Shown here: piece by piece, positions 1 to 64,000 of the stretch | How the letters are laid out: the number at the start of each line of letters is the position of its first letter | Numbering within the stretch: position 1 is the stretch's first letter | From: Chrysemys picta bellii | Lineage: Eukaryota | Reading direction: 5' to 3' | Assembly (NCBI RefSeq): GCF_011386835.1 | Contig: NC_088791.1 | Coordinates: 151,466,001 to 151,530,000 of the forward strand | DNA length: 64,000 nt | Translations under genes and position numbers: made by a program | The notes under the pieces: generated by a model | What the model was told of the DNA's origin: nothing | The model's database searches: none | What the model saw: only the letters and a program-made list of their open reading frames with translations

Positions 1-759
1 TTGTTGTACAACCATTGTTTGGAGAATTTATGTTTGCATGATAGTAGTCAAGGGACTATATACACAGGAATGAATTTTGGCCCGGGGTTTACCTAATAGC
101 ATTTTGTACCCTCCTGCATAACGTCTATTGATTTGCTGGGCCTTGCTTTTTACTTCTTTGTAATTAGGGATGGGCTCAATTAGCAATGTTCAGATCTGGA
201 TCTTCAATGCTGAATGTCAGCCCACGAAAGATAGCTTCTAGCATTTGCTTTCATCTGCACCACTCCAGGATGAGTTTCATATAATCCCTCATAAATAGCT
301 TCCTGCTACCTTTTTGGAATTTCAACTCCAATCCACCCACGTGAGACAGCCCCCATGAATGCTCAGTTTATAATAGCATTGAAACAAAGCTTTAAGACAA
401 TTACTTTACTTTACCATCCCTTTTGCACCAACAAATATATCTGGTTTAAAAGTCTCTCTTTACATCTTTCTATTGCTATTTGTGCATTTGTTATTAGAAG
501 GTCCTCTGTATGGTGTAGATTAAACACGTCAAGCCCTCTTGTTGAGACTAAATTGTTCTATGTATTCAGTGGCAGATGGGATAATTGAGCAGCGTTACCA
601 TTCTTAGCTGTATTTCTGAACTTGATCTTGTATGAATAGGCTCTGAGAAACAAGGCCCATCTCTGTATTCTGTCTGCTGCCATTGGAGGTGTTGCTTTGG
701 ATGAAGGGGGAAGATGTGTACTAACATTTTATTGTCAGTTGTGAGTGTAACTTTTTTTC

Positions 760-1000
760 TATAAACGTGGTGATGATGATGTCACATTCCCAGCTCCAAT
801 GCTTCTGAGACCAATATGGGCATAGTTCTCTTCAAGTTGTGGAAGTGTTCTTGATGCAAACGTAAAGGGCCTCTCACTACTATCATTCATCGTATGGCTG
901 ATAACAGCCCCAATGCCATATGCACTTGCATCATAAGGTAGTCTGATAGCTTTCATTTGACAAGAACAAGAACATCTGCTGGTATGAATACGCCTTTTTA
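760..1000 (-). mobile_element. Degenerate Ty3/Gypsy pol fragment (RNase H-like domain)
   Basis: ORF 759-956(-) contains IRLPYDASAYGIGAVISH...ERPFTFASRTL..LEENYA, the typical Gypsy RT-RNase H motif (DAS..G.GAVL...RP.AFASR.L...E.NY). Confidence 0.8.
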
Positions 1001-2060
1001 CGCTTTGACATTCATGGCCAGATTTTGAAAACCGATCACATGTTCGTAAGACCTGTCCATTAGTTTTGATGCCTAAATGGGTGCTGAGCTCTTGTAAAAA
1101 TTTGGCCTACAGTCCCCATGGATTTCACACCAGTCTAACTGGATATAATGCAGATACTCAGGACAAAGTAAGGGAGGTCGTCCATTTTTCCACAGCATGC
1201 AAATCCAGTTCTCATGTACACTTTATGTACCACTCTCAATATGGAAACACTCCAGAGCATGAGGTCTTCTCCAGCATGTCCTTATCAGAGGGCTAGAGTC
1301 AGTCAATTTGCATTTTGTCCTGGAACTACTGAGTAAACACCTAATTGTGGAATGAATGATACCTCAGATCTTCTATCCAACTCATGTCAATAATACTATA
1401 AGAACTCCTTGACTTTTCATTGTAACCCAGATTGGCTGGATTGTCTTTTATTTTTCAGCTTTGACACATATTCCAAACACTGGAGACCTAATTCTTGACT
1501 ACATTACTCCAGGTTTACACCAGTGCATTTCCACTGGAATCAATGGAGCTGCCCCAGTGTAAAACTAGTGTAACAAGGTGGGGAATCAAGCCTTAGAAAC
1601 TCATCAGACTGCAACTCATTGTCTAGCCAATGATCTGTTGCACAGAGATTCTTTTGGTATTCCTGACCCTCTTTAGTACTTATCTTGCCTCTTCTCTTCT
1701 GATCTCATGCTGTACACATGCTATGGATGCGGCATTTACATTTCCGTAAGATCTCCAAGCAGAACTCGCATTCCATCTCATGGGGATTGAGTTTACCGCA
1801 CTTCATACATGGTTACACACTATCCATTGGTTACAGAACCCTACTCAGCTCCTTGACATTTCTAGCTTCTGTTGACTCAGCGATAGCAACTGTTTTATGA
1901 TAGGTCAGGGCCTTTTCAGACAACAGTTTCTTTTGGCTGCTGTCGCTGCATAACCTATACCTGAGATGGTCCTTTTAATGAGTCATTTAAATATGCTCCA
2001 ACTTCTCAAAACTCGGAGCCTCTTCATTACAGCTACATATTGACCAACAGCCTCTGTGCA

Positions 2061-3552
2061 CAGGGATTCTCAACCTTTTTCTTTCTGAGGCTCTCCCCAA
2101 CATGCTATAAAAACTCTATGGCCCATCTGTGCCACAACAACTGGTTTTCTGCATATAAAAGCCGGGGTCAGTGTTAGGGGGTAGCAAACAGGGCAGTTGC
2201 CTGGGGCCCCACACCACAGTCTCTCTTTGAAGCCACATTGCTCCGGCTTCGTAGACTCATAGACTCATAGACTTTAAGGTCAGAAGGGACCATTATGATC
2301 ATCTGGTCTGACCCCCTGCATGCTGCAGGCCACAAAACCCTTCCCTGGACTCTGCCGTTGAAGTCCCCAATCCTGTGTTTTAGTGACTTCAATCGGCAGA
2401 GACCCTCCTGCTAGCGATCCCTGCCCCATGCTGCGGAGGAAGGCGAAAAACCTCCAGAGGCTCAGCCAATTTACCCTGGAGGAAAATTCCTTCCCGACCC
2501 CAAATATGGCGATCAGTAAGACCCCGAGCATGTAGGCAAGAGTCTCTAGTCTGACCCCTGTTGGCCATTATACTATTTACGTACCATTGCTTGGTTTTCC
2601 TTGGCTACTATGTTTTACCCTTAAACCATTCCCTCCATAAACTTATCTAACTTAATCTTAAAACCAGACAGGTCCGTCGCCCCCACCGTTTCCCTCGGAA
2701 GGCCGTTCCAATATTTCACCCCTCTGACGGGACAGAAACCTTCGTCTAATTTCAAGCCTGAACTTCCCCACGGCCAGTTTATATCCATTCGTTCTCGTGT
2801 CCACATTAGTACTAAGCTGGAATAGTTCCTCTCCCTCCCTTGTATTTATCCCTCTGATGTATTTAAAGATAGCAATCATATCCCCCCTCAGCCTTCGCTT
2901 TGTCAGACTAAACAACCCAAGCTCCTCTAGTCTCCTTTCATACGACAGGTTTTCCATTCCTCTGATCATCCTAGTCGCCCTTCTCTGCACCCGTTCCAGT
3001 TTGAGTTCATCTTTTTTAAACATGGGAGACCAGAACTGCACACAGTACTCCAAATGAGGTCTCACCAGCGCCTTATACAACGGAAGCAGGACCTCCTTAT
3101 CCCTACTAGATATCCCTCGCCTAACGCATCCCAAGACCGCATTGGCTTTTTTTTACCGCCACGTCACATTGTCGACTCATAGTCATCCTGCGGTCTACAA
3201 GGACCCCTAGGTCCTTCTCCTCTTCCGTTACTTCTAACCAATGAGTCCCCATCTTGTAACTAAAATTCTTGTTAGTTATCCCCAAGTGCATCACCTTACA
3301 CTTTTCACTATTAAATTTCATCCTATTTCTGATACTCCAATTCACAAGCTCATTCAAGTCTCCCTGCAGAATATCCCTATCCTTGGCTTCAGCCCCGGGT
3401 GGCAGGGCTCAGGGCCATGGGCTTCAGCCCCATGCAGTGGGGCTTCTGATTTCTGCCCTGGGCCCCAGTGAGTCTAATGCTGGTCCTACTTGGTGGCCCA
3501 CCTGAAACCTGCTCGTGGCCCCCACTCCCGGACCTTTGGTTGAGAACCACTG
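2061..3552. mobile_element. hAT-type non-autonomous element (MITE) interrupted by a CR1
   Basis: Termini CAGGGATTCTCAACC (2061) and GGTTGAGAACCACTG (ends 3552); flanks TCTGTGCA/TCTGTGTG form a 6/8 match to an 8-bp TSD. Confidence 0.7.
2252..3382 (-). mobile_element. CR1 LINE, 5'-truncated, with RT C-terminus, 3' UTR and (TCTATGAG)n tail
   Basis: ORFs 3121-3357 and 2658-3134 (KFNSEKCKVMHLG...EKDLGVLVD; LYKALVRPHLEYCVQFWSP...ERVQRRATRMI) are CR1 ORF2; the tail reads TAGACTCATAGACTCATAGAC on the + strand. Confidence 0.95.
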
Positions 3553-5609
3553 TCTGTGTGGGGATTTAATCACAATTATGAAATCAAAACTTCCCTGCTA
3601 TAATAAGGGGCTTAGAAGAGACATGGTCCATAGTATTGTCCTAACCCTAGTCAATGCAGGTGCATGTTCTTTGCTAGGAATATAATCTGCCGTAAAAATA
3701 GTTGGTTCTATAGATATAATCTGCCCACTTTCTTTTCATTATATTTTGTCACATGGCCAATTGTTGCCATGATTGCAGCCACTGAGAAGAAATCGTTGAG
3801 AGCAAGCAAAAGAAAAAAGCACTCACTATTTGTGTCCAAGATGCTGATGCCTCTATCCAGTGATTTTTTTTCTTTTTTTTAATCCAGTTTTATGCGGTGC
3901 AGGTAGCTAACAATGCCTGAGCACAAAGGTTGGAGAGAGAAATATAATGAAGACCACACCAGAGCTGGTGCAAGATACGCTCCATTTATTCCAAAGCCAA
4001 TCCACTAATTCCTATGTAAAAGATTACTCAGTACAAGGTACAGCAGGAGTCCTATAGGCAAAATTAATATTACATATATAACAGACCTCACCTTCCTGGT
4101 ATGTCAGGGGTGTTTGGATCTAGGTTAGACTTAGACTCCTTGCTACATACAGTAGAATTGGACTAATTATTTATAATGAACAATTTTATCATTTGTTTAT
4201 TGGTGAGTTGAAGGATCAGATGTCTGTTTTTTTTTAATGATATAGAAAGTTTGAAGGGCTTTTTTATTATGGGATTTCTATAACCACTGTGGAGTTGAAT
4301 GGTCAAGTGCCATGGAACATTATGCTGATTACATGTTGTTACCAAGGAAATGTGGAATGCAAATTCTAGAAGCTCTTTTAGGGAGAAGGAACAACTTTAG
4401 CTTTTCCAAAGTGTAGGGTAGAACCCTTTGCTGAGAATGGAAGCAAAGTCCTAGGCTGCTCTAGTGAGTGGACTGAAGGGCTGAGTACCTAGCCTAAAGG
4501 GGCTGATTTGTCTTTCCTAGGGAATGAAAGGCTGTTGAAGCTGAGTGTTTCACTGTGAGCTACTGAAGGGTGACCTCTTGTACTCTTTAGGTTAAGGCTG
4601 GGTTAAGATAGCTCAAGGGTGGTCGTAGTAGCTGATATTATTATGTTGATTTAATACAAAGATGCCGAGCCAGCATTCTAAGCATATTCAACATAAATTA
4701 CCAAAACCAACTGAAACTAGCAGCTTAACTTTACCAATAGCTTCTGACAAAATTCAACTCACAACAGAACTCCTGCAAAACTCCCCACCTGCTATGCAAA
4801 CTTCAGCCCACATCACCCTTACCAAAAGCCTGAAGCTTTTCTACACACAAGTTGCACTGCTTTAGCTGTACTGATATAGTTAAAGCAGTGCCACCTCCTA
4901 ATCCGGATGCAATTCTAGCAGTACTCGTAGCTGAAATCTCATGCTGTCACATGGGTGCCAGTTGTAAAATCAAAATGGCTGAAAACTTAATTGGATGGTG
5001 ACAGACCATGATTGAACCTGGTGATACTGTATTCTAAACCAAATGCTCTCAACCATGCTTGTAGCGGTTTCCATCGCTTCACATTGACTCAGACATTCTA
5101 GGTTTCAGAGTGACACACAGACAGACGTTTCTGGAATCTTCTTATATAGATAGAGGTGATTTATACTGGTTTAGCTATTCCTAGATAGGAGAGGGAATAA
5201 GCTATCCTTGTATAAGGCACCAATGTTGGTAAGAAATCACACCCCACTCTGACATAGTTATACTGGTACAAATCTGTGTGTAGACCAGGCCATAGTAAAT
5301 ATCTGTCTATCTGCATTCTGAAGGCCAACAGCACTGGTCTATTTTGGACCAAAGTACGCTCCAGTCTCTCACAGAAAACATTCTAATATTAGTCCCAGCA
5401 CTGGAGGTCAAGCACCTCTGCTGTTAGCAACTATAGCAGAATGGCACTAAGAGACAGAGGGCACAAATAGGCAGTGCCAAAGCTATTTTGGGATTTATTC
5501 TACAGCTGGTCAAAATGGGAAAGGAATGTGGGCAAAACTCTGAAATTTGAGTTTGGACCCATTCTGGAGGGTTCTAATGGACCCATTTTTCATTTTATCA
5601 ATGAAAATC

Positions 5610-5872
5610 AAGACTCATAATTTCAATGGTATCGCCCTCTGCGGTGTGGCTGGGGGACTCACTTGCTGCCTGGCTCCCAGCTCCAGCTTCTCTGGTTGGT
5701 GGAAATTTTGACATGATGTCATCAGAAATAGGTCAGGTTGGGTATCCTTCAAAACCTCTTTCTCCCTCGAACACAGTAGTACCAAACATGACAAGCCTAG
5801 GATAATTATGCAGATCTAGATTTGATAAAATGTTTAAAAATCAACTTTTTAAAATTATACTTTAACACAGGC
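5610..5872 (+). repeat. Left terminal inverted repeat of the 5610-14635 transposon
   Basis: Aligns by eye along its length to the reverse complement of 14385-14635. Confidence 0.85.
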
Positions 5873-6166
5873 ATGTCAAACATGCAGTCCTTAAAGGTCA
5901 GTTGTGGCCCTTGACTGTCAGTGCCATGTTATCAGTTAATACTCAGAATATACCTGATTTATTTTAATGTTACAGGTGACTATGAATGGAAGGAGTGCGT
6001 TAAGCTGATTTTCATTCATCAGAAAAAAGTAGTGGTTCAATGGTATTGATTATCAGCTTTTGTTTATTATGCCAAAACAGTTGTAAGGATGCACTGGTTA
6101 AGATATCCGCATCCAGCCAGAAATTATTGCAATCTATCTGCAAATGGTGTGCCTATAGTTACATAA

Positions 6167-7325
6167 TGTAAGGGGACTGTTGTCCCCTTACTAAAATTCA
6201 GTGGGGTGTTTTGGCTGGCTAGCTCCCAGTAGCAAAAGAAAGGGGAAGGGTCAATGGGAAATCAGGGCCCTGAGACTGACAGTCCCCAGAATCAATGGGG
6301 AGAGGCCAATGCCCCAGGTCAGCCTGATTGACAGGGCAGGCAGGCTAATCAGGGAGTCAGGAGGCCAGGGGGTCCAGTCCTCCGTGTGAGCTGGAATTGC
6401 CTGGGTCAGACAGAGTGAGGCCAAGCTAAGGAGAAAGCAGGGGCCCAAGCTGTCCTGGGAGGAGAGCTGCAGCAACCAGATCCAGAGGGTCCAGAAAAGC
6501 AGCCCAGGGAGCTGGAGGCAGAGCAGCAGCAGTGCTGAGGCAGAGTGGAGCTGGAGCTGAGACAGAGTGGTGGAGCTGGAGCAGTCCGGAGCCGGATGCA
6601 GTGAGCAGCTGGGGAGAGTGAGGGGGACACTGGGCAGTGGGCCCAGCACAAGGAGACGCCTCAGCCAAGAGGCCTTGCAGGCCAGACTTGGAGGTGGATC
6701 GTAACCCCGACAGGGCGGTGGCAACGCTGGGAAAAAGGGTCCTGGCACCTCGAGCCTAAGAGCGTGTGGCCACCGCCAGAGCAAGTGTCCGACCTGCAGC
6801 GTCCCTGCAGCACCGCCAGGGCAAGAGAAGGGGTCTGGGGTGTGTGAGGAACAGACTGTGAACTTCCCTTACATTCCAAAGACACTGGTTGTGATGTCCC
6901 TGTGCCATAGAGAGGAGTTATGTGTTTTCCTTTAACCTTTCCCATTTTTTCCTTATTTTTTTTTAATTGATTGCTGTTTAATAAATTGTATTTGCTTGGA
7001 ACAATAAGTAATGTTATGATCAGTGAGTCAGGGAAGCATCCAGTGCAGAGAGAGCACCCCGGAGTGGGGACACCCTAGCCCCTGCCCTAAGTGACCACAA
7101 CAAGGTTGGAGGTTGAGTTCCCCCAGGCACCCTGTGCCCAGCCTTGCTGGGGTTACGAGGACTCTGCCACACAGGAGAGTGGAAGGGGAGCCCTTGAGGT
7201 CAGACAGGCCTCTGGGTAAAGGAAGTGGGAAACAGGACTCGGATCCTTTCGCTAGCCCACTTCACTGGGGTAGTATATAAGCCAGGAAAGTTCCCCACAA
7301 TAGTGGAACCGTTCCCCTTTTTACA
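6167..7325 (+). mobile_element. Solo LTR (Gypsy-type), ~1.16 kb
   Basis: Begins TGTAAGGGG and ends CCCCTTTTTACA; AATAAA at 6980; flanks ATAA/ATAG (imperfect 4-bp TSD). It interrupts the fossil transposase-like frame. Confidence 0.7.
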
Positions 7326-7830
7326 ATAGCATACATTACATGGCATAATTAATTACAACCCCAAAGCAATTCATTACAAAATCCTTGTTTTTACTTAAGT
7401 CTTGATCATTTTTAGACATCAGGTGGGGAGACAAAGAGTACCAACTAATAGCTGAATCTTTTTGGAGCATTCCACCGCGGAGAACCTGGTTAAACACAAT
7501 GCTCTGTGGCACCTTACACGCTACAAGAAGTGTACACATAAACTGAATTTGGCAAGGTTGGATAGAAAGTACATCCAGCACCAGGAAAACTTTGAAAATG
7601 CTGAGACAAGTGCCAGTTTTAGGTGAGACTCGCTTCATACCAGGTCTGATGGCATGTGTTTCAAGACGAACACCTGCTTCTTCTGTGGTATCCATTAAGC
7701 ACAGTTTCAACATGAGACAGGTGAGAAACTATTTGAAGCAGTCACTCTTGGAAAGAGCGTTGCATGGAAAGTAAGTGGGTGCACTGACTCAAAAGACACC
7801 CATGCATATGACATTGCATGTCACATCAAG

Positions 7831-7964
7831 GAGGTTTTTAAGGTCAGACTTGACAAAGCCCTGGTTGGGATGATTTAGTTGGGAATTGGTCCTGCTTTGA
7901 GCAGGGGATTGGACTAGATGACCTCCTGAGGTCCCTTCCAACCCTGATATTCTATGATTCTGTG
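7831..7964 (+). mobile_element. CR1 3'-end fragment with 6-bp TSD
   Basis: ...GGACTAGATGACCTCCTGAGGTCCCTTCCAACCCTGATATTCTATGATTC tail; ATCAAG duplicated at 7825-7830 and 7965-7970. Confidence 0.85.
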
Positions 7965-8208
7965 ATCAAGTGCTACGCTACAAATGTACATAATGTGTTG
8001 CATCCAAAGGTACGAGCAACAGAAACAAATTCCCATTTTACTACTGCAATCAGTGTGACTCAGCTGGAGTTCATAAATTGCCTTGCAGATGCTCAAATGG
8101 ATGGGAAAGTGGTGGTGATGGCCAATGCAGAGGCTAAGTACAGAGAAATATGTGCTTTGTAGAGGAGTGAAGAGGAACAAATGCTTAGCAGAAAGGCTCT
8201 TAAAGCAC

Positions 8209-8671
8209 TGTGACGAACTGGGACTGTTCTTGCTGTGGTCTGTGAATGCTGACAGGGGAGTATGGCTGGGATAGTCTGCATTGCGGGATGGGAGTCTGCC
8301 CGAAGGCGCATACCTGAGTGTGTAACATGAGAACCCAGGAAGGGGTTGAAGGCCAGGTGATACCTTGGCCCGGGAAACTGAACAAAGGCTGTGGGAGAGG
8401 TCGCTGAAGGCAGTGTGCTGGAAGCGGGCTGGAGAGATGGCTGGGAGACAGAGATGGCTCTGACCCCCCAAAGGGGGGTGGGCTGGGATGCCCTGGGACC
8501 CCAAGCTGGACCTAACTGAGGGGGGCCCTGTTGTCTGTGCCTGCAAGACCTGTCTTGGACTGTATTCCTGTCATCCAAATAAACCTTCTGCTTTACTGGC
8601 TGGCTGAGAGTCATGGTGAATCACAGGAAGCCGGGGGTGCAGGGCCCTGAGTCCCCCAATACTCCGTGACA
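8209..8671 (+). repeat. 5' LTR
   Basis: TGTGACGAAC...CTCCGTGACA; AATAAA at 8578. Differs from the 3' LTR at one base that I could find (GGGAGAGG vs GGGAGGGG). Confidence 0.97.
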
Positions 8672-8673
8672 AC

Positions 8674-8691
8674 TGGTGGCAGCGGCGGGAT
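8674..8691 (+). other. Primer-binding site complementary to the 3' end of tRNA-Leu (AAG/TAG type)
   Basis: TGGTGGCAGCGGCGGGAT, 2 nt after the LTR end, versus the expected TGGTGGCAGCGGTGGGAT (1 mismatch, from memory of the tRNA sequence). Confidence 0.85.
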
Positions 8692-9011
8692 CTACTGCAC
8701 CCCGTGGACGGCGCTTCCTGCAGTAAGTGACTGGGGAGCAGTAAAACGAAGGGGGATTGACGGGGACCAGGCGTGCTGAAGAGTGAGAGAGAGACGGGTA
8801 TTACCCCTGGGAGTGTGTGACCAGCGAGAAGGACTTTTGCAGTAACAGGGTCCCCCGGGGGGATCGCAGCGAGTGGTCCCAGGGGCGGAGGAGTCTGCAG
8901 CTCGACCCTGGCAGAGAGGCGGTGACCTCGAGAAGGGCTGGCACACTAGGGGTCCCCCTGGGAACTGTGGGGAGCTGTGAGCACACAGGCCGGTGAGTGG
9001 CCAGCAGGAAG

Positions 9012-10500
9012 ATGTATGCCAAGCGGCTTAAGAGCGACCTGGTGGAGCTGTGCAAGCAGAGGGGGCTGCGCAGTGGGAGGCTCACCAAAGAACAGCTCAT
9101 TGCCCGGCTGGAGGCGGAAGATCGCGCGAATGAACTGCTTCCTGTGTCTCAGGGAAGCAGCCTGGCAAATGCAGCGCAGGCACCAGTGTCTGTCCCAGCT
9201 GGGAGTGGTCAGCCGGCTGCTGAGGGCTTCCCGAGACCCCTCCTTCCTATGCCTAGGGAAAGGGTGGGGAGGAGCCCAGCAAATACCGAGGGCGCCGTGA
9301 CCCCCCCCGGCCAGCAGGGGATCCTCCCGGCGAAGCTCGCGGGCCAGCAGAGGACCCTCCCGGCGACGTTCAGCATCCGTGGAGCGGAATTGGCTGGAAT
9401 GGGAGAAAGAGCTAAAACTGAGAGAGCTGGAGGATCGTGAGCAAGAGAGACAGCGTCAGCATGAACGGGAGGAGAAAGAGAGACAGAGACAGCATGAAGA
9501 GAGACAGAGACAGCATGAACGGGAGGAGAATGAGAGACAGAGACAGCATGAAGAGAGACAGCGTCAGCATGAACTGGAACTGGCGAGACTGAGGGGCAGC
9601 GAACCCCCGGCTGCGGTGAGTGAGGGGGGACCCAGGACTGCACGGAGCTTTGATAAGTGCATCCTGGCCCCACGCAAGGAGGGGGAGGACATGGATGACT
9701 TCCTGGAGGCCTTTGAGACGGCCTGCGAACTGCACCGGGTTGATCTCGCGGACAGACTCCGGGTCCTTACCCCCTTACTGGACCCCAAAGCCGTGGCATT
9801 GTACCGCCAACTGGAAGAGGCAGAGAAAGGGGACTACGAACTATTCAAAAAGGCCCTGCTACGAGAGTTTGGGCTGACTCCTGAGATGTACCGGGAAAGG
9901 TTCCGGAGTCCGGATAAAACCCCTGAGATCTCATATCTGCAACTAGCCGTCCGCATGGAAAGATACGCCAGCAAGTGGGCTGATGAGGCCCAGACGAAGG
10001 AGGACCTGATTAAACTGCTGGTACTGGAGCAACTGTATGAGCGGTGCCCATCCGACCTGAGGCTGTGGTTGGTGGACAGAAAGCCAGAGAACCCGCGACA
10101 CGCAGGGCGGCTGGCCGATGAGTTTGTAAAGAGCCGGTGAGGGGGTGGCAGGGAGGAGCCCCAAAGGAACAGGCCCGCCGCAATGCAGAGAGAGAGTCAC
10201 CCTGGGACCTCCCAAAGGGGGAATATGGGGAATCCCCTCCCACGGGGAATGCCCAGCGTCAGGGACAACCGACCGGCTCGAGGGGACCCACGGGACATGA
10301 GCTGCTATTACTGCGGCCGAAGAGGCCACGTTCGGGCCCAGTGCCCCAAGCTCAAGGACGGACTGAACAGACCAAACCCGCACCGGGTTAACTTGGTAGA
10401 GGCCCAGACGGACGAGGGGCAGGCTTCTCACGCAAGAGGGGCTGGCAGCTTATCAACTGCTCAAGAGAGAGAAGGGCCCCAGGCCAGCTCCTCTAGGGGG
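9012..10500 (+). pseudogene. Gag: N-terminal SAP-like helix motif, E/R/Q coiled coil, SCAN/capsid domain, CCHC zinc knuckle (one frameshift, one in-frame TGA)
   Basis: ATG 9012 MYAKRLKSDLVELCKQRGLRSGRLTKEQLIARLE; shift in C8 at 9301-9308; ERQRQHE repeats; ...LIKLLVLEQLYERCPSDLRLWLVDRKPENPRHAGRLADEF (SCAN-like); TGA at 10138-10140; CYYCGRRGHVRAQC. Confidence 0.9.
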
Positions 10501-11480
10501 TTGGATGCTCCAGACTCAGGGTTTTTGGTTTATACGGTGGGCGTGGGGCTGTCCCTCCGGAGAGAGTACCTTGTTCCCCTGGAGGTGGATGGGAGGAAGG
10601 TCAATGGATACTGGGATACGGGCGCAGAGGTGACGCTGGCCCGGCCCGAGGTGGTGGCCCCAGATCAGGTGGTGCACAACACCTACCTGACCCTGACGGG
10701 GGTGGGCGGAACACCAGTCAAAGTGCCTGTGGCAAGGGTACACCTGAAGTGGGGGGCCAAGGAGGGCCCCAAGGATGTGGGGGTACACCCGTATTTGCCC
10801 ACTGAGGTATTGATGGGGGGGGGACCTGGAGGACTGGCCAAGCAACCCCCAAAGGGCACTGGTTGTGACCCGCAGTCAGAGCCGGCGAGGGGCACTGTGC
10901 CCTGGCCTTGGGGGGGGGGGTGCCTTGCCTGAGGCGCAGGACCCTAACCTGGTGGGGAGGGAACGCCCAGGGACACGGCTCAGGGAGGCTGCAGCTTCAG
11001 ACCCAGCGGGCAAGAAAGAGCAGGTGGCCATCCCTGTCCCAGCTGCTGAGTTCCAGGCCGAGTTGCAGAGAGATTCCTCCTTGCGGAAGATAAGGGACCT
11101 GGCCGACCTCAATGCGGTACAGACCATGGGACGAGGTGGCCGGAAAAGGTTCCTGTGGGAGAAGGGGTTCCTGTACCGAGAATGGGCTCCCCTAGGGAAA
11201 ATGGAGTCAGGGGGGATCAGGAGGCAGCTGGTGGTACCCCAGAAGTATCGCCGCCAGCTGCTGTGCCGGGCCCATGACATTCCCCTCTCAGGGCACCAGG
11301 GAACCTGGCGTACCCAGCAGAGGCTGCTACGGAGCTTTTACTGGCCTGGGGTCTTTGTTACTGTCCGACAGTACTGCGGATCCTGTGACCCCTGTCAGAG
11401 GGGGAGGAAGGCCTGGGACAAGGGGAAAACAGCTTTAGGACCCTGGCCCAGCATAAAGGATCCTTTCCGGAGGGTGGCCA
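10501..11480 (+). pseudogene. Aspartic protease followed directly by integrase H2C2 zinc-binding domain, truncated at the start of the catalytic core
   Basis: GYWDTGAEVT (protease active site); shift in G9 at 10815-10823; HDIPLSGHQG...FYWPG...CGSCDPC (H2C2); homology stops at PFRRVA (~11480), where the rve core would begin. Confidence 0.9.
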
Positions 11481-11794
11481 AGGTTAAAAGGGCGGCTCTA
11501 AACCAAGAGAGCCCAAAGCACAGACCTCCAGACTGGAGCGCTGGGAGAAGACCACAGCCCAGTTGGAACCCCAGAGGTATGGGGGTGGGGAAAGGGCACG
11601 GGCCGCATAAACCTTCCCACATGCGAACTGCGAGTGCCATCAAGCACCCCCGACCTAAGGGGGGGCGTGAAACTGGAGGGGCCTGGTGTAATTCTCACCA
11701 AGGAATGAGAGGGATGCGGGGGCATCCATGGGAAGGGGGTAGGTTCGAACTTCCCCGGGTCACTGGCTAAAGTGACCCTGCTCAGTTCGGTCTC

Positions 11795-11806
11795 GAAGGG
11801 GGGAGA
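11795..11806 (+). other. Polypurine tract
   Basis: GAAGGGGGGAGA immediately 5' of the 3' LTR. Confidence 0.9.
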
Positions 11807-12269
11807 TGTGACGAACTGGGACTGTTCTTGCTGTGGTCTGTGAATGCTGACAGGGGAGTATGGCTGGGATAGTCTGCATTGCGGGATGGGAGTCTGCCCG
11901 AAGGCGCATACCTGAGTGTGTAACATGAGAACCCAGGAAGGGGTTGAAGGCCAGGTGATACCTTGGCCCGGGAAACTGAACAAAGGCTGTGGGAGGGGTC
12001 GCTGAAGGCAGTGTGCTGGAAGCGGGCTGGAGAGATGGCTGGGAGACAGAGATGGCTCTGACCCCCCAAAGGGGGGTGGGCTGGGATGCCCTGGGACCCC
12101 AAGCTGGACCTAACTGAGGGGGGCCCTGTTGTCTGTGCCTGCAAGACCTGTCTTGGACTGTATTCCTGTCATCCAAATAAACCTTCTGCTTTACTGGCTG
12201 GCTGAGAGTCATGGTGAATCACAGGAAGCCGGGGGTGCAGGGCCCTGAGTCCCCCAATACTCCGTGACA
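11807..12269 (+). repeat. 3' LTR
   Basis: Near-identical direct copy of 8209-8671. Confidence 0.97.
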
Positions 12270-12784
12270 AGCACTCATTGAAGACAAACTGTGGGATATG
12301 GACATAGTTTTTAGCAATCCTCTCTGAAGAAATGAATATCCGTGCATGTCCCTAAAAGCTGCAAAAGATGTGGCACTATCAAAAGTGGAAGAAAGGGCTG
12401 ATGTCAACAGTAATATGAAGACTCTGTTCGCAGCTGCTACATTTTTAAGGAAAAGCATTTTGTCCTGCAGTACATGGAAGTTTCAGGTATCCGTAGCTGG
12501 TGCCAAATCTGAAGAAATAATGCCACGTGACCTGTACTCCTACTTTAAGTGGTGCATCGGTGGTCACAGGGACTTCAGCACCAGCAAGTATGACAATATT
12601 CAGTGGTACGATAAAATGCAAAGCCTCATGTACGGATGCTTGAATGAAAGGCAGGTCTCCAACCCATACACAACAACCATGTGGCATATGTTTAAACTAA
12701 CAGCCACTTGTAGTGATAGATTAACAATTCCATTTTTAAACCAGTAGTGAATTCCTCATGCAGCTTGCGGACAGCATCATCTCC

Positions 12785-12915
12785 TCTATCGACTATCACT
12801 TGATGATTACCTGTTCTGTTCATTCCCTCTGGGGCAGCTGGCATTGGTCATTGTCGGAAGACAGGATACTGGGCTAGATGGATCTTTGGTCTGACCCAGT
12901 ATGGCCATTCTTATG
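12785..12915 (+). mobile_element. CR1 3'-end fragment
   Basis: CTGTTCTGTTCATTCCCTCTGGGGCA...GGATACTGGGCTAGATGG...CTGACCCAGTATGGCCATTCTTATG, a CR1-type 3' UTR/tail. Confidence 0.75.
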
Positions 12916-13189
12916 ACTACAACAAAGTATTCCACCTGGAGACTGCAATATCAAATGAGGCTCTTCATACGGTTCCATAAGGTGTTCCTCCAGGCCTCAT
13001 CAAGGGTAGATTTGCATCTTGTCCTGCTGATAACTTAGATTTCATTGTGGATACAGCAGATGGCAAATATACCTAGAGAAGTTCCTTAACTCCTCTTTGG
13101 CCAGTGTGGGGGTTGTATACCCCATCACACATACTCTCAAATGATCTGGACCCCCAGGACATATTGGACCACATCCTTTTAGGAGAAAG

Positions 13190-13703
13190 CAGAGGTGAAA
13201 GTAAGCCGGTACACCCCGGTACGGTGCACCGGCAAGAGCCGGTGCGTTATACCGGGGCGGCCTGGCTTCCCCAGATGGCAATTTAAAGGGCCTGGGGCTC
13301 CCAGCAGCGGCTGGAGTCCCAGGCCCTTAAATTGCGGCCAGAGCCCCGCTGCTGGAGCCCTGGAGTAGCAGCGGGGCTTCGGGGGCTATTTAAAGGGCCG
13401 GGGCTCCCGCTGCCTCTACGGCTCCAGCCCTTTAAATAGCTGCAGGAGCCCCGCCGCCGCTACCCCAGAGCTCCGGCGGCTATTTAAAGGGTCTGGGGTG
13501 GTAGCAGCGGCTGAGCCCTTTAAACTGCTGCCGGAGCCCCTGGCTGCTGCTGCTACCCTGGTGGGGGAGGGGGAGGGCACTTACCGGTACAGGGTGGGCC
13601 AGGGCTGGCTCTGACCCCCCCCCATCCTCGCCCCTTCCAGGGGCCAGAGCTGGCCCCAACCCAGCCCCATACCGGTAAGTCCCTATTTCTACTTTCACCC
13701 CTG
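13190..13703. mobile_element. hAT MITE with perfect 8-bp TSD
   Basis: TIRs CAGAGGTGAAAGTA / TACTTTCACCCCTG; TSD GGAGAAAG at 13182-13189 and 13704-13711; internal TTTAAAGGG..GGGGCTCC repeats; CpG-rich. Confidence 0.92.
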
Positions 13704-13989
13704 GGAGAAAGGTACATTTCAACATAGTCAGCCTTTAACTTGGCACTACACGAGGTGCCAGAGCAAATGATCTGTGTATGCATCCTGCCAATCATACCAT
13801 CTTCCTGTTTTGAAGGTGCTCAGGATGGCTGAGATAGTTACTGATGTGGTCATAAATGCACTGGAAGTGTTCATGTGCTGAGTTTACCATTTTGAAGATT
13901 AATATTATGACACTTGCAGAGCTGCATTGGTGGTGGTTTTCCAAGAAGCAGACAAATGGAGAATAACTGCTGCTGACAAGGGGTGCAGT

Positions 13990-14291
13990 TATACCTGCTA
14001 TCAAGAGGGTGAATTATCAAGCAATGGAATGGCTCCAGGATGATCACACACATCCAAAACTATTCTCCCCTCTTGGGCATGCCTGGGACTTGGAGGATGG
14101 ACTGATCATACCACTTGTATGAAATACCATGGATTCCTGAATCAATCCTTCAGCTAATCAAATGCTCATGTGCAAAAACCAGGTGCTTTTCACCCTGCAA
14201 GCGTTTGGCCAGCAGCCTGCCTTGTACGGAGACGTGTGAGTGTGGCACGGATGAGGATCAGTGTAACAACGTGCCAGCAGTGGTGCCCTAG
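13990..14291 (+). pseudogene. C-terminal remnant of transposase-like protein with tesmin/TSO1-like CXC cysteine cluster
   Basis: Manual translation: IPAIKRVNYQAMEWLQDD...HAWDLEDGLIIP, one frameshift, then IPESILQLIKCSCAKTRCFSPCKRLASSLPCTETCECGTDEDQCNN (Cys cluster at 14163-14270), stop TAG at 14289-14291. Confidence 0.7.
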
Positions 14292-14384
14292 ATGCAGACA
14301 ACACTGATGATGACTGTGTTGAATACTGGTTTTCAGTCTCACGTGTCCAGGCTAACTTTGTCTCTTTTATGTGAGCAATAAATT

Positions 14385-14635
14385 CCTGTGCTGAAGTATA
14401 ATTTTAAAAAGTTGATTTTTAAACATTTTCTCAAATACATATCTACGTAAGTATTCTAGGTTTGTCATATTTGGAACCATTTTGTTCATGGGCGAGAGGG
14501 CTTTTCAATGACACCTACCTTGGCCCATTTCCAGCCACAATGTATTATCAAAATTTTCACCAACCAGGGGATCTGGGAGTCAACGAGTCCTCCTGCCATA
14601 CTGCAGAGCATGACACCATTGAAATTATGATTCTG
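14385..14635 (-). repeat. Right terminal inverted repeat of the 5610-14635 transposon
   Basis: Reverse complement matches 5610-5872 (e.g. AAAATGTTTAAAAATCAACTTTTTAAAATTATACTT, exact). Confidence 0.85.
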
Positions 14636-15919
14636 TAGTTGGTTTGTTTGTTTTTAACAAATCAAATGACCCCTCCCTTATCTTCCCATCACTAACTTGC
14701 CTAGGGAATGAGATTTTCCTGCACTGTGCTCCCAGACTATTATACGGGCTCTCCATCGCTCTAAGAGGTAATATAAGCAAAAAAAAAACTACATTCCTTT
14801 GTTTGCTTTTGTTTTAAACAATAAAATCATGGACTGGTGAGAGCTTTTAGTCAGGGCTCATGCTGCAAGAGATTGCCAGTTTCTTGCAGTCTTCCTATTC
14901 TTTTTTTCCAATCTTTTATGGCCCTTAATTGTCTATAAAGAGCTGCATTCCCCTATGGTGCTATATAAATAAAATAACTAACAACAATGCTCTTGAATTA
15001 ATTGGGTGCCTTTGCATACTGTAGTCTCTTGTAATAGCCTTTCCTCTGTACAGGCCCTTAACAACTGAGGCCTCCTGGTCCAGTTGCTGCTGATAACTCA
15101 ATGTTCTGTTGTCCACATGTGCGTAACTGATCCAATTTTGTTCCTGTGCTGCCTTCTGGATCTTCGGCGGGGGAAAATGTTTTTGGCATTAGAAGTATAT
15201 ATAAGAAAATTGCTCTTCCTCCCTCCACACACACTTTTTAAAGATCTCATTGTCGACTCCCATTAAATACTCATTCTCTTTAAAAACTCTCCCTGAGATT
15301 TTTGCTCTCTCCAGAGAGTGAAGTGCAGCATCCCTCAGCATTGACTGCTGGATGAGAGAGATGTTTGTCCGCTTGCTTCTATTGTTTGGGGTTGTCACAA
15401 TAAAACAATCCATGCCAAGGGCTTAAGCTGCTGGGCTGCTGATAATACCCCCGCCTTCTTGCACTCGGTATCTTATTCAGATGGGAAGACAACAACTCTA
15501 TTACACTCCAGGGAGGGACAGCCCCTTCTACAGTACCTTGCAGAATCACTGATTCACATGGCCTCAGAGAGCAGTTTGGTTTGTTTATTCCAGGAGCCAG
15601 TTCACACCCTTTGTCTGGCAGCCTGTTAAGACTCTGAGGAGGTTAAGTGTGTAGAATGGAGTTAGATGAATGAAGTTTAGTGTAATTCAACCAAAGTCCT
15701 AATTTCTTCTTCCCTGTGTGCAGTGATTGACGGTGTCCAGATGTAAATTGAACAGCTATGAGCACAGTCTTCAACTTGAGCCTGGGTAGCCATTTGTTCC
15801 CCATGCAGAGAAAGAGCAGGGAAGGAGGGTGGGAAGGAGAACAGTGAAGCTTGTTGTGTCTCCGTGCTGGGAGGAACAGTTGGCCTATCCCACTCATGAA
15901 AGGACAGCAGTCAAATAAT

Positions 15920-16085
15920 AACAATATCTACCTCCATTCATCAGGATCTCAAAGCACTTTACAAAGCAGTGATGGGACACTGAGGCACAGAGAGGTGCCA
16001 TGGCTTGGCCAAGTTCACCCAGCAAGCCAGTGGCACAGCTGGGAGTAGAATGCAGATTTCCCAGTCCAGTGCCCTAGCCACTAAG
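15920..16085 (-). mobile_element. MIR/CORE-SINE fragment
   Basis: ACTGAGGCACAGAGAGGTG..ATGGCTTGGCCAAGTTCACCCAGCAAG matches the MIR core. Confidence 0.7.
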
Positions 16086-16612
16086 CATCCCTGCGGGGAT
16101 GGGAGCCCTGGAGCCCTCTTCCCTTGCCTGGGGAGTAGTAGCAGGGCCAGGGAGAGCAGGGGAAGTGTAGCACTGGTGGTCCTCTGCCTTTCCCCTGAGG
16201 TGGAAGCAGGAGCATCACTGGCAGTGGGAAGGGGACTACAGGAGCCTACTTCCTTCCTCCCAGACTGAGAGCACGAGCATGGGCCTCTGGGGAAGGGGGA
16301 GCCCTGGAGCCCCCTCCCTTCTGTTTGAGAAGAGCAGCATAAACCATGGGGTGGGGATCAGGGGCACAAGGGAGCCCCCCTCCCTCCTGTGGGAGCAGCC
16401 CTGTCTGGAAAGTACTTTCAGCATGCGCACACATGCCCTAATGACTGAGCAAAAAAAAAAAAAAAAAAAAGAGTAGGGCAGCAGTATGGTGCCCCCTGGA
16501 AGTTGGCACTCAGGGAGCCCTCCTTGCTTGCCCATAGAACTGTCCCTGCCCTCCAGGCCAGAAGATAGAGTAGGTGTCACTGTTCCCTTTAAACTAGGTG
16601 CATGAGTGAGCT

Positions 16613-17868
16613 CATACATAGTATCAAAGGACTGAAAGGGGTCATCTAGTCCAGTCCTCTGCACTCATGGCAGAACTAAGTATTATCTAGACCATACCTG
16701 ATTGGTGTTTGTCTAACCTGCTCTTAAAAATCTCCAATGTTGGAGATCCCACAACCTCCCTAGGCAATTTATTCCAGTGCTTAACCACCCTGACAATTAG
16801 GAAGTTTTTCCTGATGTCCAACCTAAACCTCCCCTGCAATTTAAGCCCATTGCCCCTATCCTCAGAGGTTAAGGAGCACAAATTTTCTCCCTCCTCCTTG
16901 TAACAATCTTTTATGTACGTGAAAACTGTTATCATGTCCCCTCTCAATCTTCTCTTCTCCAGACTAAACAAACCCAGTTTTTTCAGTCTTCCCTCATAGG
17001 TTATGCTTTCTAGACCTTTAATAATTTTTGTTGCTTTTCTCTGGACTCTCCTGAAATGTGGTGCCCAGAACTGGACACAATACTCCATTTGAGGCCTAAT
17101 CAGTGTGGAGTAGAGCAGAAGAATTACTTCACGTGTTTTGCTTACAACACTCCTGCTAATACATCCCAGAATGATGTTTGCTTTTTTTGCAACAGTGTTG
17201 CACTGTTGACTCATATTTAGCTTGTGGTCCACTATGATCCCCAGATCCCTTTTCGCAGTACTCCTTCCTAGGCAGTCATTTCCCATTTTGTATGTATGCA
17301 ACTGATTGTTCCTTCCTAAGTGGAGGACTTTTTATTTTTCCTTATTGAATTTCATTCTGTTTACTTCAGACCATTTCTCCAGTTTGCCCAGATCATTTTG
17401 AATGTTAATCCTATCCTCCAAAGCACTTGCAACCCCTCCCAGCTTGGTATCGTCCACAAACTTGATAAGTGTACTCTCTATGCCATTATCTAAATCATTG
17501 ATGAAAATATTGAACAGAATCAGACCTAGAACTGATCCCTGCGAGTCCCCACTTGATATGCCTTTCCAGCTTGACTGTGAACAACCAATGATTACTCTCT
17601 GGGAACAGTTTTCCAACCAGTTAGGCATCCACCTTATAATAGCTTCATCTAGGTTGTATTTCCCTAGTTTGTTTATGAGAAGGGCATGCGAGACAGTATC
17701 AAAAGCCTCACTAAAGTCAAGATATACCACGTCTACTGCTTCCCCCTATCCACTAAGGCTTGTTACCCTGTCGAAGAAAGCTATTAGGTTGGTTTGACGT
17801 GATTTGTTCTTGACAAATTCATGCTGACTGTTGCTTATCACTTTATTATCTTCTAGGTGTTTGCAAAC
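16613..17868 (-). mobile_element. CR1 LINE, 5'-truncated
   Basis: ORFs 17332-17730 and 16687-17301 (YLDFSEAFDTVSH...QGSVLGLILFNIFINDL...FVDDTKL; LIRPQMEYCVQFW) are a CR1 RT with lesions. Confidence 0.95.
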
Positions 17869-18199
17869 ACCTAGATCTGTTTTCTCTGTGTTAGCACGTA
17901 TGCACTCAGCTTAGAGGGACCATTGTACTTGACCTTCAGTTGGAACGACCTTGGCATGGATGATCGTTCCAATTTGATCAGCTCTTACATGGTAAGCAGG
18001 CTTGGGTATAGAAGTATTTGGATAGGAGACCCCAAGGTGCTGCAGGAAATAGTGTTAGGTCTAGTCTACACTAGAAACTTTTGCTGGTATAATAATGTCA
18101 ATTAGGGGTGGGATTTTTAATGACCTTTTTATACCAATCAAAGCTGTAATGTATATACAGCTTCTACTGGCATCACTCGAGGGATGCAGTGAGTAACAG

Positions 18200-19690
18200 T
18201 GAGGGGCCGAGCGGGGAGGAGGAGAGGAGGGACACACATGGCGAGTGTGGGGGATGAATGGGGAGAAGAAGGGAAGAGGAGGGACGCAGGTGACGAGGGG
18301 GGGAGGGGTAGAGGAGGGACGCAGGTGACGAGGGGGGGAGGGGTAGAGGACAGGAGTGGAGGGGCACCTGTAGCGAGTGAAGGTGGATGAGCAGGGAGGG
18401 GAGGAGGGGCGCACGTGGTGAGTGGGGGAGGATGAGCGGGGAGGGGAGAAGGAGAGGAGTGTATGTGGTGAGTGGGGGGGACGAGCTGGGAGGAGAGGAG
18501 AAGCACACTTGGCGAGTGGGGGGGATGAACGGGGAGGGGGGAGGAGGGATGCAGGTTGTGAGGAGGGGGATGAGCGAGGAGGGGTGCACGGGGTGAGTGG
18601 AGGGGGATGAACGAGGAGGGGCACATGGGGTGAGTGGGGAGGAGGAGAGGAGAGGACACGTGGTGAGTGGGGGGGACGAGTGGGGAGGAGGAGAGGAGGG
18701 GACACGTGGTGAGTGGGGGGGAGGAGGAGAGAAGGGGACACGCGATGAGTGGGAGGGACGAGTTAGGAGGAGGAGAGGAGGGGACACACGGTGAGTGGGG
18801 GGGATGAGCGGGGAGGGGGAGAGGAGGGATGCACATGGTGGGGGGGATGAGCAGGGAGGGGAAGAGCAGAGGTGGGCACACGTGGCGAGTGGGTGGGACG
18901 AGCGGGGAGGGGAGAGGAGAGGAGGGATGCACATGGCGACTGGGGGAGGAGGAGGAGCGCACGTGGCGAGTAGGGGGGGACGAGCGGGGAGGGGAAGAGG
19001 AGAGGAGAGGAGGGGCACATGTGGTGAGTGGGGGGGATGAGCGGGGAGGGGAAGAGTAGAGGAGGGGTGCACATGGCAAGTGGGGGGGGAGGAGGAGGAG
19101 CGCACGTGGCGAGTAGGGGGGGACGAGCGGGGAGGGGAAGAGGAGAGGAGGGGCACATGTGGTGAGTGGGGGGGGATGAGCGGGGAGGGGAAGAGTAGAG
19201 AAGGGGTGCACGTGGCAAGTGGGGGAGGAGGAGGAGCGCACGTGGCGAGTAGGGGGGACGAGCAGGGAGGGGAAGAGAAGAGGAGGGGCGCACGTGGCAC
19301 GTGCCAGGGAGGAGGCTGAGTGGAGAGGAGAGGAGTAACTGGTGAGCAGCCAGGGACCTCTGGAGCAGGGAGCCGAGTGCTGGAGAGGAGCAGCCAGGCA
19401 GCAGCGGGTGGAGGGACGAGCGGGGAGGGGAAGAGGAGAGGAGAGGAGGGGCGCACGTGGCGAGTGGGGGGAGGATGAGCAGGAAGGAGGGGAGGAGAAG
19501 GGGCGCATGTGGCGAGTAGGGGGGATGAGCAGGGAGGGGAAAAGAAGAGGAGGGGCGCACGTGGCGAGTGTCAGGGAGGAGGCTGAGTGGGGAGGAGAGG
19601 AGTAACTGATGAGCAGCTGGGGACCTCTGGAGCAGGGGGCCGAGTGCTGGAGAGGAGCAGCCGGGCAGCGGTGGGCGGAGAACGCTGAGC
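18200..19690. repeat. G/A-rich minisatellite (~30-50-bp units, higher-order structure) with recurrent CACGTG/CACATG
   Basis: Units such as GGGGCGCACGTGGCGAGTGGGGGGGACGAGCGGGGAGGGGAGAGGAGAGGA; + strand almost all purine; a ~110-bp spacer is duplicated at ~19310-19420 and ~19577-19685. Confidence 0.9.
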
Positions 19691-22039
19691 TTTTCTATGC
19701 GCCAGGCAGGTTTCCCGGCAGCTGCGCAGGCAGTAATCTCCCTGGGGGGGCCCAAGGGACCCAGGAAGCTGAGTAGCAGATGCCACCTCCTCAGTCACCT
19801 GGGAACCTGCATGGCACATAATAAATAAGTAAAAACTTCTAGCAGAAGCTCATTCCCAGCAGGGAGGGGAGAGGCAGGGCCACTACGGTACAGGTGTCCG
19901 GTGGCAGAGTCGGCAGTGGCTGCCCCAGAGGAGGCTTAGCCTCTCCTAGCCTATTCTACCTGCCACCCATGTCTCTCCACTGTCTTCCTCTCCTACTTTC
20001 CTTCCCTCTATCTTCTCTCTAGAGGCCTGATTTACAGCTCATTGAAGTCAAGGGGATGTCAGTGGATTTTGGATCTGGCCTTTGTTTCTCTTCTTGTGCT
20101 CCCCTCCCTGAAATGTCAGAGGACATAGGACCACTAGGTCTGAAATTCTGCCAACTCTGATTATGCCCTGCACTCACAGGGTCACCACACTGGTGCCTCT
20201 GATCCATTCCCCACTCCCTCCCGCATCCCACGTCACTCTTACAATGGGTCTCATTCTCTCCCCACTCAGATGGGGCTCCAGTTTTTCCCTATTCTTTGGG
20301 AGCAGGATGGCGGCGGTAGTGTGAGTATCACCGTAAGGCAGTGCAGGAGTGGTCCCGTGGCCTAGGCCCCCAGTGAGCGGTGCTTTTGCACCAGGGGACA
20401 GCTTGATTAATTGTGGGACTCTCCCGGGTGGTTCAGGTCACTCGTAAGCCATTCATCACAATCACCAATCAGAATCACCGGGCCATGGGATTAGCTAAAA
20501 GGGATTGCTCCCTTTTTCCCACAGGTTCCAGCCTATCCTAGGGCTAGTGAAGACCCACTGGTGGATTGACCTTTAATTTCCCTAGGTTGAGACAAACAAT
20601 TGTCAGAAAAATAAGGCACCGGGAGCTAAAGTGACTCTTCCAAGATCACCAGCAGAGCTAGGAACAGAACACAGGTCTTCCGTGTCCTACAGTAGTGCAC
20701 TCTTCTCCCACTCACATACACACTCCTCCTAGTCCCCCCAGCTTGTCAACCCTTTAGGGTACCGATGCCAAAGTTGTCACTCAGGTAACTCTCAAGTACA
20801 CCCAAGAATACAGTCAGATGAGGAGAAAGCATCCATTGGCCAGAGCAAAACACCCAGGAGAATCCAGTCAAATAACCAATGGGAAATCATCTACTATCCT
20901 ATTGCTCTCTCTTTTGATTGCTGGATGCTGCTCACTGTTTACTGTTGGCCCAGGCTATGGTCCATAGGCCAATACCTGCCTGGGAACAGGGCTGCAAATG
21001 GGGTGAAACAGAGAAAGGAAACGCTGCTGAAGGCCCATGCAAACCCTTGGTGCGGTGTTTGATAGCCTTCTGGGATACGAGTCATAAATCCAATGAAGAA
21101 TGAATGATAGAGCTCCTCAGTAAGTGGAATGGATGGAAGTCAGGGCCCCTGGGACGAAGGAGCGATTGTCACAATTCCTAGATTAGTAGAAAGTGAGGGG
21201 TGGTAAATAATTCTGTATCCTTATTTTATGGGTGGGGAAAGAGGTATAAGAGATTTTGACTTTACCCAGTTCACAGAAGCAGCTTGGGATTAATTTTATT
21301 ACCCCTCCCCTCATCCTCCCCTTTTCTTCTCCCCTATTATAGGCTACATCATTCTTTGTCTTCAATAAGATTGTAAGCTCTTCTTATGTTTTGTACAGCA
21401 TCTGGGGTGTTACCAGAGTATAATATTATTATAGTCAATTACTGTTATTATGGCAGATCAAGAAATAGGCACCAGGAGTCCTATACTTTAACCTTAAGAT
21501 CATCCTTTCTCCAATAAATTATGTACAAGAGAGAATATTTACCCCCAAAATAAATTATATGAAGATTGCACAGGTAAGCACTCAAAAGTCAGGAAATGCC
21601 CAGGTTAAAGTTGCCCATGCCTACAATTGTGATATAGTGTGTAATTACATCATTACTGTATTGTTCAACTAATACAACAGAATGTCATTGAATATTTTCT
21701 TCTACAGCCTTAAATGTATGTGTTGTATCGTTTCTGATTGTCTAGTACTCTGTGTGGGAGAGAGTTTGGGTGGTCTAGTGGATCAGTACAGGCCAGGGAC
21801 TCAGATAACCTGTACTCTATTCCTAGCTCTTTTGGCAGATCGCATCATCTCTCCCACAGTTTTAATTCCAAGCTCTTCAGACCAGGCACCATCTCTCACT
21901 ATCCATTTGTACAGTACCTAGCACAACGAGGCCCCGTTCTCAGATGAGGCCTGTAGACACAACTGCAATACAAATCGGTAACAATAACAGTGGGCGAAAT
22001 GTATATACCTAGTGCATAATCAATGAGGGGAAAAGGCAC

Positions 22040-22885
22040 TGTAGAAAGGTTCGGTTGGGGTCGCCCCCTCTGGGACGGCTGGGAGCCAGGCCGCCTCACT
22101 ACTGAGGTCTGCTGATTCGGGAAATTAGCCGGGTGAGGCAGGAAACAGTCAAGGGCTCAGGCCCTCAGCCAGGGGTGGAGCAAATCATTCAATGTCAGGG
22201 CAGGGCAAACAAACAAACAGGAGCTCAGGCAGGTGCTGAGCAAATAGTTCAGGAACAAGAACCCAGACTCCCGGTTCTGAGAGCCTGGGGTGAGGGAGAG
22301 ACTGCCACCCGTGAGTGGGGTGGCAGGGGGGAACCAGGCCCGCCCACTCCACTGCATCCCAGCCCGGGGCCCTATCAGCAGCAGGCAGCCTGCTGCTGTG
22401 TCAGTGGGGATCCTGGCCGCAACACACTGACATCGGCTCTGGGTGTGCTGCAGCCAGACTAGGGTCGGCTGCCTCTGGGCTACTTCCTACCTCCCCCTCT
22501 AGCAGTACCTGCATCTGGTCGGTGTCCTCCACGGAATCGAGCACCATGGGCTCCTCAGGGTACTCGGCGAGTGGTAGGCTTGGCAGCTCCTCTGGGTCGC
22601 TTCTCTCCGGTAGGCTTAACAGCTTCTACAGGGTCTTGACTGGTATGGCCAGTCCTCGGGTCGGTCACAGGCTGCAGGAGTTTCCCCAGCGGGAGCCAGG
22701 CCCCCAGCGTCTGGCTTCTCCGGCAGCCAGGCAGCTTCTGAGCCCTGGGGTGGGACTTTTAGACTTCCTGTCCTGCGCTTTGATGTTTGGGGGGCGTGCG
22801 CAGGCTCCAGTGGCTCTGCCCATTTTGGCATCCGGAGGGGCTCGTCCCTCTCTGGGGCGGCTGGGAGCCAGGCTGCCTCACTACA
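22040..22885 (-). mobile_element. Solo LTR-like element (846 bp) with perfect 5-bp TSD
   Basis: TGTAG...CTACA termini; GGCAC at 22035-22039 and 22886-22890; internal 26-nt copy of one terminus at 22077-22102. Strand is tentative. Confidence 0.8.
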
Positions 22886-24051
22886 GGCACTTTTAGAGAC
22901 TTAATTAAGAGGCTATTCTGAAGCCTACAATCTTTTCGTTGACTTGAATGGGCTTCGGCTCAGGCCCTCCATGGCCCCTGAGCATACAGTAAAATAAAGG
23001 CTTTTATGGAACCCTTCCTCATTCAAAACCCATGTGCAGTGCTAAAATACTGAGCGCTTGCACTCTGTGTGGACCAAGTGTTATTTTCAAAGGCACATGC
23101 CTCAGCCAAATCAGCCCCCAATTTACTTCAGCATGATCAAAGGCATTATTCTATGCAACCTATTTCTATCTAGCTGGGTAGGCACATGGCCCTCCTCAGC
23201 ATAAAATCTGAGTGCCCATTTCCCTTTCAATTCTCCACCCGCAGCCAGGTCAGCACGAGCGCAGTTCAAATAGACATACATTGTTTCTTTTAATAATAAT
23301 AATGTTCCTCCAGTCCCAGTATCTAAAACAGTTGAAACCTTGTTTGCACAAGCTTTCAAATATAAAAATAAAAACATAAAAAATCTGCCCTTGGGTAAGA
23401 GGCTAAGTCTACAAAGTATCAGCCTGGGAGTCCATGATTTTGGAAAGTTATGAGTCACTGGTAGCAGAGTTGGAGAGTGGGAATGCTCACACAGTCTCTT
23501 CTATAGCTGTTGCACCCAGCCTAGATTTGGAGCTTGTCTACATGAATATTTAGATGATGGCTACCCCTACAATAGCCAGCTGCACACTAACCGTGCCTGT
23601 GGACCCAGCTCCTGTGCACTAACTGTTCCTTAGTGTGCTTTGATCTAGTCCCATTTCAAAGTTGTAGGTACAGTATCTCTATAGGATCCCTGCCCCCTAG
23701 TTTGGATCACTTGGCCTGCTGGGAAAAATTTAGTCAATAAATAGACTCTCTTCCATTTACAAATCTCTTTTACCATCCAAATACAGCTTCTGCTGTTGGG
23801 CACCATCTAAAAGTCAGTGAGATCAGGATCGCACATGGTGCCAGCATTCAGTGGAAATGGGACAGGAGAAGAAAGAGAAAGGAACATCATAACATATCTC
23901 AGGGACAAGGTGTATTTCAGTACCTTCCCCCACCCCCAAGGAATCAATTCTGGTGAAAGACTGCCAGGCCTAGGCCAAGGCCTAAAAAGAGACAGTCTGC
24001 TCTGAGAGTATCTACAGGCTGCTTCAGAAGCACACCATGCTGCAAATATGC

Positions 24052-24125
24052 TTCATAGATGTTAAGGTCCAAAGGGACCTTCGTGATCATCTAGTCTGAC
24101 CTCCTGCACATCGCAAGCCACAGCA
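24052..24125 (-). mobile_element. CR1 3' tail fragment
   Basis: TCATAGATGTTAAGGTCCAAAGGGACC..GATCATCTAGTCTGACCTCC is the reverse complement of a CR1 3' end. Confidence 0.75.
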
Positions 24126-27100
24126 CCTAAACCTCAACCACAAATAGGAGGGACCACCTCAAGAGGTGGACACTGGGTCTATTGCTTTCTTGCTGAGACT
24201 ACCACTGAGGGAGGCCGGTTATAGTGCCAAGGGTAGGGATGGGTTTATGGTATGTGTGCCTATCCCTTTGGAATGAGAGCCCACCAACACATTCCTACAG
24301 CTGGTCAGAAAATGATGCCTTCCCCCTGCCTCCCCCCCCCCCCCCAGCTGAAAATGTCAACTTATTGTAGAAAATACAAAAACTGAACATTTTCTGCCCC
24401 AAAAAGATAAAATTGTCAATTTTTAACCCAAACAAATATTTTTTTCAGGTTTTTGGTTTTCCAGTGAAAAATCACAAACTGTCAAGGAAAACCAGCACTT
24501 TCCACCAAACTTTTGTGTAGGTGTGTACTCTCAACGGCAGAGGATAAGTTCTCTGCCTGGCATGAAGAGTGCTGTGCACTGGGATTCAGGCCTCTTTGGG
24601 AGAACCTGAATGAGGCTCCCATGCAAGAGGGTGCCAGTTCAGTGAATATAGCACAGTTTGTATGCTGGCAGGGTTTGATCTCTCTTTATTTTGTTGGTCA
24701 CAGGGCAATGCAGGTTCATATGTAACCTACTGGTTAATGTGTGTTACAAGTGTCCCACTGTGTCTGATTTGCAGAGGATATGACTGTTATAGCCACAGCT
24801 AGAGAGCCTGGCTCTTTAGCTCAAGCTGTAACAGCTCATTATTTTAGCGCTGGAGGTCTGTGGTGTGTTGGCCAAGTTGGCAGCTGTCACACATCCACTG
24901 ACAAAGGTGAAGGCACCTTCTAACAGTTGGTCACCTTTATTGCTCTATCCCTGGCATCACATGCTCCCCACTGGCCACTTCTATGCCACACGTTGTTTTT
25001 ACCTTGCTGCTTCACTACATACATGCACTCGAATCACTCACAGTGTCTGGGGCTGTGCCCAGGCTCCTGTTCACTCAGGGTCAGTTGGGTACTCACCGTC
25101 TCAGAACTGCTTTATGAGCAGCTCTTTGAAGTCAATGGATCCAAGGAGTTCAAAGGAGTCTTTCCATTGACTTTGAAGGGGTTTTGATCGGTCCCTAAGA
25201 TATCTATAAGGAGAGATCAAAGAAGACGGAGATGGGGGAAGTGAGGAAGGAAAGGCAAGAAGGGGGTAGAAACACAAAAACTGGGATGGGGAGAGAGAGA
25301 AGAAAAGGCTCCAGACAGAGAATTAGGAAGAGAGAGAAAAGAAAGATAATATGGAAAGGTGGGAATTCAGATTCTGTAGGGCTGACTGTGCTTGATGTCT
25401 GGTCATGGGTGAATGGGAGATCTGAATGCTGTTTTCTCAATCTACATATCTGAGCCTGACCAGGTGTGAGACCATTTATCAAGCTTTTAATGCACTGTGT
25501 ACCCCATCTGTGAGGATTCTCAGTTCTGGACATTCTGCAGTCCTTGACCTTGGACAGCTCCAGGTGTCATCGAGCCATATGATAAATGATCATTTCTCCT
25601 GGAGAATGCATTTCCTTCCACTCCCTCTCCCAACACACACACACGTCCCATATCACATAGTGCACATCCCACAACACACTTGTAAGTTGTACCAAAATGC
25701 TGTATTCATCGCAAGTACACAAGTCCCAAAGACACATTGCATAATGCACAGATACAACATTCAATAAAACACACAGCAATACCCCCACGGCAGAGACAGA
25801 GGTATCGAGGACAGTACACTAAACCTCACACAAACTACACACCTCAGCAATGCACAGTTCTCCCTTTCTGCCCACTCCACCATGCCCTCCTGGTTTTAAA
25901 CAGCTGGACCACTCATTTTCCTATGTAAAGCCTGCAAAATTTGCCAGATCAACTTGTGTCTTCTATGCTATTCTAATAAAAGTTAAAAAATACCACCATG
26001 ACCCCTTTGCTAATATAACATTAAGGTTGCACAGTTAAAATAGGAATGATTTTAAAATAGTAAGGTAATGGAAACATTAAAGTTCCTGAATCAACTTTTA
26101 AGTTAGCTATATAAGGCACAATTTTATGGCCGATACAACATAAAAAACTAGGGACAGAAAATGCTCTATATGTGCAGCACAGCCAAGTTAACCTTGTTAC
26201 GGGTGAAAGGCACTATAGCTAATGCATAGATAGAATAGATGGCCTAAGTGCTTAAACAACTAATGGCATAAGGCACATTTATAAAAGAGTGGACACACAC
26301 ACACATGCACAGTGCATCTAAATGTGTACACTCAGACTTAATTAAATATGTTTATTATGCATTAAAAGTACCCAGCTTTCAATCCTTCTGAGCTTTATTA
26401 ATATCCAGCCTTTTTATTTTTTTCCCAAAAACGGTTGTGGAGGTACTTTTCAATAACTAGTATTTTCATGCCAGCTTTCATGGTTCATCTGGCTTTTGAG
26501 TCCTTGGGTGGGTGGAGGAACTTTTCTAATCTTTTAGAAAAGGAATAGTGACCATTTTTTTTTCACTCTCTCAAATCTCAAGTGGCTGAAGGGATTTTGC
26601 TCAGTATTTTGGAGAAAAAAAATCGCTTTTGGCCTGAGACTGACCATGGAGAATTTCAGCCCACAGATTCTGATACCCTGATTAATGTTGAAGAGACTCT
26701 CACACTGTGGGTAGCCCCATTAGTTTAAATTAGATTATTTGAGTAGTAAAATACTATTGAGCAGGAGTAAATGTGCAAGAATCTGACCCCAAATCTTTCT
26801 GAAAGTTTGGAGCATGTCAAAATGGGATTATCCTTGCACACAAGAAACTATCTTGCACCTGTACCAGATGCTGCCAAGCAAGAGCTGTGATGTAGCTCTT
26901 TTGCATGTTAATACAGAAAGTAGCAATATATCTCCTCAGTCACACTAGCTTCACAAAGGAAGTACAGATGCTGTGACCTCAGAATTTCAATTTCATTGCA
27001 TCCTCCATCAGGGGTGTCTTCCAGATGGGGCAGAGTCTAATTCAGGACCTCTTCTGTTTCATATGCCACGTTCTGGGTAATAACATGAGAGGACTCCATG

Positions 27101-29159
27101 CTTGTAAAATTAAATGGGCTCTTTATTAAGAGAATTATTTAAAGAGGTGCTGCAACTGCAGCTAGCATTCCAGCCATGTGCACACAGACAGGCTTCCAGG
27201 TGTCTCCTCCAAACTCTTCCCTCCTGCATCCTGTGCTCCTCCCTCCAAGTTCCATACAGATTGCTACAGATCATTCCAGAGTGGTACAGAAATCCACTTC
27301 CAATATTATTATTTCAACATTTTTATTACAGTAGAGCTCAAAGGCACCAGTCAGAATTGGAGTTTCATTGTGCTAGATGCTGTACATACCCGTAGCATAA
27401 CATGGTCCTTGCCATGACTGAGGTTCTCCTTCTCCCAGACATTGAACCTAGAGCCCATTCCAGGTGGGTACAGAAATCCAGTTCAGGTTCTTTTTCTTAG
27501 CCTTTGTCAATAAACCGAGAACAGTTTGGGACAGTCCGAAGGAAATCCCAGAGTGAAGTTAATGTCCACATGGCATATCTTTAGGGCATACCTTTAAGTG
27601 ATTTGAATTTACTCAGCATTTAAGAGGGGGAGGAGGCAAGGAATGGGAAAAAATGCTCCTCCATTTACTTGCTTGATATTAATCCACTTTTACTTTCTTT
27701 TTTTAAAAGCTGTAACAGGAAAATATTTTGAAATGGTGCTAGCTCTATATTAGTAAGAATCCCTCCCCTTCACACAGCCTCAGCATAACATCCGGGGGGG
27801 GGGGTCACAAGACCAGCTTAATTTTCTCAACACGCACCTCTAGTTGCATTTAAAATAAAGGATTTTTAAAGCATTGTTAACACCTCACCAAAGACTTCAA
27901 GAAACATTCTATTTAGAGACAGTGTGGCTGCTACAGCATGTCATACCTGATGTTATTTCTCTTCCCCTTGCTTCTATTACTGGGACGTAGGCATTGAAAC
28001 AAAATCTTTTGTTTAGAATTATTGCTTTAGATTCCCCACCTAAGGGCCATGTTGTTGTTTGTATGAGATGCAAGGATCATTTAAGAATCCTTGCCATTGT
28101 AAGCAAAGCTTGGGGTGTTATCCTTGGTCTTGTGGCCAAACCCAAATATCGGGTAACTACATTGTGCCTCCCTCCATCCTGTAGTTTCAGTTGCGAAAGG
28201 GATTCACTTCCTTACTAAACTAATGTGCACTGTTGCTGTGCATGATTAAACAGGTGCCACATTCCGTCACAGAGCTGGCTGCATTTCAGTGGGGGGGGAG
28301 AAGTGATTTCTGTGTATTGGCTGTGTACCTTTTTAAGTCTCTGAAGCACTGTGAAGGTCCTTTGGGAAAAGATGGCACTCCAGTACATAACCACAAGCTT
28401 GTTATGCTCTATTTGTGACCTCAGAACGGGCTGCCATGGAGACAACTGTAAGGGGGCATCATGGTCCAAATGACAGGACATGGGTTGATGAACTAGGACT
28501 CCTGGCTTCTGATCCTGGCTCTACCACAGACTTATTTCTTCAAGGTCACGCATTCACTTTGCCACTGTTTCCTCAGCTGGGAAAAGATACCTTCTTTTGT
28601 GAAAGGCTTTGAGACTGACAGGTGGGGGATAAGCAGTCGGAGCCAATAAAGTCTTCGGGAAAAAGTTGTTGGTGCCATGGAAATACCCTTCAGTAGCAAA
28701 ACAGAGAAGAGGAAGGGAGGTGTGGGACACCTCCTGAAAAAAATATATGTTTGCAAGCAGAATTTTCTTAACAGAATGGGCCCAGCTGGTCCTTGGTGAT
28801 ATTGTGCTACAGGCAATGGAGTTCCAGCAAGGATGAATTGGCCCAGTGTTTCAAACATTTCCTGCGGGCATCAGCGTCTCTGTATCTACAGTCAACATTC
28901 CTGAGTCTCACACTGGCCTCCACTGTAGTGACACGAGCAGAGCTGGCCCTGTGTGCTGGAGTTCATAATGCAGAACTTTACTGTCTGATATGCGAAATCC
29001 AGTCAGCCCAACTGCTCTCTGTGTTATATTGATGGGAAAATTATTCCCCCTTTGCTCAGTAACTTCCCCCACATCACTGGGGTAAGAGCCCGGAGCAGCA
29101 GTGAGCTCTGCATAGTCCATGCACCCATGATCTGAGACGTACGTTCGATGATATGTCCG

Positions 29160-29574
29160 TATTTCTATAATATGTATAAAATGGTCTAGCTGGCAACACT
29201 AGGTGGCAGAGGTGGGATCTTTTCTGCTCTGAGCGCTGTCCTATAAGGCATTGCTTGTTTAAGTACAGTCGCATTTAGTTGGAGCTGCAGGAGAGAGAGA
29301 CAGAGAGATTCTCTGTGTTTACAGCCAGCGCAGGCTACGACAGGCATCTAACCTGCCCCCCCCCCTTCTCCATCACTTGAAGGAGAGAGTGTGAGGTTAT
29401 TTGGGAATCTGGCCGTCGTGGCTCAGCTTTCTCTGCACTGGATTGTCTGAGCTGTTAGAACACAGCCCGGGGAGACAGAAAGAAGACAAGAATTCCATCT
29501 TATTTTTTAAAAAGAGAGAGCGAGAGAGCAGGAGAGCGAGAAAGAGAGAAAGACAGACAGACAGAGACAGAAGC
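29160..29574 (+). promoter_or_regulatory. LSAMP: Putative LSAMP 1a core promoter and 5' UTR
   Basis: TATAAAA at 29175-29181, CTCF-like ACACTAGGTGGCAG at 29196-29209, no ATG between ~29185 and 29574, GA/GACA-rich tract just before the ATG, and no recognisable repeats. The TSS is not determinable from sequence. Confidence 0.55.
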
Positions 29575-29641
29575 ATGAGGACCTACTGGCTGCACAGCAT
29601 CTGGGTGCTGGGATTCTTCCTGTCCCTCTTCTCCTTGCAAG
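29575..29641 (+). CDS. LSAMP: First coding exon (alternative exon 1a, signal peptide) of limbic system-associated membrane protein, IgLON family
   Basis: ATG at 29575 reads MRTYWLHSIWVLGFFLSLFSLQ plus G, then a canonical phase-1 donor (CAAG|GTAGGT at 29641/29642). I recognise this from memory as the LSAMP promoter-1a leader (MRTYWLHSVWVLGFFLSLFSLQG in mammals/birds). It is preceded by a GA-rich, ATG-free leader. Confidence 0.88.
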
Positions 29642-30289
29642 GTAGGTGATGAGTTCATTTCTTAGTGCCTCCCCCACCCCCCTTGTTTGATTTGGGGCTG
29701 ATGAACTGAGGACGAGTTGGAAGATGGAGATGTATCTATTTAAATTCATCCTCCACCTCCTTCAGGAAATAAGAGCCAAGGAGAGATTATTGCTGGGGAA
29801 TCTTCTGGTTAGAGGACACCTCCTGTACCTGACTTGCTGCTGGGTTTGTGTTCTTTGCAGGGGACTGCTGGGAGAGGGGGAATCGGCAAAGGAAGGGGCT
29901 AGATGGAGCTGGGTGTCCCTGTTCTACTGCCATACGCAGCCTGCGTTGCTTGGCACTTTGGGTTACTAGTGCCGATGCGCCTTTCTGTGGAAATCTCTGT
30001 TAAGTTTTTAGAAGGTGCCTTTGTGGCTCTTTGGTGTGTCCACACAAACACTGCCTCCTCCCCACCCCCAGCAAAAAAAGTGGGGGAGCTAGGGAGGCAG
30101 AGATGGGAGAAGGAAATGCTCTGGGTATTGGCTCTTGCCAAGTGGGGAATTGTCACCTGGGTTTCATGCTTATAGAGCTAAGTGTACGTAGGATGAAGTT
30201 TGAAAGGACGATAGACATTTTTGGATGGTTTAGAGGGGTTTTCTGTAAACAAGGATTAAGGGTGAATGCATACTGTACAGTGTGTACAA

Positions 30290-30602
30290 ACTAACACACA
30301 CACATACACAGTCTTCCCCCATACACGGACTTGCATCTCATACACAAGCAACACACTCATTCATACATGCCAATAATCGCACATACACACATGCCCATAA
30401 ATATAACATACACTGTGCGTAAACTCACTCCAGCTCACTGTGCCACACACATTTCTATCTCCCTGCAATTCCTACAGTGTCACACACCTGCATACACTCA
30501 CTTCCATTGCCCTCTCTCTCACTTGCACACACACACTCTTGGTCCATCTCACCAGCACTGTTGGTTTGCGCACACGCTTTATCTACCCTGCAGCACCCCT
30601 CT

Positions 30603-30640
<38 letters not shown>

Positions 30641-31240
30641 CTTTATTATCTGTATGTCAGGCCTACTGTCTATGATACACTGCCTCGCATGCGCTTGATC
30701 ACTCACACACAAACGCACACACAAGATCTCTTGTTCTGGGGCTTTCTCTCACACACCTTCTCTGTCACACTCTCTGACACCCTGTCCTGCTTATGTACAC
30801 ACTGTCCCTCTTTTCTCCCTAGCTCACACTTGTGCACACACTATCCCTCTGTCTCACAAGTTGTATCAAGCACCCACGGAAACCCCTACACCTACACCCA
30901 CTCTCTCCCTTCTGCACACTTTCTCTCAGACATACTAACACAATCTCTCACACTCACAGACTCACCCTTTCCCCACCACTGTTGCATGCTCTTGCTCCCA
31001 TACACCTCCCCTCTCTCTGCTGCATGTTATCCGACTGTTCTCTCTCGCACTCTTTCTTGCTCACGGTGTCACACATACATGCTCTCCTTCATCTCTCACA
31101 GATTTTCTCTCAGACACACACTTTCTCAGCTCTGGATTGGGAAACAGGCACTTTCTTCTCCCCATGTGCCCATTTCTGAGGAAGGAGCGAGAATTTTTCA
31201 ACACATACATGCATACACCCTCCCCCCCACACACACAAAT
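30290..31240. repeat. CA-rich low-complexity tract including GCGCGC(AC)14 at 30604-30637
   Basis: Dense ACAC/CTCAC motifs; pure (AC)n at 30610-30637. Confidence 0.85.
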
Positions 31241-34200
31241 AAATGCGTAGCCACTGTGAGCAGTGCAGTCCAATGGCTTGGCATGAGTGACCCTCTGCTC
31301 TGGGAGAACTGGCCTGGACCCATCAAGGAAAACGGACACTGCCAATTCACATAGACTCCAAACTCCTCCTCCTATCCCTGATGTCCAACTAAAGCCACTG
31401 GGGCTTGAGCCATACAGTGCTTCCAATACACAAGCTGGTGTGAACAGTGACCTGGAGATCCCGAATCTGGCATAGTTTGGAGTTGCTTTCACCTTTTGCA
31501 GTGACTCTGGTCCTATGGCTCCCACCACAATCCATGTTAAGCTTGGGAGCTGCTATCGTTTAACCTGTTCCCCTGCACTAGTTACATAACAACTGCACAA
31601 ACCCCCAAACTGTATGTTTCCCTGATGCTGCCAGAGATAATTAACCCTTTGAACACTGAGCTACCATGTATCCTCTGGAGAGGGGGAGAGAACAATGCTA
31701 ACACTGGGACCACAGCTACAAATCCTCCCTCCTCCCAACTTTTGGATAAACTGGAACCCAGATCGGAGCCACTCCTGGTTCCAGTTTTGCGGCTCTGAAA
31801 GCCAGCCATGGAATTTACATCTCTCGTCCCCAGGGAGTGAGAGCCTGTAGAAGGCAGGGTGTGGGGGCTGCCCAGGAGAGGCAGGGCGCTGTGGTGAGCA
31901 AACCAAAAGGTGCTGAAGGGGCTAAAAGGAAGAATGCTGCACTCCACAATATTCAATGGTAATGAGCCCAGCATGTGTCAGTAATACTGGCAAGTGTGCC
32001 TGTGCGGGGCTGTTACTCTAGAGTACTGGAGTATTGATTTGGATAGGGAATGCCTCCTCACATGGCTTCCAAACACCATCCAAGCACAGCATATCGCAGA
32101 CAGCTAGCCAACTGGGCTTGACGTTTTCCGAGCCACCCTAAAACAGGCTGCCCCCCTCGGTCGGTCTGTCGGGATGTATGTGTATACAGAGTTGACATTT
32201 CCCTTGTTCCAATCTCCCATGGGTGACTGAGCTGAGAGCAAAAGGGAACTGGGCTGATGTTGTGGGGCACAGCCAAGCTGTGACTGAATGGCAGGCAGTG
32301 GAGGGAGAGAGGACCGCAGTTGAGGCTGGCAGGAGAGCTAAGGACTGCACAGTGCCAAGTGACTCACACAGGCTGTCTCCTCTGGTGCCTTTGCCAGGGT
32401 ACATGAAACAGGTTGAATGTCCCCTCTGCCTGGCTGGGCTCAGGGGCATGGGGATGGAGAGGGGGCTTTGCTCTTTTCCCCCTTGTCAGGGCTCAAGGCT
32501 TGCAGTCTTGCACTGAGTTTCACTCTCCTCACTCCCATGCTTAGCTGGGTGGCTCAGGTTTCCTGTGCTACTCTGCTTCTGCGCGGTGGCAGGATAGGAT
32601 GCCCGTTCTCCCAGCCCTCACCATTAGGCTGGGCTGGGCCAATGTCCCCGCATTCCCCTGGTGCCAACCCAAGCCCCCAAAGTGGGCTCTTACAAACCTT
32701 GCCATGTTTGTCTTGGCCCCACTGCCCTGTTTGAGCTGGAGGCTCACAGCTCCCATGCTCCCCAGTGCCCCACTCAGGTTCGAATCCATGGGGCTGCCTC
32801 TTGGACCACACTGAGCACTCAAATCTGCACAGCCTTTGGTGTATTGATTTATTTGCCAGCATTTTATCTTCACGGCCTTCCTCAGTAGAGCCAGTGTAGC
32901 ATGGTGTGTCGGGGGGAGGGGAGGAGAGGAGGGGGGTTTGACGTTATGACATGTGTGTGTTAGTCTGTGGTGCCTATGTGCTGGTGAACGTGATGGGTTT
33001 GTGCAGTATCTGTGCATCACTGAGGCAAAGGAAAAGTCTTTCCCCACTTCCTTGGATATACTTTTCTTTCTAGTTATTTTCAGGGTGTCTAATGCAATCA
33101 GGGAACACTCCCCACACATGGCTGTATTGACGAGATAACGACTCTCTCAGCTGGCTTATGGTCCCTTAAGTGATGAAGATGTGCAAGGCCCAAGGTGAAG
33201 CTGAATTTACTTGCAGACTCCAAATGTGGGCAGAAGGTAGAAAAAGCTGGTTATTTGAGTACTGAAAACAAGGATTTTTCTGTCAAACCCCGTGAGTTTG
33301 CTCTAGCCCTGCTCCAACATCCACAGACCACTGCAACTCAATACAACAATAGCTACCACCCCAGTAATGACCCAATCCCTCCACCAGTTCTACACCTCCA
33401 CTCTCAGTCATGTGATCTGAAGGCTTTACTATGACAAATAGAGGCCTGCTCCAACTCTCAGCCTCTAATGCCCCTCTCCTTGTCCTGAGACAAGTATCAT
33501 CAGGCAGGCTCTGAGACTGGTGCTGGGAACAAAAAGCCAGGTGGTCTCTGGCACTAGCATGGGTTTATGAGGGCAAGGGACCTCCTCATTCTCTGCCCCT
33601 TACACAGGGGCTGGGGTGGTCGGTCCCCATGCTTAGGGTCATGCAGTGATTGCTCTCCCCTGCCCTTCTACCTCTGGGGCATTCCTGTATCTTGGGGGTT
33701 CAGGCAAGAGAGCAAACAACTTAAAGGAGCCACCAGCTGCATTTCCTTTCATCCCACAAACAACAGGGGCTTCTTGAAAACTCCCTTCCAGCACCTCCTC
33801 CTTCTCCCCTGCCTCCTCCCATCATTGATCAATGGGAGAGGCAGCCCTTTAGAACCTGAGCCTTCTTGTCCTGGGCCAGCAGCGCCTCCTGCAGGCCCCC
33901 TTGGACTTCTGCAGTCCAGGCACCAGTGGGATGGGATTAACCCTCTTTGGGGGAGGTGAGATTCCGCGCAGAGGTGACTGGACGAGAGGTAGGCTCATTC
34001 TGATGTGAACTTCAAAGTGTATGATCGGGCTAGATAGAACCACTGGGATGGAAGCCTGGTCCTTTCTATGATATGCAGTACTGCAATCATACTGTGCTGG
34101 GGGAGTGGTGAGTGGGTGGGTGAACGAGAAGGGTGCTCATTTGGCAGGAACAGGATACTTCTGCGATAGTCCATCCCTCCTGCTTAATGCTGTAAAATGA

Positions 34201-34914
34201 GAACAAAGGGTGCTATAGTGAGATTAAGAGCCAATGAAAGGGAAGTCTTCTCCACTGGGCCTATAAAAAACCTGCAGAACTCCCTGCTGGAGAGAGTCAC
34301 TGGGGTTACTGAGACTAGCTTTTGGAATGGGCTGGATGATCTTATGACCATGAGTACAACTAGCTGAAGAGCAAGGTGAAGAGGACACTGAAAACTTGTG
34401 CTTCAGGGAAGCATAAGGTGATTGCCATGGGGATTTGTGTGGAATTTATCTAGCCATCCACAGACAGCATTGTACAACTGGCCAGGTACCCTACTAGTGG
34501 GGTCCCTTTTCTGGGAGATGCTGCCAGTGGCAGGAGATTGAGTTCAGTGACCCAATGGCAAATTCTCCCTCTTTAAGAGGTTCCCTTTTCCTTAAAGAAG
34601 AATGTGTTGTGATTTCATGTGCTGTTCAGACTCAGTCAGAGAATTGCTTTGACAGATGAAGCACACTCCTTGTTATCGTTTTGTCCAGGAGAAAAAAATA
34701 TCAGTCACAGCACAGACCATCTTGTCCAGCTCTGATAATGAGAAGAGAAAATGGTGAGGGCAGAATGGATAGCACTTGGGGTGAGCACTCTAGACAGTTC
34801 TCCCTCCCAGTGTGGGGCAGGGTGGGGCTCTGGTGGGAGAGATACAGAGACTGCCCCTCCCAGTGTAGGACAGGGGGACACTATGGAAAGACAGGTACAG
34901 AGGCAGCCTTCCCA

Positions 34915-35372
34915 TTGATTAGGGGTATGGAACAGCTTCCATATGAGGAAAGACTAAAAGGACTGGGACTATTCAGCTTAGAAAAGAGATGACTTAGGGG
35001 GGATAGGACAGAGGTCTAATGGTGTGGTGAAGGTGAATAAGGAAGTGTTATTTACCCCTCCACATAACACAAGAATCAGGGGTCACCCCATGAAATTAAT
35101 AGGCAGCAGGTTTGAAACAAACAAAAGGAAGTACTTCTTCACACAATGCACAGTCAACCTGTGGAACTCATTGCCAGGGGAAGTTTTGAAGGGCAAAAGT
35201 ATAACTTGGTTCAAAAAGGAAGTAGATAAGTTCATGGAGGATACCTTTATCAATGGCTATTTGCGAAGATGGTCAGGGATGCAGCCGCATGCTCAGTGTG
35301 TCCCTAAGCTAGAAGCTGGGACTTGGCAATAGGGGATGGAGTATTCAATAATTGTCCTGTTCTGTTCATTCT
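34915..35372 (+). mobile_element. CR1 LINE fragment (ORF2 C-terminus and 3' UTR)
   Basis: [22 protein letters not shown]; [28 protein letters not shown]. Confidence 0.9.
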
Positions 35373-35779
35373 CCCAGTGTGGGGTGGTGGATGCTGTGGG
35401 GAGAGGCACAGATGCATACCCTGCCAGTGTTGGTCCAGGGGAACTCTGGGAATTAGTGATGCAAATACAAATGGGTGAAGAAAGAGAGGTAATGTCCTGA
35501 TTTTGTTCTATGCCATTTGCCTTAATGCAGCTCAGAGGATGGTGAATTATTAGGGTTATGGCCCAAGGGAAGAGTTGGGATTTGAGATTGATGTTTGATA
35601 TTCAGGGCTCAGTCCTGCCTTGGCTGGAGCATAGATATGGAAGCTGAGATGCTGCCCCGTGTATCCTGTCCAGTGGAATTCCTGCCAGCCAGGGCAAAGT
35701 TCCCCATCCCACTCACACAGAAAGAAGTGGGGAAGTGCTGTGAAGGGTGCACCTCTGCTTCCCTGAGCCATAGCAGAGT

Positions 35780-36308
35780 TTTCCCTGGCTAGGGCTTGCT
35801 GATGTTGCCTTCCTTGATCTCCTTCCTCTGAAGCATCAGGGATGGCCATGGCTGGAGAAGGGACATTGAGTGGGGTGGGGGGCAGGGCTCTGAGGTGGCA
35901 CCAAGCATTCTCTTTCTTAGGGGTTTGGCTGGCTGGTGTGCTCTTCACATGCTTGGCATCTAACTGATCACCATATGTGGGGTCAGGACGGAATTTTCCA
36001 CCAAGCCAGATTGATAGGGATGTTGCAGGTTTCCGTCTTCCTCTGCAGCGTGTGGGTGCGGGTCGCTTGCCAGGAGTAGCTGGGTATATCTCACTTAATC
36101 ATTTCCCTGCCATTGCAGGGGCCTCTGACTTGTTGCACTTCGGTCCCTCCTATTCTCTGGCTGTGGTACACAATTCCTGTGGGCTGTATACTTTGGTCTA
36201 AGTTTGGTTGTTGGGTTTAGTGTGCAGGGGGGTGGGTGTTGGTGGCCTGTGATATACAAGAGGTCAGACTAGGTGATCTGATGGTTCCTTTTAGCCTTAA
36301 ACTCTATG
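35780..36308 (+). mobile_element. CR1 3' UTR and tail
   Basis: CTGATCACCATATGTGGGGTCAGGACGGAATTTTCC resembles the 3' UTR of the CR1 at 2252-3382; ends GAGGTCAGACTAGGTGATC..GGTTCCTTTTAGCCTTAAACTCTATG. Confidence 0.7.
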
Positions 36309-49069: not shown

Positions 49070-49240
49070 TAGCTCAGTGGTTTGAGCATTGGCCTACTAA
49101 ACCCAGGATTGTGAGTTTAATCCTTGAGGGGGCCATTTAGGGAACTGGCATAAAAATCTGTCTGGGGATTGGTCCTGCTTTGAGCAGGGGGTTGGACTAG
49201 ATGACCTCCTGAGGTCCCTTCCAACCCTGATATTCTATGA
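49070..49240 (+). mobile_element. tRNA-derived SINE with CR1-type tail (turtle polIII/SINE-like)
   Basis: A-box TAGCTCAGTGG and B-box-like GAGTTTAATCC in the head; the 3' ~85 bp is nearly identical to the CR1 tail at 7880-7960. Confidence 0.85.
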
Positions 49241-50989
49241 ATGGCGGGAGCCAGTTCACTGTTAGCAATGCAACTGAATTTTCATTATGAGCCTGCTTTT
49301 TGTCATCCACCCCTCCCCCAGAAAACAAACAAACAAACAATGGAGTATTGGTCTCAAAACTGATAGGTTAGATCTGGGGCCGAGTTAGAATTTTTCTAAC
49401 AAATTTGAAGTACATCGGATAAAGGTTTCCTGATTTTTGACATGCTAAAAACCAGAGCCATTAAGCAGAGTGCAAATATCCTTCTAACTTCTTTGCCATT
49501 TGTAGCAAAAAACAAAACAACACACCTGGGAAGAGAAAAATAAATACATTTTAGTTTTCTTGATTTACGGAGCTAAGATCAACGTGATTGGACCAAAGAT
49601 GAGTTGATTAAGCTCTAATTTTAAAAGTTAAGATTTTAAATAATGAGATCAGAATGGTTCGTTGGCTTGTTCCAGCAAATGACTGCTGGAGGCAGAAGCT
49701 TTTATTTTAAAAAATGTAACTGTCTCTCTCCCTTTTCATTTAGAGACAGAGCTCACAGTACTCACTGATGCCTATTGAGGTTTTGCACTGGAGAAAGGGG
49801 AAAGTTTCCACCAAAAATTAATCAGAGAAGCTGTTTGCAAATTAAGGCCAATTTACAAAAGCAGTGGCCCCTATCCTTTGAAAAAATGTTAGCTCTTTTT
49901 TTGCCAGCTCCTTGTGTGGGAAAGGAGAGTGGGAGACCATTAAAATGAGGTTGATTGGTTTCATCAATGTTAAGCAGGGGAGCAGCAAAGAGGCATTTTC
50001 TTCTCTTGTCTGCTCTCCCTTTCCCCCAGCTGTGCGGTCATCCCACAAACCCTCTCCTATATCTCTCCTAAGATGTCCACTTCCTTGGAGGTCTGTAAGA
50101 GAGCAGGTATGGAGGGTTTAGGCTGGAGGAGAGCCTGGATCATGGGTAGCTGTAGAGAAGGGGAGCATGAGAAGTCTCAGCAGAGTGGGGGTATGCAGTG
50201 AAGGATGGGAGTATGTGAGTCATTGAATGGGGGCCATATCACCACTCCTAACCTCAGTAGTCCTGTTATGACCACCTTGGAAGTATGGAGGCTCATTGAA
50301 GTCCCTTGCAACATCCTGCTGTGAGCCTTACAATGCTTGTTGGGGAGTTCATCTCCTTGCAACCCTTGTTTAGCCTATCAAGGGCCCCTCCAACTTCTAC
50401 AAGCCTTAGTAGGGTTGGTGGAGTCCTTCATAACCATCCCCAGTCACTGTGGAGCTTTTGCAGGTTTAACAGAGCCCAATGAGACTAAATGGGGTTAGTG
50501 GCCCCCTGGGAAGTCTCAATAGGATCAACTGGAGACTGAGCACCTTATGTAAGCTTGTCAGGTAGCTAGTGATCCACTCTGAAATTACTGGGGAGGACAG
50601 ATTCACTAAGGCTTGCAGAGGGAAATTATGCATCGAGCCTGAGGAATAGGGCTGGTCAAAAAATTAGAATAAAACATTTTTCCAACAGAATTGGTGTTTT
50701 GTCAACATCAACATTTTCCACCTGAAATGATTGATTTTGGCAGAATTTTCCATCAGGAAAACCAAAATGAAACATTTAGTTTTTGGATTACATTAATCAG
50801 TGCATCTGCCTGAGTCACCAGATTGCCTCATGGGAGTTCTAGTTCTGAATCCCTCATGGCCCTCTTTTCCCCTCCAGGCCCAGCTTCCCCGCTGGACTAC
50901 ATCTGCCATGAGGTACCGTGGTGTCTTCTGTGGACAAACCACTGCACAGGATTTGACATTCTTGATCAAATGTTCAACATCTTCCAAGT

Positions 50990-51130
50990 GTGAAGCCGAG
51001 ACCTTCCATATCATCTGGTGTAGCCTTGGTTGAATCACTTAGTCTCTCTGTGTCCTCAGTTTCTCCCTCTTTAAAATGGTTGTAATTCTTCTTGCCTCCC
51101 TCACAGGAGGGTTGTGAGACTATAAACATT
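50990..51130 (+). mobile_element. MIR/CORE-SINE fragment
   Basis: GTCTCTCTGTGTCCTCAGTTTCTCCCTCTTTAAAATGG..CTCACAGGAGGGTTGTGAG. Confidence 0.65.
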
Positions 51131-51714
51131 ACTGTTCATAAATTGCCTTGGAGTCCTGAGATGAAAAGGTTCTAAGTATTATTATCATCTTACAAAACCG
51201 CAGAGGAAATTAAAACGGTAAAATTTCTGCGCCACTAGTACTTTATGTAGCCCTTTTCTACTCAGAGCACTCAAAGCACTTCATACCGGTGGGTAAGTAG
51301 TCTGAATGCACTGGTCACAACTCCATAGTTAAGAATCAGTCTAGGCTTCCATTCTAAGTCCTTTTTTCTACCCCCCTTCTAACTTTTGATGGGAGTAATG
51401 GATTTGTTTGCAAATGGGGATGCCTAGAGATGTTTAACTGCTATTTAACCACAAATGATATGCCCGTTCAGATAATTTGTGATTAAATACGTTTTCAAGA
51501 GCCCCCAGTGTCACACAGAGATCCAGCACTTCACACATACAGCACGGGGCATTTCTCAAACAGAGTCCTAGGGTGTAAAGACTCCCTCCCCTGCTCCTCT
51601 TCTTGTCTCCCGCAGCTCTCCGAGTCCCATGCAAGGGGTTCCAAGCAACCTGCTCTCTGGTCCCCTAAACTCCTTAATAGGCACTTTGGTCCAGAGTCTC
51701 AAAGGTATTTAGGC

Positions 51715-52660
51715 TCTTAGGATGGGATCCAGAAAAGGGGACTTAGGCAGTGCAATGCTGAGCATCAAGTTGCCTAACTTTTAGGTGCCTAGAAAATCAC
51801 AGAAACAACACTATGATCCACAAAGCCTTAGTTTAGGTATCTAGGTTTCTATAAAATGAATGGGGAGAGACAGACTCTTAAGACTGGGAGCTGCCTAAGC
51901 TAACCCATGGGAGTTGCTGATGAGAGAGGTGTGTGCTAAACCCTGCCCTTCTCTCAGAGAGAGGTGACTAAATCCAGGCTGCCAGGAAGTGGCTAGCTCT
52001 GCTAATGATCCCTGAATAGGTGCCTGAGGGACTGAGTTAGGCACCTGCCTCGCTCCATGGCTAGAGATGGTGTTGGTACCTTATAACGTTTAGTCTAGTA
52101 GTCAGAGCACTTGCCTGGGCTGTGGGTGACTGAGGGTACTGTCCCCCAGCCCTGACCACTCTTTCATTATTTATCCACAGCTTAAACAGGAGTGATCAAG
52201 GGTGCCCCCCTGCCCATCAGAATACCCCATAGCTCAGCAGTTACAGAACTCTCCTGAGATGAGGGAGACGCCCCATTCAAAGCCTTTCTCTGCCAGGAGG
52301 GGGGATTGAACCAGGGTCTCCCACATCCCAGGCAGCAGCTGTAACTGTAGGGATAAAAGTTATAACATGGATGATGGCTGCACTGCCGCCTCCTCCAGCT
52401 GGATTTTGAATGGGCCCTGATGCAGCAGTGGTCTCTGAGCACACCGACTGGATCTGGCCCCGCACATGACTTAGGCACCCAGACACCTAGCGGGAGGCAG
52501 CAGTGTGTGCGCCCAGGCAGAAACATAGGCACATAGGGAAATTATACTCTGAAAACTTAGGTGCTGATTGATTTGAGGTGCCTACAGGGTTCAGGAGGAG
52601 TTCTGTGAATGGCAGTGGGGCATAAAACTGACTTAGGTGCCCAAGCCTTTGTGGATCTGG
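51715..52660. mobile_element. Non-autonomous DNA element with TTAGGC(A)CC/GCCTAA subterminal repeats
   Basis: GGATCCA(C/G)AAA near the start and TTTGTGGATCTGG at the end (inverted); many TTAGGC/GCCTAA motifs; internal tRNA-like segments in opposite orientations. Boundaries approximate. Confidence 0.55.
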
Positions 52661-54731
52661 ACCCTATCTTTGGATCGAAGACTAAGGGCTGTAAAAGGTT
52701 CACAGACTGTGGCTGCAGACATTTTAAGTGTCCCAAAGCCAATGTCCTGGGACCATCACCCCACCACAGCCCTCCTTCCATCATACCAACATCATCCTTT
52801 TTCAGAACGGGAAGCAGAAATCTTCCGTGATAAGACAATGTGCTCATCCAGACTTGCGGGTGTGATGCCAATTGGAGTGTGCAGCATCGTCACCAAACTA
52901 ACCTTTGTTCTTTTCAGACAAGTGCTGCAATTCTTTGGTCAAGGTCTAGGAGGTCTGAACATCACTGATTCTTGTGTAATTGGTGGCCCACGGAGTTTTA
53001 ATGAAGAGTGTGGAATGATGGCCCTCCGTATGCTATTACCTAAAAAGGATTTTATAAAGTGCATCTGTGATGAGCTGGGAACTAGGTATATGTACAACTT
53101 GTGAATTCCAGTTTGATTTTATGAACTGTCTGTATTCTTATATCTTATGACTGTCTTGTGTGCTTAAGAGATGGGGAAGTGGGGCCAGCACATCTGTGCA
53201 TAAATAGGTGGATCATTAAATACTATCAGCACCTGAATAGATGTCACCTGGGAAGAACAAACGTGTAGCTGAATCCTAGCTAAAGCTGGTTTTCTCCACC
53301 CTCTCTGCAGGCTGGTGGGGTTTGAATAGTGTCAGTACAGGAGAGCAAAGACATCAGATGTTAGTGCTGGGTCTTAAAACCTCCAGAGCTGAAGACATTA
53401 CGGGGGAACACTACAGCCAACTCTTATAATTTTTTTTTGAGTGCAGGGATTTTAGAATGAGCCCCTCACATCCTCACTAGTTCAGCTCCGCATGCTGCTT
53501 TCACAGGAAGTGGGAGGAGAGAGCAAAGAGCTCAGCACAGCTTTGCCCCACCCCCCTGCAGCCTCTGGCATGGGAAGGGGCAGAGGAGGGGGGATAAGGT
53601 GCCCACCCTAGCCTGGGAAAGGGGAGAGGGGACCTTGCTGCAGGTCCCCTAGGCCTTGGTGATGAAAAATCCCAGTAGAAGCAGAGATGGGCCTCAACTG
53701 AGGGGGTTGGGAGTTGATAGCTGGGCAAGGTACAGGTAGATTGGGGGGTGGGCTGAGAGCTCCTGCAGCAGAGGCTAAAATCAGTTCATCCAATGCATCT
53801 GGGAGAGTGGATAATACTAATTGTCACACACCAGCGTGGACAGGGGGAGTTTGAAAATCAAAAGACAGACCAAAGAAACACAATATAGTCTTTAAAAAAA
53901 AACCACACATTATTTTTGATCCCTTGAGGTTGCCAACACTGGGAAATCAGAGGGACTGACAGAGACAAAAGGAAGCTTGGAAGTTGGGCAGGAGAGAAGA
54001 ACAGAGGGGCCTGTTTCTGTAGAAGAGAGCTTCTTTCCAGCTGCACGACCAGCTGAGGAGGAAGGAAGCTGGCTGCAGGGGACAGAGAAGCCATGTGCAG
54101 GAGGGTGAATGCTGGACTGTGATCTAGGCCCAAAGAAAGCCCAGGAGTGGTGAGGACAATGAGGCAGAGAAATGCTCCCAGGTGTTGGTCTTGTTGGGAT
54201 CTATATATCTCTTGTGCTAGCTAATGTAGAAAATGATTGGTTTTGGAACCCTCTGCAAAGCTTGTGCTTCACACGCTTCCACACACTATCATGTGTCCTG
54301 GAAGAGAAGAACTGTAAAGCCAGACTGCCCACAAGGTCAGAGCTCTGCAAGAGGGTGTGCTAAGCTACTGGAGTGTCTGGCAGTGAGGGGATGGTCAGCA
54401 CTGGTCCTGGGGACCTAGGACACCTGGGCTGCAGGGCCCCATTTATATAAAGGGGTGGCAAGGAGCCTGTGGCAAGGAGCCTGTGCCCAGGAAGACAGCC
54501 AGAGACTCCAAGGAAATTAACAGTGCTGGCGCCTAATCGAACTCGCGAAGCTTAGGACAGTGGTTTCCAAACATTTTACTAAGGTGACCCACTCACTGCA
54601 TTTTGTCATTGTTTGCAACTGATAAATGCACTTTCCGCCCCAGCACTGCAACCATAATCCTGGCTTGATGCAGAAGGGAGGACCATGGAGGTTTGGTGGA
54701 CATTGACCATGCCCTGCACTCGTACCATAGC

Positions 54732-55734
54732 TAGGGTTGCCAACTTTCTAATCGCACAAAACCGAACAGCCCTGCCCCAACCCGGCCCTGTCCTTTCTCC
54801 AAGGCCCCGCCCCCACTCCTTCTCTGAGGCCTCGCCCCTTCTCCGAGGCCTGGCTCCCACTCGCTCCATCCCCCCTCCCTCCGTCGCTCGCTTTCCCCCA
54901 CCCCACTCACTTTCATCAGGCAGGGGCAGGAGATTGGGGTACAGGAGGGGAGCGAGGGCTCTGGCTGGGGGTGCAGACTCTGGGGTGGGGCCAAAAATGA
55001 GGGGTTTGGAGTGCAGGAGGGGGCTCTGGGCTGGGACCAAGGGGTTTGGCATGCAGGAGGGGGTGCGGACTCCAGCTGGGGGTGTAGGCCCTGGGGTAGG
55101 GCCGGGAGGGGCTTGAGGTGAAGGAGGGAGCTTCGGGCTGGGGCAGGAGGGTGGGTTTTGGGGGGGGAGGGTGAGGGCTCCACCTAGGATTTGTGGACTC
55201 TGGGGTGGGGCCAGGGATAAGGGGTTTGGGTGCAGGAGGGGGCTCAGGACTGGACAGGGTGTTGGGGGAAACTCAGGACAAAGGCAGAGGATTCATGTGT
55301 GTGTGGGGAGTGCAGGGTCCCAGCGGCACTTACTGTGGCTCCCTGAAAGCGGCCGCCAGGTCCCTGCATCCCCTAGGCACATGGGTGTCTAGGGAGGCTC
55401 TGCGTGCTGCCCCTGTGCCCGCAGGTGCCGCCCCCACAGCTCCCGTTGGTCGTGGTTCCCATCCAATAGGAGCTGTGGCGTCTGCACTTGGGGCAGGGCC
55501 TGCGTGCAGAGCCTCCCTGGCTGCTCATGTGCCTAGGGGCTGCAAGGACCTGGCAGCCACTTCCAGGAGCCGCATGGCGGTAGGGCAGGCAGGCAGGCAG
55601 CTTACCTTAGCCCCAGGGCCATGCTGCACCACCGACCAGACTTTTAATGGCCCAGTCGGCAGTGCTGACCTGAGCCACCAGGGTCCCTTTTCGAGTGGGC
55701 ATTCCGGTCAAAAACCAGATGCCTGGCAATTCTA
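54732..55734. mobile_element. hAT-type MITE (TAGGGTTGCCA family)
   Basis: TAGGGTTGCCA / TGGCAATTCTA termini; flanks ACCATAGC / AACACAGC (6/8); collinear with the reverse complement of 40089-40859. Confidence 0.85.
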
Positions 55735-56393
55735 AACACAGCAGCGGTTCCTGTCCCACAGAGCTGGGTCCAGCTCCCCACTCCAGGTGTTACAACCTGG
55801 GGAACTGTGACCTTAGGTGGCTGCAGGGAGAAGTGAATGTTTGCCTAGGCCACGGCCCAGTGATGCATTAATCCAGCCCAGGGTTTGGCGACCTATCTAG
55901 AACCTTCACACGACCCATGGTTTGGAAAACAATGGCTTAGAAGAGCACCTAGTTCCCAGTGCGTGACACCCAAATACAGCTTCCTGGTGAGTGTCCAGCA
56001 GGGGGATCCCTGCCAGGACTGTGACAGCATCTTTTTCTGTGCCTGGTGTACAAAGTGTGTACAACCACTGCACATAAAGTAACTCATTCGAGGATTTGTA
56101 AATGGTGAAATGAAATGGACGGACAATGTTGTCTCCACGTTCTCCCCCGACCATCTCCAGGATATCAGGTAGGGGCAGAGCTAAGATCACTTGATTGTCT
56201 TAACTGTGCATTTTAATACTTTTTCAAACATTTAGGGGTTTCAGAAATGTTATTCTTAATGCTAAATTTCCTGGGTTCCTAATTCATAGGGTTTTTAAAT
56301 ACATATTCTTGTATAGTGTTTTCACTTTTAAGTTACTCATTGGGAATTTCACTATGACTTCAGCTAAATGAAGGCTTTTGGCTGGGAATGATT

Positions 56394-56525
56394 ATCCCCA
56401 TTTTGCAGATGGGGAAACTGACGTATTCTCTGTGAGCATGCAGTCCTACATAGTGAGTTAGCTACAGGGTATGACCCCAAGCTTACTGATACTGATACCT
56501 AGCCCTATGCTTTAGCTGCTAGACC
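56394..56525 (-). mobile_element. MIR/CORE-SINE fragment
   Basis: ATTATCCCCATTTTGCAGATGGGGAAACTGA. Confidence 0.7.
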
Positions 56526-57479
56526 CTGGCTGCTTCTGGGCCAGTAGGTAGATGGTCTCTCTTTGAATGAAAGAGCTTTGTGGCAAAATTCTCCTCTTGG
56601 GTTCCCTGGGATTGTAGAGCTGTACCTGAGAGGAGAAGATAGCCCTAGATGTGTGTGTGGAAGAAATCCCATCTGTTACTCATCCCAGTGTTATATAGAG
56701 CAGAACAGCCAGTCTACAGTACAGAGCTATCATGCTGGGCATCTTTTGGCAAGTCATATCCAGAAACATGTTCTGCACTGGCACGAACCCTCATTTCTGA
56801 CCAACCGGTGGGTGCAACATTTTGCTTGCTAAGCTTTACACGTAGTTATACAAAAAGTGAATTCAAGGCTCTTCCTGCTATAAAGTCTGGTTGAATTGAG
56901 AGGACATAGGGAGAGCAGATTGGAAAAACATGATATCCCTTTTTAATGCAGAGAGCTTCTTGTGGAGCCTTTTAAAATGAGCAGGAGGGTCTTCATTTGA
57001 AATGAAATAACCTTTGGAGCCCTGGAGCTTTAATGTGCTGTTGATAAATACATACCATGCTTAGCTGTCTCTCTGTAACCTGCATGGTAAAGAAGCTTTT
57101 CATGTGAATGATATTACATTTCTTTCAGTTGTACATTCCTTGATGTGGTTTGCTATCCATTCCATAACTGCTCAATCCAGGCCAGGAGTTAGGCAGACCC
57201 TGTGTGGTGACGCTAGGCGGCATAGGCTGTGTTAGTCAGTCTGGCAACCAAAGAGCCAGAAAGAACCACAGGGCCTGTCAGTGTCCAGCAGCATCAATGA
57301 AGAATCCACTCTGTATTCATTATAGCACAGTCCTGTTTCTCCTTTAATGTAGCACGCTGCTCTCAACAAAGTACTTAAATCTGCATAGAATTTCACTTGC
57401 TTGTTAAAAGCAGCAAGGCCTGTTTTTACCAGCATTGTGAACAGTTCGTTAAGAGCTAACAAGTGGCTCAAAAAGCTCT

Positions 57480-57585
57480 ATGTGGCTCAAAAAGCTTGTG
57501 TCTCTCACCAACAGAAGTTGGTCCAATAAAAGATATTACCTCACCTACTCTGTCTCTCTAATATCCTGGGATTGACATGGCTACA
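57480..57585. mobile_element. Short interspersed repeat, possibly a Penelope-like terminus
   Basis: GCTCAAAAAGCTTGTGTCTCTCACCAACAGAAGTTGGTCCAATAAAAGATATTACCTCACC resembles a common reptile repeat end; family assignment is from memory only. Confidence 0.4.
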
Positions 57586-58959
57586 AACTATCCTGAATAC
57601 CTGCAGCATGAGTCACTCAAATACCCATCCAAAAATGTATTGTGACTTTATCTTTGTTCAGCGTTAGCCATGGGCCCATGTCCCAAAGTTCAGATGTGGA
57701 GTCAAGCCTTCCCACGGTTCAAAGGTGATTGTATCTGGGATTTCAGTATAGTCCTATCTCTGCCTAACATCTACAATGCTCATTATTTGGTGCATCCTCT
57801 AGTTGTTGATTCCATTGACACGCATTGAATGGCTAGCCACAGCGTTTTGCACCAAGCCTTCAATAGCAAAAAAAGGAGAATAATCAACTGATTGAGGACC
57901 ATGCACATCACCATTGCTCTGCTATTTCACTATTAGGAAAGGTCACGAAATACCTCTGATAAACTGTGCTCAACAAAGTTGTCAGTTGTTGACAATTTCA
58001 GCATTTAGGTCCAGATCCTCAAATGTGTTTAGGCACATAATTTTCATTGAAATCATGGAAACTAGAAGCCTAAATACCCCTGAGGATCTAGCCCTTACTG
58101 CCTTGGATACTTCAGGCCTTGACAGACCAAAACTATTTATGCTCACTGTGGTTTCCTCCAAAGTATTAAGTGTCATTTTGTGTTGCTCTGACCTCTTAGA
58201 GCACTCCATCCTTGAGTGCTCATATTCTAAGCAGCATGGTGGCCTGTATTGAGAAGTCAATGTTTACCAGGACCTACCATATAGCAATATCCTAATATAT
58301 CCCTATCTAGCATGTAGAAGAGGATATAACTGCTGTAAATCAGATACCACCACTTTGCTAAATGTTAACTTTTTAGTAGGAACCATTTTAGTGCCTATTG
58401 AACAAGCATGAGTCCAAATCCTGACGTTCATTCTCCAGCAATAAAAATGCTGGAGATCCTTTTCTTTAGCTAATTTTTACCCTAGACTTGCAAACAAAGC
58501 AGGTCCTAATAAGTTCCCAGTAGTCATCTATACTAACTGCAACACCAGCACTTTAGAGCCTGTCCCTTAGGCATGTGTGGGTATGTTTGTATACAGAAGG
58601 AGGAAAAGAGAGTTCACATGGAGATCATACTCGGAGTATGTTGTTCCTCATGCTACAATCCTCATGCCCTTTAGGGAAGATCCTGGTCTGCAGACTGAAT
58701 AGCATTTAGTTCCTCCTTAGAAAAGACACTCCTTTCTTGCAGGACAGGAGGAATTCTAAAGGGATAAGGACTGTGGGTAAACTTTTTCAAAGTACCTAAG
58801 AGACTGGGTCTACCAACAAAGTTGTACCAATATAATTAAAGGTATTATTTTTATACCAGTGTAGTTAAACCAGTGCAACTTTGTATGTGGACACTCATTG
58901 GTTTAAACTTGGCTTATATGCATGCTACATTGCTATAACCAGTTTAAAACTGATTATAA

Positions 58960-59212
58960 GGGTACGTCTACACTTACCTCCGGGTCCGGCGGCAGGCAAT
59001 TGATGTTCTGGGATCGATCCCGGAAGTGCTCGCCGTCGATGCCGGTACTCCAGCTCGGCGAGAGGAGTACGTGGCATCGACGGGGGAGCCTCCCTGCCGC
59101 GTCTGGACCCGCGGTAAGTTCGGACTAAGGTACTTCGAATTCAGCTACGTTATTAACGTAGCTGAATTTGCGTACCTTAGTCCAAAGTGGGGGGGTAAGT
59201 GGGGACCAGGCC
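58960..59212. mobile_element. Young PIF/Harbinger MITE with TAA TSD and internal hairpin
   Basis: Starts GGGTACGTCTACACT and ends AGTGGGGACCAGGCC; TAA at 58957-58959 and 59213-59215; CpG-rich. Confidence 0.85.
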
Positions 59213-59333
59213 TAAGAGAGTTTACATAGTAAAGTTAGACCAGTTTAACTAGACTAATTTAACTTAAATTGGAATAACTTCTGTGTGTAGACAGTTCCTT
59301 AAGACCCTCAGTCCTATTTTCAAAAGCAACTTA

Positions 59334-59596
59334 GGCCATAGCTACACTAGGGGGACTATATCAGCATAACTCCATAGCGTAGATGCGGTGCACGCCAACA
59401 GAAGGGTTTTTTCCATCAGTGTAGGACCACCATCTCCCCAAGTGACAGTAGTTAGGTCAACAGAAGCACTCTTCCATCAGCACAGCTTCATCTACTTGGG
59501 GGTTAGATTGGCATAACTGTGGCATTCAGGATGTGGATTTTTCACACCCCGAGCGATGTTGCTATGTTGACCTAAATTTTATGTGTAGACTAGGCC
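59334..59596. mobile_element. PIF/Harbinger MITE
   Basis: GGCCATAGCTACACT...TGTGTAGACTAGGCC, flanked by TTA/TAA. Confidence 0.75.
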
Positions 59597-61813
59597 TAAA
59601 GCTTGGTCTGTGCTTAAGTTAGGTTGACCAGCATGGTTATGCCACCCTAACCCACACTATAAATGCAGCTGGATTGACAGAAGAATGCTTCCATCGACCT
59701 ACTACTGTCGTTTGGGAAGGTAGTGTTCCCATACCAATGGAAAAACCGCTTCCGTTGGCTTCAGCACATCTACACTACAGGGTTATCCTGGCATAGCTAT
59801 GGCAGTGTAGTTAAACTGGAGTTGTCTCCACAATGTACATGTACCCTAACTCCCATTGGAATGAATGGATCTGGGCCTCAAGTCACTTTTGAAAATACAG
59901 TTCGATGCTTTTGAAAATGTCCCTGTAAGTGATTAGGAGCAGGAATGAGGTGCTGCAGTGTGAACCTAAGAACACTAGAGGGAGCTGAGGGGCAGGAGAG
60001 GGACAAGATGGCAGGGCTTTAAGGTTCCAGCCATTTGCCTGAAGAAAGAATCCAGTTTAATCCAGCTGACAGCTTCTTTCCTCACCCATATGCCAGTCTA
60101 AATATGACTTCCTTTGTCTATAAACCCATCAGGGCGGGGGAGGCCCTTTGCGAGGTAGCCTTGCTGGCCTGCAGCTTCCCACTGGTGGGAGCAATTGAAG
60201 GGCTAGAGCTATATAGCAGTAATGACAGATTTACTGTGGTTATGACAACTGGTGCTAATTGCCTCTTGGTAATCTGTGTTGTGTGGTGATAAGACCATAA
60301 TTACAATTCAGCTAAACTGCCTCAAAATTACAACTCACAACCCTCTGAGTGTCTCCTTCCATTTGTGGGAAGGAAAACCTCACACACTGACCCTTTCAAC
60401 ACTTGTTAGAGGCACAAATGGAGCTAATAATAATCCTCTGAGTTTCCATAGGGCCTGTCTTCCACAAGAACCTGATTCCCCAAGAGCATTTACCACCTCT
60501 CTCCTTCTTGCTTCAGTGGAAGCCCTCTCCCAACCTGGCACAACTGTCAGGAGCCCCACAGCCTTTGTCTGCTCCATCAGCTCTTGAAAAGCAGAGGTGG
60601 GCTCCTATTAATTTTAATGCAAACTGGCTGTCCATGTCTCTTAGGCAGCTTTGGAAACTTCAGCTGATGGGTTTAATCTCAATGCCTGGGTGTGTAATGC
60701 CTGTAAGTAGTCATTTGCTCAGACCTACTCCATGCATGAGCATAATGGTTTTAATTCTATGGATTGGTCACAACCTGTTCACTGGGTATTTGATACTCAA
60801 TATTTAAGCTTTGGTGGTTGGCTGTGATTGGTCACATGAGTCACATGCTGTTGTTTCTGTTCCCTGAGTGGATGAGCACAACTCTTGTAGGGTGTGAAGA
60901 AGCCACTGAGAGTTTGACCATCTCCGTAGAGGGCAGAGCATAGGGAGAAGTAGCAGATAAGCAGCACAAGAGGACAGCTGAATACATTAAATCTCTCCCT
61001 TTCTGGGTCTTGCAGGTTTTGCCTGAGGCATCATTCTGAGAAAAAGTAGGCTGCTACATATATTAATTGCCTGGGTGCAGATTTTGAATGTCATTTTCTC
61101 TTGTCACAGTCATAGAACATAAAGAAACTGTGTGTGCGTGTGAGTGTATACGTATGCAAACTAAATGGTCCTAGCTGTGAAGGGTGTGCTCAGATCCTCA
61201 TTTATTTATCTGATCCAGGCCTCTGGCAGAGAGTTTTGGGAACCTCATCCCTTTGCAGCATAAAGCATTCTTCTGTATAAAATATGCTAATCACCTTTAT
61301 TGAGCTTCAGCACGCAATGAAAAGAGATAGCCCTAGCAGCAGAGTAAAGAAAAATCTGTCTTCCAGATTGACTTGTTTAGATGTCAAGGAAATGCAACGC
61401 ATCAGTCCTAACAATTCCACCAGTATAGCTTGATCATCAGAACCTGCTTCTCCTGCTATCCACCAAACACTCAGTCCCTGTCCACATACACATTTGCACC
61501 ATCTTAGTTAAACCAGAGCAAACAGTAGCATGGAAACTCCAATTCTGATTTAAGAGTGGCTTATTTTGGTTTATATTAAACCTGGTCCTAATCAATGCAA
61601 GCTGAACTAGAGTAAACCTGGTTTCAACTGAAATAATAGCTTTCGCACACACTTTTGCTCCTGGAAAATCAGTTTAAAAATGCACCATATGTTAAAATGA
61701 TGAGAGCAGAGGGATAATCCTGTGTACTAGGTGCTAGGCTGAGACTTGGGGGGTCTGGCTTTAATTTCCTTTTCTGCTACAGGCTTCCTGCGTGACCTTG
61801 GGCAAGTCACCTA

Positions 61814-61881
61814 GGGTATGTCTACACTGTCTGTGTATTCAGGCTGAAAGGCGGGCTCCCAGCTGCAATGTAGACATATCC
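61814..61881. mobile_element. 68-bp Harbinger mini-MITE inserted in a MIR-like repeat
   Basis: GGGTATGTCTACA...TGTAGACATATCC termini, flanks CTA/TTA, directly after GTGACCTTGGGCAAGTCAC (MIR core). Confidence 0.7.
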
Positions 61882-62044
61882 TTAGGCCTGAATCCACAAA
61901 GGCATTTAGGCTTGTAGCTTTCATCAAAATCAATGGCAGTCAAGAGCCTAAATAGAATCCAGGCCTTTGTGCCTCAAGGACAACAGTAGGGAGATAGTAG
62001 GACTTCACTGATGGAGGTGTTCAGATACTATGTTAATTGGGGCC

Positions 62045-63018
62045 TGTGATGAAGAGTCTGTCCCACACAGGGAGTGAAAGGGTTAATGTGGGCCTCAGAG
62101 TCCAATTAACATACTTGGTTGCACCTGGAGGATGGGCCAGGCCTAATTAAAGATGAAGCCCATCTGGTGAGTTAGGTGGTGGTTTTCTCTCTTGAGCTAA
62201 AGGCAGATAGAAGCCTAAAGCCAGAACCAGAGGGTCCTGAGCTAGGAGGAAGTGTGTGGCTAGAGTTGGGTGGTTCTGAAGCAGGAGAAAGTTGGAGGCA
62301 GTGGTGCCTGAAAGGCAGGGATGGTAAAACTGAAGGGTCATTTGGATTGAAGGGTTTTATGGAGAGAGGGAAGAATACTGCAGTTACTTTCTTGGTGGTA
62401 GAGAGTGGAGGGATCTGAGGGCAATAGGAAGTATCCTGCAGTGTGAGGAGGAAACCTAGTGTGGGGTGAGAAAGGAAGATACCTGGAAACACAGGATTGA
62501 AGCACACTCCTGTGGCTGACCCTGTTAAGAGAAGGAACCAGACCTCTGGGGAGAAGTCCTAGGAGGTGCTGATCATTATACAGAGCCCAGAAAGGAGCTG
62601 ATGAAAAGGCCTGAAGGCAGGAAGAAATCCAAGGAGGCAGTGGCAGCGTGTCTGGTAGGAGCAGCCAAGGTTTGCTCTTATAGGAATTGGAACCCAGTGG
62701 GGGTGCTGGGTTCCCCTACCAGCCACTGGGGAAGATGGCATGGAGCCCCCTATTGTAAGGGGCTGAAAATGACTTAAAGCCCTGAGAGACGGGTATGAGG
62801 ATCATTGGGGCCAAGGACCAGATATAAAGACACTGTTTTTTCTGTTGAATTTTGTTACCCTGGAATTAAAATGTGACCTGGCCGGAGGGCCAAGGCATGA
62901 GAAGAGAGGACACCATAGGACCAGAGCAACCATTGGCAGGGGGTGCTAGATAAGAGAGAGCCGCTATTCTACACCCAGTGACGAGGGGGTCTGCCAGAGG
63001 TGAGTCTTCCCTTTTACA
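62045..63018 (+). mobile_element. Probable old solo LTR
   Basis: Begins TGTGATG and ends CCCTTTTACA; architecture resembles 6167-7325; no TSD retained. Confidence 0.45.
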
Positions 63019-64000
63019 TATAAGCACCTAGGAAAGATTGGCTTCTGTGTGTAGTCAAACCTTTGCTAACATACACTTTTAAATCCCTTTTCTGGGATCA
63101 CTTATATGAGTAAAAGTCTATTGCTGGGCATAGACTCCACTCAATTCATTTTAATGGGAGAAAATATTCAAACAACATTCTTTGTTGGGAGCATTCTCCC
63201 ATCCTAGCGCTTTCCACATCAGCAGGACTGCAGACCTTGCCCTTCCGAGCAGGCTCTATAACTAGTTCTCCTGAGAGACTGTGAAAGGCAAGGTGGCCTC
63301 TAAGGTTCCTACGTTCTGATTTCTCAAGGGCGTCGTGAAGTCAAACCAGAACTTTGAATTCTGTTCTGAAGTAGATGGAGTGGCACAGGTGTGATTGTGC
63401 CTTTGCAGCTTATTACTTGTGCTAGTGCATGTTGTATCATTCTGGACTGCCTGGAGAGGCAATGTGGTCTAGTGGATAGGGCACCGGATGGGGAATCAGG
63501 ACAGCTGGGTCCTATTCCTGCCTCTGTCACTGGCCCTAAGCAAGTCTCATGTTGTGCCTTTCTCTTTGTACCTATGTTGTGTCTGCTGGAAGGGCAAGGT
63601 CTGCAGTCCTGCTGATGTGGAAAGAGCTGGCCACAGACAGCTTGCAATCTAGTTTCTTCCATCATCCAACTGCACGGAGGAAATACCACACGTGGCTTCT
63701 GGTTGTTTTTCTTGGTCAATTCTAACCCAGCAGCCCTCTCTTTCCAGGAAGAAAAGCCGTCCATTCAGCTTCCAAATGTCTCTCTCTGTTTAATTAGATT
63801 TGACTTGGGAAGCTTTTAGAGGTAATTGCCATTTGTGGGGAGTCGCGTGGGTCAGACGCAGCTCTTGCAAACTCTCTCTTCGGCTGGCATTTAAATAATG
63901 GTATTAATAGTTTGAAATCTATACTAGAGCCCTGCTCTCTGCTGGAATCCCACACCAGCTAACAGGAGGGATTTATTTATTTGTCCTCAATCAGTTTCTT

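Follow-up and report, generated by a model that had tools for sequence, protein, structure and literature searches.

Does the pair of long inverted repeats lying 9 kb apart in this 64,000-nucleotide stretch of turtle DNA (the window), together with the scattered coding fragments between them, represent a single DNA transposon, and if so, of which kind? Gapped alignment pairs 5611-5877 with 14634-14383 (253 aligned sites, 76% identity, K2P 0.29) and joins the two ungapped arm pairs, 5725-5874/14382-14531 and 5611-5660/14585-14634, into a single repeat of ~265 bp with a 14-bp indel. The ~260-bp TIRs with exact 36-bp and 16-bp blocks that an earlier, sequence-only reading of the window had described are thus real (BLASTN arm versus arm, E 9e-43). 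No second copy of an arm or of the element was found within the window.

That reading had placed the element at 5610-14635, and its right limit has to be moved outwards. The family's terminal 13-mer, TAGTCTGGGAGCA, lies exactly at 14727-14739 on the - strand, its sole zero-mismatch match in the window, and is common to the termini of the relatives L002, L004 and L068 as well as the metagenomic L017; contig-search depth is multi-copy at 14685 and 14721 and single-copy by 14758. The true right terminus is therefore 14739, beyond 14634. The left limit stands only as a truncation point: the outermost ~105 bp, expected to carry the terminal TAGTC motif, are gone, and no counterpart of 14635-14739, inverted or terminal, scored above shuffles in the region 3000-5615. 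Because of this loss, neither the left terminus nor the TSD can be read in the window copy (Table 1).

Table 1. Remains of the transposon and younger repeats nested within it, in window coordinates.
Feature	Position	Strand	Basis
Left inverted-repeat arm, inner portion of left end	5611-5877	+	Alignment, BLASTN
N-terminal coding relic with CLLCQ Cys motif	6004-6168	+	Profile 15-47, E 0.002, in order
Unclassified insertion with TG...CA ends (solo-LTR-like)	6167-7325 (approximate)		Sequence read; profile skips from 47 to 62 across it
Coding relics NALWH..KKC, CFFC and YDIACHIK, in two frames with stops	7456-7830	+	Profile 62-194
CR1-type LINE 3' tail, interrupts HIK/CYA	7831-7964	+	Direct repeat ATCAAG at 7825-7830 and 7965-7970
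Coding relic CYATNV... to ...LKAL	7971-8208	+	Profile about 197-290
Young LTR retroelement, interrupts LKAL/IEDKL	8209-12269	+	LTRs 8209-8672 and 11807-12270
Coding relic including the longest open piece (12328-12744)	12270-12794	+	HMMER; profile about 289-440
CR1-type LINE 3' tail flanked by (G)ACT	12795-12915	+	Contig-search depth
Coding relic ADNLDF..DTADGK, first catalytic Asp strand of DDE core	12916-13073	+	Profile 473-502 at 12981-13073
High-copy repeat with internal palindromes, at internal deletion junction	13190-13704 (left boundary uncertain, 13100-13190)		Depth 6,000-32,000
C-terminal relics: nuclease-region end (RVNYQAMEW, GW) and CXC cluster, then stop	13856-14288	+	Profile 1440-1567, E 5e-9 and 3e-14
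Right inverted-repeat arm, pairs with 5611-5877	14383-14634	-	Alignment, BLASTN
Right terminal segment; flank begins TTA	14635-14739	-	Exact terminal motif and end of multi-copy depth

The coding remains were compared with a protein profile built from 17 full-length relatives (family protein ~1600 aa), each window piece being searched separately rather than as part of a joined protein. Eleven stop-free pieces of the + strand match the profile in strict order and none does on the - strand, so that the peptides listed in the sequence-only reading do belong, in order, to one protein family; the pieces are also homologous, again in order on the + strand, to the relatives P0020 and P0062. In P0020 the CLLCQ motif is likewise N-terminal. 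Within the early relics, NALWH..KKC (7456-7623) corresponds to profile 62-110, CFFC to 121-137, and the relic split at YDIACHIK/CYA to 153-255. The longest open piece matches profile 289-412 (E 2e-22); this 139-aa piece gave 65 HMMER matches (best 1e-37), headed by a Chelonia mydas fragment at 79% identity. The relic at 12916-13073 covers the strand of the first catalytic Asp, where D487, N488 and D490 are invariant in the family, and is the last coding piece ahead of an internal deletion that has removed profile ~503-1400, i.e. ~900 residues including the second D, the E and most of the nuclease. Beyond it, RVNYQAMEW falls at profile 1466-1510 (13967-14119), and the protein ends, as had been proposed, in a CXC cluster (profile 1514-1567 at 14106-14288, E 3e-14). 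A Pfam search with ten of the window pieces returned no significant match.

Five younger repeats, which make up some 6 kb of its 9 kb, are inserted in the element, in agreement with the earlier picture of one fossil TIR transposon masked by nested insertions. The insertion at 6167-7325 is foreign to the transposon and interrupts its N-terminal coding relic. The CR1 tail at 7831-7964 matches a further CR1 tail of the window, at 49163-49240, to 97%, and the LTR retroelement is very young, with LTRs 99.8% alike and a TSD of AGCAC. At the second CR1 tail depth runs into the millions, with contigs by the thousand that either stop at 12913-12916 or diverge before 12795. With its DDE/nuclease region and left end lost, with many stops and frameshifts, and with these five insertions, the window copy is incapable of ever moving by itself.

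The anatomy of the family is therefore described from intact metagenomic relatives, which are 5.5-7 kb long and encode one protein of ~1600 aa each. Their TIRs measure 80-530 bp and share the conserved terminus 5'-TAGTC. The suggestion that termini and TSD be determined from multiple copies bore fruit for these relatives, not for the window copy: a perfect 3-bp TSD flanks four of the seven with both ends readable (L004, CAC; L009, TGT; L044, ATT; L057, TAT), and the other three have no clean one (L002, ATTA/ATGA; L036 and L075, none). In L004 the perfect TSD accompanies TIRs of 96% identity. The protein comprises Cys/His motifs at the N-terminus that presumably bind DNA, a DDE core, a 5' nuclease of the FEN/XPG/Exo1 type and the C-terminal CXC cluster. 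Large transposase-like proteins of aquatic invertebrates had been anticipated as its kin, and most of the relatives do come from such animals (Holothuria, Mollusca and Cnidaria clusters).

AlphaFold modelled the core with pLDDT 82.5; its strands and helices follow the RNase-H order and bear the invariant D, D and E residues, which points to an RNase-H-fold DDE core with a large all-helical insertion and to D487, D668 and E920 (P0062 numbering) as the candidate triad. The best structural matches of this model (VIA-align) are P element transposase (Z 10.2 over 369 residues) and Hermes (Z 8.3), with retroviral integrases at Z 7-8, and the DDE fold for which a check had been proposed is seen in the models of the relatives; Foldseek returned nothing for the core at E ≤ 0.001, with RAG1, Hermes and P element at the top of its list. 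Nine of the 17 full-length relatives match Pfam DUF6589 (PF20231; best E 5.5e-10, gathering score 27 bits) in a region deleted from the window copy, and several of the database hits carry a precomputed annotation with this family. The C-terminal model (pLDDT 82.1) matches Exo1, XRN, T4 RNase H, T5 FEN and Rad2 with Foldseek probability 1.0, and its nuclease acidic residues D34, D172, D196, D198 and D254 (P0066 numbering) are invariant. At the sequence level, phmmer of P0020 against the PDB gave no match, and the family profile matched Exo1 alone (E 0.8). The Tesmin/TSO1 CXC family PF03638 is matched by 10 of the 17 relatives (best E 0.0017) below its gathering score of 23.5 bits, and by the window CXC piece, also below threshold, at E 0.18 (12.6 bits; Pfam TCR).

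Taken together, 5611-14739 is very probably one ancient, dead copy of an Academ DNA transposon of the nuclease-encoding AcademX lineage, an assignment whose grounds are the architecture, the length of the TSD and the taxonomic range, and not a sequence match to curated Academ references. Academ families in which a single protein comprises transposase and XPG nuclease are reportedly described by Kojima (2020, Mob DNA 11:15); the superfamily is also credited to Kapitonov and Jurka (2010). In the full-length relatives a DDE core and an XPG-type nuclease occupy one protein; the window copy retains just what precedes the first catalytic Asp strand and what follows the nuclease. TIRs are present both in the relatives and, as the two arms, in the window. 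AcademX elements encode a nuclease and have TSDs of 3-4 bp (PMC10045372), and the TSD of the relatives is 3 bp.

We also consider it possible, though less likely than not, that the family is an Academ lineage of undescribed anatomy, combining a P-element-like DUF6589 core, a fused FEN-type nuclease, a CXC cluster, several hundred bp of TIR at each end and the terminus TAGTCYGGGAGCA, which turtle fossils still share with living elements of marine invertebrates despite a protein identity of only ~30-40%. In the literature searched, no paper joined Academ, XPG and transposase, and the one paper that mentions DUF6589 does not tie it to transposons. This last point, the status of DUF6589 as the only Pfam label for the core, and the fact that the tie to Academ is set by layout rather than by sequence against curated references would suit a separate, still unnamed superfamily sharing just the DDE core and flap nuclease layout and the 3-bp TSD with Academ. 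We regard such a superfamily as unlikely, since to our knowledge no other described eukaryotic superfamily pairs its DDE transposase with a nuclease of the XPG type. Also against it, the TSD length agrees with AcademX (PMC10045372), and clusters resembling DUF6589 are found in Mollusca, Cnidaria, Basidiomycota and Mucoromycota, Academ having been reported from animals and, among fungi, from rusts and Mucoromycota (PMC5751038, PMC10799480).

Whether the turtle family came horizontally from some aquatic invertebrate is a separate matter; the sequence-only reading had hinted at horizontal acquisition. The relatives are overwhelmingly invertebrate or environmental, and the terminal 13-mer is common to the metagenomic L002 and L017, although such conservation may mean no more than that the transposase binds and cleaves at this site. 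The nearest non-turtle proteins, however, are only 30-42% identical, and the turtle copies are old: further copies in the genome show 82-85% likeness, and the K2P of the arms is 0.29. The locus is common to at least three other species labels at about 98.5% identity, and in the sister species conservation of the element does not exceed that of its flank. Nothing found here points to a recent horizontal transfer. Academ protein fossils have already been published for turtle, along with an Academ fossil of amniote age (PMC9004415), and vertical descent therefore suffices; a horizontal origin of the turtle family seems improbable.

The guess that the element belongs to the CMC group (EnSpm/CACTA or Chapaev), to which a short TSD of similar length lends something, merits almost no credence: Pfam Transposase_21, 23 and 24 match no family member, the termini are TAGTC and not CACTA-like, the fold is nearest P element and hAT, and a fused flap nuclease is foreign to CMC. 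Academ, which the architecture and the 3-bp TSD of the relatives fit, is a named superfamily with published turtle fossils (PMC9004415). That the arms are independent short MITE insertions around unrelated chance ORFs, as their 76% likeness and the lack of a visible TSD might suggest, is refuted by the 11 pieces, all of one strand, that follow a single protein family in order. Two further observations count against it: the arms flank the coding ends on the outside, N-terminal and C-terminal alike, as do the TIRs of intact relatives, and the window has no further arm copy.

In an active Academ element of this type, the transposase would bind the TIRs, cut at the TAGTC termini and integrate with a 3-bp stagger, and the fused flap nuclease would probably act on flaps or DNA ends in the course of excision or of repair; the parts given here to the nuclease, and any played by the CXC cluster, are inferred. 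The window copy itself is a genuine but ordinary genomic fossil, very old, and a neutral relic of minor importance for the turtle. Its recognition means that about 3 kb of otherwise unexplained sequence is now correctly annotated, and the protein profile and terminal motif can be reused to find Academ relics in reptile genomes. It also links the orphan Pfam family DUF6589 to a transposase. We know of no biochemical or structural study of Academ transposases, of which the models suggest a picture: a P/hAT-like DDE core joined to a flap nuclease. If the anatomy is indeed undescribed, DUF6589 could be annotated as Academ transposase, and intact metagenomic copies such as L004 would be candidates for the first active Academ element.

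Among known systems, P element transposase (PDB 6p5a) and the hAT transposase Hermes (PDB 8edg) resemble the family in the predicted RNase-H DDE fold with a large all-helical insertion. In contrast, sequence identity to them is ~10%, their TSDs are 8 bp rather than 3 bp, the family has an extra fused flap nuclease, and it carries GxxH (G693 and H696 invariant) where P element and hAT have a C/DxxH signature. No family member matches a THAP or BED domain in Pfam. Membership of P element/hAT thus fails on the 3-bp TSD, the lack of THAP/BED and GxxH, the fold alone being similar. The C-terminal 300 residues share the fold of the FEN1/XPG/Exo1/XRN 5' nucleases (Foldseek E 1e-5, probability 1.0), whereas sequence similarity to these cellular enzymes is marginal (E 0.8) and the family nuclease sits behind a transposase and is followed by the CXC cluster. 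Although all family matches to Tesmin/TSO1 CXC (PF03638) are sub-threshold, the cysteines are similarly spaced, and the Holothuria homologue takes its UniRef name from this domain. With AcademX, known here from its description and not from direct sequence comparison to curated entries, no difference appears: the likeness extends to a large protein with DDE core and XPG/FEN-type nuclease, TIRs, a 3-bp TSD, and a distribution across diverse animals with fungal kin.

The long inverted repeats proposed in the sequence-only reading are real. A repeat search of the window returned two arm pairs (Table); gapped alignment shows that they form one continuous repeat of ~265 bp, interrupted by a single 14-bp indel and containing the exact 36-bp and 16-bp blocks named in that reading. 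The arms (BLASTN E 9e-43) are 76% identical over 253 aligned sites (K2P 0.29), and their terminal 18-mer occurs at two sites in the window, both in the arms. The sequence-only reading recognized the feature correctly; its boundaries, placed there at 5610-14635, are corrected here to 5611-14739. The sub-lineage terminal motif TAGTCYGGGAGCA has a single zero-mismatch site in the window (14727-14739, - strand), placing the right terminus at 14739. This terminus explains a drop in the read layout between 14721 and 14758: contigs of other copies reach 14685 and 14721, and from 14758 onward the single-copy locus alone is present. No counterpart of the right terminal segment exists left of 5611 (searched over 3000-5615), indicating that the left end is truncated, which accounts for the failure to find a target site duplication (TSD) in the window copy.

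The longest open piece (12328-12744, + strand, 139 aa), used as a HMMER query against 1.84 billion representatives, matched 65 proteins, several of them 1100-1640 aa in length. The best match, at 79% identity, was to P0001 (EMP33669.1), annotated in Chelonia mydas as a "hypothetical protein" of 181 aa; it is not a gene but a fossil piece of a transposon from the same family as the window element. A word search with a related protein, P0062, added ~25 further relatives, mostly unnamed and from Logan/ENA/JGI assemblies, including a Holothuria protein with the UniRef name Tesmin/TSO1-like CXC protein. The 1636-aa relative P0020 follows a single ordered + strand path through the window by tblastn, with a jump from aa 527 (Table). 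A profile of 17 full-length relatives (1582 positions), run separately against each stop-free window piece on both strands, matched 11 pieces, all on the + strand and in order (E down to 2e-22), and none on the - strand. The peptides listed earlier are each among these 11 pieces, and are parts of one protein. Profile positions from about 503 to 1400 are missing; hence the window copy is internally deleted.

Foreign sequence makes up about 6 kb of the element's 9 kb (Table), and the insertion points of the nested repeats account for the split peptides HIK/CYA and LKAL/IEDKL. The LTR retroelement is very young; its ORFs include gag-like and protease-like ones, but none that is long and encodes RT or integrase. 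A nested palindrome cluster of GGGCCCTTTAAAT-like units (13277-13558) lies inside a very-high-copy repeat, with contig depth thousands-fold above the flank's. A CR1-type 3' tail at 49163-49240 is 97% identical to the nested tail portion 7880-7957, a sign that this CR1 subfamily is fairly recent. Elsewhere, a G+C-rich, skewed block at 18001-20000 (GC 0.63, GC skew +0.56, AT skew +0.32) is distinct from the remaining window.

Features of the window copy and TSDs of intact relatives
Feature	Position	Strand	Detail
Inverted-repeat arms	5725-5874/14382-14531		150 nt
Inverted-repeat arms	5611-5660/14585-14634		50 nt
Unclassified insert	6167-7325		TG...CA ends
CR1-type tail	7831-7964		between ATCAAG repeats
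Young LTR retroelement	8209-12269		464-bp LTRs 99.8% alike (one mismatch), 5-bp TSD AGCAC
Second CR1-type tail	12795-12915		
High-copy palindromic repeat	~13190-13704		
P0020 aa 66-217	7459-7872	+	tblastn
P0020 aa 199-292	7968-8210	+	tblastn
P0020 aa 290-450	12268-12729	+	tblastn
P0020 aa 467-527	12903-13073	+	tblastn
P0020 aa 1485-1561	13895-14119	+	tblastn
P0020 aa 1568-1612	14136-14270	+	tblastn
TSD of L004			CAC
TSD of L009			TGT
TSD of L044			ATT
TSD of L057			TAT

Scanning of metagenome contigs identified 521 loci encoding relatives. Where the contig extends far enough in both directions, the loci have terminal inverted repeats (TIRs) of 80-530 bp, and alignment of the outer flanks reveals that the inverted repeat picks up again beyond a short indel. 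The end 5'-TAGTC(C/A) is conserved in L002, L004, L009, L030, L036, L044, L057, and L075. Perfect 3-bp direct repeats adjoin the termini in four of the seven loci with both ends readable (chance match, 1 in 64 per locus; Table). A ~690-bp short inverted-repeat element adjoining the full-length element at L005 (5269-5954) shares the subterminal sequence AAAGTCCCGTGGGAATTT in its arms with the L002 TIR; a MITE-like origin from this family is probable.

Pfam analysis of the 17 members identified DUF6589 in nine (best E 5.5e-10) and otherwise just a weak CXC match. The AlphaFold model of the central part (P0037; pLDDT 82.5, pTM 0.84) has the strand/helix order of RNase-H; its invariant residues include DNxDF on the first strand, an Asp after the fourth, and a Glu on a helix following an all-helical insertion of ~200 residues. 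In a VIA-align search of 48,161 chains, the core most closely resembles P element transposase (Z 10.2, 369 residues), followed by Hermes (Z 8.3) and, at Z 7-8, by retroviral integrases and Tn5. Foldseek gave a weak match list headed by RAG1, Hermes, and P element. The C-terminal model (P0066; pLDDT 82.1) matches Exo1, XRN1/2, T4 RNase H, T5 FEN, and Rad2 with a Foldseek probability of 1.0; the acidic residues of this nuclease part are invariant in the family, and the CXC cluster lies C-terminal to it. These predicted folds identify the family as one in which a DDE transposase and a flap-type 5' nuclease are fused. P0025 and P0066 (MES9880238.1 and MES9880239.1) represent this eukaryotic transposase-nuclease as two ORFs on a 6-kb contig of a MAG labelled Sedimenticola sp. 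(bacterial); the contig is most likely misbinned DNA of an invertebrate host.

The analysis shows the modelled folds of the domains, the invariance of their acidic residues, and, in the relatives, TIRs, the terminal motif, and a 3-bp TSD. In the proposed mechanism, the long TIRs would be bound by the Cys/His motifs at the N-terminus, by the CXC cluster, or by both; cleavage at TAGTC and joining of the ends to a target with a 3-bp stagger would fall to the DDE core, and the fused nuclease may trim flaps or ends. The window copy is full of stops, retains one of the three catalytic residues, and has lost almost the entire nuclease; it is inert.

The right end and flank are covered by contigs from three other organism labels at ~98.3-98.6% identity. 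Identity over the right end equals that of the flank alone, implying an insertion common to those labels and under no extra constraint. Paralogous contigs are 82-85% identical to the window copy, and the summed contig depth of the element's own parts is roughly 10-90x that of the flank. The family is therefore old and numbers tens of copies, an order-of-magnitude estimate given that the depths count contigs. Outside turtles, the nearest proteins reach 30-42% identity.

The earlier suggestion of CMC (EnSpm/Chapaev) membership is rejected, as domain content, termini, and fold are all contrary to it. Clusters resembling DUF6589 are present in Mollusca, Cnidaria, Basidiomycota, and Mucoromycota. 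Academ families, as Kojima reportedly described in 2020, encode one protein with transposase and XPG nuclease. The placement in Academ is based on architecture, TSD, and distribution, which all fit, and is probable; a separate superfamily that looks like Academ is improbable. Academ has been reported in animals, rusts, and Mucoromycota (PMC5751038, PMC10799480), and Frith (2022; PMC9004415) lists a fossil Academ protein from turtle, dated to amniotes. The element is a real feature and a neutral relic, most probably of a known superfamily. Within Academ, the AcademX lineage has 3-4-bp TSDs and encodes a nuclease, AcademH by contrast encoding a helicase (PMC10045372); the 3-bp TSD of the relatives falls within the AcademX range, and the relatives combine nuclease and transposase in one protein.
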